Of a DNA stretch of 59,369 bases, positions 1 through 59,369 are shown piece by piece. The stretch's first letter is position 1; each line of letters begins with the position of its first letter. Below the pieces are notes generated by a model that saw only the letters and a program-made list of their open reading frames with translations, was not told where the DNA came from and did not search any database. The stretch lies in contig WYBJ01000045.1 of NCBI GenBank assembly GCA_011525945.1, positions 1 to 59,369 on the forward strand, written 5' to 3'. This DNA is from Burkholderiaceae bacterium. Its GTDB lineage: Bacteria; Pseudomonadota; Gammaproteobacteria; Burkholderiales; WYBJ01. The position numbers and the translations under genes are program-made.

Positions 1-126
1 CCTCGCCAGGTGTCCAACCTGGCTGCGGTTCGCTTCGCGTCTGGCGTCGATTTCGACACTTTTGCCACTCGTGGCGTCGCGAGCATCAAGAACATTGTTG
101 CAACGACTTCTGACTCGGGACACTAG
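1..126. mobile_element. MITE-like / IS-end element, truncated by the window edge, ending in GGGACA-CTAG at the mgtE stop codon
   Basis: 70..130 is identical to 31760..31820 (61 bp). Internal hairpin GCCAGGT-gtcca-ACCTGGC at 5..23. Terminus abuts CTAG. No transposase seen. Confidence 0.6.
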
Positions 127-1562
127 ACGAGGAAGATGGTCGCCAGCCCGAGGAAAATGAAAAACCCTCCGCTGTCGGTTATCGCCGTGATCATCACACT
201 CGAACCGAGCGCCGGATCGCGCCCCAGCCTGTACATGGCCATCGGAATTGCAAACCCCATGATCGCCGCGAGCATCAGATTGAGCAGCATCGCGCCCGTC
301 ATCACCAGGCCAAGCGCCCAGTTGTGATAGATCACGAACGCGAACAAGCCCACCACCGAACCCCAGATCAGGCCGTTCAGCAGCGCGACCAGGAACTCTT
401 TCTCCAGCAGCGCGCGGGCGTTGTCGCTGGTCACCTGTCCGAGCGCCAGGCCGCGCACGATCATGGTGATCGTCTGATTACCCGAATTGCCGCCGATACC
501 GGCGATGATCGGCATCAACGCCGCCAGCGCCACCAGCTTCTCGATCGAACCCTCGAACACGCCGATCACACGTGAAGCGACAAACGCGGTGACCAGGTTC
601 ACGGCAAGCCACGTCCAGCGATTACGCAGGCTCGCCCATACCGAAGCGAACAGATCCTCGTCTTCGCGCAGCCCCCCTGCGGAGAGCATCTCGCTTTCAC
701 TGCGACTGCGGATGAAATCAACCACCGCATCGACCGTCACGCGTGCCAGCAGCTTGCCCGCGGCATCGACCACCGGCGCCGAGACCAGATCGTAGCGCTC
801 GAAGGCGAGTGCGGCCTCCTGCGCATCCTGCTCCGGGTGCAGCGTCACCACGTCCTCGGTCGACATGATGTCGCCGATCGGCGTGTCGAGCGAGCTCACG
901 AGCAGCCGGTTCACCGGCAGAAGACCTTTCAGCCGCTCGGCCCGATCGACGATGAAAAGCTGGTCGGTATGATCGGGCAGCTCGTCGTGCCGGCGCAGAT
1001 AACGCAGGACGACTTCCGCCGTCACGTCGTCGCGCACGCCAATCATGTCGAAGTCCATGAGGGCGCCGACCGAGCCCTCGGGGTAGGACATCGCCGCGCG
1101 CAGTTGCTCGCGCTCCTCTACCGACAAGGAGCGCAGCACGTCGTCCATGACCTCCGGTGGAAGATCGGGAGCCAGATCCGCGATCTCGTCGGTATCGAGC
1201 TGCCCGGTCGCGGCGACCAGCTCGTCGGTCTCCATGTGCGCGATCAGCGATTCGCGCACGGCGTCGGATACCTCCAGCAGAATCTCGCCGTCGCGGTCTT
1301 GGCGCACCAGATCCCAGACGATCAGGCGCTCATCGCGCGGTAACGCCTCCAGCACATACGCGACATCGGCCGGATGCATCTCGTCCAGCGTCGCCTGCAG
1401 CTCGGCGAGACTCTCGCCCGCGGCGCGTGCGGCATCCGCCGTCGCCGGTCCCTCGCCGGGGTCTCGCGCGAGTTCGTCCGCGATCTCGTGCCGGCGCAGC
1501 AGCTCGGTGATCTGTTGCAGGTTCTCCTGCAGGCGCGGACGCTTGTCCTCGACTTCGGGCAT
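123..1562 (-). CDS. mgtE: magnesium transporter MgtE
   Basis: MgtE N-domain (MHPADVA), tandem CBS domains and TM domain with GGNSGNQT and PALGSSVMITAITD. Start trimmed to ATG 1562 (MPEVEDKR). Confidence 0.95.
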   Translation of the reverse strand: MPEVEDKRPRLQENLQQITELLRRHEIADELARDPGEGPATADAARAAGESLAELQATLDEMHPADVAYVLEALPRDERLIVWDLVRQDRDGEILLEVSDAVRESLIAHMETDELVAATGQLDTDEIADLAPDLPPEVMDDVLRSLSVEEREQLRAAMSYPEGSVGALMDFDMIGVRDDVTAEVVLRYLRRHDELPDHTDQLFIVDRAERLKGLLPVNRLLVSSLDTPIGDIMSTEDVVTLHPEQDAQEAALAFERYDLVSAPVVDAAGKLLARVTVDAVVDFIRSRSESEMLSAGGLREDEDLFASVWASLRNRWTWLAVNLVTAFVASRVIGVFEGSIEKLVALAALMPIIAGIGGNSGNQTITMIVRGLALGQVTSDNARALLEKEFLVALLNGLIWGSVVGLFAFVIYHNWALGLVMTGAMLLNLMLAAIMGFAIPMAMYRLGRDPALGSSVMITAITDSGGFFIFLGLATIFLV

Positions 1563-1951
1563 GTGGCTGACTCTTTGCGCCCTGGCGCGACTGGGATCGG
1601 AAACCGGTTCGGCGCTGCTCGTCGTGCGTACGACTGGTGCGCCCTGCTTGCCGGCGGCGGTGGCGGCGCCGACGCGCCCGGCGAACGGCCGGAAGCCGAA
1701 GCGACCGCGGCCGCTCGCGGATTGTAGGAGCCCCGTCGACCTCGGGCAACACCGCCGTTCGATCACGACTTGGCCACGCGGCCGCACCCGATCGGCAGCG
1801 TGCTCGCCGCCGCAAGCGCTGCGACCGGCATGTTCGACCGATCGAAGCGCACGATGATGTAATGCCGGGGATCGAAGCTGCAGGACGAACGAGCGAAGCG
1901 CGCAAAGCGCTTGCTATATCATCCGGGCTACACTCGATCGGCTGCTACTCA

Positions 1952-4411
1952 ATGTCCTCCGTACTGATGCGCCAGCTTCGACAGGCCGAGAAATGCTTGC
2001 GCGCGGGTGACGCCGGCAGCGCGGCTGCGTTATGCGAACAGGTTCTGCGCAAGGCGCCGCGTAATCCTGAAGCGCTCTGTCTGCTTGGCGCTGCGCAGCT
2101 CCTGCAGCAACGCGCGGTCGACGCGGTCGAAACGCTCAAGCGCGCGCTCGCGGCCGATGCGCAACATGGCGCCGCGCTCGAGACGCTCGGCCTCGCGTAC
2201 CTGATGCTCGGGCGCAATGCCGAAGCCGAGGCGGCGCTAGCGCAGGCAGCCCGGTTGGCGGGCGCGCCCGCGACGGTGTTCATGCGCCTTGGCATTGCCC
2301 GGCTCGAACGAGGCCGGGCCGCCGATGCGTTGGCGCCGCTGCGTCGAGCAGTCGCGAACTCGCCGCGCGACGCCGACGCGCAGGTGAACCTCGGCCGTGC
2401 GCTGGCGGCGACGGGCGAGCGCGCGGGCGCGCGCGATTGCTTCGCGCTTGCCATGCAACTCGCTCCGGACAGCGCGCAAGCACCGTTCAATCTCGGTGTC
2501 CTCGCGCTCCAAGACGAGGACTGGATGGCGGCGCGGCGCTGGTTCGAGCAGGCGCTTGCAAAGTCGCCCCGATTCGTCGACGCCATGGTGAACCTTGGCG
2601 TCGTCCTGCAGAAACAAGCGGCGTTGGACGACGCGGCCGCGTGGCTCAGCCGCGCGACAACGCTCGACCCCAACCACGCGATCGCGTTGAGCGAGCTCGC
2701 GCGCACCCTCGCCGCGCAAGGCGCGGCCGAACGCGCACGCGCACACTACCTGGCAGCGCTGCGCGCGGCGCCGGAGCTTGTTGCCGCCCACGAGGGCTTG
2801 GCCTCGGTCTGCCTCGCTCTGGGCCGGACGGACGAAGCGATCAGCAGCTTACGCGCCGTGGTGCAATCCGAGCCCGACAACGCGAACGCCTGTTGCGCAC
2901 TCGCCGGAACCCTGTTCGAGCGCGGCGAACTGGACGAAGCGCAGAGCGCTGCCCAGCACGCACTCGAGTTGAACGCCGCCAGCGCCGATGCCTACACCAC
3001 ACTCGCGAACGTGGCGCTGGTGCGCGGCCGTCTGGACGAGTCGATCGCCGCACTCGAGCGCGGCTACGCACGAACCCGCAATACCGATCTGCTCGGCATG
3101 CTCACGTATCTTCTGCGGCATGCGTGCGACTGGCGTCGATGGTCGGCGGCCTGGGCCGAAACCAAGCTCGCCATCGATCGCGGCCAGTCGGCGGGACGCC
3201 CGTTCTGGCTCCTGTGCGAACCGCTGACGGCGCAAGAGCAGTACGACTACGTCACGCGCTGGGCAGCGGCGCGCTTCGATCTCATCACGCGCGACGCCCG
3301 CCCCCCCGCGACACCGGCCGGCGGCGGGCGGCTGCGCATCGGTTATCTGTCCTCGGACTTGCAGGAGCACGCCACCGCTTATCTGATCGCGGATGTGCTC
3401 GAGCAACACGACCGCCGGCGCTTCGAGATATTCGCCTACTCCCACGGCCCCGCCGACGCCAGCCCGATGCGCAGGCGGCTGCAAAGCGCGTGCGAGCACT
3501 TCATCGACATCGCGCGCGAGCCCGACGACATTGCCGCGCAACGACTGCGCGGCGATACGCTCGACATCCTGGTCGATCTGAAGGGCTACACCGCGGGCGA
3601 GCGCCTCGGCATTCTCGCGCGCCGTCCGTGCCGGACACAGCTCACCTGGCTTGGATATCCGGGAACGACCGGGGCGTCGTTCCTCGATGGCGTGATCGCC
3701 GATGCTTTTGTCATAGCACCGGGAAGCGAGAGCGTCTTCTCGGAGCGAGTCCTGCGCCTGCCCCACAGCTATCAGCCGAACGACCGCAAGCGCGCGGTCG
3801 CGGCGCCTCTATCGCGGCGCGATTACGGACTGCCGCAGGCGGGGTTCGTTTTCTGCTGTTTCAACCAGACCTACAAGATCACGCCCGAGGTGTTCTCGGT
3901 CTGGATGGGGTTGCTGCGCGCCGTCCCCGGCAGCGTGCTGTGGTTGCTCGAGAGCTACGCCGAGGCAAAGCACAATCTGTCCGATGTCGCGCGCGACAAC
4001 GGCATCGAGGCCGGGCGCGTGGTGTTCGCACCGAAGCTTCCCAACGCAGAACATCTGGCGCGTTACCGCGTCGCCGATCTCGCGCTCGATACCTTCCCGT
4101 ATACCTCGCACACCACCTTGAGTGATGCCTTGTGGTGCGGCTGCCCCGCCGTCGGTTTGTGCGGCGAGACCTTCGCCTCGCGCGTATCCGGCAGCCTCTT
4201 GACGAGCGCCGGGCTAGCTGACCTCATCACGTCCGATCTCGCCGGATACGAGCGGCTCGCCCTGCGCATCGCCACCGAGGCGCCATTCGCCGCATCGGTC
4301 CGAGCGCGCGTGGCGCAGGCACGCGATTCATCACCGCTGTTCGACGCCACCGGCCTTACCCGCGATCTGGAGACGATCTACTCGCGCCTCGCGAACGAGC
4401 ACCGATCGTAA
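1952..4411 (+). CDS. TPR-repeat O-GlcNAc transferase / SPINDLY-like glycosyltransferase (GT41)
   Basis: Long N-terminal TPR array, then RLRIGYLSSDL..H, DILVDLKGYT, WLGYPGTTG, FCCFNQTYKITP and DLALDTFPY motifs. Start ATG 1952. Confidence 0.9.
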   Translation: MSSVLMRQLRQAEKCLRAGDAGSAAALCEQVLRKAPRNPEALCLLGAAQLLQQRAVDAVETLKRALAADAQHGAALETLGLAYLMLGRNAEAEAALAQAARLAGAPATVFMRLGIARLERGRAADALAPLRRAVANSPRDADAQVNLGRALAATGERAGARDCFALAMQLAPDSAQAPFNLGVLALQDEDWMAARRWFEQALAKSPRFVDAMVNLGVVLQKQAALDDAAAWLSRATTLDPNHAIALSELARTLAAQGAAERARAHYLAALRAAPELVAAHEGLASVCLALGRTDEAISSLRAVVQSEPDNANACCALAGTLFERGELDEAQSAAQHALELNAASADAYTTLANVALVRGRLDESIAALERGYARTRNTDLLGMLTYLLRHACDWRRWSAAWAETKLAIDRGQSAGRPFWLLCEPLTAQEQYDYVTRWAAARFDLITRDARPPATPAGGGRLRIGYLSSDLQEHATAYLIADVLEQHDRRRFEIFAYSHGPADASPMRRRLQSACEHFIDIAREPDDIAAQRLRGDTLDILVDLKGYTAGERLGILARRPCRTQLTWLGYPGTTGASFLDGVIADAFVIAPGSESVFSERVLRLPHSYQPNDRKRAVAAPLSRRDYGLPQAGFVFCCFNQTYKITPEVFSVWMGLLRAVPGSVLWLLESYAEAKHNLSDVARDNGIEAGRVVFAPKLPNAEHLARYRVADLALDTFPYTSHTTLSDALWCGCPAVGLCGETFASRVSGSLLTSAGLADLITSDLAGYERLALRIATEAPFAASVRARVAQARDSSPLFDATGLTRDLETIYSRLANEHRS

Positions 4412-4561
4412 GCGCTTGCGGCAGGTAGCCCGACCGGTTCATGCCGGCGAAGTCCCCGGGCTGCGATGACGCGTATCGAGACCGCAGTCGGGCAATGCTG
4501 TCCCCCGCTGAGATGCGAACCCGAGCGTCGAATGCGATCCGGGTTCGGCATCGGTGCGCCC

Positions 4562-4589
4562 AAAGAAGCGGGCGCCCGCAGGCGCCCGC
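4562..4589 (-). terminator. intrinsic terminator of the porin gene
   Basis: Perfect 9-bp stem GCGGGCGCC/GGCGCCCGC (4568-4576/4581-4589) with a 4-nt loop, followed by TTCTTTG on the minus strand, about 25 nt after the porin stop. Confidence 0.75.
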
Positions 4590-4613
4590 CTTAATCGAAC
4601 CTCGTCGGAGCGA

Positions 4614-5789
4614 TTAGAAGTTGTGCTTCACGAGGAAGGCCCAGCCGTCCACGTTCTCGCCGTTTCGAAGCAAGCTGGCCGCGTTGCCGATGCGGTAGGA
4701 GTTGCTGTTGTTGTCGTTGTCCACTCGCACGTAGCCGAGCCGCAGCGTCGTGCGCTTGGAGAACGAGTACGTGTAGCCCAGCGACCAGGCGTCGCCGCCG
4801 GTGTTGCCGCCGCTCGCCTCGGCCGCACCGTTACCGGTGCCGATCCCGCGTGTGCTGTTACCGCGGCTGTTGCCGGCGTTCGCGTACTGGATCGAGACCA
4901 TGTGCGGGCCCGCGATCGTCCAGTCGGCGCCGATACCCCAAGTCCGCTTCTTCAACTCCTGTCCGGGGCCTGTCTCGTACTTCATGTCCATGTACGTCAC
5001 GCCGACCTTGACCGGGCCGAACCGGTAGCCCACCGCCGCACCCCAGGCACGGTCATCCAGATCGCCCGTGATGGCAGGGCCCGCGCCGGTCGTGCCGCCG
5101 TAGCCCATATCGTTGTGACGCTCGTACGCCAGGCCGACACCGAGCGGGCCGTTCACATAGGTGCCCGCGATCGACCACAGGCGTGTCTGCGTGTTCGGGC
5201 CGTCGACCGAGGCCGAGGTCCGGTTCGCCGCCGTCACCGCGCCCATCGCCTGGAAGCCGCCGAACTTCGGTGTCTCGTAGGTCATGAGGTTCGACTCGCG
5301 GCGCTTCCAGCGCTGGCGCTGCTGCGCGTCCACGCCGATGCCGGAGATGTCCGCGCCGCCCGACCCGCCGAAGGGCAGGAAGGACATGCCGAGGATGCCG
5401 GTCTCTTCCGCGCCGACCGTGCCCAGACCCATGGCGCGCTTCATCGGCGTATCCCACTTGCCCGCGAAGACGTTGCCGAACCCGCCCCGGAACCCGACCG
5501 CGCTGTTACGCGTGCAGATGCTGGAGGTGTCGAAGCCGGTGATGTCGGCCGAGCTCTCGCACTGGAACCACGCCGACAGGCCGCCGCCCAATTGCTCCAC
5601 ACCCTTGAATCCGATCGCGCTGCCGCCCGGGGTGTCGGCGTTGTCCAGGGTCGGTCGGCCCGGGCCCTGATCGGCACGGCCCCACTCGTAGGTCACCCGG
5701 CCGTAGATTTGCACCGTGCTCTGGGCAGCCACGATGGCTGGCGCGGCGAGCGCTCCGGCGACCGCCACCGCCAAGATCCTTTTCTCCAT
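4614..5789 (-). CDS. Gram-negative trimeric outer-membrane porin (Neisseria/Burkholderia type)
   Basis: Signal peptide MEKRILAVAVAGALAAPAIVAAQ, STVQIYG, IGFKGVEQLGGGL and YSFSKRT motifs, C-terminal Phe (KHNF). AAGGAG RBS before ATG 5789. Confidence 0.95.
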   Translation of the reverse strand: MEKRILAVAVAGALAAPAIVAAQSTVQIYGRVTYEWGRADQGPGRPTLDNADTPGGSAIGFKGVEQLGGGLSAWFQCESSADITGFDTSSICTRNSAVGFRGGFGNVFAGKWDTPMKRAMGLGTVGAEETGILGMSFLPFGGSGGADISGIGVDAQQRQRWKRRESNLMTYETPKFGGFQAMGAVTAANRTSASVDGPNTQTRLWSIAGTYVNGPLGVGLAYERHNDMGYGGTTGAGPAITGDLDDRAWGAAVGYRFGPVKVGVTYMDMKYETGPGQELKKRTWGIGADWTIAGPHMVSIQYANAGNSRGNSTRGIGTGNGAAEASGGNTGGDAWSLGYTYSFSKRTTLRLGYVRVDNDNNSNSYRIGNAASLLRNGENVDGWAFLVKHNF

Positions 5790-6139
5790 TCCAAATCTCC
5801 TTATCAGATTCATCACCCGAGGCTAGTCACCTACGTCTCTACGCTAGCCAGCTACTCCCTTTACGGTTGTGACCGAGTTTGTAGGAGGACGTACGCCATA
5901 GCAACAGATTGCTGCGTGTTTGCCGGCCATGACGCGGGTCGCTGTTGCGAGCCCGCAACAGCGCGGGTCGCGCGCCGATTGCCCGCGCCACGACGCTGGT
6001 GCGTCGTCGACCGCGCACACCGGATCGAGCACGCGGCGCCGGCCGAGCCACGGCGCGCACGGGCGCCCGTGCGCTGCGGTAAACTGGCGGCGAGTGCGAC
6101 GCTGCGGCGCGTACGAATCGCGTCGCCGCGCACGATCTC

Positions 6140-6670
6140 GTGTCACGGATTCAGAGCCGCTTGGCGAACAAACCCTCCTCCCGCGAGTGCCAGCCGTGCA
6201 CGGCGTGCTGCGACGGCTGGCTGCAGATCGAGGTCCGGGGTACCCCGGTGTACCCGGGCCGGCCTTGCCCGCACAGCACCGGGAGCGGGTGCAACGATTA
6301 CGCCAATCGGCCGGTCGATCCCTGCGTGCATTTCATCTGTGGCTGGCGCGTCGATGGTAGCCCGCTGCCCGAGTGGATGAAGCCCAATAACGCGAAGGTG
6401 ATCGTGTTGTTCAACCAGCACCGCTGGCGCGGACTCGCGGTCGATGTCGCGGTGCCGGTCGGACGGCGCATCCCGCCGCGCGCGCTCAAGTGGCTGCAGC
6501 AGTTCGCGGAAGCGAACAATCGCATGCTGCTCTACTCGGAGCAGATCGTGGAAAACGGGCGCTATACCGTGCGTCAGGCGGTATCCGCCTATGGGCCACC
6601 CGAGTTCCAGCAGGAGATGGCGCAGCGCGCCCAGGCCGGAGAGAGTCTCGACGCCGCGCTGCCGAAATAA
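6140..6670 (+). CDS. Cys-cluster (CxxCxxCC, YkgJ-like) putative metal-binding protein
   Basis: CQPCTACC..CPH..GC..Y..RP..PC..F.C.W pattern. GTG start uncertain. Confidence 0.7.
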   Translation: MSRIQSRLANKPSSRECQPCTACCDGWLQIEVRGTPVYPGRPCPHSTGSGCNDYANRPVDPCVHFICGWRVDGSPLPEWMKPNNAKVIVLFNQHRWRGLAVDVAVPVGRRIPPRALKWLQQFAEANNRMLLYSEQIVENGRYTVRQAVSAYGPPEFQQEMAQRAQAGESLDAALPK

Positions 6671-6697
6671 CGCGCAGCGGCGCGCGCTGCGTGTGCG

Positions 6698-7687
<990 letters not shown>

Positions 7688-7775
7688 CGCATCCTCCTTG
7701 CCCAGTAACTGCGTGTGCGCTGCCCGATTCGCCCTGCATCCCTCGCAATGCGATCAACTGCCTGGTGCGAGCCGA

Positions 7776-8465
7776 TCAGTTCGCGTATGTGAGCGATAGG
7801 TCACCGACGCCGTCGACATGGCCTTCCAGACGATCGCCGCGATTCACCGGGCCCACCCCGGCCGGGGTCCCGGAGTAGATCAGATCACCCGCGCGCAGCG
7901 TGATCAGCTTGGAAAGGTACGCGATCGTCTCGGGGATGTTCCAGATGAGCTCCGACAGATCACCCCGTTGCGTGGTCTTGCCGTTCACCTTGAGCCAGAT
8001 GGCGCCTTTGGCCGGATGCCCGATCATCGCCACGGGCTTCAGCGCCGAGCACGGCGCCGACTGATCGAACGCCTTGCCCATCTCCCACGGCCGGCCCATT
8101 TTCTTCGCCTCGCCCTGCACGTCGCGCCGGGTCATGTCGAGGCCTACACCGTAACCGAAAACGTGCTCGAGCGCCCTGTCCGGCGCGATGTTGGCGCCGC
8201 CTTTGCCGATGGCGACGACCATCTCGATCTCGTGGTGAAGGTCCTTGGTGCCCGTGGGGTACGCAATCGTCGCCCCGCTGGGCACGATGGCATCGGCCGG
8301 CTTCATGAAAAAGAACGGCGGTTCGCGCTCGGGATCGTGCCCCATTTCGCGCGCGTGCTCGGCATAGTTGCGCCCGACGCAATAAATGCGGCCTACGGGA
8401 AACAGCTTGCTGCTCTCGGCGACCGGCAGCACGACCTGCGGGCCGAATTCGATTGCGTACTCCAT
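7776..8465 (-). CDS. fumarylacetoacetate hydrolase family protein (YcgM/NagK-like)
   Basis: IYCVGRNYAEH, PFFFMKP, HHEIE, DMTRRD, WEMGK.FD and GDLIYSGTPAGVG motifs. Confidence 0.95.
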   Translation of the reverse strand: MEYAIEFGPQVVLPVAESSKLFPVGRIYCVGRNYAEHAREMGHDPEREPPFFFMKPADAIVPSGATIAYPTGTKDLHHEIEMVVAIGKGGANIAPDRALEHVFGYGVGLDMTRRDVQGEAKKMGRPWEMGKAFDQSAPCSALKPVAMIGHPAKGAIWLKVNGKTTQRGDLSELIWNIPETIAYLSKLITLRAGDLIYSGTPAGVGPVNRGDRLEGHVDGVGDLSLTYAN

Positions 8466-8718
8466 GAGCTCCTCTGGACGTCGGGTCTCGCGCGCTGCGG
8501 CGTCTCGGCTGGCCTGCGCCGATTGTCCGGCACGGCGATCGTCACCATAATGCGCGTTCGCGCCACCTCACGCGAGATGGAATTGCATAATGAGCGAATC
8601 AGACGGGCGATGCGTCCGGGGCGAGCCTGCTGCAACGGCCGCCAAGCAGCCCCTGGCGGCACATGCATGATCACCCCCGCGCACCGAGCGCGCGACTATA
8701 GCACGCCGGCTCGCTCGC

Positions 8719-9138
8719 ATGACCCCCGATCCGAGCCTGTGGGCGCTCCTCGCCGCAAGCTTCCTCGCCGCCACCGTGTTGCCCGGCGGATCGGAAGCGG
8801 CGCTGTTCGGCGTGTTGAAGATGCACTCGGCGCTGTACTGGCAGGCGATCGCGATCGCCACCCTTGGCAATACGCTGGGCGGCATGAGCTCGTACCTGAT
8901 CGGTCGCCTGCTCCCCGCCGCCGAGATGCACGCCACGCGCGTACACCCGAGCGCCCGCGCGCTCGCCTGGGCGCGCCGCTTCGGCAGCCCGGCGTTGCTC
9001 GGCGCTTGGATCCCGATCGTGGGCGATCCCCTGTGCGTGGCCGCCGGCTGGCTGCGGCTGCCTTGGCTTGCGGTGCTGGCGTTCATGGCGCTCGGCAAGC
9101 TCGGCCGCTATCTCGTCATCGCCGCCCTGGCGACATGA
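8719..9138 (+). CDS. YqaA/DedA-family inner membrane protein
   Basis: SFLAATVLPGGSE, ATLGNTLGG, W.PIVGDPL..AAGW and GK.GRY motifs. Confidence 0.9.
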   Translation: MTPDPSLWALLAASFLAATVLPGGSEAALFGVLKMHSALYWQAIAIATLGNTLGGMSSYLIGRLLPAAEMHATRVHPSARALAWARRFGSPALLGAWIPIVGDPLCVAAGWLRLPWLAVLAFMALGKLGRYLVIAALAT

Positions 9139-9139
9139 C

Positions 9140-10108
<969 letters not shown>

Positions 10109-10110
10109 TC

Positions 10111-11109
10111 ATGCCGGACGCTGCGCTGCTCGAGCTCACCGAGCTCACCAAACAGTTCCGCCGCCCCCCCGACTGGACCGCCCGTCTTGCGCGTCCGGGC
10201 GCGAAGCGAGCGCAAGATCAAGTGGTGCACGCGGTCGATCGCGTTTCCTTGAGCATCGCGCGCGGCGAGGTACTCGGCTTGGTGGGCGAATCGGGTTGCG
10301 GCAAATCGACTCTGGGACGCATGATCGCCGGGGTGCTCGCGCCCACATCCGGACGCATCGTGTACGAGGGCACCGATGCAACCGAGCGGACTGCCGCAGC
10401 GGCACGCCGGATCGCGCTCAAGATCCAGATGATCTTCCAGGACCCGTTCGCATCGCTCAATCCGCGCATGCGAGTCGGCGAGATCGTGGGGGAGGCGGCG
10501 CTCGTGCACGGACTCGTGCAACGATCGGCGATCGGCCCGTTCATCGACGCGCTGCTCGCGCGCGTGGGGCTCGATCCCGGCTGCAAGTCGCGTTATCCGC
10601 ACCAGTTCTCCGGCGGTCAGCGACAACGAATCGGCGTCGCACGAGCGCTCGCGGTGAACCCGCAGTTCCTCGTCTGCGACGAGGCGGTGTCGGCGCTGGA
10701 CGTTTCCATCCGCGCTCAGGTACTCAATTTGTTCATCGACCTGCGCGCAAGCCTCAATCTCACTTATCTTTTCATCAGCCACGACCTGAGCGTGATCGAG
10801 CACATGTCGGATCGAATCGCGATCATGTATCTCGGGCGCATCGTCGAGCTGGCGCCGGCTGAAGAATTCTTTCGCGCACCGAACCACCCCTACGCCAAGG
10901 CCTTGCTCGAAGAAGTGCCGCGCCTGGAAGGTCGCGGCGCATCCTACCGCCCGATACGCGGCGAGATTCCATCGCCGCTCGCACCACCGAGTGGCTGTCA
11001 CTTCCATCCGCGCTGCCCGCATGCGAGGCCGCGCTGCGCGCTCGAAGCGCCGCAGTTGCTGCCGATTGCGCCGGGACGATCTTCGGCGTGTCATTTGAAT
11101 ACCGGCTAA
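10111..11109 (+). CDS. peptide ABC transporter ATP-binding subunit (OppF/DppF-like)
   Basis: GESGCGKST, FSGGQRQR, CDEAVSALD, HPY and GEIPSP..PPSGC.FHPRCP motifs. Confidence 0.93.
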   Translation: MPDAALLELTELTKQFRRPPDWTARLARPGAKRAQDQVVHAVDRVSLSIARGEVLGLVGESGCGKSTLGRMIAGVLAPTSGRIVYEGTDATERTAAAARRIALKIQMIFQDPFASLNPRMRVGEIVGEAALVHGLVQRSAIGPFIDALLARVGLDPGCKSRYPHQFSGGQRQRIGVARALAVNPQFLVCDEAVSALDVSIRAQVLNLFIDLRASLNLTYLFISHDLSVIEHMSDRIAIMYLGRIVELAPAEEFFRAPNHPYAKALLEEVPRLEGRGASYRPIRGEIPSPLAPPSGCHFHPRCPHARPRCALEAPQLLPIAPGRSSACHLNTG

Positions 11110-11325
11110 GGCGTCGTGTCGGGTCGCAACGACACTTGCGCGGGCGACCCACCGAGAGGAAAAATTCAACGCCTGCGGCGGCCCGATGTGACATTAGTCG
11201 CGCCTGAGCTTCGATTGCTCGCGCACGGCGCTCATCAACGCTCAAGTACGTTTTCGCGCTCGCCGTAACTGGTAGCGGGTCAGCGGCTCGCGCAAGACCC
11301 CGACCGGCTCCGGAATCCATACGCC

Positions 11326-12873
11326 ATGCCAGCACAAGCCCGATTGAGCGCAGCGATGTTTTCGTCATCCGACCCAGACACCGGTCTCACCACGGCCGCG
11401 GCGGAGCCGGCCGCAGCGCTCGGCCCCCTGCGCAAGAGGGCGCACGCGCTGGCCGCCGAACCGATCGCGGCAGCGCAGCGCTTTGCCGCACTCGAGGCGC
11501 TGCGCGCCGGCGCGATCGCGACAAGCGAATCGGCGCGGGCGATCTACGCGGGCAAACCGATCCCGCTAACCGAAACCGAACGCCAGTGCTGGGAAGACTC
11601 GGTCGGCATGTGGCAGGCGTTCTACTTCGCATATGCTCTATGCGCCGATTCCGGCCAGCCGGAGGCAGCAGCGGCAACCATCGCGCAACGCGCCCTCGAT
11701 AGCCTCGGCCGAGCGATCCGCGAGCACACCCACGCCTATCGCGCCGTGCCGGGCACGATCTGGAAGGAGTTCCACACCTGCTACCGCTCCGCGCTCGATT
11801 GCTCGCTCGCGGACACGATCGTGAGCGACCCGCATCACGCCGATGCGCAAACGAGCTGCAAGCACGCCTATCTCGCCACCGTACTGTACGAATGCGCCAA
11901 TCCGTATTCGCTCTGTGCCCCGCGGATGCAGGTGCTCGGGCGCTGGCTCGCGCATTGGCGCGACCTGGTCGACATCGTACCTGCCGAGCCCTTGTGGGCC
12001 TCCCGCTCGCCGCTTGCGCTGGATCTCGGCGGGGAGGCCGGCGCGCGGCTCGCGCGTGCGATCGGCAGCGGCGAGGCCGTGCGCTACCTGGACAGCAGTG
12101 CGCTCGGCATGCGCCTGCGCGAGCTGGCCGATTGCCTGCGCAATGCCCGCGACGCCGCGGAGCTGCAGGCGGCCAGCGACATCCCGCGCGCCGTGCTGGA
12201 GCGCCTGCTGACGCACTTGTACGTGCAATGGTGCAGCACCGGCTCGGCGGCCGCCGATGAACGCCAGGGCAACGCGCAGCGGGCGCAAGTCGCGCTTGGC
12301 ATGCACGCGGTGCATTTTCAGATTTCGGGGCGCGCGTTCCGCCAACCGGGGCTGCGCTATACGCGCGAGGAAGAGCACGATCTTGCCACCTTCGGTCATA
12401 TCACCGAACGCACCGAGCAGCGCCTGCTCACCGGTCGCAGCGCCGCGGCCGAGCCGTGGGATATCGTGTCGCAGAACGGCTCCGGGCTCGCGATGCGGCG
12501 CAAGGCGGATTGCTCCTCGCGACTCGCGCTCGGCCAACTGATGGCGATGCGTACCTCGAGCATCGGGCCGCCAGGCCTCGGCATCGTGCAACGGATCAAG
12601 ATCGACGCCGCCGGGGCGGCACAGATCGGCGTTCGGCCGATCCGCGGCGAAGCGCGCGGGGTTGCCTTGCGCCACGCGGGCGACGCCGCGCAGAAGTACG
12701 AACGCGCACTGCTGATCGAAGCCGACGCCGCTCCGGCGCTGCTGATCGAGGCCGGCCGATTCGCGCCCGGCGCGCGGGTCGAGATGTACACGAGCCGCGG
12801 CGAGACCATCGCCATCGGCGCCTACGTCGAGCGCGGCTTCGATTTCGATCGCGTCGCAATCGCATCCTGTTGA
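11326..12873 (+). CDS. hypothetical protein, FimW-like / PilZ-like C-terminus (paralogue 1)
   Basis: Shares ANPY, LA.DL, RYL, ERLL..LY.QW and ERG.DF.R blocks with the downstream ORF. Family assignment from memory of motifs. Start could be 11356. Confidence 0.6.
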   Translation: MPAQARLSAAMFSSSDPDTGLTTAAAEPAAALGPLRKRAHALAAEPIAAAQRFAALEALRAGAIATSESARAIYAGKPIPLTETERQCWEDSVGMWQAFYFAYALCADSGQPEAAAATIAQRALDSLGRAIREHTHAYRAVPGTIWKEFHTCYRSALDCSLADTIVSDPHHADAQTSCKHAYLATVLYECANPYSLCAPRMQVLGRWLAHWRDLVDIVPAEPLWASRSPLALDLGGEAGARLARAIGSGEAVRYLDSSALGMRLRELADCLRNARDAAELQAASDIPRAVLERLLTHLYVQWCSTGSAAADERQGNAQRAQVALGMHAVHFQISGRAFRQPGLRYTREEEHDLATFGHITERTEQRLLTGRSAAAEPWDIVSQNGSGLAMRRKADCSSRLALGQLMAMRTSSIGPPGLGIVQRIKIDAAGAAQIGVRPIRGEARGVALRHAGDAAQKYERALLIEADAAPALLIEAGRFAPGARVEMYTSRGETIAIGAYVERGFDFDRVAIASC

Positions 12874-13104
12874 GCTCGCGCGAAGCAACCTTGCCGGGTT
12901 CGAGCACGCAGCCGGGACTCGGCCCGGAACTGCGTGCAGAAGTTAACTTCCGGGTCGAGCGGAATTGCGCTAGGGTCGTGCCTTGACTCGCTGCCGGCGG
13001 AGATTCCCCGTCGGTTCCGGCGCGGACCTGGCATCCGCTGCCACCGGTCGGCGCGGCAATGCAGCCATGACGTATGCGCACTCGCGCTGCCGCAAGGAGC
13101 TCAC

Positions 13105-14664
13105 ATGCTGATTCAACCGTCGGGACCGACCTACTACGCGCGACTGCAGTTCGCCGACGCCGCGACTTGTGTCGACTGGTTGGAGTCGATCCCGCTGCAC
13201 TACCCCGCCGAGGCGCACGAGATGGTGGCGGCGCAGATCGGCCTCGTGGGCCATGCCGATATGCCGGCGCTCGAGCGCTTGCGCGTCCTCGAGATCCTGT
13301 ATCAGAGCGCCGCGTTCTTGCAGGAAGAGCTGGCAAAACACTACATCGGACGTGCGCTGCCGCTGTCGATCGTCGAGTACTCGATTTGGAACTCGGTCGT
13401 TGCGCTGTGGCAGGCGCTGATTTCCGCCTACACGTCGCTGCTGCGGCGCTGCTTCAAGGGCGAGCGCGCCCTCGGCGCGCATGCGCCGCTGCTCGCGCTA
13501 CGCGCCATCGAGCTCAATGGCGCGACCATTCGAGAGCACCACCGCGTCTATCGCGACATCCCTGCCGCGCTCTGGAGGCAGTTGCACGAAGCCTACGCGT
13601 TCGCCGAACGCCACGGCCTGGAGGCAGCCGGCATCGCCGATCCGCTCGCCAAATCGGCGCTGGTTCGCACGCCCGCCTCGGCCTATGGCCGCGCCCTGCT
13701 CGCCCATCTTGCGAACCCGTGCACCATGTCGTCGCGTCAGATGGCGATCATGTACCGCTGGACCGGCCTGTGGGCGTCGCAGGTCGGCATCGGGCCGAGC
13801 CCGATCGCGCCGGGCGTGAGCCCGATACTCGCGGTCGACCTGAAGTCGGGGGTCGCCGCGATGTCAGCGCGCCGGATCGAGGCAGGACCCTCGATTCGCT
13901 ACCTCACGCTGGAGCAGCTCGGCCAGACCCTGCGCCGCGTGCTGGCCGCCTTACGACAGGGCGAGGATCCGGCCCAACTCGGGCTCGGTGAGGATTTGCG
14001 GCAACCTGGCTGTGAGCGATTACTCACACTCCTGTACATTCAGTGGTGCGGAACGGGCGTCGGTCAGCTTGCCCCGCGGCGCGAGCGCGGCGAGGACGCG
14101 CGTGCGGCGGTCGGATTCGAAAGCGCCTGCCGGCGACTCGCCCTGGAGCGCGAAGCATCACCCGCCGGTTTGCCGTCGCTTCGCAGCAACGCGGCGACCC
14201 TCACCGAACAGTGGTACGTCTGTAGCGCGAACGGCTCCGGGTTCATCGCACTCAAGCGCGGTCCCGAATGCGACGAACGCATCCAGCATCACCAGTTGAT
14301 CGCGATTCGGCGCCGCAGCGCGGCACACTTTCAGCTTGCCGTTGCGCAATGGTTGCGGCTCGAGGAGGATGGCGACCTGTCGATCGGGTTACGCCTGCTG
14401 CCGGGAACACCCCTGGTGAGCCGCGTGCGACTCGACAGCACACGCGCAGCCGCAGGTGCGGGCGCGGAGTCTGGCCCCTCGGTCATCGTCTTACCCGCCG
14501 TGCCCGAGATGCGAGCACCGGCGAGCGTGTTGCTCGCAGCGGATGTGTTCCAGCCGGGACGGGAGCTGGTAGTGCTTTCGGGCGCCCTGCGGCGCGTGCG
14601 CCTGGTTCGGCTACTGGAGCGCGGCGCGGATTTCGAGCGCGCCGCGTTCGAAATCATCGCCTAA
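13105..14664 (+). CDS. hypothetical protein, FimW-like / PilZ-like C-terminus (paralogue 2)
   Basis: AAGGAG RBS before ATG 13105. ANPC, LAVDL, ERLLTLLYIQW and LLERGADFER blocks. Confidence 0.65.
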   Translation: MLIQPSGPTYYARLQFADAATCVDWLESIPLHYPAEAHEMVAAQIGLVGHADMPALERLRVLEILYQSAAFLQEELAKHYIGRALPLSIVEYSIWNSVVALWQALISAYTSLLRRCFKGERALGAHAPLLALRAIELNGATIREHHRVYRDIPAALWRQLHEAYAFAERHGLEAAGIADPLAKSALVRTPASAYGRALLAHLANPCTMSSRQMAIMYRWTGLWASQVGIGPSPIAPGVSPILAVDLKSGVAAMSARRIEAGPSIRYLTLEQLGQTLRRVLAALRQGEDPAQLGLGEDLRQPGCERLLTLLYIQWCGTGVGQLAPRRERGEDARAAVGFESACRRLALEREASPAGLPSLRSNAATLTEQWYVCSANGSGFIALKRGPECDERIQHHQLIAIRRRSAAHFQLAVAQWLRLEEDGDLSIGLRLLPGTPLVSRVRLDSTRAAAGAGAESGPSVIVLPAVPEMRAPASVLLAADVFQPGRELVVLSGALRRVRLVRLLERGADFERAAFEIIA

Positions 14665-14800
14665 GGAGCCTGTCGGCTCGGCGCGCTCCGCCTTGCGCGT
14701 GTGCGTTCCGCTGCCTATCATGAACGGCGTTACCAAATTCCCGGCGGCGGCGTCTCTCATCGCTACGGCGACGTTCGACCGCATCCCTCGAAGGTCAGTT

Positions 14801-15190
14801 ATGGCGAATGCCCGCGTTGCGGCCCCCGCTGCGCTTGCAATCACCCTGCATCAGAAATCGCGTGCACTGGAGATCCAGTTCGCCGACGGCAAGCTTTTCC
14901 GCCTGCCGTACGAATTCCTGCGTGTGTTCTCGCCGTCGGCGGAAGTGCGCGGTCATGGGCCAGGCCAGGAAGTGCTGCAGACCGGGAAGAAGGACGTCGC
15001 GATCGTACGCGTCGAGCCCGTGGGCAATTACGCCCTGCAGCTCGCTTTCTCCGATGGCCACGACACCGGCATCTACTCCTTCGATCTGCTGTACGAGTAC
15101 GGCTTGCGGCACGAGCGCATGTGGGCCGAGTACTTGCAGCGCCTGACACAGGCCGGAGCGAGCCGTGAAGCACCCGCCGACAAATCGTGA
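14801..15190 (+). CDS. DUF971 / gamma-butyrobetaine hydroxylase N-terminal-like protein
   Basis: EFLRVFSPSAEVRGHG and PVGNYA...FSDGHDTGIYS motifs. Typical position upstream of ubiE. Confidence 0.9.
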   Translation: MANARVAAPAALAITLHQKSRALEIQFADGKLFRLPYEFLRVFSPSAEVRGHGPGQEVLQTGKKDVAIVRVEPVGNYALQLAFSDGHDTGIYSFDLLYEYGLRHERMWAEYLQRLTQAGASREAPADKS

Positions 15191-15968
15191 CGCCGAGCCG
15201 CACGGCGCGTTCGCCGCGGCGAGACCCGATGCCGCCCGGACTGCCGACTTCGGCTTCCAGGCCGTACCCGAGGCGGACAAAGCGCACCGGGTAGGCGCCG
15301 TTTTCAGCTCCGTCGCCCCGCGCTACGACCTGATGAACGATCTCATGTCGGGCGGCATGCACCGGCTGTGGAAGACCTTCGCCGTCGAACTATGCGCTTT
15401 GCGCCCGGGCGAGCGCGTGCTCGATGTCGCCGCCGGCACCGGCGATCTGGCCTTGAAGCTGTGGCCGCGGGTGATGCCGGCTGGCGAGGTCGTGCTCGCC
15501 GACATCAACGAGGCAATGCTGCTGCGCGGGCGCGACCGGCTGCTCGATGCGGGGATGCCCGCCGGCGCGATTCGTTGCGACGCCGAGCGCATGCCCTTTG
15601 TAAGCGATCACTTCGATTGCATTACGATCGGCTTCGGCCTGCGCAACGTCACGCGCAAGGAAAACGCGTTGCGCGAAATGCACCGCATGCTGCGCGCGGG
15701 AGGACGTCTGATCGTGCTCGAGTTCTCGCGCGTGCATCGTGCGCTTGCGCCGCTCTATGATGCGTATTCCTTCGGCGTCCTGCCCCTGCTCGGCCGGCTG
15801 GTCGCAGGCGATGCTGCCAGCTATCGCTACCTGGCAGAATCGATCCGCGTTCATCCCGACCAGAATCAACTGCGTGATCTGTTCGTCCGGGCAGGGTTCG
15901 AGCGCGCCGACTATTTCAATCTGGCCGCCGGCATGGTCGCGGTGCACCGTGGCTTCAAGCTGGGTTGA
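15165..15968 (+). CDS. ubiE: ubiquinone/menaquinone C-methyltransferase UbiE
   Basis: FSSVA.RYDLMNDLMS.G.HRLWK, LDVAAGTGD, FGLRNVT and YRYLAESI motifs. GTG start uncertain. Confidence 0.95.
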   Translation: MKHPPTNRDAEPHGAFAAARPDAARTADFGFQAVPEADKAHRVGAVFSSVAPRYDLMNDLMSGGMHRLWKTFAVELCALRPGERVLDVAAGTGDLALKLWPRVMPAGEVVLADINEAMLLRGRDRLLDAGMPAGAIRCDAERMPFVSDHFDCITIGFGLRNVTRKENALREMHRMLRAGGRLIVLEFSRVHRALAPLYDAYSFGVLPLLGRLVAGDAASYRYLAESIRVHPDQNQLRDLFVRAGFERADYFNLAAGMVAVHRGFKLG

Positions 15969-16093
15969 TGCGCCGAGGCGACAGGCCGCGGCAGCCCATT
16001 CGCATTGTCGATGGCCGTCGCATCCGATTCCCTTACGGCTTCGGTATGTTGCTAGAATGGCGCGGCTTTACTTTCCCCCATGAAGGAGGAACC

Positions 16094-16954
16094 GTGAACA
16101 GAATTCTTGGTGCAGTCTTTGCGGTACTGGTCGGGTTCGGCATGTCGATTCCCGATTCGGAGGCGGCGCGACGCCTCGGAGGCGGCAAGTCCTTCGGCAC
16201 GCAGCGCCAGTCCACGCCCCAGCAGCCTCGTCCCGACAAAGCGCCACAGGCAGCGCCGCAGCAGCAGCCCGGCGCCGCAGCCGCGCCCGCAGCCGGCGGC
16301 AGCCGTTGGCTCGGGCCGGTGGCGGGGCTTCTGGCGGGCGGCCTGCTCGGCGCCATGATCTTCGGCGGTGCGTTCGACGGTATCAAGCTCATGGACGTTC
16401 TGCTGATCGGCTTGCTTGCGTTCGGGCTCGTCTATCTGTTCAGGATGTTGCGCAAGCCACAGCCATCCGCGCGCTCGCAGGGGCCGTTGCAGTATGCGGG
16501 CGTTGGCGCCGACCCCCGAACCGAACCGGCAGCCCCCAGCGCGGGCGCAGGCGCCGCCGCGGCTATTCCGGCCGAGCGTTACTTCCCGGCGGGTTTCGAT
16601 GCCGAGGGTTTCGCCGAGCAAGCGAAGCGCAATTTCGTTCGCCTGCAGGAAGCCAACGATCGCGGCGACTTGGCCGCGTTGCGCGACATGATGACGCCAG
16701 CGCTGTACCCGGAGATCGAAGCCCAGGTTCGCGCCCGCGGCGGAGAAGCGCAGAAGACCGAAGTCGTCACGCTCGATGCCCAGGTGATCGAAGTCGTCAC
16801 CGAGGGCGGTCACTATATCGCCAGCGTGCGCTTCACCGGCCTCATGAAGGATGAGCCGGGTGCGCAAGCCGAATCGTTCAGCGAAGTATGGCACCTGCAA
16901 AAACCGCTAAACGGTTCGAGCGGATGGCTGATGGCGGGCATTCAGCAGGACTGA
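16094..16954 (+). CDS. Tim44-like domain protein
   Basis: AEA.RLGGGKSFG N-terminus, Gly-rich TM and F..LQ.A.D..D ... E.W.. W..AGIQQ. AAGGAGG RBS before GTG 16094. Conserved ubiE-ubiJ context. Confidence 0.9.
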   Translation: MNRILGAVFAVLVGFGMSIPDSEAARRLGGGKSFGTQRQSTPQQPRPDKAPQAAPQQQPGAAAAPAAGGSRWLGPVAGLLAGGLLGAMIFGGAFDGIKLMDVLLIGLLAFGLVYLFRMLRKPQPSARSQGPLQYAGVGADPRTEPAAPSAGAGAAAAIPAERYFPAGFDAEGFAEQAKRNFVRLQEANDRGDLAALRDMMTPALYPEIEAQVRARGGEAQKTEVVTLDAQVIEVVTEGGHYIASVRFTGLMKDEPGAQAESFSEVWHLQKPLNGSSGWLMAGIQQD

Positions 16955-16957
16955 AGT

Positions 16958-17521
16958 TTGCTCACGCAGCTCGCTGTCGCACCCATCAATCACGTCCTGC
17001 GGGGCGAGAGCTGGGCGCTTAGGCGGCTGGCTGAGTTCGCAGGTCGCAGCGCGCGCTTCGATATCGCCCCGTTTTCGGCGCTCGTCACCGTGCGCGATAG
17101 CGGCGAGCTTGCCGCCGCCGCATCGGACACGGTGGCGGATGTCCACATCCGTCTTACGCCAGCGGCGGCTGCCCGCATTCTTTCCGGCGACCAGGCAGCC
17201 TACGATGAAGTGCGGGTCGATGGCGACAGCGAATTCGCGCAGGCGTTGCAATTCGTCATTCGCAACGCGCGCTGGGACGTCGAAGAGGATCTCGCGCGCG
17301 TCATCGGCGATACCGTGGCGCACCGAGCCGTAGGGGCCGGCCGTGCCGTCGTGCAGTTGCAGGCTCGCGCGGCCGCGAGCCTTGCGCGCAATCTGAGCGA
17401 TTACTGGCTGGAAGAACGCCCGTTGATCGCGCGCCGCGCCGACGTCGCGAACTGGGTGCACGAAGTCGACCGCCTGCGTGACGATGTCGAACGCCTTGCC
17501 CAACGCATTGCCCGCCTGTAG
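16958..17521 (+). CDS. ubiJ: ubiquinone biosynthesis accessory factor UbiJ
   Basis: SCP2-like N-terminus, WDVEEDLAR.IGD..A and C-terminal coiled coil VDRLRDDVERL. Lies between ubiE and ubiB. Confidence 0.88.
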   Translation: MLTQLAVAPINHVLRGESWALRRLAEFAGRSARFDIAPFSALVTVRDSGELAAAASDTVADVHIRLTPAAAARILSGDQAAYDEVRVDGDSEFAQALQFVIRNARWDVEEDLARVIGDTVAHRAVGAGRAVVQLQARAAASLARNLSDYWLEERPLIARRADVANWVHEVDRLRDDVERLAQRIARL

Positions 17522-17589
17522 CAACGTTCGCCGCGCCTGGCGCGTTCGCGATGACGTGATCTCGATCTGATCGGCCCTGCGCTCGCGGT

Positions 17590-17595
17590 TAGAAT
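17590..17595 (+). promoter_or_regulatory. putative sigma70 -10 element (TAGAAT) 6 nt before the ubiB ATG
   Basis: TAGAAT-N6-ATG, with no Shine-Dalgarno. Confidence 0.45.
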
Positions 17596-17601
17596 CCGCC
17601 G

Positions 17602-19122
17602 ATGCGCCTGTTGCGGTTGATCAGGATCGTGTGGATTGCCTTGCGCTTCGGGCTCGACGAGTTCGTGCTGGGGCACGATCGATTCCGGGCGATCCGCCGA
17701 CTGGTGGGCGCACTGACCTCCTGGCGCAAGCTCGAAGGATCACGCCCGGTGCGCTTGCGCCTGGCGCTGGAGGCGCTGGGGCCGATCTTCGTCAAGTTCG
17801 GTCAGCTCCTCTCCACCCGGCGCGATCTGCTCCCGCCCGACCTCGCCGACGAACTGGCAAAGCTGCAAGACCAGGTTCCGCCATTCGCATCGTCCAAGGT
17901 ACGCGAGACACTCGAGCGCACCTACCAGCGTCCGGTCGAGAGCGTGTTCCAGGCGTTCGATTTCACGCCGATCGCAAGCGCCTCGGTCGCACAGGTGCAC
18001 CTGGCGCTGCTGCCCGACGGGCGCGAGGTGGCGGTCAAGATCCTGCGCCCCGGTATTCACGCGATCATCGCGCACGACATCGCGCTGCTCGATGACGGGG
18101 CGACGTTGATGCGCCTGCTCTGGCGCGAAGGCCGGCGGCTGAAGCCGCACGAGGTCGTGGCCGAGTTCGCCAAGCACCTCGAAGACGAGCTCGATCTCAT
18201 GCGCGAGGCCTCGAGTGCGAGCCAACTGCGCCGCAACTTCGAGGACTCGCCGCTGCTGCTGGTGCCCGAAGTCCACTGGGACTATTGCAGCGTTGAAGTG
18301 ATGGTGATGGAGCGCATGCGCGGCACGCCCGTCAGCCACGTGGCCGAACTGCGCGCCCAGGGAATCGACATACCGCACCTTGCCCGCGCGGGTGTCGAGA
18401 TCTTCTTCACCCAGGTGTTCCGCGACGGCTTCTTTCACGCCGACATGCACCCGGGCAACATCATGGTCGACCGCGACGGGCGCTACATCGCGCTCGACTT
18501 CGGCATCATGGGTACCTTGAGCGACACCGACAAGCATTATCTCGCACAGAACTTCCTCGCCTTCTTCCACCGCGACTACAAGCGCGTGGCCGAATCCCAC
18601 ATCGAATCGGGCTGGGCGCCGAAACAGACCCGCGTGGACGAGTTCGAGGCGGCCATCCGCGCGGTGTGCGAGCCTGTGTTCGACCGCCCGCTGAAGGAGA
18701 TCTCGCTCGGCAAGCTGCTGATGCGCTTGTTCCAGACCTCGCGGCGCTTCAACATCGAGGTGCAACCGCAGTTGGTGCTGTTGCAGAAGACGCTGCTCAA
18801 TATCGAGGGCCTGGGACGCGATCTCGATCCCGAGCTCGATCTGTGGGTAAGCGCCAAGCCGTATCTGGAGCGCTGGATGTCGGAGCAGATCGGCTGGCGA
18901 GGGCTCGTGCGCCGGGTGAGGCAGGAAGCGCCGAACTGGGGTGTGTGGCTGCCGCAGGTGCCGCGCCTCGTCTACCGCGCCCTGGCCGAAAGCGGACAGG
19001 AGACGATCCCGGTGACCCTCGCGCGCCTTGCCCGCGAGCAGCGCCGACAGACCTGGTTGCTCGTGCTGCTGGTGCTCCTGATGGCGGCAAGCTTCGCACT
19101 CTTGCTGCAACTCGGGAGTTGA
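17602..19122 (+). CDS. ubiB: ubiquinone biosynthesis regulatory kinase UbiB
   Basis: [41 protein letters not shown] and [10 protein letters not shown] motifs. Confidence 0.97.
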
Positions 19123-19256
19123 TGACAGCGGCGCACATCCTTTCGGTTACTGCGAGCTCGATCGGCTATCATGCGCGCGTTTTGCGTGCGTGGCCTGATG
19201 CGACGCTCGACATCGAGCGACCACCGGCAGCGCGCGTCGGCTGCGGAGATCCGTAG

Positions 19257-20783
19257 ATGCTCGCGTGGTTCGTCGTCGCCTATCTGATGGTCTCCGTGGG
19301 TATCGGCCTCTATGCCGCCACGCGCGTCCACAACACCAAGGATTTCGTGGTCGCCGGCCGCCATCTGCCGCTGCCGGTGGTGACCGCGACGGTGTTCGCC
19401 ACCTGGTTCGGCGCCGAGACGGTGCTCGGTATATCGGCCACCTTCGTGAAGGAGGGCCTGGGTGGCGTCGTCGCCGACCCATTCGGCTCGAGCCTGTGCC
19501 TCATCCTCGCCGGGCTTTTCTTCGCCCGCAAGCTCTACCGGCTGAACCTGCTCACCATCGGCGACTACTACCGCATCCGTTACAACCGGCCGATCGAGAT
19601 CATGTGCACGCTGGCGATCGTCGGTTCGTATCTGGGCTGGGTGTCGGCGCAGATCAAGGCGCTGGGACTGGTGTTCAACGTCGTGACGGCCGGCGCGCTG
19701 GGGCAGCCCGAAGGCATGATCATCGGCGCGGTGATCGTTCTCACCTACACGACCTTGGGTGGCATGCTCTCGGTGGCGGTGCTCGACTTCGTGCAGATGA
19801 TCGTCATCATGGCCGGAATGCTCTTCATTGGCTGGGTCGTTTCCGGGATGACCGGCGGTGTCGGCTCGGTGGTCGAGCACGCGGCGCAGGCCGGCAAGCT
19901 CGACTTCTTCCCGGAAGCCGGCGCGGCCGCATGGATCCCGTTCGTCGGCGCCTGGGTGACCATGATGCTGGGCTCGATTCCGCAACAGGACGTCTTCCAG
20001 CGCATCACGTCGGCCAAGGACGAAAAGACCGCCGTTCGCGGCTCGGTCATGGGCGGCTCGATCTACTTCGTGTTCGCGTTCGTACCGATGTTCCTCGCCT
20101 ATTCGGCCACGCTGGTGGATCCGAACATGTTCGGCAGCCTGCTCGAGCGCGACTCCCAACTCGTGTTGCCCACGCTCATCCTGCAACACACGCCGATGTT
20201 CGCGCAGGTCGTGTTCTTCGGCGCACTGCTGTCCGCGATCATGAGCTGCTCGGCGGCTACACTGCTCGCGCCCTCGGTCACGTTCAGCGAGAACATCATC
20301 CGCAACGCCATGCCGCGCATGAACGATCGCCAGTTCCTGTGGACCATGCGCGTCACGCTGGTCTGCTTTGCCGCGATCGTGCTGGCAAACGCGCTTACGT
20401 CCAACGAAAGCATCTTCAAGATGGTCGAGAACGCCTACAAGGTGACGCTCGTGACCGCGTTCGTGCCGCTGGCGTTCGGGTTGTACTGGAAGCGCGCGAG
20501 CATCCAGGGCGCGCTGTTCGCGGTGTTCGGCGGCTTCGGTACCTGGCTGCTGCTCGAGCTGCTGCAACCGGAAACGGTCTGGCCGCCGCAGCTCGTCGGA
20601 TTGTTCGCGGCGATCGCCGGCATGATCGCGGGTTCGCTCTTGCCGCGTGTCGTCGGCCGACCTACGCCGGCGCCCGAGCCGCATGCGCAGGCGCATCGCC
20701 CCGCCGCGGCGCAGACGCATCCGCTCCCTTCTCCCGCCGGGAGACGGGCTGGGGTTGAGGGAAGTCGCCGCCACGGCGCATGA
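19257..20783 (+). CDS. sodium:solute symporter family protein
   Basis: About 13 TM segments, AGR.LP, ATWFG.E, GSIPQQD.FQR and ALLSAIMS motifs. Confidence 0.93.
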   Translation: MLAWFVVAYLMVSVGIGLYAATRVHNTKDFVVAGRHLPLPVVTATVFATWFGAETVLGISATFVKEGLGGVVADPFGSSLCLILAGLFFARKLYRLNLLTIGDYYRIRYNRPIEIMCTLAIVGSYLGWVSAQIKALGLVFNVVTAGALGQPEGMIIGAVIVLTYTTLGGMLSVAVLDFVQMIVIMAGMLFIGWVVSGMTGGVGSVVEHAAQAGKLDFFPEAGAAAWIPFVGAWVTMMLGSIPQQDVFQRITSAKDEKTAVRGSVMGGSIYFVFAFVPMFLAYSATLVDPNMFGSLLERDSQLVLPTLILQHTPMFAQVVFFGALLSAIMSCSAATLLAPSVTFSENIIRNAMPRMNDRQFLWTMRVTLVCFAAIVLANALTSNESIFKMVENAYKVTLVTAFVPLAFGLYWKRASIQGALFAVFGGFGTWLLLELLQPETVWPPQLVGLFAAIAGMIAGSLLPRVVGRPTPAPEPHAQAHRPAAAQTHPLPSPAGRRAGVEGSRRHGA

Positions 20784-20869
20784 TTTCCCTCACCCTCGAT
20801 CCCTCCCAAGGGGAGAGGGAAGACAAGCGCGCATTTCCCTCGGTGTCGATCCCTTTCCCATCGGGGGAA
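20724..20869. repeat. cluster of three REP-like palindromic units (CCCTCACCC..CCCTCTCCC-nnn-GGGAGAGGG family)
   Basis: Units at ~20724-20762 (inverted), ~20786-20820 and ~20836-20869. Same motif family as 59244-59335. Confidence 0.7.
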
Positions 20870-20916
20870 GTCACGCACATCTCTGAGCATACGAGGGGAG
20901 CGCGGTGCGAGTCGGG

Positions 20917-22008
20917 TCAGCGCGTCTGCGTCCGCAGCGAGGACGCTGACGGCAGGTTCGTTCCCCGTATCTGATTGATCGTGGCCACCGCCTCGTCCAG
21001 CAAAGCCACGGTGCCGGCGTCAAGCGGCAACGCGCGCGCTCGTGCCGCTCGATAGTGCTCCTCGGCTTCGCCCGGCATCAAGATGGGCTGCCCGGGCTGG
21101 GCTTGGCGTGCCGAACGCACGTAGTCGATGAACGCGTCGGCTTCGCGCTCGTAGTGATCGAGCGCGCCGAAACGCGCCGGGTCGAACACGATCGCAATCA
21201 TGTTGTTGTACATTCCGCCCGAAATCAGGTTGTCCGGGTGTGCGGTGGCGCCACCGAACAACGCCGCACCGAGCAGATCGCAGACAAACCCCAGTGCGTA
21301 GCCCTTGTGCCCGGCGGCGGCGAGCAGGGCGCCGAGCGGCTGTTCGTACATCACCGCCGGATCGGTCGTCGGAGCGCCGTGTGCATCGAGTAGCACGTTC
21401 GGCGGCGCCGGCGCCTTCTTGTAATACGCCACCCGCACTTTACCCACTGCGATGGCGCTGGTCGCGAAATCGAGCAGAATCGGCGCACCGGCACGTCGCG
21501 GCAAACCGACGGTGAGCGGATTGGTGCCCAGGCGCGCCTGAACGCCGCCGTGCGGCGCCACCAGCGGACGGCTGACGACGTTGGTGAAGTGAATCGATGC
21601 CATGCCCGCGGCCGTTGCCTGCTCCGCCCAGTGGCCGACACGCCCGATGTGATGGCTGTTACGCAAGCCCACGACCGCGACGCCGTGCGCTTGCGCGCGC
21701 GCAATCGCAAGGCTCATCGTCTGGGCGGCGATCGATTGTCCCATGCCGCGATTGCCATCCACGACCAGCAGGCTGACCGCGTCGGAGACGATCGTGATGC
21801 GTTGGTTGAGCACGAGATTGCCCGCGACAAGCGAGCGCACGTAAGCCGGCACGACGCTCACGCCGTGCGAATCGTGGCCCGCGCGGTTGGCGCCGACCAG
21901 GTGTTCGGCGGTTATACGCGCTTCCACGGCGTTCGAGCCGGCGCCACGCCACAGCTCGTATAGCCACTGCTCGGTGGCGCCGGTGTCGAGCGATACGTCG
22001 GGCAGCAA
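20917..22008 (-). CDS. Ldh_2 family malate/lactate/ureidoglycolate dehydrogenase (YbiC/HcxB-like)
   Basis: GHDSHG, NSHHIGR, GTNP, LDFATS, HKGYAL and MPGE motifs. AGGAGG RBS with TTG start. Confidence 0.92.
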   Translation of the reverse strand: MLPDVSLDTGATEQWLYELWRGAGSNAVEARITAEHLVGANRAGHDSHGVSVVPAYVRSLVAGNLVLNQRITIVSDAVSLLVVDGNRGMGQSIAAQTMSLAIARAQAHGVAVVGLRNSHHIGRVGHWAEQATAAGMASIHFTNVVSRPLVAPHGGVQARLGTNPLTVGLPRRAGAPILLDFATSAIAVGKVRVAYYKKAPAPPNVLLDAHGAPTTDPAVMYEQPLGALLAAAGHKGYALGFVCDLLGAALFGGATAHPDNLISGGMYNNMIAIVFDPARFGALDHYEREADAFIDYVRSARQAQPGQPILMPGEAEEHYRAARARALPLDAGTVALLDEAVATINQIRGTNLPSASSLRTQTR

Positions 22009-22044
22009 GGCTACCTCCTGCGATAGCGGGTTCGTCGCCGCGGG

Positions 22045-23013
22045 CTAGCCCGCCCGCCCGGGATAGGCGGCGGCGAACGCGCGCGTGAAGCGATCGAGCT
22101 CGGAGGCGGGCAGCCGATCGATACCCGCCGCGCCGGCGCGGCCCCCGCCCGATTCGAACTGGCGGCAGAGCACATCGGCGCCGCCGGGGTTCGCCACTGG
22201 CGCGCGTACGCTGACGACGAACCCGCCGTGGGGTCGCGTTGTCAACACGGCATGTGCACGCTCGGGATGCTGCTGCGCCAACCGGTTGCCCAGAATGCCC
22301 GACACGCGTCGGCTCCAGGCTTCGGCGGGCAGCACGATGAGCGCGTGCCCGGCGCCCTGGGCGAACGTCCTGGCCTCCGAGGCGCGATACAGATCGTCCG
22401 CCATGCCCTGCTTCAGTACGTCGAACACGGGCTCGCCGGACATGAACCGGAACGGATCGGAGTAGGGCGCAAGCGCCCGATACAAATCCCCGGGGTGATA
22501 GTGCAGATCGTTCACCGAATCGCCGTAGGCGTTGTAGTTGATGCACTCGCCGAGCTCGCGCAACTGTGCCGCCGCGTGCGGCGCGAGGCCGAGCGGCGCG
22601 GCGGCGCGCAGCGCGCTCGCACCGAGATTGTCTCCGAACGCGGCTACGACGGCCCAGGCGCGGTAGCGCCCGTTGAGCGTGCGATCGACGATGAGACTGG
22701 TGCATACGTCCGGTGTGGTGTCGATGTTCGCCTCGAGCGCCTCATGACGCGGCACCTCGCCCGCGAAATGGTGATCGAAGTAGCGCACGCTCGCACCTGC
22801 CTGCAGGGCACGCAATACACCTTGCCGGTTGACGTCGAAGGAAACGTCGAGAACGGTCAGCTCGTCGCCCGCGGCGGCCTCGACACGATCGAGCAGGCGG
22901 ATGTCGCGCTTGGCGCCGGTAACCAGCTGCGCCGCGCGCGGCGTCTCCAGGCGCAACTGATGCAGCGCGCAGATGCCGTCCGCGTCGCCGTTGAAGATGT
23001 CATAGAATGCCAT
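22045..23013 (-). CDS. DHH/DHHA1-like phosphoesterase
   Basis: N-terminal NGDADG, VLD, YFDHH and C-terminal SVR...GGGRAGAAG motifs. Confidence 0.8.
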   Translation of the reverse strand: MAFYDIFNGDADGICALHQLRLETPRAAQLVTGAKRDIRLLDRVEAAAGDELTVLDVSFDVNRQGVLRALQAGASVRYFDHHFAGEVPRHEALEANIDTTPDVCTSLIVDRTLNGRYRAWAVVAAFGDNLGASALRAAAPLGLAPHAAAQLRELGECINYNAYGDSVNDLHYHPGDLYRALAPYSDPFRFMSGEPVFDVLKQGMADDLYRASEARTFAQGAGHALIVLPAEAWSRRVSGILGNRLAQQHPERAHAVLTTRPHGGFVVSVRAPVANPGGADVLCRQFESGGGRAGAAGIDRLPASELDRFTRAFAAAYPGRAG

Positions 23014-23099
23014 GGTGTTCGAGCCGAGATCTTTGCGCGCACGGCTGCAAGCCGCGATGATTGCGCCGAGCCATTTGCAGCGCCACGCGGGGCTTCGCG

Positions 23100-24176
23100 A
23101 TGAGCGCAGAACCTAGATCCCGCTTGGCGCTGTACCTCGCCCTAGGTTACACACTGCTGATTCTCTATGCCAGCCTGGCGCCGTTCAGCGGCTGGCGAGA
23201 TCCCGGTCAGAGCCCGTTCGACTTCCTGCGCGAACCGTGGCCACGCTATGTCGCGGTGTTCGACATCGCAGTCAACGTACTGGCGTACGTCCCCTTCGGC
23301 ATGCTGGTGGCCGCAGCGGTACTTCCGGGGCGCACTGCGCTCAGCGCCGGAATCGCGGGATTCGTCGCGGGTGTTGCCTTGAGCTTCGCGATGGAATGCG
23401 CGCAGGGGTTTCTGCCCAGTCGCATCGCGAGCCGGCTCGATCTCGTCACCAACATGGCGGGCGCTGGAATCGGCGCATGGATCGGCGCGCACGCCGGCTC
23501 CGTGCCTCGCGTCGTGCGGGCCCTCGCCGAGTTTCGCCAGCGCTGGTTCCTGCCCGGCGGAACGATCGATCTGGGCATCGCGTTGATCGGGCTATGGCTG
23601 TTCAGCCAGCTCGATCCGTCGCTGCCGCTGCTCGGCATCGTGTTCTTCTCCGATGGCGTGCAAGCGCAACTGGCGGGAATCGTCGGCGGCACCACGCATC
23701 GCCTGCTCGGCCCGATCTCGGTGGCGATGAACCTCGTGAGCCTCGGTCTGCTGCTCACGCTCGTCATGCGCTCGAAGCGCGCTGCACTGGCAGCGCTCGC
23801 GCTGCTGGTGTCGGTTGCCGCGCTCACCAAGCTGATCGCCGCGTCGCTGCTCTTGCGCAGCGAGGCGGCGTTTCTGTGGGTCAGCAGAGAAGTCGTCTGG
23901 GCGATCATCGCCGGCATGTTGTTCGTGGGCGCGGGTTGGACGCTGCCCCGCGCGTCGATCCGCACGCTTTGCGCCGTGTCGCTGGTGTGCGCGATCGCGC
24001 TCTCGGTGCTCAGGCCCGGTGAGGCACAGTCGTTCCTGTCGCTGCGTCTGTTCCGCTGGAACGACTTGCAGCTCGTGCATTACACGGGGTTGTCGGCGAC
24101 GGTGGCCGAGGGTTGGCCTTACGCGGCGCTGCTCTACCTCGCGCTGCTGTGGCGACGCGACCGCGTCCTGGTCTGA
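23100..24176 (+). CDS. VanZ-like domain multi-TM membrane protein
   Basis: YASL.PF, D...N..AY.PFG and E..Q.FLP.R..S..D...N motifs, followed by further TM helices. Confidence 0.85.
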   Translation: MSAEPRSRLALYLALGYTLLILYASLAPFSGWRDPGQSPFDFLREPWPRYVAVFDIAVNVLAYVPFGMLVAAAVLPGRTALSAGIAGFVAGVALSFAMECAQGFLPSRIASRLDLVTNMAGAGIGAWIGAHAGSVPRVVRALAEFRQRWFLPGGTIDLGIALIGLWLFSQLDPSLPLLGIVFFSDGVQAQLAGIVGGTTHRLLGPISVAMNLVSLGLLLTLVMRSKRAALAALALLVSVAALTKLIAASLLLRSEAAFLWVSREVVWAIIAGMLFVGAGWTLPRASIRTLCAVSLVCAIALSVLRPGEAQSFLSLRLFRWNDLQLVHYTGLSATVAEGWPYAALLYLALLWRRDRVLV

Positions 24177-24270
24177 ACGAGCGCGGGCTATAATCGCTCG
24201 GTTCGGTGTGCGAGGTCCGTGGCTTCATCGTGAGCGATTTCCGCTACCCCATGTTCTTCAGTTGGATCGC

Positions 24271-24903
24271 GTGCGCCCGTCGACCTTGACCGAGCTTTCC
24301 GTCGCCGGACCGGCCGGCGCGATCGCGGTCGCGATCAACGACCCGGGCAGCGATCGGCGCGGGCTTGCGCTCATCGCCCATCCGCACCCGTTGCAAGGCG
24401 GAACACGCGACAACAAGGTCGTCACCACACTCGCGCGCGCGTTCTTTTCGCTCGGTTATTGCGCGGTGCGACCGAACTTTCGCGGCGTCGGCGGCTCCGA
24501 AGGCGTTCATGACCGGGGCATCGGCGAAACCGACGATCTGGTCGCGGTCGCAGCCGCCATGCGCCGCCGCTACGGCGAGCTGCCGCTTGCATTGGCGGGC
24601 TTCTCCTTCGGCGCGTTCGTGCAGACCCGGGTTGCGCAGCGGGTTGCAGCACGGCGTCTCGCGCTCGTTGCGCCGGCCGTCGATCGCATCGACGCCGCTG
24701 CTGCTCTCGCGCCCGACACACTGATCGTGCATGGCGACGAGGACGACGTGGTGCCGCTTTCACGCGTACTCGACTGGGCACGGCCGCTCGGTGTCAGCGT
24801 CACCGTCGTCCCGGGCGGAGGGCATTTTTTTCATGGGCGCCTCGGCCAGTTGCAGCACATCGTGCTGCACTGGTGGCGCGGCCACGAGGCCGAAGCCGGC
24901 TAG
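24271..24903 (+). CDS. alpha/beta hydrolase
   Basis: HPHPL.GGT.DNKVV, NFRGVG.SEG, GFSFG nucleophile elbow, HG..D.VV and HFF motifs. TATAAT about 80 nt upstream. Confidence 0.9.
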   Translation: MRPSTLTELSVAGPAGAIAVAINDPGSDRRGLALIAHPHPLQGGTRDNKVVTTLARAFFSLGYCAVRPNFRGVGGSEGVHDRGIGETDDLVAVAAAMRRRYGELPLALAGFSFGAFVQTRVAQRVAARRLALVAPAVDRIDAAAALAPDTLIVHGDEDDVVPLSRVLDWARPLGVSVTVVPGGGHFFHGRLGQLQHIVLHWWRGHEAEAG

Positions 24904-24912
24904 GACCGGGCG

Positions 24913-25836
24913 ATGTTGCGCGCCAACTATCCCCTCGAAGCCCGCGGACTGCGCAAGTCCTACGCCGGCAAGGTAGTCGTCGACGGCGTCGATCTTGCGC
25001 TCGCACCCGGTGAGTGCTACGGCTTGCTCGGTCCGAACGGAGCCGGCAAAACGACGACCTTGCGCCTTTGCCTGGGTCTCACAGCGCCGGATGCGGGCGA
25101 GATCCGGCTGCTCGGGGCCGATGTCATCACCGAGCCGCGGCGCGCACGCGCCCGCGTTGGCGTGGTGCCGCAAGCCGACAATCTCGACCCCGATTTCACC
25201 GTCGAGGAAAACCTGCTGGTGTACGGCCGCTACTTCGGCATCGCAGCGCGCGAGATGCGCGCGCGCATCCCAATGCTGCTCGAGTTCGCCGGGCTCTCGG
25301 CGCGCTCGCAAGCGCGCATCAACACCTTGTCGGGCGGCATGAAGCGCCGGCTCACGCTCGCGCGCGCGCTCGTGAACGACCCGGATCTCATTTTCCTCGA
25401 CGAACCGACCACCGGCCTCGATCCGCAGGCGCGCCACCTCATCTGGGGTCGATTGAAGCAACTGCTCGCGGAGCGCAAAACCATCTTCCTCACCACCCAT
25501 TTCATGGATGAGGCCGAGCGGCTGTGCGATCGGCTGTCGGTGCTCGACCACGGCCGCATCGTCGCCACCGGCGCGCCGCGCGAGCTCATCGCCGGCCACA
25601 TCGAGCCGCAGGTGGTGGAGGTCTACGGCGAGGGCGTGTTCGAGTGGGCCGAGCAGCACGCGCGCGCGCTCGCCGAGCGCTGCGAGCGCAGCGGCGAGAC
25701 GGTGTTCTGCTACACGCGCGACGCAAGCCGGCTGGTGCACGACCTGGAAGGCCGCCGCGAGCTGCGTTACCTGCATCGGCACGCCAATCTCGAGGACGTG
25801 TTCCTCAAATTGACGGGGCGGGAGCTGCGCGATTGA
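24913..25836 (+). CDS. nodI: ABC-2 exporter ATP-binding protein, NodI-like
   Basis: [45 protein letters not shown] and [11 protein letters not shown] motifs. Confidence 0.88.
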
Positions 25837-25861
25837 GGCCGCCGATGCGCGCGATCTTGCC

Positions 25862-26653
25862 ATGAGCCCCGCCATCCGGCGCTTCCTGCCACCGCAGCCC
25901 AGTCTGCGCTTCGTGCCGATATGGCGGCGTAACTTTCTCGTCTGGCGCAAGCTCACCATCCCCTCGATCCTGGGCAACCTCGCCGATCCTCTGCTGTACA
26001 TGCTGGGCTTCGGCTATGGACTCGGTGCGCTCGTTCCGGAAATGAACGGCATGTCGTACATCGCCTTCATCGCCGCCGGCACGGTCTGCTCGAGCACGAT
26101 GAACAGCGCCACCTTCGAATCGATGTATTCGAGCTTCTCGCGCATGCACGTCCAGCGCACCTGGGATGCAATCCTCAATACGCCGATCGATCTGGACGAC
26201 GTGGTGATCGCCGAAGTCGTCTGGTCCGCATCCAAGGCCACCCTCTCGGGTGTCGCCGTGCTGGTTGTGGCCACGGCCCTGGGCCTCGCACAATCGTGGC
26301 TTGCCCTCTGGATCGCGCCGCTCGCGCTGCTCGCGGGGCTCACTTTCGCGAGTCTCGGCCTGATCATGACGGCATTGAGTCCCAGCTACGATTTCTTCAT
26401 GTACTACTTCACCCTGGTGATCACGCCGATGATGCTCATGTCGGGGGTGTTCTTTCCGCTCGAGCAGCTGCCCGCTGCGCTGCAGACGGTAGCGAACGTG
26501 CTGCCGCTCACGCATGCGGTCGCCATCGCTCGGCCGCTCATGAACGACGCCGTGCCACGGGATCTGATCGCCCATCTTGCGGTGCTCGTGGCCTACGGTC
26601 TGGTCGGGTTTCACATCGCCTTGGCGATGACCCGCAGGCGGCTACTGAAGTAG
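25862..26653 (+). CDS. nodJ: ABC-2 exporter permease, NodJ-like
   Basis: WRRN.LVW, FES.YS.FSRM..QRTW and SGVFFP...LP motifs. Adjacent to NodI-like ATPase. Confidence 0.88.
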   Translation: MSPAIRRFLPPQPSLRFVPIWRRNFLVWRKLTIPSILGNLADPLLYMLGFGYGLGALVPEMNGMSYIAFIAAGTVCSSTMNSATFESMYSSFSRMHVQRTWDAILNTPIDLDDVVIAEVVWSASKATLSGVAVLVVATALGLAQSWLALWIAPLALLAGLTFASLGLIMTALSPSYDFFMYYFTLVITPMMLMSGVFFPLEQLPAALQTVANVLPLTHAVAIARPLMNDAVPRDLIAHLAVLVAYGLVGFHIALAMTRRRLLK

Positions 26654-26774
26654 CGACAACACATTCGCCGCCGCCACGCACCGGCGCACGCCCTTCGGGC
26701 TAGGCGTAAAGCACGATGGCCGCGCGCGCGGCGCGACGGCTAGAATCGACGCAACCATCGAACGAGCAGCCGCG

Positions 26775-27188
26775 ATGCTGTGGGTCAAGGCGTTTCACGT
26801 CGTCTTCATGGTGACCTGGTTCGCGGGTCTGTTCTACCTGCCGCGGCTTTTCGTCTATCACGCGCTCGCCGAGGACGAGATCGGCAAAGCGCGTTTCAAG
26901 GTGATGGAACGCAAGCTCTACTACGGCATCATGACTCCGGGCGCGATCATGACCGTGGCGCTCGGCCTGTGGCTGTGGCTCGGCTACGGCATCGGCGGCG
27001 GCTGGATGCACGCGAAGGCGGTGCTGGTCGGGGTTCTGATCGCTTATCACATCTGGTGCGGCGCGCTGCTCGCCGATTTCGAGCACGATCGCAACCGGCA
27101 CGGGCACGTGTTCTACCGCTGGTTCAACGAAGTGCCGGTCGTATTCCTGATCGCGATCGTGCTGCTGGTCGAGCTGAAACCGTTCTAG
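26775..27188 (+). CDS. hemJ: protoporphyrinogen IX oxidase HemJ
   Basis: WVKAFH...WFAGLFYLPRLFVYH, MER.LY..IM.P and R.FNEVP motifs. Confidence 0.93.
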   Translation: MLWVKAFHVVFMVTWFAGLFYLPRLFVYHALAEDEIGKARFKVMERKLYYGIMTPGAIMTVALGLWLWLGYGIGGGWMHAKAVLVGVLIAYHIWCGALLADFEHDRNRHGHVFYRWFNEVPVVFLIAIVLLVELKPF

Positions 27189-27191
27189 CCG

Positions 27192-27578
27192 ATGAGCATT
27201 CGCGCCAAGCCGCTACTCCTGGCCATGTTGGGCGCGTGCAGCGCGCACGGTGCCCTGGCGCAGGATATGCCGGCCCGCATCATCGTGCAGAGCTCGCCGC
27301 TCGCGGGCTTCCGTCATTACGAAGCGCCGAATCTGTGGGGCGAAGTGCGCTCGGGCGACGAACTGGCGCTGGTGCGCGAGCCCGACAACCCGCACGATCG
27401 CAACGCCGTGCGTGTCGAGTGGCGCAGCCTCAAACTGGGCTATGTGCCGCGCGCGCAGAACGCGGCCGTGGCGCGAATGCTCGATCGCGGCACGCGGCTT
27501 GTCGCTCGGGTCAGCAAGGTGCAGCATACCCGTGCGCCCAACCGGCGCATCGAATTCGAAATCTTCATGCCGCTGTAG
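27192..27578 (+). CDS. stand-alone HIRAN domain protein with predicted signal peptide
   Basis: LAGF.HY, L.LVREPDN.HD.NAV.V and KLGYVPR HIRAN motifs. N-terminus K-hydrophobic-ALA|Q. Confidence 0.88.
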   Translation: MSIRAKPLLLAMLGACSAHGALAQDMPARIIVQSSPLAGFRHYEAPNLWGEVRSGDELALVREPDNPHDRNAVRVEWRSLKLGYVPRAQNAAVARMLDRGTRLVARVSKVQHTRAPNRRIEFEIFMPL

Positions 27579-27643
27579 CAAGCCCGACGAATCTGGCGAC
27601 AGCGGTTTGCCGGCCGCCATCCCGCAATCAACCGGATCGGATC

Positions 27644-28900
27644 ATGTCCTTGCAGTTGTTCGCACCCTGCCCACGCGGTCTGGAAGCGCTGCTCGCCGAG
27701 GAGCTGTCGGAGCTGGGTGCGCACGCAAGCACGGCTAGCGATGGCGGCGTGGCTGCCCGCGGCGATCCGCGCCTGATGTATCGCGCCAACCTGGAGAGCC
27801 GCCTGGCGAGTCGCATCCTGCTCGAGATCGAGTGCGCGCACTATCGCAGCGCGGACGATATCTATCGGCGCGCACGTGCGATCGACTGGCTGCGATGGTT
27901 CGACGGCGCGCGTACGATTCGGGTCGCCGTCTCTGCCGTTCGCTCGCCGCTCGCGAGCCTCGACTTCGTCACCTTGCGCGTGAAGGACGCGATCTGCGAC
28001 ACGTTCCGGGCCGCCACCGGATCGCGGCCCAACGTCGATACGCGCAACCCCGACGTGCGCGTGCACGTCTTTCTCGACAGCGAGCGCGCACGCTTCTATC
28101 TCGACACCTCGGGCGATCCGCTGTTCAAGCGCGGCTGGCGAACCGGTGTGGTGGATGCGCCGCTGCGCGAGAATCTCGCCGCCGGCATTCTTCAGCTCGC
28201 GGGCTGGACCCCGAACATGGCGCTCCTCGATCCGATGTGCGGCGGCGGTACGTTCCTGCTGGAGGCCGCGACCCAAGCTCTCGGCATCGCACCGGGCGCG
28301 AGCCGCAGCTTCGCCTTCGAGCGCTTGCGCTGTTACGACGCGCACCTGTGGCACGAGGTGCGCGCCGTCGCGGACGCCGCGCGCCAACCGCTTCGGGCGT
28401 TGCCGATCCACGGCTCGGACCGCGATCGGAAGGCAGTGAACGCCACACGCGCGGCGCTACGCCGGGCGGGCATCGATGCGGCAGTCGCGCTCGAGCAGGT
28501 CGACCTCCTCGAAGCGTGCGCGCCGGCGCCAGCCGGAATCCTGGTCGCGAACCCGCCCTACGGCGTGCGTATCGGCGAGCAGGCGGCGCTTGCCGCGTTC
28601 TACCCCCAGCTCGGCGACCGGCTGAAGCGGCACTTCGCCGGCTGGCGCTGCTGCTTCTTTACCGCGGACACGCGCCTGCCTAAGCTGATCGGCCTGAAGC
28701 CTGCGCGGCGCACGCCGCTTTACAACGGTGCGCTCGAGTGCCGCTTGTACGCGTTCGATATCGTGTCCGGATCGATGCGAGCGCGCCACCGCGTCGATCC
28801 ATCGACTGCGCGCGAGCGGCAGCGCGTTCCGAGTCAAGACGATGCCGCGACCAGCGCACGCGCGAGCAGCGACGAGCCGGAAACGATCAGAAGACCGTAG
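27644..28900 (+). CDS. rlmL: THUMP-domain 23S rRNA m2G2445 methyltransferase (RlmL-like)
   Basis: FAPCPRGLE, NL.SRLASR, DTSG.PLFKRG, APLRENLAA, DPMCGGGT, NPPYG and LYNG.LECR motifs. Confidence 0.9.
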   Translation: MSLQLFAPCPRGLEALLAEELSELGAHASTASDGGVAARGDPRLMYRANLESRLASRILLEIECAHYRSADDIYRRARAIDWLRWFDGARTIRVAVSAVRSPLASLDFVTLRVKDAICDTFRAATGSRPNVDTRNPDVRVHVFLDSERARFYLDTSGDPLFKRGWRTGVVDAPLRENLAAGILQLAGWTPNMALLDPMCGGGTFLLEAATQALGIAPGASRSFAFERLRCYDAHLWHEVRAVADAARQPLRALPIHGSDRDRKAVNATRAALRRAGIDAAVALEQVDLLEACAPAPAGILVANPPYGVRIGEQAALAAFYPQLGDRLKRHFAGWRCCFFTADTRLPKLIGLKPARRTPLYNGALECRLYAFDIVSGSMRARHRVDPSTARERQRVPSQDDAATSARASSDEPETIRRP

Positions 28901-29592
28901 AGAATTCGCACCACCAGCGCGCTCGCGGCGCGCCGGTGGATGCGGTTGCCGATCCATAGCCCGAGTGCGGCGGCCGGTACGAACCAGACAAGACCGGTCG
29001 CGAGCCCGGGCTGCAGCAGCACGCCCGCCAGGGCGAACACGAGCAGCCGGATCGCGAGGCTGAACCAGACCATCAACCCCATCGTGGCGCGCAGCGCATC
29101 CTTATCCTCGATGCGCCGGGTGAGGTAGATCAGGTACGGCGGACCGCCCATGCCGAACAAGGTGCCGGTCGCACCGCCGATGGCGCCGGCAAGCGGCGCC
29201 CACGTCTGCGAGATGCGAGTTGTCTTGCGCCGACTCGCGAGCTGATAGACGCCGTAGCCGCCGATGAATACGCCGAGCGCGGCGAGGCTCGCCGTGCGCG
29301 GCAAGCTCACCAGCAGGCTCACGCCCAGCACGGCGCCGGCGAGCGAAAACGGGATCAGCCATTTCAGTTCGGACAAAGCGGCGTCACGGCGACCGTGTAT
29401 CCCGACCGTGACAGCGCCGCCCAAATCGAGCACGGCCGCCAAGGCAAGTACCAGCGGCAACGGCAGGAATTGGGTCAGCACCGGAATGGTGAACAGCGAC
29501 GCGCCAAAGCCGGTGAAACCGAACACCACATAGCCGAAGGCGATGATCGCGAGCCCGGCCATGGTCGCGCCCGGGTCGTCCAGAATGAACAT
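28834..29592 (-). CDS. sulfite exporter TauE/SafE (TSUP) family membrane protein
   Basis: G.TGFG and GTLFGMGGPP motifs with about 8 TM segments. Confidence 0.88.
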   Translation of the reverse strand: MFILDDPGATMAGLAIIAFGYVVFGFTGFGASLFTIPVLTQFLPLPLVLALAAVLDLGGAVTVGIHGRRDAALSELKWLIPFSLAGAVLGVSLLVSLPRTASLAALGVFIGGYGVYQLASRRKTTRISQTWAPLAGAIGGATGTLFGMGGPPYLIYLTRRIEDKDALRATMGLMVWFSLAIRLLVFALAGVLLQPGLATGLVWFVPAAALGLWIGNRIHRRAASALVVRILYGLLIVSGSSLLARALVAASS

Positions 29593-29716
29593 CCGCTGCC
29601 TCCCTGTCGCAAGCCTTGTCGCCCCGAAAAGGCAAGCCATTTTCCGGTCCTCGGCAATGGTAGCGGCTTTTTCCCTTCGCCTTCGCGGCCTGCGCCGGCG
29701 CGCGGTTGTTGCCCGC

Positions 29717-29722
29717 TATACT
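29717..29722 (+). promoter_or_regulatory. putative sigma70 -10 element (TATACT) 6 nt before the xth ATG
   Basis: TATACT-N6-ATG, with no Shine-Dalgarno. Confidence 0.45.
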
Positions 29723-29728
29723 GGCGCG

Positions 29729-30472
29729 ATGAAGGTAGCCACCTGGAACGTCAACGGAATCCGCGCCCGGCAAACGCAATTCTGCGATTGGCTGGAACGC
29801 GACCGGCCCGATGTCGTCTGTCTGCAGGAGCTCAAGGCCGAAGCCTCCCAGGTGCCCGCGCGCTGCGCCCACGCCGACTACCACGTGTACTGGCACGGGC
29901 TGCGCGCCTATTCGGGCGTATCGCTGCACGTGCGCAAGGGACTGTTCCCGACTGCGCCTGCGTTCTCGCATCCCGATTTCGACATGGAAGCGCGAATCGT
30001 GCAGGCGCGCTTCGATCGACTCGTGCTCGCTTCGGTCTACGTCCCCAACGGCGGCAAGAACTACGACGCGAAGCTCGATTTCGTGCGCCGCCTCTCGGCA
30101 TGGACCCGGTCGCTGCACGATCAGGGTTTGGAGCTCGTGCTATGCGGCGACATGAACATCACGCGCGCGGACATGGATGTCCATCCGCGGGAGCGCAAGC
30201 CCGGAGCCATCGGTCAGCGTCCCGAGGAGCGCGAGCTGTTCGCGCAACTGCTCGGCGAGCACCTGATCGACGTCGGCCGTGCGCTCGATCCAGACAACGA
30301 GCACGTGTTCACCTGGTGGGCGCCATGGCGCGACCTGCGCGCCCGCAACATCGGCTGGCGCATCGACTACATCCTCGCTTCGCCGGGCATCGCGGCGCAG
30401 GCGTCGCAATGTATCGTGCTCGCCGACGTCGGCACCAGCGATCATGCTCCCGTCATGATGACGGCCGGCTGA
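29729..30472 (+). CDS. xth: exodeoxyribonuclease III / AP endonuclease
   Basis: ATWNVNG, CLQELK, YSGV, SVYVPNG, GDMN, FTWW, GWRIDY and SDHAP motifs. Confidence 0.95.
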   Translation: MKVATWNVNGIRARQTQFCDWLERDRPDVVCLQELKAEASQVPARCAHADYHVYWHGLRAYSGVSLHVRKGLFPTAPAFSHPDFDMEARIVQARFDRLVLASVYVPNGGKNYDAKLDFVRRLSAWTRSLHDQGLELVLCGDMNITRADMDVHPRERKPGAIGQRPEERELFAQLLGEHLIDVGRALDPDNEHVFTWWAPWRDLRARNIGWRIDYILASPGIAAQASQCIVLADVGTSDHAPVMMTAG

Positions 30473-30540
30473 GCGGCTACGGGATCGATCGCGTCATTGA
30501 CACCGATGATTACGCAATCGCGCAACCGGAGACAACGATC

Positions 30541-31641
30541 ATGGCGTTGAAGCGCCCGCATGGCCCGACCGGCTCGCTGGTCGTTCTCGAACACGAATCC
30601 AGCATCCTCGCCGACAACCCGCTCGGCGACCCGCACGTACGCCGGCTCGCGGTCTGGCTGCCGGCGCAGTACGACGGCGGCGCCCGGCGGCGCTTCCCGG
30701 TTCTGTACGATCTGGTCGGCTTCACCGGCTCGGGGCTTGCGCACGTCGCTTGGAAGCCTTTCGCCGACAACGTCCCGGAGCGAGCTGCGCGCCTCATTCA
30801 CGAACGCAAGATGGCGCCGGCGATCATTGTGTTTCCCGACTGCTTCACCGCGCTCGGCGGCAATCAGTACGTCAACTCGCCCGCGATCGGGCGCTACGCC
30901 GATTACCTGGTGCGCGAAATCGTGCCCTTTGTCGATCGCGAATTCCGCACGCTCGCCAGCCGCGAGCACCGCGGCTGCTTCGGCAAATCCTCGGGCGGCT
31001 ACGGCGCGATCATTCACGGCATGAAGTACGCGCAGCACTGGGGGGCGATCGCGAACCACTCGGGTGACGCGTATTTCGAACTCGTGTACGGACACGATTG
31101 GCCGAACACCTTGAACGAGCTGGCCAAGCACCGACGGCCCAAGCGCAGCGCCGGGCCCTACGACGCCCGCGCCGAAGCGTCCCGCGCGGGGCTCGCGCAG
31201 GGACTCGACGATGGCAGGGTCGCGCGCTTCCTCGCGAGCGCCTGGAAAAACGAGAAGCTCTCGCACGCCGAGGGACATTGCCTGATGAATCTATGCATGG
31301 CCGCGACCTACGATCCCGACCCGGGCGCGCCGAATCGGTTTCGCGTGCCGTTCAACCTCGAGTCGGGCGAGCGCATCGAGGCGCGCTGGCGGCGGTGGCG
31401 CGCGAACGATCCGATCAATCTCGTCGCACGCTATCGCAAGAACCTGCAGCGGCTGCGGGGCATCTATGTCGATTGCGGCTGGCGCGATCAATATCACATC
31501 CACTATGGCGCGCGCATCCTGTCGAAGCGTCTCGCTGAAGCAGGCATCGCGCACCGCTACGAGGAGTTCGACGACAACCATTCCGACATCGATTACCGCA
31601 TGGACGTGAGCCTGCCGTTTCTCGCGCGCGCGCTCGGTTGA
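30541..31641 (+). CDS. esterase, enterochelin-esterase-like alpha/beta fold
   Basis: NPLGDP, V.LP..Y, GGNQY.NS, GKSSGG elbow, DCG..D and YEEF...H motifs. Confidence 0.88.
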   Translation: MALKRPHGPTGSLVVLEHESSILADNPLGDPHVRRLAVWLPAQYDGGARRRFPVLYDLVGFTGSGLAHVAWKPFADNVPERAARLIHERKMAPAIIVFPDCFTALGGNQYVNSPAIGRYADYLVREIVPFVDREFRTLASREHRGCFGKSSGGYGAIIHGMKYAQHWGAIANHSGDAYFELVYGHDWPNTLNELAKHRRPKRSAGPYDARAEASRAGLAQGLDDGRVARFLASAWKNEKLSHAEGHCLMNLCMAATYDPDPGAPNRFRVPFNLESGERIEARWRRWRANDPINLVARYRKNLQRLRGIYVDCGWRDQYHIHYGARILSKRLAEAGIAHRYEEFDDNHSDIDYRMDVSLPFLARALG

Positions 31642-31759
31642 TTACGGGCACGGCATTGCCGGAGCGCTCGACCGCTGTTACCCCATCCGCAGCGAACACG
31701 AGCGAGCCCATGGCGATCGAGTTGAACGACGCCATCGCCCGATGACGCGGGCGCGCCAA

Positions 31760-31820
31760 CGTGGCGTCGCGAGCATCAAGAACATTGTTGCAACGACTTC
31801 TGACTCGGGACACTAGACGA
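31760..31820. repeat. second, truncated copy of the MITE-like end, fused to the pilU stop codon
   Basis: 61-bp identity to 70..130. Confidence 0.85.
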
Positions 31821-32949
31821 TGTTCAGGTGCTCGATGCCGGACATGATGTCGCGGCCCTTCGCTTCCTGGCCCTGCAGCTTGATCATCAAGCGCAACTCG
31901 TTGACGCTGTCGGCGTTGCGCAAGGCATCCTCATAGCTGATCGAGCCGTTCTCGTACAGCTCGAACAGGTGCTGATCGAAGGTCTGCATGCCGAGCTCGC
32001 GCGATTTGCCCATGATGCTCTTGATCTCGTGCACCTCGCCCTTGAAGACGAGGTCCGAGATGAGCGGCGAGTTGAGCAGGATCTCGACCGCGGCAGCGCG
32101 CCCCTTGCCCTCCTTCTTGGGGATCAGGCGTTGCGAGACGATGGCGCGGATGTTGAGCGACAGGTCCATCAGAAGCTGCGAGCGGCGCTCTTCGGGGAAG
32201 AAGTTGATCACGCGGTCGAGCGCCTGGTTGGCGCTGTTGGCGTGCAGCGTGCCCATGCACAGGTGCCCGGTCTCGGCGAACGCGATGGCATGATCCATCG
32301 TTTCGCGGTCGCGGATTTCGCCGATGAGGATGACGTCGGGCGCCTGACGCAGCGTGTTCTTGAGCGCCGCGTGCCACGATTCGGTATCCACGCCCACTTC
32401 GCGCTGCGTGATGACGCAGCCGCGGTGCTCGTGCACGTACTCGATCGGGTCCTCGATCGTGACGATGTGGCCGTGGCTGTTCTCGTTACGATAGCCGATC
32501 AGTGCCGCCATCGAGGTCGACTTGCCCGAACCGGTGCCGCCGACGAACAGCACGATGCCGCGCTTGCTCATGACGACATCCTTGAGCACGACCGGCAGGC
32601 CCAGGTCTTCGAACTTCGGAATGTCGGTCGTGATCGTCCGGAACACCATCCCCACGCGCGCCTGCTGCACGAAGGCGTTGACGCGAAAGCGTCCGATGCC
32701 TGCGGGGCTCACGGCGAAGTTGCACTCCTTGGTCGCCTCGAACTCCTCGGCCTGCTTGTCGTTCATCACCGAGCGCGCGAGCTCCATCGTGTGCTGCGGT
32801 GTGAGCGTCTGGTTGGACACGGGCGTCACCCGCCCGTCGATCTTCAGAGCGGGCGGAAATCCGGCTGTGATGAAAAGATCGGAGGCCTTCTTCGCCACCA
32901 TGGCGCGCAGAAGGTCGTAGATGAATTTCATTGCCTGATCGCGTTCCAT
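31813..32949 (-). CDS. pilU: type IV pilus retraction ATPase PilU
   Basis: ASDLFIT, GGTGSGKSTS, TIEDPIE, LRQAPDVILIGEIRD and GMQTFDQ motifs. Downstream of pilT. Confidence 0.96.
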   Translation of the reverse strand: MERDQAMKFIYDLLRAMVAKKASDLFITAGFPPALKIDGRVTPVSNQTLTPQHTMELARSVMNDKQAEEFEATKECNFAVSPAGIGRFRVNAFVQQARVGMVFRTITTDIPKFEDLGLPVVLKDVVMSKRGIVLFVGGTGSGKSTSMAALIGYRNENSHGHIVTIEDPIEYVHEHRGCVITQREVGVDTESWHAALKNTLRQAPDVILIGEIRDRETMDHAIAFAETGHLCMGTLHANSANQALDRVINFFPEERRSQLLMDLSLNIRAIVSQRLIPKKEGKGRAAAVEILLNSPLISDLVFKGEVHEIKSIMGKSRELGMQTFDQHLFELYENGSISYEDALRNADSVNELRLMIKLQGQEAKGRDIMSGIEHLNIV

Positions 32950-32998
32950 ACGCCGCTCCTGTCGACAATGGGTGCGGGACTCGCCGTCCCGGCAGGCG

Positions 32999-34045
32999 TT
33001 ACGCGCCCGGGAAGAGGTCTTTGTTCACCGCGCGGTTGCGAGCTTCGGCGGCGGAGACCAGATTGCGCCGCACGATCTCTTGCAGGTTCTGATCCAGCGT
33101 CTGCATGCCGAACGATTGCCCGGTCTGAATCGCGGAATACATCTGCGCGATCTTGTTTTCGCGGATGAGGTTACGGATAGCCGGCGTGCCGATCATTATC
33201 TCGTGCGCGGCCGTGCGCCCCGCGCCGTCCTTGGTCTTGAGCAGCGTCTGCGAAATGACCGCACGCAGCGATTCGGACAGCATCGCGCGCACCATCTCTT
33301 TCTCCTCCGCGGGGAAGACGTCGATGATCCGGTCGACCGTCTTCGCCGCCGAGCTCGTGTGCAAGGTGCCGAACACCAGGTGACCCGTTTCGGCCGCCGT
33401 CATCGCCAGCCGGATCGTTTCCAGGTCGCGCATTTCGCCGACCAGGATCACATCGGGATCTTCGCGCAGCGCCGAGCGCAAGGCGTTGGCGAAGGAGAGC
33501 GTGTGCGGCCCGACCTCGCGCTGGTTGATCAGACACTTCTTGCTCTCGTGCACGAACTCGATCGGATCCTCGACCGTGAGGATATGGCCGTATTCGTTCT
33601 CGTTGATGTAGTTGATCATCGCCGCGAGCGTGGTCGACTTGCCCGACCCGGTGGGGCCGGTCACCAGCACGAGCCCGCGCGGCTGATCGGAGATGTCCTG
33701 GAAGATCTTCGGCGCCTTCAGATCCTCGAGCGTGAGCACCTTCGACGGAATGGTCCGGAACACCGCCCCCGCGCCGCGATGCTGCACGAAGGCGTTGACG
33801 CGAAATCGCGCGAGGTTCGGGATCGCGAACGAGAAATCACACTCGAGGTTTTCTTCGTAGAACTTGCGCTGCCCGTCGTTCATGATGTCGTACACCATCG
33901 CGTGTACGTCCTTGTGCTCCATCGCCGGCAGGTTGATGCGGCGGATGTCGCCGTGCACGCGGATCATGGGCGGCAATCCGGACGAGAGATGCAGGTCGGA
34001 AGCCTTGTTCTTGACGACGAAGGCAAGCAGCTCGGAGATGTCCAT
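32999..34045 (-). CDS. pilT: type IV pilus retraction ATPase PilT
   Basis: MDISELL, GPTGSGKSTT, LREDPD and AIRNLIRE motifs. Confidence 0.98.
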   Translation of the reverse strand: MDISELLAFVVKNKASDLHLSSGLPPMIRVHGDIRRINLPAMEHKDVHAMVYDIMNDGQRKFYEENLECDFSFAIPNLARFRVNAFVQHRGAGAVFRTIPSKVLTLEDLKAPKIFQDISDQPRGLVLVTGPTGSGKSTTLAAMINYINENEYGHILTVEDPIEFVHESKKCLINQREVGPHTLSFANALRSALREDPDVILVGEMRDLETIRLAMTAAETGHLVFGTLHTSSAAKTVDRIIDVFPAEEKEMVRAMLSESLRAVISQTLLKTKDGAGRTAAHEIMIGTPAIRNLIRENKIAQMYSAIQTGQSFGMQTLDQNLQEIVRRNLVSAAEARNRAVNKDLFPGA

Positions 34046-34120
34046 TTATAATTCCTCGATCCCAAGGCCCGGCGATAATCGCCGAAGAACCTTTGGGTTA
34101 TCGGCCTTTTGGAAAAAATT

Positions 34121-34825
34121 ATGAGCCCAATCGGCGGCAACTTGCAAGCCGTGTTGCGGCGCATCGAAACGGCCGCCCGCGCCGCCGGGCGCCGGCCCGA
34201 CGAAGTCCGGCTGCTGGCCGTGAGCAAGACCTGGCCGGCGGCGGCGGTCGAGGAGGCATACCGCGCCGGACAGCGCATGTTCGGCGAGAACCAGCAACAG
34301 GAAGCGGCGAGCAAGATTGCGGCGCTCGCCCGGCTCGCGCTCGAATGGCACTTCATCGGCCCGATCCAGAGCAACAAGACGCGCCCCATCGCCGAGCAGT
34401 TCGCGTGGATCCATTCCCTGGATCGGGAGAAAGTGGCGCGCCGCCTGTCCGAGCAGCGCCCGGTCGGGTTGGAACCGCTGATGGTGTGCATCCAGGTCAA
34501 TGTCAGCGGCGAGGCGAGCAAGAGCGGTGTGCCGCCGCACGCGGTCGAGGCGCTGGCGCGACGCGTGGCGGCGCTGCCCAATCTTCGGCTGCGCGGGCTC
34601 ATGACCATTCCCGCGCCGTCCGCCGACGACGAGCGCCAGCGCGCTCAGTTTCGCGAGCTGCGCGCGCTCTACGATGCCCTGCGCGTGCAGGGCATGTCCC
34701 TCGATACGCTTTCCATGGGTATGTCGGACGACCTGGAAGCCGCGATTCTGGAGGGCTCGACCCTGGTCCGTGTCGGCTCCGCGATCTTCGGGCGCCGCGC
34801 GAGGAAGGCCAGCGCAATCGCGTAG
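34121..34825 (+). CDS. yggS: PLP homeostasis protein YggS
   Basis: LLAVSK, FGEN..QE, WHFIGPIQSNK, SKSG, LSMGMS.D and VRVGSAIFG motifs. Divergent from pilT. Confidence 0.95.
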   Translation: MSPIGGNLQAVLRRIETAARAAGRRPDEVRLLAVSKTWPAAAVEEAYRAGQRMFGENQQQEAASKIAALARLALEWHFIGPIQSNKTRPIAEQFAWIHSLDREKVARRLSEQRPVGLEPLMVCIQVNVSGEASKSGVPPHAVEALARRVAALPNLRLRGLMTIPAPSADDERQRAQFRELRALYDALRVQGMSLDTLSMGMSDDLEAAILEGSTLVRVGSAIFGRRARKASAIA

Positions 34826-34903
34826 CGCGCGGCCGGCCCGGACGCTTGGGCGCGCGGGTATGATCGGGCGGGAGTAACGCGTTACCGAGAGGAGAAGGAC
34901 GAC

Positions 34904-35875
34904 ATGCAGCACCTACGGTTGGCAGCAGCGGCAGCCGTTGCCCTGGCGACTTGCGCAAGCGCGCAAGCACAGACTTATCCGACGCGCCCGGTGCGCATCA
35001 TGGTCGGGTACGCACCCGGCGGCGGGGTCGATGTGGCGGCCCGGATTGTGGCCCAAGGGCTCACCGAAGTGTGGGGTAGTCAAACTGCGCTGGTGGACAA
35101 TCGTCCCGGGGCGGCCGGCGCCATCGCGACCGAGCTCACCGCCAAAGCAAACCCCGACGGCTACACCCTGATGCTGTGTCAGATCGCTTCACACGCGATC
35201 ACGCCGGCCCGGTCGAAGAAACCGACCTACGACCACATCAAGGACTTCAGCTTCGTCTCGATGGTCGGCACGACGCCCAACGTCATCGCCACCCATCCCG
35301 CCATGGCGATGAAAACGCTCAGGGACGTGATCGCCTACGCAAAGAAGAATCCGGGTAAGCTCAACTACGGCTCCTCCGGCGTCGGCGCGTCGCCCAACCT
35401 GTCGATGGAACTGCTCAAGCTCGAGGCCGGGATCAACATCCAGCACGTCCCGTACAAAGGCGCATCGCTCGCCATGGCCGACGTGATCAGCGGACACATG
35501 GAGCTCATGATCGGCAACCTCCCGGGTCCCTACCCCATGATCATCGCCGGCAAGCTGCGCGGGCTCGCGGTCACCTCGGCGCAGCGCAGCCCGCGCTTGC
35601 CTGACGTTCCCACGGTGGCAGAGCAAGGCGTGCCGGGGTTCGACGTCTCTTCCTGGTACGGCATCTGCGCCCAGTCCGGCGTGCCGAAGCCAGTATTCGA
35701 CAAGCTGCGCGCCGACCTGCTGCAAGCGCTCGACCGACCCGACGTGCAGAAGCGCCTCACCGATCAGGGCGTGGAGGTAAGAACTTCGACACCCGAGGCG
35801 TTTCTGGCGCATGTAAAAGCCGAAACGGCGCGTTGGACGCGCGTGGTGCGCGCAGCCAACATTCCATCGCAATGA
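34904..35875 (+). CDS. Bug/TctC tripartite tricarboxylate transporter substrate-binding protein
   Basis: Signal peptide, YPTRPVR, GYAPGGGVD, NRPGA, DGYTL and HVPYKG motifs. Confidence 0.93.
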   Translation: MQHLRLAAAAAVALATCASAQAQTYPTRPVRIMVGYAPGGGVDVAARIVAQGLTEVWGSQTALVDNRPGAAGAIATELTAKANPDGYTLMLCQIASHAITPARSKKPTYDHIKDFSFVSMVGTTPNVIATHPAMAMKTLRDVIAYAKKNPGKLNYGSSGVGASPNLSMELLKLEAGINIQHVPYKGASLAMADVISGHMELMIGNLPGPYPMIIAGKLRGLAVTSAQRSPRLPDVPTVAEQGVPGFDVSSWYGICAQSGVPKPVFDKLRADLLQALDRPDVQKRLTDQGVEVRTSTPEAFLAHVKAETARWTRVVRAANIPSQ

Positions 35876-35975
35876 GGGGTTCCTCATCTAGCGGCCGCGG
35901 CGCGCGAGGCCGGATCGCGGCGGGCGCATCGACCGAGCGTCGCAAGCGTGCGAAAGGACGAGAAAGGAGCGCGCC

Positions 35976-37082
35976 ATGCTGGCACAAGCCGCAGTAATGC
36001 GGCAAGCGCGCGGGCGCTGGTCGATGGAAACGGTCACGGTCGCCGAGCCGGGGCCGAACGAAGTGCGTGTGCGCGTAGTCGCGAGCGGCATCTGCCAGAC
36101 CGACGTGCACGCACGCGACGGCTTCTTTCCGATCCCATGTCCGGCAATCTACGGCCACGAAGGCGCAGGGATCGTGGAGAAGGTCGGCGCCGGCGTGACC
36201 GACCTCGCGCCGGGCGATCACGTCATCATGGCCAACCCGTCGTGCGGACACTGCGACGATTGCCGTGCCGGCTTCGAGACCTACTGCATCAACGCACCGC
36301 GACTGAAGCACAGCGGTTTGCGCGCCGACGGAAACTCGATTGCCTTCACGCGCGGCGACGAACCGATCCACGGCTCGTTCTTTCAACAATCGTCGTTCGC
36401 TGCGATCACGCTCGCCATGGCGCGCAACACCATCCGCGTGCCGCAAGACGCACCGCTCGACATCCTGGCCGCATTCCCCTGCGGCGTGAATACGGGCGCC
36501 GGTGCGGTGCTCAACGTGCTCAAGCCCGACGCGGGCGATTCGTACGTCGCCTTCGGCGCCGGGACGGTGGGGTTTGCGGGGCTGCTGGCAGCCCGGCTCT
36601 GCGGTTGCGACCCCATCATCGCGGTCGACCTGTTCGAGGATCGCCTCGCGCTCGCGCGCGAGCTCGGCGCAAGCGCGACGGTGAACGCCAAGGACCCGGA
36701 TCTGGTCGCGAAAGTGCGCCGCCTCGCCGGTGGCCGTGGCGCGCGCTTCTGTCTCGAGGCGGCCGGCTTTGCGGCAGCGCTGCGACCGGCCCTGGACGTG
36801 CTCGCCCCGCGCGGCACGGCGTGTCTGGTCGGCAGCGCCGCACCGGGCGTGGAGGTGAGCCTCGAAATGAAGACGATACAGCAAGGCCGCGTCGTGCGCG
36901 GCTGCGTACAGGGCGAGAGCGACGTGCAGCGCTTCCTGCCGCAACTGATCGATCTATTTGCCGCCGGCAAGCTGCCGATCGACCGCCTGGTGCGGCACTA
37001 TCCGCACGCAGCCATCAACGAGGCGGTCGCCGACATGCTCGCCGGCAGCACGATCAAAGCGGTGCTGCGGATCGAGCAGTAA
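35976..37082 (+). CDS. Zn-dependent alcohol dehydrogenase (aryl/benzyl-alcohol DH-like)
   Basis: GIC.TD, GHEGAG, C..C..C...C structural Zn site, CG..TGAG and G.G.VG motifs. Confidence 0.92.
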   Translation: MLAQAAVMRQARGRWSMETVTVAEPGPNEVRVRVVASGICQTDVHARDGFFPIPCPAIYGHEGAGIVEKVGAGVTDLAPGDHVIMANPSCGHCDDCRAGFETYCINAPRLKHSGLRADGNSIAFTRGDEPIHGSFFQQSSFAAITLAMARNTIRVPQDAPLDILAAFPCGVNTGAGAVLNVLKPDAGDSYVAFGAGTVGFAGLLAARLCGCDPIIAVDLFEDRLALARELGASATVNAKDPDLVAKVRRLAGGRGARFCLEAAGFAAALRPALDVLAPRGTACLVGSAAPGVEVSLEMKTIQQGRVVRGCVQGESDVQRFLPQLIDLFAAGKLPIDRLVRHYPHAAINEAVADMLAGSTIKAVLRIEQ

Positions 37083-37107
37083 TGCTGAAATTGCGAGAAA
37101 CAGCCGG

Positions 37108-37182
37108 GTCGCCCCCGTAGGCGCGACAAAGGTCTGGAAGACGCTTCCCGCGTCTCGGTGTCGCGCCCCCTTCGGGGGCGAC
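37108..37182. repeat. imperfect inverted repeat with GTAG tetranucleotide (REP-like) between convergent genes
   Basis: GTCGCCCCCG-TAG-GCGCGACA ... TGTCGCGC-CCCTT-CGGGGGCGAC. Confidence 0.6.
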
Positions 37183-37281
37183 AAGCATGGCATCGAAGTT
37201 CGCGTTGCTGCGGTGAAGGTGGGACACGACGTGCGCGCTGCGTGCCTTGCACGCGTCAGCCGTCGCTTCTCACGCTCGTGC

Positions 37282-38166
37282 TTACTGGTCCAGCAGACTC
37301 GCGATGTCGTTTGCGAGCGGCTCGAGCCGATCGCTCATCGGCCCGATGATCTCGGTGATGAATACCTCTTCCGTCTCCCAGACCGCAGAATCGTACGTGC
37401 CACGATGGATGCGGTGCAATTGCTCGGCGAGCAGCGCCACCGCGATTAGGGGCGCGGCGCGAGCCCAGTTCCGATCGGAGCGGAACTCGGGCCGATCGTA
37501 CAGGGTATGAACGCGGATCGACTGCCACATGTCGATCGGCAGGTGCCACGTTTGCGCCAGCGTGGCGCTCACGAGCGCGTGGTCGAAGCCGTAACGCGCG
37601 TGCTCGAGCCCAGTGCGGCGGCGCTCGTTCTCGCAGCGGGTCGAAGCGAGGAGGCTCTCGTATTCCGGGTAGCGGGTGAGCAGCACCGGCACTCCGCAAT
37701 CGCGGAAGAGCGCGAAGGTGTGCGCCTCATCCAGGCGTATCACGTCGAGTTCGCGCGCGAGATACGCGGCGATCAGCGCCACGCGCGAGGACGCATCCCA
37801 GAATTCGTACATCGCGGGCGACTGCGACGAGGCAAACGCGCGGCGCAGCAACAGACCGGCGATGATGCGGCTCGTTTCGCGCAGCCCCAGCAGCGCGAGC
37901 GCATCCTGCACCGTGCGCGCCTTCTTGCTCAAGCCGTAGAACGGGGAATTGATCGTCTTCAACACCGATGCCGCCAGCGCCACGTCCTTGTTGATGAGGT
38001 GACTGAGACGACGGAAATCGGGTTCATCGCGGTTGCTTTCGGCCATGAATTCGGCCAACACCACGGGACAGGGCGGAATGCCGATTTCCTTGATGAGCTC
38101 GGCGGCACCGGGTGAGACGATGTCGGTCGACGTCGGATCGGCGCAAATCGGGTCGGATGTATCCAT
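37282..38166 (-). CDS. stand-alone HDOD domain protein
   Basis: IPPCP, D.AL...LK..NSPFYG, LFRDCG and DHA......W.LP motifs. Start ATG 38166. Confidence 0.9.
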   Translation of the reverse strand: MDTSDPICADPTSTDIVSPGAAELIKEIGIPPCPVVLAEFMAESNRDEPDFRRLSHLINKDVALAASVLKTINSPFYGLSKKARTVQDALALLGLRETSRIIAGLLLRRAFASSQSPAMYEFWDASSRVALIAAYLARELDVIRLDEAHTFALFRDCGVPVLLTRYPEYESLLASTRCENERRRTGLEHARYGFDHALVSATLAQTWHLPIDMWQSIRVHTLYDRPEFRSDRNWARAAPLIAVALLAEQLHRIHRGTYDSAVWETEEVFITEIIGPMSDRLEPLANDIASLLDQ

Positions 38167-38443
38167 AGGGTGCTCGTGTCCGTGCACGGATCGACGCGCG
38201 AGCCGGTTACGCCGCACGCGTCAACGACCATTTCGGCGCGGGCGGCAAAACCTTTAGCGCGGGCAGGCGGCTCGGCCACGGCTCGCGCCGGCGGCAGCGC
38301 GAAGACCGCGCCTGCGACCGGTCGCGCCCGGCGGATCAGGCGGTTGCGAGCGCGCGTCCCGATCTCGACGGGAAGGCGAACGCTCTCTTCTCGGTCGGGT
38401 TCTCGCTTCGCGATACCACCGGCGAGCACGCCGGATAGGCCGC

Positions 38444-39289
38444 TCAGATCTGCGAGTAGCCGGAGCCCTTGACCGTAACGCCGCGCCCGGAGGGCTTTTC
38501 GATCAGCCCGTACTCGCCCAGGATCTGCTGGCTGTAGGTAACGCGTCCGTTCACCTTCGCCGCCGGCTCGCTCGCGAGCAACAGCGCTGCTCGCGCCATC
38601 AGGATCGGCGACTCGCCCCTCGGGTCGGACATGCCGCTGACGAGCTTGTGATAGACGGTGCCAGGTGTAGGCACGACGTGTGATGGCGCAACTGCGCTGA
38701 CCGCGATGTTGTAGTCGGCCACTTCCTGCGCGAGCCCTTGCGTGAAGCGCTCCAGCGCGGCTTTGGTGGCGCCGTACATCGTGCCGCCGCGACCGGCCTC
38801 ACGATACGGACCGCGGCCCGGGCCGATCGCAGAGCCGGACGAGATGTTGACGATAGCGCCGCACCTTCGCTGCATCATACCGGGCAGAACAAACTTGGAC
38901 AGCATGAACGGGCCATGCACGTTGACGGCGAACGCCTTCACCCAGCGTTTCACGTCGAACTCGGCGATCGGAACGTAATAGGTCAGCGCGGCGTCGTTGA
39001 CCAGAATGTCGACCTGACCGTAGGCGTCGATCGCCGCCTGCACGAGCTTGCGACAATCTCCCTCGGCGGACACATCGACCGCGACGGCGAGCGCATCTGC
39101 GCCCGCCGCTCGGATCCGCGCCACGGTGCCCGAAAGCGAACCGGCAAGCAGGCGATGATCCCCTTCCTCGAGCGTTCGCGCCGCGCATACGACCTTGGCG
39201 CCCTCGGCTGCGAAAAGTTGCGCGATTTCCTCGCCGATACCACGGCTCGCGCCGGTTACGATCGCCACGCGTCCGTCAAGCTTGCCCAT
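38444..39289 (-). CDS. short-chain dehydrogenase/reductase
   Basis: TGASRGIG, NISS and YGATK motifs. GGAGG RBS. Confidence 0.93.
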   Translation of the reverse strand: MGKLDGRVAIVTGASRGIGEEIAQLFAAEGAKVVCAARTLEEGDHRLLAGSLSGTVARIRAAGADALAVAVDVSAEGDCRKLVQAAIDAYGQVDILVNDAALTYYVPIAEFDVKRWVKAFAVNVHGPFMLSKFVLPGMMQRRCGAIVNISSGSAIGPGRGPYREAGRGGTMYGATKAALERFTQGLAQEVADYNIAVSAVAPSHVVPTPGTVYHKLVSGMSDPRGESPILMARAALLLASEPAAKVNGRVTYSQQILGEYGLIEKPSGRGVTVKGSGYSQI

Positions 39290-39366
39290 TTCTGATCCTC
39301 CACCGACAGTTCGGGCGCCGAGCGTCGAGGCAACACCCGGCGCAACGGCCGCTCCAGGGTTATCCG

Positions 39367-39735
39367 CTACGCCTGCGGCGGCACCTCGATCGCCATCAGC
39401 GGAACATGCTGCTGGCAGCCGTAGACGTCGCGGTCCCGGATATCGCCCGAGCCGACCGGGCGCCGGATCGTCACCTTGAACGCGACCGCGGGGTCGTAAG
39501 GCACGCAGACCAGCACGTCGTCCATGCGCAAGCGGTAGAGCTCGGCGATGCGCGTGGCATTGATCACGCCGGACTTCTTCACGCGCTCGTACTTCGCCGT
39601 ATCGTCGAACATGATGTCGAACGTCACCTCGAACGGCCCCGCGTTCTTGCTGCGGATCACCTTGGCGAGCTCGAGCAGCGTCGCCGGGCGCTGCGGCCCG
39701 CCACGGTCGCTCGGGATTTTTGCGGCGGCGCTCAA
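39367..39735 (-). CDS. DUF4387-like small protein
   Basis: LA.VIRSKNAGPF..TFD and D.YG.QQH.PL motifs. TTGA overlap with the upstream stop. Confidence 0.82.
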   Translation of the reverse strand: MSAAAKIPSDRGGPQRPATLLELAKVIRSKNAGPFEVTFDIMFDDTAKYERVKKSGVINATRIAELYRLRMDDVLVCVPYDPAVAFKVTIRRPVGSGDIRDRDVYGCQQHVPLMAIEVPPQA

Positions 39736-41090
39736 TTGCGCACCTCTTCCAGCGTCATCGGGAAACACTCGCATGCGTCGGCAAGCGGCATCAGGTGATA
39801 GACGGCGAAGCGATACGCCGGTCCGAGCGGCACGCCGAACGGCGAGAACGGATACGCCATGTTGCCCGCAGTGTTGCGAATGCCCGGATAGCTCGCGTGC
39901 TGGAGCGTGCCGCGCACGAACATCGCCACCGCGGTAGCGAGTTCCTGCTCCGGCGCCACGGCATCGATCAACACGCCGACTTCGTGCGGATTGGCTTCGC
40001 TCAGGGGTTCGAGCGCGCCCATCACGGCATTCTTTCCGTAGACGCTGAAGTTGAGCTCGACGCCTTTCGCGCTCATGCCGAAACGCACCTCGGCGCGTTC
40101 GCGCACGTCGGCGAACAGAAGATCGAGCGCTTTGATCATGAACGGATCGCGGATACCGACCAGCACGACGCTGCGATAACCGAGCTTTTCCGCGCCTTCG
40201 AGCTTGACGCGATAGCGCTCATCGGCGATGAAGCGGCTGCCGGAAACCCGGACGCGCCGCGCGTCGATCTGGGTGAACACGCTGTTGGTCAGGTCGTTCA
40301 TACCGCCGGGACCTGGCTGCAGGCACGGGTCGCTGCGCTCGTACAGCGAATGCCCAGCCACCGACACCGTCGTGCAACGATGATCCGGATGACACGGCTC
40401 GACTTCGAAGTGATCGCGCCGCACGCGCCCGATCAACGGCTCCGCGAGATCGGTGGGCACGGCCGAGAGTCCGGCGCATTCGAGGATCTTGCCGCAATGT
40501 AGCGACAGCCCCGCATCGAAGCCCTTGAGCATCGGCAGCGCTGCGAAGATCGCGTCGTCGCAGGCGCGCCCGGCGATGATCACCTGCGCGCCCGCGTCGA
40601 GTGCTTTCATGAACGGCTCGACACCCATCTGGGCGACGATCGGACCGCAGCGGTCGATCGTCTGAGGCGTGAGCGGCTCGGGGCCGAGACTTTCGAACGG
40701 GGTCTGCGCGAGCCGGCGCTTCAGATCGGCCTTGTCGAGCTCGGCGCTGATGACGGCCATTCGAAACGACACCCCGTCCTCGCGCGCGAGCTCGCGCACG
40801 ATCTCGACCGCCTGCGCGAGCGAGACGTTCGCGCCGCTCGTGAGCGCCGAGCCGACCAGCAGCGGGATACGCTGCGCGCGCGCAGCCCGCAGCATGGTTG
40901 CGAGGTCGTGCTTGTAAGTTGCAAGCGGCAGGAATGTGGCGCCAGTGCCGTGGTAGTACGGCCCCATGTCGGTGGAGCCGGCATCCTGGCCGATGAAATG
41001 CGGTCTCGCGGCCATGCCGTGCTTGAATGCGTCGAGATTGTAGCCGCTTCCCATCGACCCCGAAGGCGCAAGCCCGACGACCTCGTCCAT
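39732..41090 (-). CDS. AtuA-like (DUF1446) protein
   Basis: DAGSTD.GPYY, VAQMG.EP, AGRA.D, GKILECAG, H.LYE and KLEGA motifs. TGATG overlap with the upstream gene. Confidence 0.85.
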   Translation of the reverse strand: MDEVVGLAPSGSMGSGYNLDAFKHGMAARPHFIGQDAGSTDMGPYYHGTGATFLPLATYKHDLATMLRAARAQRIPLLVGSALTSGANVSLAQAVEIVRELAREDGVSFRMAVISAELDKADLKRRLAQTPFESLGPEPLTPQTIDRCGPIVAQMGVEPFMKALDAGAQVIIAGRACDDAIFAALPMLKGFDAGLSLHCGKILECAGLSAVPTDLAEPLIGRVRRDHFEVEPCHPDHRCTTVSVAGHSLYERSDPCLQPGPGGMNDLTNSVFTQIDARRVRVSGSRFIADERYRVKLEGAEKLGYRSVVLVGIRDPFMIKALDLLFADVRERAEVRFGMSAKGVELNFSVYGKNAVMGALEPLSEANPHEVGVLIDAVAPEQELATAVAMFVRGTLQHASYPGIRNTAGNMAYPFSPFGVPLGPAYRFAVYHLMPLADACECFPMTLEEVRN

Positions 41091-41851
41091 CAGCGCTCCC
41101 GCCAAACATCGGGCGTCGACGAGCCGGGATGGCCGTAGTCGCGCGGCTCCAGCCCCGAGTGGAACCAGCGTACGAACGTGGTCACGTCATAGATCGGGAT
41201 GCCGAGACGATGATTGAGCGCGCGCGCGTAAGGTCCCATGTTGTGCGTCTCGCAAACGATCGCGCCGACCTCCGGGTGCCGCCTGAGCAGATCGTCGCCC
41301 GCATCGAGTACGTCCTGCTCCGCCTTGGCGTAATCCATTTCCATTTCGTCGCCGAGCAGCACGCGCGTGAACTCGCGGCCGTTCTCCGTGCCCGCAACGG
41401 GCGTGTCGAGCGGCGCACCGACCGCTCGCCAGTGTTCGTCGGTGATGCGGTTGCCGTGCACCGACAGCACACCGACGCGCTTTCCCGGCGGCAACAGCCG
41501 TTGCACCAGCGGAATCTGCATGAGCGAAGAGCTCGCCACCGGCACTTTCACGTGCGCCGCGAGCTGCTCCTGGAAGATCGCGAGAAAGCCGCCCGTGGTG
41601 GTGATGCCGTCGGCGCCTTCCTTCACCAGGTCGGCGGCGGCGTCAAGAAACGCCTGCCCCAGGCCCTTGCCTTGCTCGTGGATGACCACCTTTGCGCTCG
41701 CGCCTTTCACCACCTTGTACAGCACCGGGAACGGCCACGTCGCCGCGTGGCCGGTGTCGCCGGGAACGCGCGGCCACTTGGTGTCGAGCATGAGGATGCC
41801 GATGCGCGCCCCATACACTGTCTTACCGCCTGTTGCTCTCCTCGATGTCAT
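41090..41851 (-). CDS. Asp/Glu/hydantoin racemase superfamily-like protein with non-canonical catalytic site
   Basis: IGILMLDT..PR.PGD.G...TWPFPV and SSL.Q.P motifs. The expected CGF and ECTN motifs read GGF and ETHN. Confidence 0.8.
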   Translation of the reverse strand: MTSRRATGGKTVYGARIGILMLDTKWPRVPGDTGHAATWPFPVLYKVVKGASAKVVIHEQGKGLGQAFLDAAADLVKEGADGITTTGGFLAIFQEQLAAHVKVPVASSSLMQIPLVQRLLPPGKRVGVLSVHGNRITDEHWRAVGAPLDTPVAGTENGREFTRVLLGDEMEMDYAKAEQDVLDAGDDLLRRHPEVGAIVCETHNMGPYARALNHRLGIPIYDVTTFVRWFHSGLEPRDYGHPGSSTPDVWRER

Positions 41852-41978
41852 AGCGCACTCCTTGAATTCCGGCCGGCACGGGCGAGCCCGCCTGCGCGCA
41901 CTCGCGCCGCACGCGAGCTCACGATCAGCGAGCTACCGGCAAACGACTCGCGACGGCGACGATCGAGCAATCGCCTCG

Positions 41979-42977
41979 TCACTTCTCGATCTTGATGCCG
42001 GCCGTCTTCACCACTTTCGCCCAGCGCTCGGTGTCGCGCCGGATCATCGCCCCGAATTCTTTCGGCCCCCCCGCGACGACCTCCGCGCTTTGAGCGGCCA
42101 GCCGCTCCTGCACGTCCTTGGACGCGAGCGCTTTCGCGAATTCGCTGTTGAGCTTGGCGATGACCGCGGGCGGTGTGCCCTTCGGCGCCATCGCGCCGAT
42201 CCACAGCGGCGCGTCCATCCCGCTCACTCCCAGCTCTTCGAAGGTCGGTGCATCCGGCAGCGCAGGCGAGCGCTTGCTCGACGCCACGCCAATGGGCCGA
42301 ACGCGGTGGCTGTCGAGCAGCGGCCTGGCGGACGAGGCGGTGGTGAAAATGAGCGGCACCGCACCCGAGGCGACATCGACCATCGCGGCGCCCGCGCCCT
42401 TGTAAGGCACTCCCAGCAAGCTGATGCCCGCGCTCTGGCGGAAGAGTTCCATCATGAGATGCGACACGCCGCCCACGCCGGACAGTGCAATGCCGATCTT
42501 GCCCGGACTCGCCTTCGCGCGCTCGATCAGATCCTTCACCGTCTTCGCCGGGAAGCCGGTGTTCACGAACAGGAACATCGGCGTGTTGACGAAGTGCGTG
42601 ACCGGCACGAGATCGCGTCTCGGGTCGTACGGCATCTTCGAGTACAGCGCCGGAGCGATCGAGATCTGACCGTTGCTCGCGAGCAGCAAGGTGTAGCCGT
42701 CGGGACTCGCATTGGCGACGATCTCCCCGGCGATCATCCCGCCCGCACCGCCGCGGTTGTCGATCACAAGCTGTTTGCCGGTCTGCTGCGAGAACTTTTC
42801 GGCGACCGCGCGCCCGGGCAGATCGAGCCCGCCGCCGGGCGGATACGGAATCAACATACGCACCGGGCGGGCCGGAAAATCGCTCGGCCCCGCCGCCGCC
42901 CCGGCAAGCGTCCATATCGCGGCGCCCGCAACAGCGATGCCGAGCGCGATCAATCGTCTTGCGAGGCTCATGGTCAT
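41979..42977 (-). CDS. Bug/TctC substrate-binding protein
   Basis: Signal peptide, FPARPVR, PYPPGGGLD, DNRGGAGG, DGYTL and VPYKG motifs. Confidence 0.93.
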   Translation of the reverse strand: MTMSLARRLIALGIAVAGAAIWTLAGAAAGPSDFPARPVRMLIPYPPGGGLDLPGRAVAEKFSQQTGKQLVIDNRGGAGGMIAGEIVANASPDGYTLLLASNGQISIAPALYSKMPYDPRRDLVPVTHFVNTPMFLFVNTGFPAKTVKDLIERAKASPGKIGIALSGVGGVSHLMMELFRQSAGISLLGVPYKGAGAAMVDVASGAVPLIFTTASSARPLLDSHRVRPIGVASSKRSPALPDAPTFEELGVSGMDAPLWIGAMAPKGTPPAVIAKLNSEFAKALASKDVQERLAAQSAEVVAGGPKEFGAMIRRDTERWAKVVKTAGIKIEK

Positions 42978-43027
42978 TCCTCCAGACCGTATCCAGGTCC
43001 CTCAAGCCATGCTCGGAGTGATCTCAA

Positions 43028-44167
43028 TCATGGCGTCAAACGCAGCAGCCGCTCCAGGATAGCGCGATACATCTGCGGCAGCATCTCGAGATCCGCCAGC
43101 GGAACGTACTCGTTGACCTTGTGGATGGTGGCGTTGGTCGGTCCGAGCTCGATGACCTGCGGGCAGATCTCGGACAGGAAGCGACCGTCCGAGGTGCCGC
43201 CGGTGGTGGATAGTTGCGGCGCGATGCCGGATACAGCGCCGATCGCTTCGATCACGGCATCGACCAGCGCCCCCGCATCGGTGAGGTAGGGCTTCGCACC
43301 AAGCTCCCAGTCCAGAGCGCAGCGCACGCCGCCACGCGCGAGGATCTCGTCGACGCGGTCGCGCAGGCTCTGCGGCGTGCTCGCGGTCGAGAAGCGGAAA
43401 TTGAACAGTACTTCCGCCTCGCCCGGGATCACGTTGGTTGCGCCGGTGCCGGCCTTGAGGTTCGACACCTGCCACGTGGTCGGCGGGAAGAAGTCGTTGC
43501 CGTTGTCCCAGACCGTTTTCGCCATCTCCGCGATCGCGGGCGATACCACATGCACCGCGTTGAGCGCCTGATCCGGATAGGCGACATGACCCTGCACGCC
43601 ATGAACAGTCAGCTTTGCCGACAGCGAGCCGCGGCGCCCGTTCTTCACCATGTCGCCCGCGCGTTCCACCGAGGTCGGCTCGCCGACGATGCAGTAATGC
43701 GGAATTTCGCCGCGCGCTACCAGCTTTTCGATCACGGCCACGGTGCCGTCGCGCGCCGGGCCTTCTTCGTCCGAGGTGAGCAGGAAGGCGATCGAACCGG
43801 GGTGGTCGGGGTGTGTGCCGACGTAGTCGCGTACGGCGGTCACGAAGGCTGCGAGCGAGCCTTTCATGTCCGCCGCGCCGCGACCGTACAGTTTGCCGTC
43901 CCGGATCGTCGGCGCGAACGGATCGCTGTCCCACTTTTCGCGCGGCCCGGTGGGCACCACGTCGGTGTGACCCGCCAGGCAAACGAGCGGGCCCGAGTCG
44001 CCGCGGCGCGCCCATAGGTTGGTCACACCGTTGCGCGCCACGGTCTCGCAACGAAACCCGAGCGGCACGAGGTGCTCGCGCAGAAGATCCTGACAGCCGC
44101 AATCGTCGGGCGTGACGGACGGGCGTGCGATCAAGGCTTTGGCAAGGTCGAGCGTCGTGATGGACAC
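43028..44167 (-). CDS. dapE: succinyl-diaminopimelate desuccinylase
   Basis: [36 protein letters not shown] and IHKVNE motifs. GTG start inferred. Confidence 0.95.
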
Positions 44168-44450
44168 GGATGGCAACGCAGCGTTGAAGAGGCGCGGGCC
44201 AAGTATAACGCGCGCGTACGGCACCTCACCGGGCGCCGATCGAATGCGACGCTGCTACAATCGCTTCATTCCTCGACACGATCTCATCCGGCGCTGGCGG
44301 GACCTCGAGCCCGGAGCCGACCGCTTCGAGAAGGGAAACCACCGTGCCGCTTTTCGATCACTCAGCGCTGGCGAGTGCCGGTATTCGCGTTGCTCGCTTG
44401 TCCAGCCGTCATGCCATTCCCGCGCCCGCCCGCGCGCGTTGGGGGCGTGC

Positions 44451-45467
44451 ATGACGGCGGATCCCGCGGCAGCGGTCGGCATCCTCGTGTCCGAGCGTTT
44501 TCCGGCCGATCTCGCCCGGCGTTGCGAACGCTACGCCGATGGCATCGGCCGCGTGCTCACCTGGATCCACGTTCCCGCCGACCCGCAGGCGCGCGTGCCG
44601 GACGAGCGCCTGCCCGACATCCGCGTCGCGTTCTACACGAGTGACGTGTACGAGACGCGCGCGCGTTCCTTCTTCTCGGCGGTGCGCAAGGCGCCGAACC
44701 TCAACTGGCTGCAGACCTTCAATGTCGGCGTCGATCACCCGATCTTTGCCGAGCTCATCGGCCGCGGCATTCGCGTCACATCGGCCGCCGGCACCTCGGC
44801 CGTGCCGATCGCGCAATCGGCGATCACGGGGCTGCTGATGCTGGCGCGCGGCTTTCCGGCCTGGATCAAGGCGCAGCAAAGCCGCACCTGGCTGCAGTTC
44901 CGGGGCTCGAGCGGACCTGCCGACCTCGCGGGCCAGACGCTGTGCGTGCTCGGCATGGGCAGCATCGGCACCGAGATCGCCCGGCTCGGTCAGGCACTCG
45001 GCCTGACGGTGATCGGAATCCGCAGGAACACACACGCAACGGATGGTCGCATTGCCGAGATGCACGAGCCGCAAGCGCTCGCCGAGCTGCTGCCGCGCTG
45101 TCATTGGCTTGCCATCGCCTGCCCGCTCACCGCCGAGACGCGGCGCCTCATCGATGCGCCCATGCTCGCCCGCCTGCCGCCCGGCGCCCGGGTGATCAAC
45201 GTGGCGCGCGGTGAGGTCGTGGACGAAGCGGCACTCGTTGCGGCGCTCGCCGCCGGCCGCATCGGCGGCGCCTACCTGGACGTGTTCGAAAAGGAACCGC
45301 TGGCGCCGGAATCGCCGCTATGGGACATGCCGAATGTCATCGTCACGCCGCACAACTGCGGCGCATCGAGCGGCAACGACGCGCGCGTGCTCGCCCTGTT
45401 CGGCGCCAATCTCGAACGCTGGCTGAGCGGCCAGCAGCTTGTCAACGAAGTATCCGCTGCATCGTAA
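44451..45467 (+). CDS. D-2-hydroxyacid dehydrogenase family protein
   Basis: GMGSIG, PLT.ET, NVARG, DVF..EP and TPH motifs. Confidence 0.92.
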   Translation: MTADPAAAVGILVSERFPADLARRCERYADGIGRVLTWIHVPADPQARVPDERLPDIRVAFYTSDVYETRARSFFSAVRKAPNLNWLQTFNVGVDHPIFAELIGRGIRVTSAAGTSAVPIAQSAITGLLMLARGFPAWIKAQQSRTWLQFRGSSGPADLAGQTLCVLGMGSIGTEIARLGQALGLTVIGIRRNTHATDGRIAEMHEPQALAELLPRCHWLAIACPLTAETRRLIDAPMLARLPPGARVINVARGEVVDEAALVAALAAGRIGGAYLDVFEKEPLAPESPLWDMPNVIVTPHNCGASSGNDARVLALFGANLERWLSGQQLVNEVSAAS

Positions 45468-45522
45468 GCGCACGCGCGCTTGCTCGTGTCGCTCGATGCG
45501 GTTTCGACTGGAGGAAATTGCA

Positions 45523-46494
45523 ATGGCAAGAACGATGCTGCTGAACATGAGTGCTGCCGCGATCGTGGCGGTCTCGGCGTCACAAGCCTGGTCGCAGAGC
45601 TACCCCACCCGCCCGGTGCGCGTGGTCGTGCCGTACGCGGCCGGCGGCAATACCGATATCGTGACCCGGCTGATCACGCAACACCTGTCCACTGCCTGGG
45701 GTCACCAGATCATCGTCGACAATCGCGCCGGCGGCGCGACCAACATCGGCTCCGAGGCGGTCGCGCGCGCCCAGCCCGACGGCTATACGCTGCTCATGGG
45801 CGGGGCGTCGAACGCGGTCAACATGACGCTGTTCAAGAACCCGCCTTACGACACGATGAAGGATTTCGCCGCGGTCGTGCTCTGCACGATAGGCGCCAAT
45901 GTGCTTTCGGTCCATCCCTCGCTCCCGGTCAAGAACCTGCGCGAGCTGATCGCGTTGGCCAAGGCAAAGCCGGGCCAGCTCAACTATGCGACCTCGGGCG
46001 TGGGCGGCTCCAACCACATGGCCGGGGAGCTTTTCAAACTGATGGCGCACATCGACATCACGCACATTCCCTACAAGGGCAACAACCCGGCGCTTGCCGA
46101 TGCAGTCGGCGGCCACGTCGAGATGGTCATCGCCGGAATCACCTCGCAGATGCCGTTGATGAAGGCCGGCAAGCTGCGCGGCATCGCCGTGAGCAGCAAG
46201 GAGCGCTTTCCGGCGGTGCCCGACCTGCCGACGTTCGACGAATCCGGCGTTCCCGGCTATGAGAGCAGCACGTTCTTCGGCCTGCTCGCGCCGGCGGGCA
46301 CGCCGCCCGAGATCGTGCGCAAGGTCAACGCCGACGTGGCCAAGGTGCTCGCCCGCCCGGACGTGCGCGAGCGGCTGATCAATGGCGGCCAGGTGCCCGG
46401 TGGCGGTTCGAGCGAGCAGTTCACCAAGTTCCTGCGCGACGAGATCGCCAAGTACGCCAAGGTCATCAAGGCTGCCGGGATTCCGCGGCAATAA
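45523..46494 (+). CDS. Bug/TctC substrate-binding protein
   Basis: GGAGG RBS, signal peptide, YPTRPVR, PYAAGGNTD, DGYTL and HIPYKG motifs. Confidence 0.93.
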   Translation: MARTMLLNMSAAAIVAVSASQAWSQSYPTRPVRVVVPYAAGGNTDIVTRLITQHLSTAWGHQIIVDNRAGGATNIGSEAVARAQPDGYTLLMGGASNAVNMTLFKNPPYDTMKDFAAVVLCTIGANVLSVHPSLPVKNLRELIALAKAKPGQLNYATSGVGGSNHMAGELFKLMAHIDITHIPYKGNNPALADAVGGHVEMVIAGITSQMPLMKAGKLRGIAVSSKERFPAVPDLPTFDESGVPGYESSTFFGLLAPAGTPPEIVRKVNADVAKVLARPDVRERLINGGQVPGGGSSEQFTKFLRDEIAKYAKVIKAAGIPRQ

Positions 46495-46529
46495 TCGCCG
46501 TATCCGCTCATTGCCGTCCTGGAGCCGCG

Positions 46530-47711
46530 GTGCTGTTCGACGACGTCGATTTCTCCGCCCTCACGCTACCCGCCGAGGCGCAGGCGCTGCGCCGCGAGGT
46601 ACGCACGTTTCTCGCCGCGGAACTCGCATCCGGACGCATCGTGCCGCATCTCGGACACGCGCAGTTCGATCGCGAATTCTCCCGGCGCGTGGGCGCGCGC
46701 GGCTGGATCGGCATGACCTGGCCTAGGCAGTTCGGCGGAGCGGAACGCAGTTATCTCGAACGTTTCGTGGTCACCGAGGAGATGCTGGCGGTGTCGGCGC
46801 CGTGCGCGGCGCACTGGTTCGGCGACCGGCAGACGGGTCCGTCGCTGCTGCGTCACGGCAGCGAGGCGCAGAAGCGCCGCTTTCTCCCTGCCATCGCGCG
46901 CGGCGAGAGCCCGTTCGCGCTCGGCATGAGCGAGCCTGGCAACGGCTCGGACCTCGCCTCGGTGCGCACGCGCGCGGTGAAAGTGGACGGTGGCTGGCGC
47001 GTGAGCGGGCAGAAGGTGTGGACGAGCTGGGCGCATCTTGCCGAGCACTTCTTCTGCCTGTGCCGCACCTCGCCCGAGGAGGGCGATCGTCACTTGGGAC
47101 TCTCGCAGCTCATCGTCGATCTGCACGCCACCGGGGTGACGGTGCGTCCGATCCGCTTCATGAGCGGCGCGCACCACTTCAACGAAGTCTTCCTCGACGA
47201 GGTGTTCGTGCCCGATGACATGGTGCTGGGCGAAGTGGGTGCGGGTTGGCGCCAGGTGACGAGCGAGCTTGCGCTCGAACGCAGCGGACCCGAGCGCTTC
47301 ATGACGACTTTCCCGCTGCTGATCGAGCTGGTACGACGGCTCGGAGGAACCGCGGATCGGCGCGCGCGCCAGGTCGTCGGTCAGCTCACCGCGCGTTTCC
47401 ATGCTTTGCGGCGCATGTCGCTCGCGATCGCGTTCGAGTTCACCCGCGGCGCGAGCCAGCGAACGATGCGCGACCTCGGCACCGAGGCCTCGCTGGTGAA
47501 GGATCTGGGAACGTTCTACGAGCGCGACATCACCGAGGCGGCGCGCTTGCTGGTCGACATCGAGCCGCGTCCGGACGCCGAGGACACGTTCGAGCGCTAT
47601 CTCGCCGAATGCATCTACACCACGCCGGTCGGAACGATCCGCGGCGGTACGACCCAGGTGCTGCGCACCATCATCGCGCGCAAGCTGCTGGGTGCTGCGG
47701 GTTCGGCATGA
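46530..47711 (+). CDS. acyl-CoA dehydrogenase (catalytic-type subunit)
   Basis: GMSEP..GSDLAS, GQKVWTS, FNEVF.D, LALER and TIRGGT motifs. Confidence 0.92.
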   Translation: MLFDDVDFSALTLPAEAQALRREVRTFLAAELASGRIVPHLGHAQFDREFSRRVGARGWIGMTWPRQFGGAERSYLERFVVTEEMLAVSAPCAAHWFGDRQTGPSLLRHGSEAQKRRFLPAIARGESPFALGMSEPGNGSDLASVRTRAVKVDGGWRVSGQKVWTSWAHLAEHFFCLCRTSPEEGDRHLGLSQLIVDLHATGVTVRPIRFMSGAHHFNEVFLDEVFVPDDMVLGEVGAGWRQVTSELALERSGPERFMTTFPLLIELVRRLGGTADRRARQVVGQLTARFHALRRMSLAIAFEFTRGASQRTMRDLGTEASLVKDLGTFYERDITEAARLLVDIEPRPDAEDTFERYLAECIYTTPVGTIRGGTTQVLRTIIARKLLGAAGSA

Positions 47712-48787
47712 GCGAGGACGACGATATCCGCTCGCTGCTGGTCGATACGGCGCAGCGGATCTTCCGCGATCACTGCTCGCAGCGTACCGTCGAGGCTGCG
47801 AAGCGCGACGGCTGGTCGCCCGAGCTGTGGGAGATCGTACAGCAGGCGCAACTGCCGCTCGTCTCGATTCCCGAGGAAAAGTGCGGCGCCGGCGGCAGTG
47901 TGTCCGACTTGGCCGCGGTGCTGCGCGTTGCCGGCCGCCACAGCGCGCCGCTGCCGCTGGCGGAGACGGGACTGCTGGCCGCTTGGATGCTCGCCGCATC
48001 GGGATTGAATGTGCCGCCGGGACCGCTCGCTGCGGCATTCCAGCGCACCGAGGGCGAACTGCGGCTCGAACCGGTCGCGGATTCCTGGCGCCTCTCGGGT
48101 GAGCTCAAGCGCGTGCCCTGGGCATCGATCGCGAGCCGCCTCGTCGTGCTCGTGCGCGGCGGCGACTGTGACCGGGTCGCAACGGTGGATCCCGGCCGCT
48201 GCACCATAGCGCGAGGCGTCAATCTCGCCTGGGAGCCGCGCGACGACGTGCGCTTCGAGCGCATTGCGCTGCGCGCCGACGAGGTCGTGCATGCAGGCCG
48301 CGGCGTGACGATCGAAGCCTTCTACCGGCGCGGCGCGCTCGCGCGCGCACTGCTCATGGCCGGCGCCCTGGATCGCGCGCTCGAGCGCTCGATCGAGCAT
48401 GCGCGCACGCGCGTGCAGTTCGGGCGCGCGATCGGCCGCTTCCAGGCGATCCAGCAGGAGATCGCACGCTTCGGCGCGGAGGTCGCAGCGGCGGCCGCGG
48501 CGGCGCTATCGGCAGCGGGCGAGGTCGAGCGCGGCGATGGCGAACTCGCGGTCGCTTGCGCGAAGATACGCGTCGGCGAGGCGGCCGCGACGGGCAGCGC
48601 GATTGCGCACCAGATCCATGCCGCCATCGGCGTCACCGAGGAATTCGCATTGCATCACAGCACGCTGCGCCTGCAAGCGTGGCGCTCCGAGTACGGTTCC
48701 GAAACGTACTGGGGCGAGCGCCTTGGACAGCGCATTCTGGACGCGGGCGCCGAGCGCCTGTGGCCCTTGTTGACCGACAGCGCATAA
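47708..48787 (+). CDS. acyl-CoA dehydrogenase (partner, degenerate-type subunit)
   Basis: R.QFGR.IG.FQAIQ and HQIH.AIG.T.E motifs. ATGA overlap with the upstream ACAD. Confidence 0.88.
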   Translation: MSEDDDIRSLLVDTAQRIFRDHCSQRTVEAAKRDGWSPELWEIVQQAQLPLVSIPEEKCGAGGSVSDLAAVLRVAGRHSAPLPLAETGLLAAWMLAASGLNVPPGPLAAAFQRTEGELRLEPVADSWRLSGELKRVPWASIASRLVVLVRGGDCDRVATVDPGRCTIARGVNLAWEPRDDVRFERIALRADEVVHAGRGVTIEAFYRRGALARALLMAGALDRALERSIEHARTRVQFGRAIGRFQAIQQEIARFGAEVAAAAAAALSAAGEVERGDGELAVACAKIRVGEAAATGSAIAHQIHAAIGVTEEFALHHSTLRLQAWRSEYGSETYWGERLGQRILDAGAERLWPLLTDSA

Positions 48788-48818
48788 GCGCCGCCACTGC
48801 GAGAAGGAAGCCGAAGTC

Positions 48819-49823
48819 ATGTCGTGCGATTCACGTCCAACCGCTCGCCGCCGTTGGGTCGGCGCTCTGCTCGCCGCGTCCCTGGCAACGCTGGCCGCTC
48901 CGCTCGCCGCACAAGGCTGGCAACCGACCAAGCCGGTCGAAATCGTCGTTCCATCGGCACCGGGCGGCAGCAACGACAAGACCGCGCGCACGGTGGAGCG
49001 CATCCTGAACGAGAAGCGCCTCGTTCCCACGCCGATCACGATCGTCAACAAGCCGGGCGGCGGTAACGCGCTCGCGATGAACTACCTGGTACAGCATGCC
49101 GGCGACGGTCATTTCCTCATGATCGGCACGCCGACCATCCTCACCAATCACATCGTCGGCCGCAGTAAGCTCACCTACACCGACTTCACACCGATCGCTT
49201 CGCTCTTGAACGACTACATCGCGTTCGGCGTCAACGCCGAGTCTTCGATCAAGTCGGGTACGGAGCTCGTCGAGCGCCTGAGGAAAGATCCCAAGGCCGT
49301 GAGCGTCGGCTTCGCCACGGCGCTCGGCAGCCACAATCACATCGCCGCCGGCCTGCTGATGAAAGCGATCGGCGCGGACGTGCGCAGCATGCGGGCGATC
49401 GCGTTCAAGGGATCGGCCGAGGCCATCACGGCGGTGCTGGGCGGTCACGTCGACCTCGTCACCACCGCTTCGGGCAACGCCGCCACCCATGTCGCCAACG
49501 GCAAGATGCGCGTGCTGGCGATCTGCGCCGAGCAGCGCATGCCGGGCGTGCTGGCCGAGGTGCCGACCTGGAAGGAGCTTGGTGTGCCGCTCGTGTTCGG
49601 CGGCTGGCGCAGCATCATGGGACCTAAGGCCATGCCGGCGGAGCAAGTCGCCTTCTGGGAGAATGCGCTGAAGCAAGTCGTCGCGGCGCCCGAATTCAAG
49701 AAAGACCTGGAGCGCAACTTCTGGTCCGCTGATTTCGCCACCGGTCAACGCATGCGCGATGACCTCAGGAACGAATACGAGGCGATGAAGGCCGTCCTGG
49801 TCGAGCTCGGGCTGGCCAAGTAA
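48819..49823 (+). CDS. Bug/TctC substrate-binding protein
   Basis: W.PTKPVE, PSAPGGSND, NKPGGG and FKG..A.TAVLGGHVD motifs. Confidence 0.92.
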   Translation: MSCDSRPTARRRWVGALLAASLATLAAPLAAQGWQPTKPVEIVVPSAPGGSNDKTARTVERILNEKRLVPTPITIVNKPGGGNALAMNYLVQHAGDGHFLMIGTPTILTNHIVGRSKLTYTDFTPIASLLNDYIAFGVNAESSIKSGTELVERLRKDPKAVSVGFATALGSHNHIAAGLLMKAIGADVRSMRAIAFKGSAEAITAVLGGHVDLVTTASGNAATHVANGKMRVLAICAEQRMPGVLAEVPTWKELGVPLVFGGWRSIMGPKAMPAEQVAFWENALKQVVAAPEFKKDLERNFWSADFATGQRMRDDLRNEYEAMKAVLVELGLAK

Positions 49824-49874
49824 GCGCACCGCGCGGCGCGCGCGGGCGAATCCTCGCGCCGCACCGATCGCGCG

Positions 49875-50417
49875 TTACTGCGCGGATTGCGCCGTCCTTT
49901 GCAACAGTATCGGCACGATCTGGCGCACCGCGATCTGCGCCTTGGCGCGAAGTACCTCGTCGTCATTGTTGGCGACCGGATGATCGATCACCACGAACGG
50001 GTAATCCGGCAAGCCGTTCACCTGCGCCACGACCTGCGCGCTCCTCACGAAGCGATCGGTCATCACGGCAGCCGCCGGGATGCCGAGCCGCTCAGCGGCG
50101 ATGGCGTCGTGCAAACTGCACGACGAGCAACTGCCTCAATCGCCGATGCCGGAGATCAGCGCATCGGCGCCGCTCAACTGCGCCACGATCTCATTCGGCG
50201 CCGGGCGCGTGGCGTCGGACTTGCGCCTGCGAATGAACTCGCGCACGCCATGCTCTGTGCGCAGGATATCTTCGACATGGTCGTAGAAGCGCGCGGTGCC
50301 GATCTTGGCGTTGTCGAGCAGCCCCACGACGGCGTCGCGCAGCGACGCCAGCGCCGGCGCCATTTGCAAGGCTTCGCCCTCGGCCGATTGCCGGGGATCC
50401 AATACCCGTAGCGTCAT
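49875..50417 (-). CDS. UGSC-family selenoprotein (180 aa; Sec encoded by TGA at 50138-50136, codon 94)
   Basis: The frame from ATG 50417 (MTLRVLDP) reads ...SGIGD-TGA-GSCSSCSLHDAIAAERLGIP... and continues to TAA at 49875. SECIS-like hairpin follows. ATGA coupling to the upstream gene. Confidence 0.88.
50105..50138 (-). promoter_or_regulatory. bacterial SECIS-like element
   Basis: mRNA reads UGA-GGCAGUUGCU-CGUCGUGCA-GUU-UGCACGACG: perfect 9-bp stem, GU in the apical loop, loop 19 nt after the UGA. Confidence 0.8.
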
Positions 50418-51466
50418 CGTACGTCTCCTTTCGGTGCGGAAATGGGCGCGGTCACCGCAAGCGATTTCTTGCCGTACCACGGCGGCAGAATCACGCCGAA
50501 TGCGCCAGCGGGTCCGCCCGCCGCGACCACGAGCAGATCGTCCGGCGAGCGCAACGCGCGATAGGTGCGGTCTTCGTCCTTGAGCCCGGCGATCGTGCTC
50601 TTGCCCACCGTACGCCACTCGCGCCGCTGCACATGCGCGGTCTCGTAAATGTACTCCCGGATGCGGCGTTTGTCCCAGCCCGCAGCGCTGAATATCTGGC
50701 GATGCTGTTTGGGCACGACCATGGCATAGTTGCCCTCCCAGATCGAGTACGTCAGCATGTTGGCGCGAATCGCAGCCGCATAGGTGTCGAGCACTTCGGT
50801 CGGATCGTGCGTCCACTCGTTCATGATCTGATGCGGCGACTCGACCGACATCACCGTGACCGCCGACTGCCCGGGCGCAATGCCGCGCTCCTGCGCGAGC
50901 GGCGTCCACGGACTGTCCTCCTCGTCCTCGGCGACACAGAAGGTGAACTTGCCGGGATGACCGAGTGTGGAGCGATCGAGCTGGCCCGGAATGCCGCCGA
51001 GCACGTTCAGCAAGAAGAGCCGGATAGTGCGACCGATGGTCGCGTTGGCGCGGGCTGCGTTGGCGAGCGCGTTGTGGGTCGCGTTCATGCCGAGCGCGAT
51101 GCGGATCGGGCCGTTCACCACGACAAGAGGCGCGCTTCCGCCCGTGCTCGCGGTGCTACCATGCAAACCGAACTGCGGCTCGCACATCGCTTTTACGACC
51201 GCGACCACGACCGGCATGTACTCGGGCAGGCAACCGGCCATGAGCGCGGCGATGGCGAGCTTCTCGGCCGTAATGCGCCGCCGGCGCACGGGCTCGATGC
51301 CGACCACGTCCGCGGCCGCAAGTCCGGCAGCGTCGAGAAAGCGCAGTACGCCCGCCTCGGTCGGCGGCACGATCGGCAATCCGTCGGTCCAGCCGTTGCG
51401 CTGGTAGAGTTCGTTCGCCTCGAAGGCGTCGGTCACTTCGTACGATTCGCTCGTGAGCTTCATCAC
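50414..51466 (-). CDS. conserved hypothetical protein, partner of the UGSC selenoprotein
   Basis: GWTDGLPIVPPT, MAGC.PEY.PVV, RANATIGR, E.EE.SPW and VAAGG motifs. Stop overlaps the UGSC start. Confidence 0.85.
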   Translation of the reverse strand: MMKLTSESYEVTDAFEANELYQRNGWTDGLPIVPPTEAGVLRFLDAAGLAAADVVGIEPVRRRRITAEKLAIAALMAGCLPEYMPVVVAVVKAMCEPQFGLHGSTASTGGSAPLVVVNGPIRIALGMNATHNALANAARANATIGRTIRLFLLNVLGGIPGQLDRSTLGHPGKFTFCVAEDEEDSPWTPLAQERGIAPGQSAVTVMSVESPHQIMNEWTHDPTEVLDTYAAAIRANMLTYSIWEGNYAMVVPKQHRQIFSAAGWDKRRIREYIYETAHVQRREWRTVGKSTIAGLKDEDRTYRALRSPDDLLVVAAGGPAGAFGVILPPWYGKKSLAVTAPISAPKGDVR

Positions 51467-51604
51467 ATCCTTCTCGCTATGCTGTCGCCTCGGTCGAGCG
51501 CAAGCGACCGGTCCGGTCGATCGAGCTTACCGCCGCTCGCGGGTCACGCATAGTGTGCTGCCGCGCAAGCTGTCCGTCGACCGTGTGGCCGGCAATGATG
51601 CCGC

Positions 51605-52813
51605 CTACCAGCAGGCGCGCAGCGTTTCCGCCAGCTCATCGCGATGCTGCAAGAACTCCCGCCCGGGATCGGCGTTGAAGTTCTTCATCGAGTCGGCCAC
51701 GACCGCATCGAGCCCATCGCGCGGCACCCCCAGCTCGCGCAATCGGGCGGGCATGCCCAGATCGGAGAAATAGCGCGCGAGCGCGTCGGCCGCGCCCGCC
51801 GGCGCATCGGCTTCGGCGGCCCCGGCGGGAAAGGCATCGAGTGCGCGCGCGATCGGCACCATTTCGCGCGCGTTGCGGTAGCCGAGCTTGCGCAGGACAT
51901 GCGGGGTGAGGGCGGCGTTCGCTTCGCCCTGGCCGACATCGGGGTAGCGGTTGAAGAGCGCCGTGGCGAACGCATACACCACGCGCATCACCCAGTGGCG
52001 CTCGACGATATTGCCGCCGTCGTCCTGGTCGCGGTTGTGCAGGAAGGCGGCAGCGCACATCTCGATGCGCGGGGCCGCGTCATGCGGATCGACTACGCGC
52101 GCAAGCGCGCGCGCGGCGAGCCGGAATGCCTGCAGCCGGTCACCCTCGACGAGCGGATTCATGGCCGTCGCGCCGAGGTTCATGAGCGAACGCCAATATA
52201 CCGAGAGCGACGATGAACGGGCGAGCGATACCGGCGCCGTCAGCAAGGCCTCGGCGTCCCAGTAGAGGGCTTTCGGGCGCGTCTTCGGATCGAAGAATTC
52301 CAGTCGATGATCGGCATGCGCGTCCTTCACGCCCGATCCGGCCCGGTTCATCGCCGACGTCGCCGTGGTGCAGACGTTGATGATCGGCAGCTTCGGCTGC
52401 AGCAGCTTGATGCTTTGCGCCGGCTGGCCCTCGGGGTACTGCGTGCACAGCTCGTGCGCATCGCCCTTCTCGGCGAGCAGGATCGCGACCACACGCGCCG
52501 CCTGGATCACGCTGCCGCCGCCGACGGCGATCAGCACGTCGGCTTGCGCCGCACGCGCGGCATCGCGTGCGGCCAGTATCGGCCCCAGTGGCGAGTCCTT
52601 CCCCATCTCGTCGTAGACGCCGGCGCACAGCTCGCCCAAGCGGCTGCGCATGCGCTCGATCAGCGCGGTCTTGCGCGCGACCGTGCGCCCGCACAGGATG
52701 AAGGCGCACCTACCACGATTACGCGCCACCTCGGCTTTGATGTTGGCGGCCGCATCCTGACCGCTGTAGAGCCGCACCGGGTAGCTTACCGCGCGAAAGT
52801 CGTACACAGGCAT
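51605..52813 (-). CDS. iron-containing alcohol dehydrogenase / maleylacetate reductase fold protein lacking metal ligands
   Basis: AVGGGS and P..LRELGV fold motifs. Canonical D/H/H/H metal ligands are replaced. Confidence 0.82.
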   Translation of the reverse strand: MPVYDFRAVSYPVRLYSGQDAAANIKAEVARNRGRCAFILCGRTVARKTALIERMRSRLGELCAGVYDEMGKDSPLGPILAARDAARAAQADVLIAVGGGSVIQAARVVAILLAEKGDAHELCTQYPEGQPAQSIKLLQPKLPIINVCTTATSAMNRAGSGVKDAHADHRLEFFDPKTRPKALYWDAEALLTAPVSLARSSSLSVYWRSLMNLGATAMNPLVEGDRLQAFRLAARALARVVDPHDAAPRIEMCAAAFLHNRDQDDGGNIVERHWVMRVVYAFATALFNRYPDVGQGEANAALTPHVLRKLGYRNAREMVPIARALDAFPAGAAEADAPAGAADALARYFSDLGMPARLRELGVPRDGLDAVVADSMKNFNADPGREFLQHRDELAETLRACW

Positions 52814-52933
52814 CACGTCCCTTCGATCGTCGGGCCCGCACGAACTCGTGCCCCGCGCCACCTCCGGCATGTTCTCGCGGCTCGCTTGCATCCGGGTTGC
52901 ATCCGCCCGAATCGATTCTAGCACCGGTCCTCG

Positions 52934-52963
52934 TTGACGCACGCACCGGCGCGCGGAGACAAT
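52934..52963 (+). promoter_or_regulatory. putative sigma70 promoter TTGACG-N18-GACAAT
   Basis: -35 at 52934-52939 and -10 at 52958-52963, 6 nt before ATG 52970. Confidence 0.4.
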
Positions 52964-52969
52964 CGCTGC

Positions 52970-54385
52970 ATGTCAGGTACAACGCTCGCCTGCGCACCGA
53001 CGGCGATGAACGTAGCGCCGGCCGTCGCGCGCTTCGTTACGCAATCGCGGCTCGAGGGCATCGCCGAGCCGGTTGGCGACGAGGCCGTGCGCGCGCTGGT
53101 CGACTGGCTCGGCTGCTGCCTCGGCGGCTGCCTGCAGCCTGGCGTCGACGCGATAGGCGCTACGCGCGACGATGCGCCCGATGGCGGCGAAGCGACATTG
53201 CCCGGGCGAGGCGACCGTGGCGGTCTCGGCTTGACCGCGATGCGCTCGGCGGTCGCCTCGGACGCGCTCGACTATGCCGCAATCCACGCGCCGAGCGGCG
53301 CTGCGGTGAGCGTGCCCATCGTCGCCGCGCTGCTGCCGCTGGCGCAGGCGCGCGCGGCCGCCGGCGCGGACGTCATTCATGCGTTCGTTCTGGGCGCGGA
53401 GCTCACCTGCCGATTGGCGCAGGCGCTGAGCGACGCGGGTCGCTTCGACGATCGCCGCGCGTACGCGGCGTGCGGGCGCATTGGCGCGGTCGTTGCGTGC
53501 GGGAAGTTGCTCGGTCTCGATGCCGCCCGGCTCGAACATGCGATCACGGTGACAGCGAGCGCCGATACCGCTACGGGCCAGGCCGAGGGAGGCGATCGTG
53601 ACGAGCTCGCGTGCAGTGCGCGCCGCGCACTGACTGTCGCATTGCACGCCGAGCGCGCGCCGATTCATTGCTTCGAATCGCCAGCAGGCGAGCCGTGCTT
53701 GTCCGAGCGGCTCGAGGAACCGCAACACGCAGCGGCACTGCTGCAGGGCCTCGGCGAAGAGTGGCATCTGGCCCGCATCGCCTACAAACCCTATCCCTGC
53801 GACAACGCGCTGCACGCGGTCATCGAGGCCGGACTTCGCGTTCGCGCCCTGCACCGTCCGCTCGCGCGTCACGTTGCGCAGATCGAGCTGCACGTTCACC
53901 CCTCGGTGCTCGTGTGTGCGTACACGCAGATTCCCTCCACTGCCGCGCAGGCGCGGCGCTCGCTCGAGCATGCGCTCGCCGTAGCCCTGCTTGACGGGAC
54001 CGCCGGCATCGAACAGTTCACCGATCGGCGCGTGGCGAGCACGCGCGTGGCGCAGTTGCGGCTGCGCATCGAGCTACGCGCCGACGAGCGGCTGCCTGCG
54101 GCAGGCGCGCACGTCCTGCTGCGCACGCTCGATGGGCGCGTGCTGGAGCACGGCGTGCGCTGTGCACGCGGTAATCCGTCGCGCCCGCTCAGCGATTCCG
54201 AGCTGTCGGACAAGTTTCGCGAGCTGGCCGCGGAAGTCATTGCCACCGATCAGGCCGAGCGTCTGCTGGCCCTCACCTGGAACGTGCGCTCGCTCGCCGA
54301 CATCGGTGCGCTGGTGCGCGCGAGCGTTCCGGACGAAGCGCCCGATCCCGCCGAGCTCCCAGGTTCTCCACTGCTTGCGCGTTGA
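52970..54385 (+). CDS. MmgE/PrpD family protein, divergent
   Basis: D.LGC..GG, ALDY, G.E...RL, KPYPC, A..SL...LA and G.P..PLS..EL..KF motifs. Start may be 53006. Confidence 0.82.
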   Translation: MSGTTLACAPTAMNVAPAVARFVTQSRLEGIAEPVGDEAVRALVDWLGCCLGGCLQPGVDAIGATRDDAPDGGEATLPGRGDRGGLGLTAMRSAVASDALDYAAIHAPSGAAVSVPIVAALLPLAQARAAAGADVIHAFVLGAELTCRLAQALSDAGRFDDRRAYAACGRIGAVVACGKLLGLDAARLEHAITVTASADTATGQAEGGDRDELACSARRALTVALHAERAPIHCFESPAGEPCLSERLEEPQHAAALLQGLGEEWHLARIAYKPYPCDNALHAVIEAGLRVRALHRPLARHVAQIELHVHPSVLVCAYTQIPSTAAQARRSLEHALAVALLDGTAGIEQFTDRRVASTRVAQLRLRIELRADERLPAAGAHVLLRTLDGRVLEHGVRCARGNPSRPLSDSELSDKFRELAAEVIATDQAERLLALTWNVRSLADIGALVRASVPDEAPDPAELPGSPLLAR

Positions 54386-54397
54386 AGGAGTACTGCC

Positions 54398-55279
54398 ATG
54401 CCTTATGTTCGCGTCGATGGCGTGCGGCTTTACTACGAGGAGGCGGGCAGCGGCGCGCCGCTCGTATTCGTGCACGAGTTCGCGGGTGATCTTCGCAGCT
54501 GGGAGCCGCAATTGCGCTTTTTCGCCCGCCGCTATCGCTGCATTGCATTCAACGCGCGCGGCTACCCGCCTTCCGACGTGCCCGCGGCGGTGTCGAAGTT
54601 TTCCCAGGACATCCATGTCGACGATATCGCCGGAGTGCTCGACGCGCTCGAGATCCGCAAAGCCCACATCGTCGGCTGCTCGATGGGCGGCTATGCGGCA
54701 ATTCATTTCGCGCTGCGCTACGCCCGGCGCGCCTTCTCGGTGACCGCGATCGGCGCGGGCTTCGGCTCGGATCCGGACAAGCGCGAGCAATTTCTCGCCG
54801 ATACCGAAGCGCAGGCGCAGCGCTTCGATAAGCTCGGCATGCCAAAAGCGGTGCAGGACTACAAGGTGGGGCCGTCGCGCGTCCAATACCTCACGCGCGA
54901 CCCGCGCGGTTTCGCCGAGTTCGCAGCGCAGTTCGAAGCACACTCCGCGCGCGGCTCGGCCAATACGCTGCGCGGCGTGCAGGCGAAGCGGCCAACCGTC
55001 TACGAGCTGGAGCGGGGATTGCGCGCGTGCAAGGTTCCGATGCTGGTGGTGTCCGGCGATGAAGACGACAACTGCCTCGAGCCCGGCATATTCATCAAGC
55101 GCGTTTGCATGAGCGCCAATCTGCTGGTCGTGCCCGCGACCGGCCACGCGGTGAACCTGGAGGAGCCGGATTTCTTCAACCGCGCGCTACTCGATTTCCT
55201 CACCGCGGTCGACACCGGCGCGTGGCGGGCGCGCGATCCGCGCTCGCTCGGCAAATCGACCTTGTCGAACAAGGGCTGA
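54398..55279 (+). CDS. alpha/beta hydrolase
   Basis: FVHEFAG, NARGYPPS, GCSMGG, GDED and GHAVNLEEP motifs. AAGGAG RBS. Confidence 0.92.
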   Translation: MPYVRVDGVRLYYEEAGSGAPLVFVHEFAGDLRSWEPQLRFFARRYRCIAFNARGYPPSDVPAAVSKFSQDIHVDDIAGVLDALEIRKAHIVGCSMGGYAAIHFALRYARRAFSVTAIGAGFGSDPDKREQFLADTEAQAQRFDKLGMPKAVQDYKVGPSRVQYLTRDPRGFAEFAAQFEAHSARGSANTLRGVQAKRPTVYELERGLRACKVPMLVVSGDEDDNCLEPGIFIKRVCMSANLLVVPATGHAVNLEEPDFFNRALLDFLTAVDTGAWRARDPRSLGKSTLSNKG

Positions 55280-55340
55280 CGCGATTGTTCGTCCGCCAGG
55301 CGTGCAGCGGGGCGAATCTTTCGATCGCCCCTTGCGGGCA

Positions 55341-55940
55341 TCACTTGTCGAACCGGATCACGCTGCTCGGCTCGACTCTGATGTGCGCCAGGCAGGCGCC
55401 CTTGGCGTTGGCGAATTTGTCCAGGTCGCCCATCTCGCAACGATCGCCACCACCCACCTTCACCCGGGCGATGTCGTTGCAATCGATGCCGTTGAAGCGC
55501 ACCTCGCGCTTCTGGCTGTCGCCCGGTTTGATGAAGGAGAAGCCGGAAAACTTCGAATCGTAGACGACACCGTTGGCGCGCAGAATGGAGAACTCGGGCA
55601 CCAGGCTGCGGATCTCGTAGGGCAGGTTGTTGACCATGCGCAGCTCGAGCCGGCAGACGCGATTGCCGTCGATTTTCCCGTCCAGGTACAGGAGCACTTC
55701 GCCGGCGCTCTTCTTGTCGCCCGCGGCTACCGGCTTGTCGGCGCCATCCTTTTCGGCAGCCGGCTTCGGATCCTTGGCCGTATCCGGCTCGACGTAGCGC
55801 CACGTCTTGTCGTCCTTGAGCAGGATGCGCCGCCCATCCGGGCCGGTTGCCTCGAAATCGGCAAGTGCCCCCGACGTCACACCCGCGACGAGCAGAACGA
55901 CACTGCCCCTTGCCCATCGACTCGCCGTCATGCGCGCCAC
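55341..55940 (-). CDS. exported hypothetical protein (DUF3157-like N-terminal motif)
   Basis: Signal peptide ending ALA|D, ATGPDGRRILLKDDKTWRYV, Lys/Pro/Ala linker and a beta domain with 4 Cys. Confidence 0.7.
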   Translation of the reverse strand: MARMTASRWARGSVVLLVAGVTSGALADFEATGPDGRRILLKDDKTWRYVEPDTAKDPKPAAEKDGADKPVAAGDKKSAGEVLLYLDGKIDGNRVCRLELRMVNNLPYEIRSLVPEFSILRANGVVYDSKFSGFSFIKPGDSQKREVRFNGIDCNDIARVKVGGGDRCEMGDLDKFANAKGACLAHIRVEPSSVIRFDK

Positions 55941-56052
55941 CTTGCGATCGTGTTCACGCCGCGACCATGATAGACGTTTGCAGGCCGAGCGGCGAAGCTT
56001 GCCGTAGGCATTGCGGCACGCAGTGCGGGTTTCTTGATCTGAGCGCCCACGA

Positions 56053-57042
56053 CTAATCGACCCTGGCGCCGGTACGACGGATGATCGGCCCCCATTTGTC
56101 GGCTTCCGCGCGGATCAAGGCGGCGAACGCTTCGGCGCTGCCACCCACCGGATCGAGCCCCGCGGCCTTGAGCCGCGCTTTCACAACGGGATCACGCAGC
56201 GCGGCGTTCAGCGACCGGTTGAGCCGCTGCACGATTTCGGCAGCCGTGCCGGCAGGGGCCACCACGCCGTTCCACGCGGTCGCTTCGAACCCGGCGAGAC
56301 CCGATTCGGCGAGCGTGGGCAGATCCGGCAACAGCGACCAACGAAGCGCGCTCGTGACCGCGAGCATGCGCAACTTGCCCGCCTGCGCCAGCGGAGCGAT
56401 GGCGGTCGGTACCGCGAAAATCATGTGCGCATCGCCGCTCGCGAGTGCATTGAGCGCGGGCGGAGAGCCGTTGTAGGGTACGTGCGTGATGTCCAGCCCG
56501 CTCATCGTGCGCATGAGCGCCATGGTCAGGTGCGACGAACTGCCGCTGCCCACCGAGGCATAATTGAGCTCACCCGGGCGCGCACGTGCATACGCGAGCA
56601 ATTCGGCCACCGACCTCACCGGCAGCGGGGCGGCCACCGTCAACACATTCGGTTGTGCCGTCGTGAGCACGACCGGTTGCAGATCGCTGCGCGGATCGTA
56701 GCCGAGCCGGCTGTAGAGGAAAGGCGCGAACGCGAGCGGACCGTTGAAGCCAACCCCTAACGTGTGGCCGTCGGCCGGCGCGCGTGCGACGGCGGTCATC
56801 GCCAGGGTCCCGCCGGCGCCGGGCATGTTCTCCACCACGACCGGCTGCTCGAACGCGTCCTTCAAGGAACTCGCGAGGACACGCCCCAGCAGATCGATCG
56901 AGCTGCCGGCCGGCGCCGACATGACAAAGCGCACCGGCCTCGCCGGCCAGGACTGCGCGGCGGCGCTCGCAAGCGGTGTGATCGCCCAGACCGCGGCAAG
57001 CAGCGCGAGCCAGATCTTCACGAGGGAGGTGAAAGCCATCAT
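56053..57042 (-). CDS. Bug/TctC substrate-binding protein
   Basis: WPARPVR, APAGSSID, ENMPGAGG, DGHTL and HVPYNG motifs. Confidence 0.92.
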   Translation of the reverse strand: MMAFTSLVKIWLALLAAVWAITPLASAAAQSWPARPVRFVMSAPAGSSIDLLGRVLASSLKDAFEQPVVVENMPGAGGTLAMTAVARAPADGHTLGVGFNGPLAFAPFLYSRLGYDPRSDLQPVVLTTAQPNVLTVAAPLPVRSVAELLAYARARPGELNYASVGSGSSSHLTMALMRTMSGLDITHVPYNGSPPALNALASGDAHMIFAVPTAIAPLAQAGKLRMLAVTSALRWSLLPDLPTLAESGLAGFEATAWNGVVAPAGTAAEIVQRLNRSLNAALRDPVVKARLKAAGLDPVGGSAEAFAALIRAEADKWGPIIRRTGARVD

Positions 57043-57112
57043 GTCATCATGCGCCGCTCGAAGCCGACCTGAGCCCTCGCCCAGCGCAGCGCGGCGGACA
57101 CGGCGCTGCGCG

Positions 57113-57466
57113 TCAGTGCGATTCGACCTCGTCCGTTGCCAACGTATCGTTGTGCGCATACAGGCGGCAGGATTGCAATGCGCAGGCTTCGAGCGCGGCG
57201 GTGCGCGCCGCTGCCGACGCGTAGCGACCCGAGCGCCAGGCGAAGCGGCCGCTGGGCGAAATCGCGAACGCCTTGTGGTCCGCCGATTCCAGGTAGCGCT
57301 GCCATTGATACAGATGCTTCGGCGCCAACAGCGCTTCGAGCTCGATGGGCGCATCGTTCCCGAATTGCACCAGCAGCCGTGCGGGCTTGCGTTCGATCTC
57401 ACCGCGCGGGATGGCGGGGGCGGCCATGCTCGCTGCGCCCGCGGCCGCGAGCACGATGGCGAGCAC
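57113..57466 (-). CDS. small exported hypothetical protein (KAFAISP..C....C.LYA domain)
   Basis: Hydrophobic leader and Y...HKAFAISPSG..AW..G...A...AL..C...CRLYA pattern. Start codon uncertain. Confidence 0.55.
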   Translation of the reverse strand: MLAIVLAAAGAASMAAPAIPRGEIERKPARLLVQFGNDAPIELEALLAPKHLYQWQRYLESADHKAFAISPSGRFAWRSGRYASAAARTAALEACALQSCRLYAHNDTLATDEVESH

Positions 57467-57518
57467 GAGCCGCTTTGGCGCCGTGCGCGCGAACCCCGAT
57501 TCCCCCTCGGTGCCGTGC

Positions 57519-58970
57519 TCAGAGCAGGTCCTTCCATTTCGCGCGGACCTTGGCCTGAAGGTCCTTGCTCGCCTCGGCCACGGCGGGGAACTCGGCGAGA
57601 TAGTCATACGGCCGGCAGGCATCGATGATCGCCTTGGAGCTCAATGGCGCGGCATACGGATACGCGATCGACATCGGATCGTTCTTCGAGCCCATGCCGC
57701 GGCGGATGATGTCGATGTCGATCGCCGGATCGGTGCGGGTCGCCACCGCCCACATCACCTCGTGCAGGTTGGACGGATCGATGTCCTCGTCCACCACCAC
57801 GGAATAGCGCGACATGTAAGCGCCCACTCCGCACTGGTTCAGGATGTGACCGGCCTGGCGTGCGTGCCCGGCGTAGCGCTGCTTGATCGCGACCACGTTG
57901 AACATGCGCGCGCCGCCGATCTCGTGCGCCCAGACCGCGGCAACGTCGGGCACGCCGGCCGCGGCGAGCGCATCGAACAGCAGCGCAGAGCGCATCACCG
58001 CCTTCGAATACGAGTAGTCGTTCGGCGGCTTCGCGGGCGGGCTGCCGATCATGATCGGATCGTTGCGATGATAGATGCGCTCGATCTTCACCGCCGGTGC
58101 GGTGGCAGCCTTGCCGGGATAGTAGCCGTGAAATTCACCGAATGGCCCCTCGGTGCGCTCGTCGCCCGGCTGCGCCCAGCCCTCGAGCACGATCTCGGAG
58201 GCCGCCGGGAAAGGCAGCCCGGTGAGCGCGCCTTTCACCACCGCTACCGGCTCGTTCAGGATCGCGCCCATGTAGTCGTACTCGCACATGCCGAATGGCA
58301 CTTCGATCCCCGACACAAGGTAGCCGAGCGGGTCGGCGCCGAGCACGATGCACACGGGAAACGAACTGCCAGCGGCCATGTGCTTGCGGTACTGGATCGC
58401 GCCGTGCTTGCCCGGGATCATGTCGAGCCCGACGTGGTTGCGGTCGTGGATCATCACCCGGTAGGTGCCGACGTTGATCCAGTCGCTGTCGTAGTCGCGT
58501 GTCACCACCATGCAACCGGTGCCGATGTAGCGCCCGCCATCGCCCTCGTGCCAGAGCGGCGACGGAAAGGCGAACAGGTCCACGTCGTCGCCACTGCTTT
58601 CGTGCTCGAACACCGGCCCGCGACCGACCACCACGGGCTCGAACTGCGCCGCGCGCACCTGCCATTGCGCAGGCTGGCCGCGCAGCTTCTGCACCAGGGC
58701 GTGGTGGTCTTGCTCGGGACCGATGCGCAGGATCGAAGCAAGCCGCGCCGGACTCGAGGTGCTGCAGGTGAGCACACGATGGCCCGCGGGATAGCCGGCG
58801 ATACGATCGAACAGCAGCGCGGGCGGATTTGCCTTCTTGACGTTCAGCTCGCTGATCGTACCGAGCTCGAGGTTCCAATCCGCGCCCTCGACCTCGCGCA
58901 GCTCGCCCAAGCGCCGCGCTTCATCGAGCCAGGCGCGCAGGTCGAGCGGATTGCCGGCGGCGGCGCTCAC
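57519..58970 (-). CDS. UbiD-family (prFMN-dependent) decarboxylase
   Basis: DLR.W, PALLFD.I.GY, DGG.YI.T, N.G.YR, EGPFGEF and VVDEDID.....V.WA.ATR motifs. GTGA overlap with the upstream stop. Confidence 0.92.
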   Translation of the reverse strand: MSAAAGNPLDLRAWLDEARRLGELREVEGADWNLELGTISELNVKKANPPALLFDRIAGYPAGHRVLTCSTSSPARLASILRIGPEQDHHALVQKLRGQPAQWQVRAAQFEPVVVGRGPVFEHESSGDDVDLFAFPSPLWHEGDGGRYIGTGCMVVTRDYDSDWINVGTYRVMIHDRNHVGLDMIPGKHGAIQYRKHMAAGSSFPVCIVLGADPLGYLVSGIEVPFGMCEYDYMGAILNEPVAVVKGALTGLPFPAASEIVLEGWAQPGDERTEGPFGEFHGYYPGKAATAPAVKIERIYHRNDPIMIGSPPAKPPNDYSYSKAVMRSALLFDALAAAGVPDVAAVWAHEIGGARMFNVVAIKQRYAGHARQAGHILNQCGVGAYMSRYSVVVDEDIDPSNLHEVMWAVATRTDPAIDIDIIRRGMGSKNDPMSIAYPYAAPLSSKAIIDACRPYDYLAEFPAVAEASKDLQAKVRAKWKDLL

Positions 58971-59369
58971 GCCTCGCCTGCACGCATGCGGGCCGCGAGT
59001 TGCACCGCACGGATGATTTCGGGATAGGCCGCGCAGCGGCACAGATTGCCCGAGAGGAATCGGCGTATCTCGTCTTCACTCGGAGCGGGATTCTCGTCCA
59101 GCAACTGCCGGCTCATGAGCACGAACCCGGGCGTGCAGAAGCCGCACTGAAACGCCCCACATTCGGCGAACGCCTTCTGCACCGCATCCAGGAGGGGCTG
59201 ATCCACTGCGGCTTGCGTTCCGTGATCGTGCGTGGCGCCGCCTCCCTCACCCCCGGCCCCTACCCAGGAACCTGCCCGCCGCGCGGGCACACAACGCTCC
59301 CCTCTCCCACCGGGAGAGGGGTTGGGGGTGAGGGAAGAGGCGCCACGCGAGGTTCCAGGGCGCAAGTCG
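58967..59369 (-). CDS. CoxS/XdhC-type [2Fe-2S] small subunit, 5' end outside the window, with in-frame repeat insertion
   Basis: Q.AF....QCGFCTPG and L.GNLCRC..Y motifs. Frame is open to the window edge. Confidence 0.85.
   Translation of the reverse strand, partial: DLRPGTSRGASSLTPNPSPGGRGERCVPARRAGSWVGAGGEGGGATHDHGTQAAVDQPLLDAVQKAFAECGAFQCGFCTPGFVLMSRQLLDENPAPSEDEIRRFLSGNLCRCAAYPEIIRAVQLAARMRAGEA
59244..59335. repeat. two inverted REP-like palindromic units inside the CoxS-type coding frame
   Basis: CCCTCACCCCCGGCCCCTACCC (59244-59265) and CCCCTCTCCCACCGGGAGAGGGGTTGGGGGTGAGGGA (59299-59335). Confidence 0.8.

Follow-up and report, generated by a model that had tools for sequence, protein, structure and literature searches.

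The window analyzed here is the whole 59,369-nucleotide stretch of contig WYBJ01000045.1 from a Burkholderiaceae bacterium. Its minus strand carries three co-oriented genes, in the order of a gene with the fold of iron-containing alcohol dehydrogenases (Fe-ADH), an unnamed gene that we term the partner, and a UGSC-family selenoprotein gene, with the following features:

49875..50417, minus strand: UGSC-family selenoprotein gene, 180 aa, U94 in GIGD-U-GSC-SSC, stop codon TAA
50106..50124, minus strand: SECIS-like hairpin with an 8-bp stem and a GUU loop, starting 14 nt past the U of UGA
50136..50138, minus strand: selenocysteine (Sec) codon, an in-frame TGA corresponding to U94
50414-50417, minus strand: ATGA overlap of the partner stop codon (TGA) and the UGSC start codon (ATG)
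50414..51466, minus strand: partner gene, 350 aa from GTG 51466 or 349 aa from ATG 51463
51467..51604, minus strand: spacer between the ADH-fold and partner genes, 138 bp (GTG start) or 141 bp (ATG start)
51605..52813, minus strand: Fe-ADH-superfamily gene, 402 aa, GGGS kept, 4 of 4 metal-ligand positions replaced

The initial annotation had described three genes in this arrangement, and their strand, coordinates, and 138-bp gap are all recovered here. As read from the sequence, the Shine-Dalgarno spacing is better for the partner start ATG 51463 than for GTG 51466, and a 349-aa database protein (P0004) is 100% identical to the partner. Pfam assignments of the neighboring genes, namely two TctC/Bug receptors, two acyl-CoA-dehydrogenase-like genes, MmgE/PrpD, an alpha/beta hydrolase, and a D-2-hydroxyacid dehydrogenase, agree with the surroundings of Bug, acyl-CoA dehydrogenase, MmgE/PrpD, and hydrolase genes that had been reported for the locus. 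A search of positions 49700-53100 against Rfam returned nothing beyond two sub-threshold sRNA matches.

Judged by its profile scores, the 180-aa protein is a full-length member of the UGSC family, with 177.6 bits on PF24696 (cut-off 25; profile positions 1-171 of 172) and 130.4 bits on NF041046 (cut-off 125). The U, G, and C columns of its U94-G-S-C97 motif are invariant across the 16 UGSC paralogs of the genome, all 16 loci have one TGA at the Sec column, and a single TGA occurs in 112 of 114 UGSC matches from 11 genomes of the order. The hairpin that follows the UGA was aligned in 15 sequences (11 paralogs from the same genome and four orthologs), where 94.2% of cells are paired and both sides change in five of eight pairs; none of 500 shuffles reached this level, and slid controls pair in 12-46% of cells. 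The genome also encodes selA, selB, selD, and tRNA-Sec. The family scores, the hairpin covariation, and the machinery indicate that the reading of this UGA as Sec is more than chance. A second selB with its tRNA-Sec was considered as a dedicated decoder of a second hairpin class, a proposal that found no support; four relatives have one selB each.

The predicted structure of the UGSC protein (pLDDT 91.7) has a flavodoxin-like alpha/beta/alpha architecture with five strands alternating with helices, in which U94 would occupy the N-terminus of helix 95-110, following strand 86-92. The best matches of this model in Foldseek and VIA-align are flavodoxin-like, receiver-like, and periplasmic-binding-like chains with Z up to 10.8, and among the listed matches of what is a prediction rather than a solved structure there is no thioredoxin chain. 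The modeled fold differs from the "likely Trx-like" fold given for the family in a section of the earlier literature (PMC2398784). Among solved structures, the UGSC protein has just generic flavodoxin-like fold matches, with the best PDB sequence match at a non-significant E = 0.055, and the ESM Atlas has no named cluster resembling the UGSC domain.

The partner contains the motifs GWTDGLPIVPPT (residues 25-36), MAGC (76-79), and RANATIGR (139-146). In general form its motifs are DGLPxxPPT, MAGC, NGP, RANATIGRxxRL, and AE(D/N)E, its conserved polar residues are D28, C79, N118, R146, R149, N154, and E180, and its family comprises 8465 cluster representatives at E <= 0.001. The partner falls into no Pfam or NCBIfam family, and Pfam searches at E <= 10 across 25 members gave nothing meaningful. 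The partner model is confident (pLDDT 90.1, pTM 0.91); its best Foldseek matches among solved structures reach TM 0.2 (cyclic amide hydrolases, class I fumarate hydratase), and the partner profile has 0 matches among PDB sequences. The best VIA-align match, to a chorismate-mutase/YjgF-like arrangement (Z 7.7, rmsd 2.9 over 91 residues), covers residues 207-334 only and lies below the level that would signify more than a widely shared arrangement, so that the partner has no clear solved relative. The nearest ESM Atlas clusters either lack a name or bear the automatic label "thioredoxin family" with no Pfam family behind it.

UGSC is nearly always found together with the partner. Among the 16 UGSC genes of the genome, seven are fused as UGSC-N::partner-C, eight are adjacent to a partner paralog (five partner-first and three UGSC-first), and the remaining gene has the N-terminal DGLP segment of the partner fused in front. 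Of 151 genomes of the order, 11 have both families and the other 140 have neither; in a sample of 300 other genomes from the phylum, the partner occurs in three, each time directly adjacent to UGSC. UGSC or a piece of it is found in 53 of the best 150 of the 8465 partner-family cluster representatives: gene callers ended 34 of them at the Sec codon, 14 are full-length proteins with UGSC first, four have the partner first and likewise end at the Sec codon, and one is a long multi-domain protein. Likewise, 44 of 83 longer partner relatives are UGSC fusions.

The initial annotation had placed partner and UGSC in one complex, and structure prediction points the same way. The complex modeled was a distant natural fusion in its Cys form (P0142, 36% identical to the partner of the window), split into its two domains and used in place of the window's own two proteins. 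It scored 0.78, a mark reached by 58 of 80 solved complexes and two of 110 mismatched pairs, against 0.13 for the best of three controls; this calibration is approximate since a custom alignment was used. At least 80% of contacts agree between runs, and the pLDDT of the partner chain is at least 82. Residues predicted at the interface come from the PPT motif and the helix that precedes MAGC, and the Cys that stands in for Sec also lies there. C79 of the partner is absent from the residues named at the modeled interface, and one paralog (labelled C105) has Gly instead. Profile searches of PDB sequences revealed no similar solved complex. Physical docking and its interface are supported by the model, whereas gene structure, Sec decoding signals, fusion, co-occurrence, and the domains fused to the partner are direct observations.

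The UGSC family has been in print since 2007-2008 (Zhang and Gladyshev), with no function assigned in the sections of the report considered here (PMC2398784). The same sections describe UGSC joined to a conserved domain named "Unknown_1", which is probably the partner, and count UGSC among the most abundant selenoprotein families of aquatic metagenomes, with 255 sequences in 37 GOS samples (PMC2398784 Table 2). A 2026 review, in the part that covers the family, still lists it without function. Within these portions of the literature neither a function nor a partner subunit is described for UGSC, in line with the view of the initial annotation that the pair had no established function.

The domains fused to the partner point to its source of electrons. 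A thioredoxin-reductase-like flavoprotein (PF07992-type) is fused in 29 of the 83 longer relatives, with CxxC in both that were inspected, and other representatives carry Redoxin/AhpC-TSA (two) or the catalytic chain of ferredoxin:thioredoxin reductase, PF02943 (one). By these domain assignments, the recurrent redox fusions of the partner family are of the thioredoxin type and not ADH. A thioredoxin-reductase-like gene adjoins only one of the 16 UGSC loci in the genome, and the locus in the window is without one; the reductant is therefore assumed to act in trans here. In comparison with the low-Mr thioredoxin reductase/thioredoxin and ferredoxin:thioredoxin reductase systems, whose modules are those fused to the partner family, UGSC would be the disulfide (Se-S) acceptor, although its predicted fold looks flavodoxin-like rather than thioredoxin-like. 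Partner and UGSC can be taken as a single functional unit, most likely a redox enzyme: they are fused, strictly co-occur, and dock in a model that puts the Sec position at their interface, and the partner is fused to disulfide-reductase modules. Of the two-subunit reductase put forward in the initial annotation, the single unit and its probable redox nature are retained, and the reductase chemistry is what we infer.

Alternatively, the unit could be a non-redox enzyme (isomerase, racemase, or lyase), in which Sec would serve as nucleophile or general base and no external reductant would be consumed. In Cys-dependent racemases the catalytic residue likewise sits where a helix of a flavodoxin-like domain begins, as predicted for U94, and the surroundings of the loci are organic-acid catabolic genes; hydantoin racemase is also among the weak profile matches of UGSC, at a non-significant E = 1.5. 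However, redox pairs typically show the U-x-x-C spacing that is invariant here, and an isomerase would have no need of the thioredoxin-reductase-like, redoxin, and FTR-beta domains to which the partner is repeatedly fused, which makes this alternative improbable.

In selenoprotein B of glycine/sarcosine/betaine reductase and of D-proline reductase (GrdB/PrdB, with the proproteins GrdE/PrdA), Sec resides on a small alpha/beta subunit next to a larger substrate-binding subunit, and reduction proceeds via a thiol relay. The logic of UGSC and its partner would be alike to that of GrdB/PrdB with GrdE/PrdA, namely Sec in a U-x-x-C motif on the small subunit together with a larger partner; PrdB is assigned to the motif class UxxC in the portion of the literature at hand (PMC2398784 Table 2). 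The two systems differ in that UGSC and the partner show no sign of pyruvoyl-type processing and in that the organisms are, by gene content, not amino-acid fermenters. None of the 16 UGSC paralogs matches PF07355 at E <= 10; PF09338 is matched by one UGSC paralog at the chance level of E = 0.05 and by none of 25 partners at E <= 10. No GrdB/PrdB chain is among the listed Foldseek and VIA-align matches of the UGSC model, from a library that may hold none. The comparison with glycine/proline reductase stays an analogy; no sequence or fold test linked the systems.

What is new here is the sixteen-fold expansion of the pair, for which the UGSC literature, in the portions considered, has no mention in one betaproteobacterial genome. 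The 16 pairs share 26-42% identity with one another, each congener has 19 to at least 21 UGSC matches, and the neighborhoods of the pairs, with catabolic rather than stress genes, are heterogeneous and single out no substrate. The substrate had been suggested to be imported by Bug proteins. An uncorrected gene count places TctC in 11 of 18 loci and among 19 of 108 neighbors; this apparently strong association shrinks under a distance-matched control in a genome with 209 TctC genes, to TctC near eight of 16 UGSC loci against 26.9% of random spans (P = 0.04). The tie of the pairs to substrates brought in by Bug proteins is weak.

The same expansion bears on the possibility that UGSC and the partner serve antioxidant defense or repair in general, for instance by reducing hydroperoxides or sulfoxides, instead of forming a catabolic enzyme set. 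Prokaryotic selenoproteins are for the most part assumed to act as thiol oxidoreductases, according to the parts of two papers that address them (PMC2398784, PMC13188914), and the AhpC-TSA/Redoxin and thioredoxin-reductase-like fusions recall peroxiredoxin systems. The number and divergence of the pairs, in this genome and its congeners, nevertheless better fit substrate diversification than housekeeping defense; a partner so large, conserved, and rich in Arg hints at a dedicated site for a small molecule, and the loci lie among catabolic, not stress, genes. We thus regard an antioxidant role as unlikely, about as much so as a non-redox one.

The gene upstream of the pair encodes a protein that matches PF00465 at 91.6 bits (cut-off 31.3) and PF25137 at 38.1 bits (cut-off 27). 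It shares with the group III (iron-containing) alcohol dehydrogenases of PF00465 this family match and the GGGS nucleotide motif (G98-G-G-S101, conserved in three congeneric orthologs), and differs from them in all four metal-ligand positions: S204, R208, Y280, and Q295 align with D198, H202, H267, and H281 of 1,3-propanediol oxidoreductase (3bfj), which we take to be the Fe ligands. The three congeneric orthologs have the same four replacement residues, and the alignment thus bears out the earlier description of a metal-less ADH fold. Its best NCBIfam equivalog reaches 84 bits where the cut-off is 500, too few to assign this protein a substrate.

In the initial annotation, this metal-less protein was described as NAD(P)H-binding and as a possible supplier of electrons to the partner/UGSC reductase, which would make the locus a three-gene module. 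Such a module is consistent with the co-orientation of the genes, with a spacer in which a scan found no promoter- or terminator-like site (counts at shuffle level), with the retention of GGGS and loss of metal ligands in all three congeners, and with the location of the ADH ortholog 1.4-5.5 kb from the pair in three of three congeners. Sludge metatranscriptome libraries contain the locus, and contigs from three RNA libraries bridge the spacer (X17, 51430-51685; X20, 51238-51650; X11, 50782-52821), a weak hint of read-through from the ADH-fold gene into the partner, given that DNA in the libraries is possible; they leave room for co-transcription in this organism. Many bins are uncovered in X17, X18, and X20, including most of the Bug gene at 48700-49660, and these gaps carry no meaning because the data are contigs. 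On the other side, the ADH-fold gene occurs at one of 16 UGSC loci, its sole other paralog (labelled C189) lies away from UGSC loci, and other genes separate the ADH ortholog from the pair in the three congeners; common descent alone would be expected to preserve synteny within a genus. In G118 and G067, one of which is the closest relative, a phospholipase A1 gene on the opposite strand adjoins the partner, between it and the ADH gene; the two congeners other than the closest relative have the ADH gene 4.9-5.5 kb from the pair, and in G006 the approximately 5.5 kb between it and the partner include a sensor kinase gene and an EamA transporter gene. No ADH gene was found within 7 kb of the pair in G106, a fourth relative, and no ADH fusion is present among the 83 longer partner relatives or the best 150 representatives. 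The established reaction of Fe-ADH enzymes is hydride transfer to substrates rather than electron transfer to proteins. The ADH-fold gene is a local neighbor and no conserved part of the partner/UGSC unit, and its role as electron donor, set against fusions of the thioredoxin type, is highly unlikely.

Thus, we propose as the likely explanation a two-part thiol/selenol reductase supplied by a disulfide relay, with two genes as the conserved unit. The partner (349 aa) would be the substrate-binding, catalytic body, and UGSC (180 aa) a flavodoxin-fold subunit bearing the redox-active selenol/thiol pair U94-x-x-C97 at a helix start. The DGLPxxPPT segment and the helix before MAGC of the partner are predicted to dock against the N-terminal strand of UGSC with its invariant Pro, which would put Sec at the interface and make the active site composite. 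The selenol would attack or reduce a bound small substrate, with a Se-S bond to C97 as the result, and this bond would be re-reduced by a dithiol relay, presumably thioredoxin with thioredoxin reductase acting in trans in this organism and fused reductase domains in others; this direction of electron flow and the class of substrate are inferred. The 16 diverged pairs may represent substrate-specific paralogs of one reductase family set in varied catabolic neighborhoods, and the upstream ADH-fold gene would be a locus-specific neighbor that may be read through into the pair, not the electron donor of the family.

More tentatively, and with the odds somewhat against so broad a claim, UGSC and its partner could represent a new class of thioredoxin-linked selenoenzyme with a composite site and an unseen fold of the catalytic subunit, which has radiated to at least 16 substrate-specific paralogs per genome in a wastewater Burkholderiales genus. 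The obligate partner, the predicted interface, and the thioredoxin-type electron input make UGSC function testable, and this group of organisms supplies a ready-made set of diverged pairs (16 to more than 20), whose differing neighborhoods could point to substrates. If the proposal is true, selenium-dependent reductive steps would be routine in the organic-acid catabolism of ordinary heterotrophs, beyond the anaerobic amino-acid fermenters.

Three co-oriented genes, as observed in the initial annotation, occupy positions 49875-52813 of the window, all of them on the minus strand and numbered here on the forward strand:

52813-51605, minus strand: Fe-ADH-fold (ADH) gene, 402 aa, with matches to PF00465 and PF25137
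51466 (GTG) or 51463 (ATG) to 50414, minus strand: partner gene, 350 or 349 aa
50417-49875, minus strand: UGSC selenoprotein gene, 180 aa, with one in-frame TGA
50138-50136, minus strand: Sec codon TGA, giving GIGD-U94-GSC when read as Sec

The spacer between the ADH and partner genes measures 138 bp, as described, and the partner stop TGA overlaps the UGSC start ATG in an ATGA, in line with the proposed translational coupling. The motifs GWTDGLPIVPPT, MAGC and RANATIGR are each present in the partner translation, which has no Pfam or NCBIfam match, and the 180-aa protein is a full-length UGSC member (PF24696, 177.6 bits; NF041046, 130.4 bits at a cut-off of 125). The catabolic neighbourhood was likewise recovered, with Pfam matches to two TctC/Bug receptors, two acyl-CoA-dehydrogenase-like proteins, MmgE/PrpD, an alpha/beta hydrolase and a D-2-hydroxyacid dehydrogenase. 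DNA near-identical to the locus was seen in metagenome runs (activated sludge, wastewater, bioreactor and aquatic) from 9 studies, and some of these are possibly the source of the window's DNA.

The partner and UGSC constitute one unit, and the pair is real. The PF24696 search of the window's own genome identified 16 UGSC genes with one TGA each, and the partner search identified 18 places. Seven of the 16 UGSC genes (contigs C205, C302, C20, C119, C175, C241, and C105) run stop-free past the Sec codon into a partner domain and, read through this codon, encode UGSC-N::partner-C fusions of ~535-630 aa. Separate genes are arranged as partner then UGSC at five loci (the window, C1, C158, C306, and C126) and as UGSC then partner at three loci (C155, C180, and C321). 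The sixteenth UGSC gene (C126, locus L017:10560-11216) is the only one that lacks an adjoining partner, and it bears an N-terminal fusion to the first 60 residues of the partner, DGLPVIPAT among them. On C180 (L013:7583-7590), UGSC ends in TGA and the partner frame resumes in-frame 3 nt on, an arrangement that may reflect a fusion recently split in two or a second, likewise recoded TGA. Two partner paralogs have no UGSC of their own (C327:7137-8129 and C302:68045-68995), one of them being solitary and the other being placed after a UGSC::partner fusion.

An even sampling of the order (151 genomes) gave 11 genomes with both families and 140 with neither; among the matches listed, three congeners have at least 19, at least 21 and at least 21 UGSC matches, and TGA is present in 112 of the 114 listed. 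Of 300 other genomes in the phylum sample, 3 encode the partner, and UGSC, which was looked for in these partner-positive genomes only, is directly adjacent in 3 of 3. The partner family comprises 8465 representatives of 50%-identity clusters at E <= 0.001 and 2710 at E <= 1e-30, and the best 120 close relatives of the partner are all nameless or 'hypothetical'. The best 150 of the 8465 representatives include 77 stand-alone partners, 53 proteins with UGSC, 13 with other extensions, and seven tandem partner-partner fusions of ~710 aa. Among the UGSC-bearing representatives, 34 start just past the Sec codon and were therefore cut there by gene callers, 14 are full UGSC-first fusions, four are partner-first fusions that are likewise cut at this codon, and one is a long multi-domain protein. 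Thus, the neighbourhood and fusion analysis suggested in the initial annotation found the two families fused, adjacent and co-occurring.

The Sec reading of the in-frame TGA of UGSC is sound. The genome assembly (5.29 Mb, 339 contigs, 87% complete) contains selA, selB and tRNA-Sec, and a SECIS-like hairpin with an 8-bp stem and a GUU loop is located 14 nt past the UGA. In an alignment of 11 paralogs from this genome and four orthologs, 94.2% of cells are paired and two-sided changes occur in 5 of 8 pairs, a covariation count that excludes the five long fused paralogs (C20, C119, C175, C241, and C105); 0 of 500 shuffles reached this level, and slid controls pair 12-46% of cells. The hairpin register is one base shorter in the C20, C119 and C175 fusions, which have a stem of 6 bp and a loop of 6 nt in a shifted register (L018:7292, L019:7286, and L020:7286, respectively) versus the 8-bp stem and 3-nt loop of the separate-gene copies, suggesting two SECIS classes inside one family and one genome; C241 and C105 fold differently again. 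The selD gene (C193:5321-6250) has one in-frame TGA, thus SelD is itself a selenoprotein in this genome. Outside the window, there are two diverged tRNA-Sec/thioredoxin-reductase-like/selB clusters (C103:464-4947 and C331:660-3682), in which the thioredoxin-reductase-like gene directly adjoins selB; their SelB proteins are 53% and their flavoproteins 43% identical, their tRNAs match at 58 of 94 positions, and selA is present only on C103, not in the C331 cluster. With a single selB in each of three congeners and in a more distant relative (G106), the second cluster may represent an additional copy or contamination from binning.

The partner model (pLDDT 90.1, pTM 0.91) has no clear solved relative: Foldseek attains a TM of about 0.2, the best VIA-align result (Z 7.7, rmsd 2.9 over 91 residues) covers a chorismate-mutase/YjgF-like C-terminal half, and PDB sequences give no matches. 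UGSC is predicted (pLDDT 91.7) to form a five-stranded alpha/beta/alpha sandwich of the flavodoxin type with U94 starting the helix past the third strand, whereas the UGSC entry of the 2008 description gives a 'likely Trx-like fold' (PMC2398784). For the complex, the Cys form P0142, a natural fusion of 657 aa whose partner domain shares 36% identity with the partner in the window, was split into two domains and supplied with an alignment of 31 natural fusions. Its score of 0.78, versus 0.13 for the best of three controls, reaches a mark that 58 of 80 solved complexes and only 2 of 110 mismatched pairs attain, this score being the model's own confidence and the supplied alignment lying outside the calibration; the runs show at least 80% contact agreement and a partner chain pLDDT of at least 82. 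The contacts predicted with confidence link two of the conserved motifs and involve, on the partner side, the helix preceding MAGC together with the W and P-P-(T/E) of DGLPxxPPT, and, on the UGSC side, the N-terminal strand with the invariant Pro; the Cys-Gly-Ser at the Sec position is also at the predicted interface. The structure prediction proposed earlier thus yielded a passing score for a distant relative of the window's pair, and this model supports binding between the two domains. Docking of the DGLPxxPPT segment onto UGSC would explain its conservation and the stray copy that fronts the unpartnered UGSC of C126.

The ADH gene is outside the conserved unit and its link is local, so the initial assignment of its product to the module is not retained. 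The metal-less reading itself is borne out by alignment: S204, R208, Y280 and Q295 align with D198, H202, H267 and H281 of 3bfj, which we take to be its Fe ligands, and the ADH orthologs of three congeners retain these four residues as well as GGGS. The one other ADH paralog in the genome lies on C189 and not at a UGSC locus. G118, the closest relative (partner 92% identical), has a phospholipase A1 gene on the opposite strand between ADH and partner; G067 has this gene directly beside the partner, with the ADH gene 4.9 kb off; and G006 has the ADH gene 5.5 kb from the pair. In G106, which belongs to another family (partner 76% identical), no ADH gene was detected within 7 kb of the pair; its neighbours there are another UGSC::partner fusion, a TctC gene, a dioxygenase of the TauD family, and an aldehyde dehydrogenase. 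The outer-membrane phospholipase A1 gene (opposite strand; L046:5682-6908 in G118 and L048:8174-9523 in G067) has no counterpart at this position in the window, where the ADH gene consequently abuts the pair. Sludge/wastewater metatranscriptome contigs bridge the ADH-partner spacer (libraries X17, 51430-51685; X20, 51238-51650; and X11, 50782-52821), and others cross the TGA and the ATGA junction; since these contigs show no single transcript and library DNA is possible, they give only a hint of ADH-to-partner read-through in the window's organism.

The pair is probably a two-part thiol/selenol reductase. The two-subunit reductase of the initial annotation stands as a unit by fusion, co-occurrence and the complex model, and as the most likely activity, but without the ADH protein as electron donor. 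Our main ground for reading the pair as a reductase re-reduced via a dithiol relay is that the redox domains seen on partner relatives, given below, are all disulfide-relay modules. Among 83 partner relatives of 614-2000 aa, 44 carry UGSC and another 29 a flavoprotein domain resembling thioredoxin reductase (PF07992 and companions), whereas Pfam gives no match for 10, the one of these inspected, P0124, being a tandem partner; CxxC is kept in both flavoprotein fusions inspected (2 of 29). The domain scan, which covered nine of the 13 representatives with other extensions, revealed Redoxin/AhpC-TSA in two, the ferredoxin:thioredoxin reductase catalytic chain in one, and a weak, sub-threshold NifU-like CxxC domain in one, the last also in P0142. 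Since only the C175 locus has an adjoining thioredoxin-reductase-like flavoprotein gene, the reductant would act in trans in this genome. The proposed loose analogy to glycine/proline reductase holds in logic alone, as neither PF07355 nor PF09338 was matched by the UGSC and partner sequences.

TctC is the sole strongly recurrent neighbour of the UGSC loci (19 of 108 neighbour proteins, followed by MmgE/PrpD with three), and the remaining neighbours are scattered catabolic enzymes. As to the suggested import of the substrate by Bug proteins, the excess of Bug genes nearby is small, TctC being near 8 of 16 UGSC loci versus 26.9% of random spans (P = 0.04); we therefore describe these as varied catabolic loci, nothing more. 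The 5.3-Mb genome encodes 209 TctC/Bug receptors and 26 MmgE/PrpD-like proteins.

Publications of 2007-2008 presented the UGSC proteins as a major family of selenoproteins in marine and especially non-marine aquatic samples, and a UGSC fusion to an 'Unknown_1' domain is already included there (PMC2398784). The UGSC entries of reviews from 2022 and 2026 give no function for the family, in keeping with the earlier statement that none is established for the pair, and the matches of a full-text literature search on UGSC are, by title, surveys. The UGSC gene of the window joins a known, functionally unexplained family, and what distinguishes its genome is the sixteen-fold expansion of UGSC/partner, with seven copies fused.
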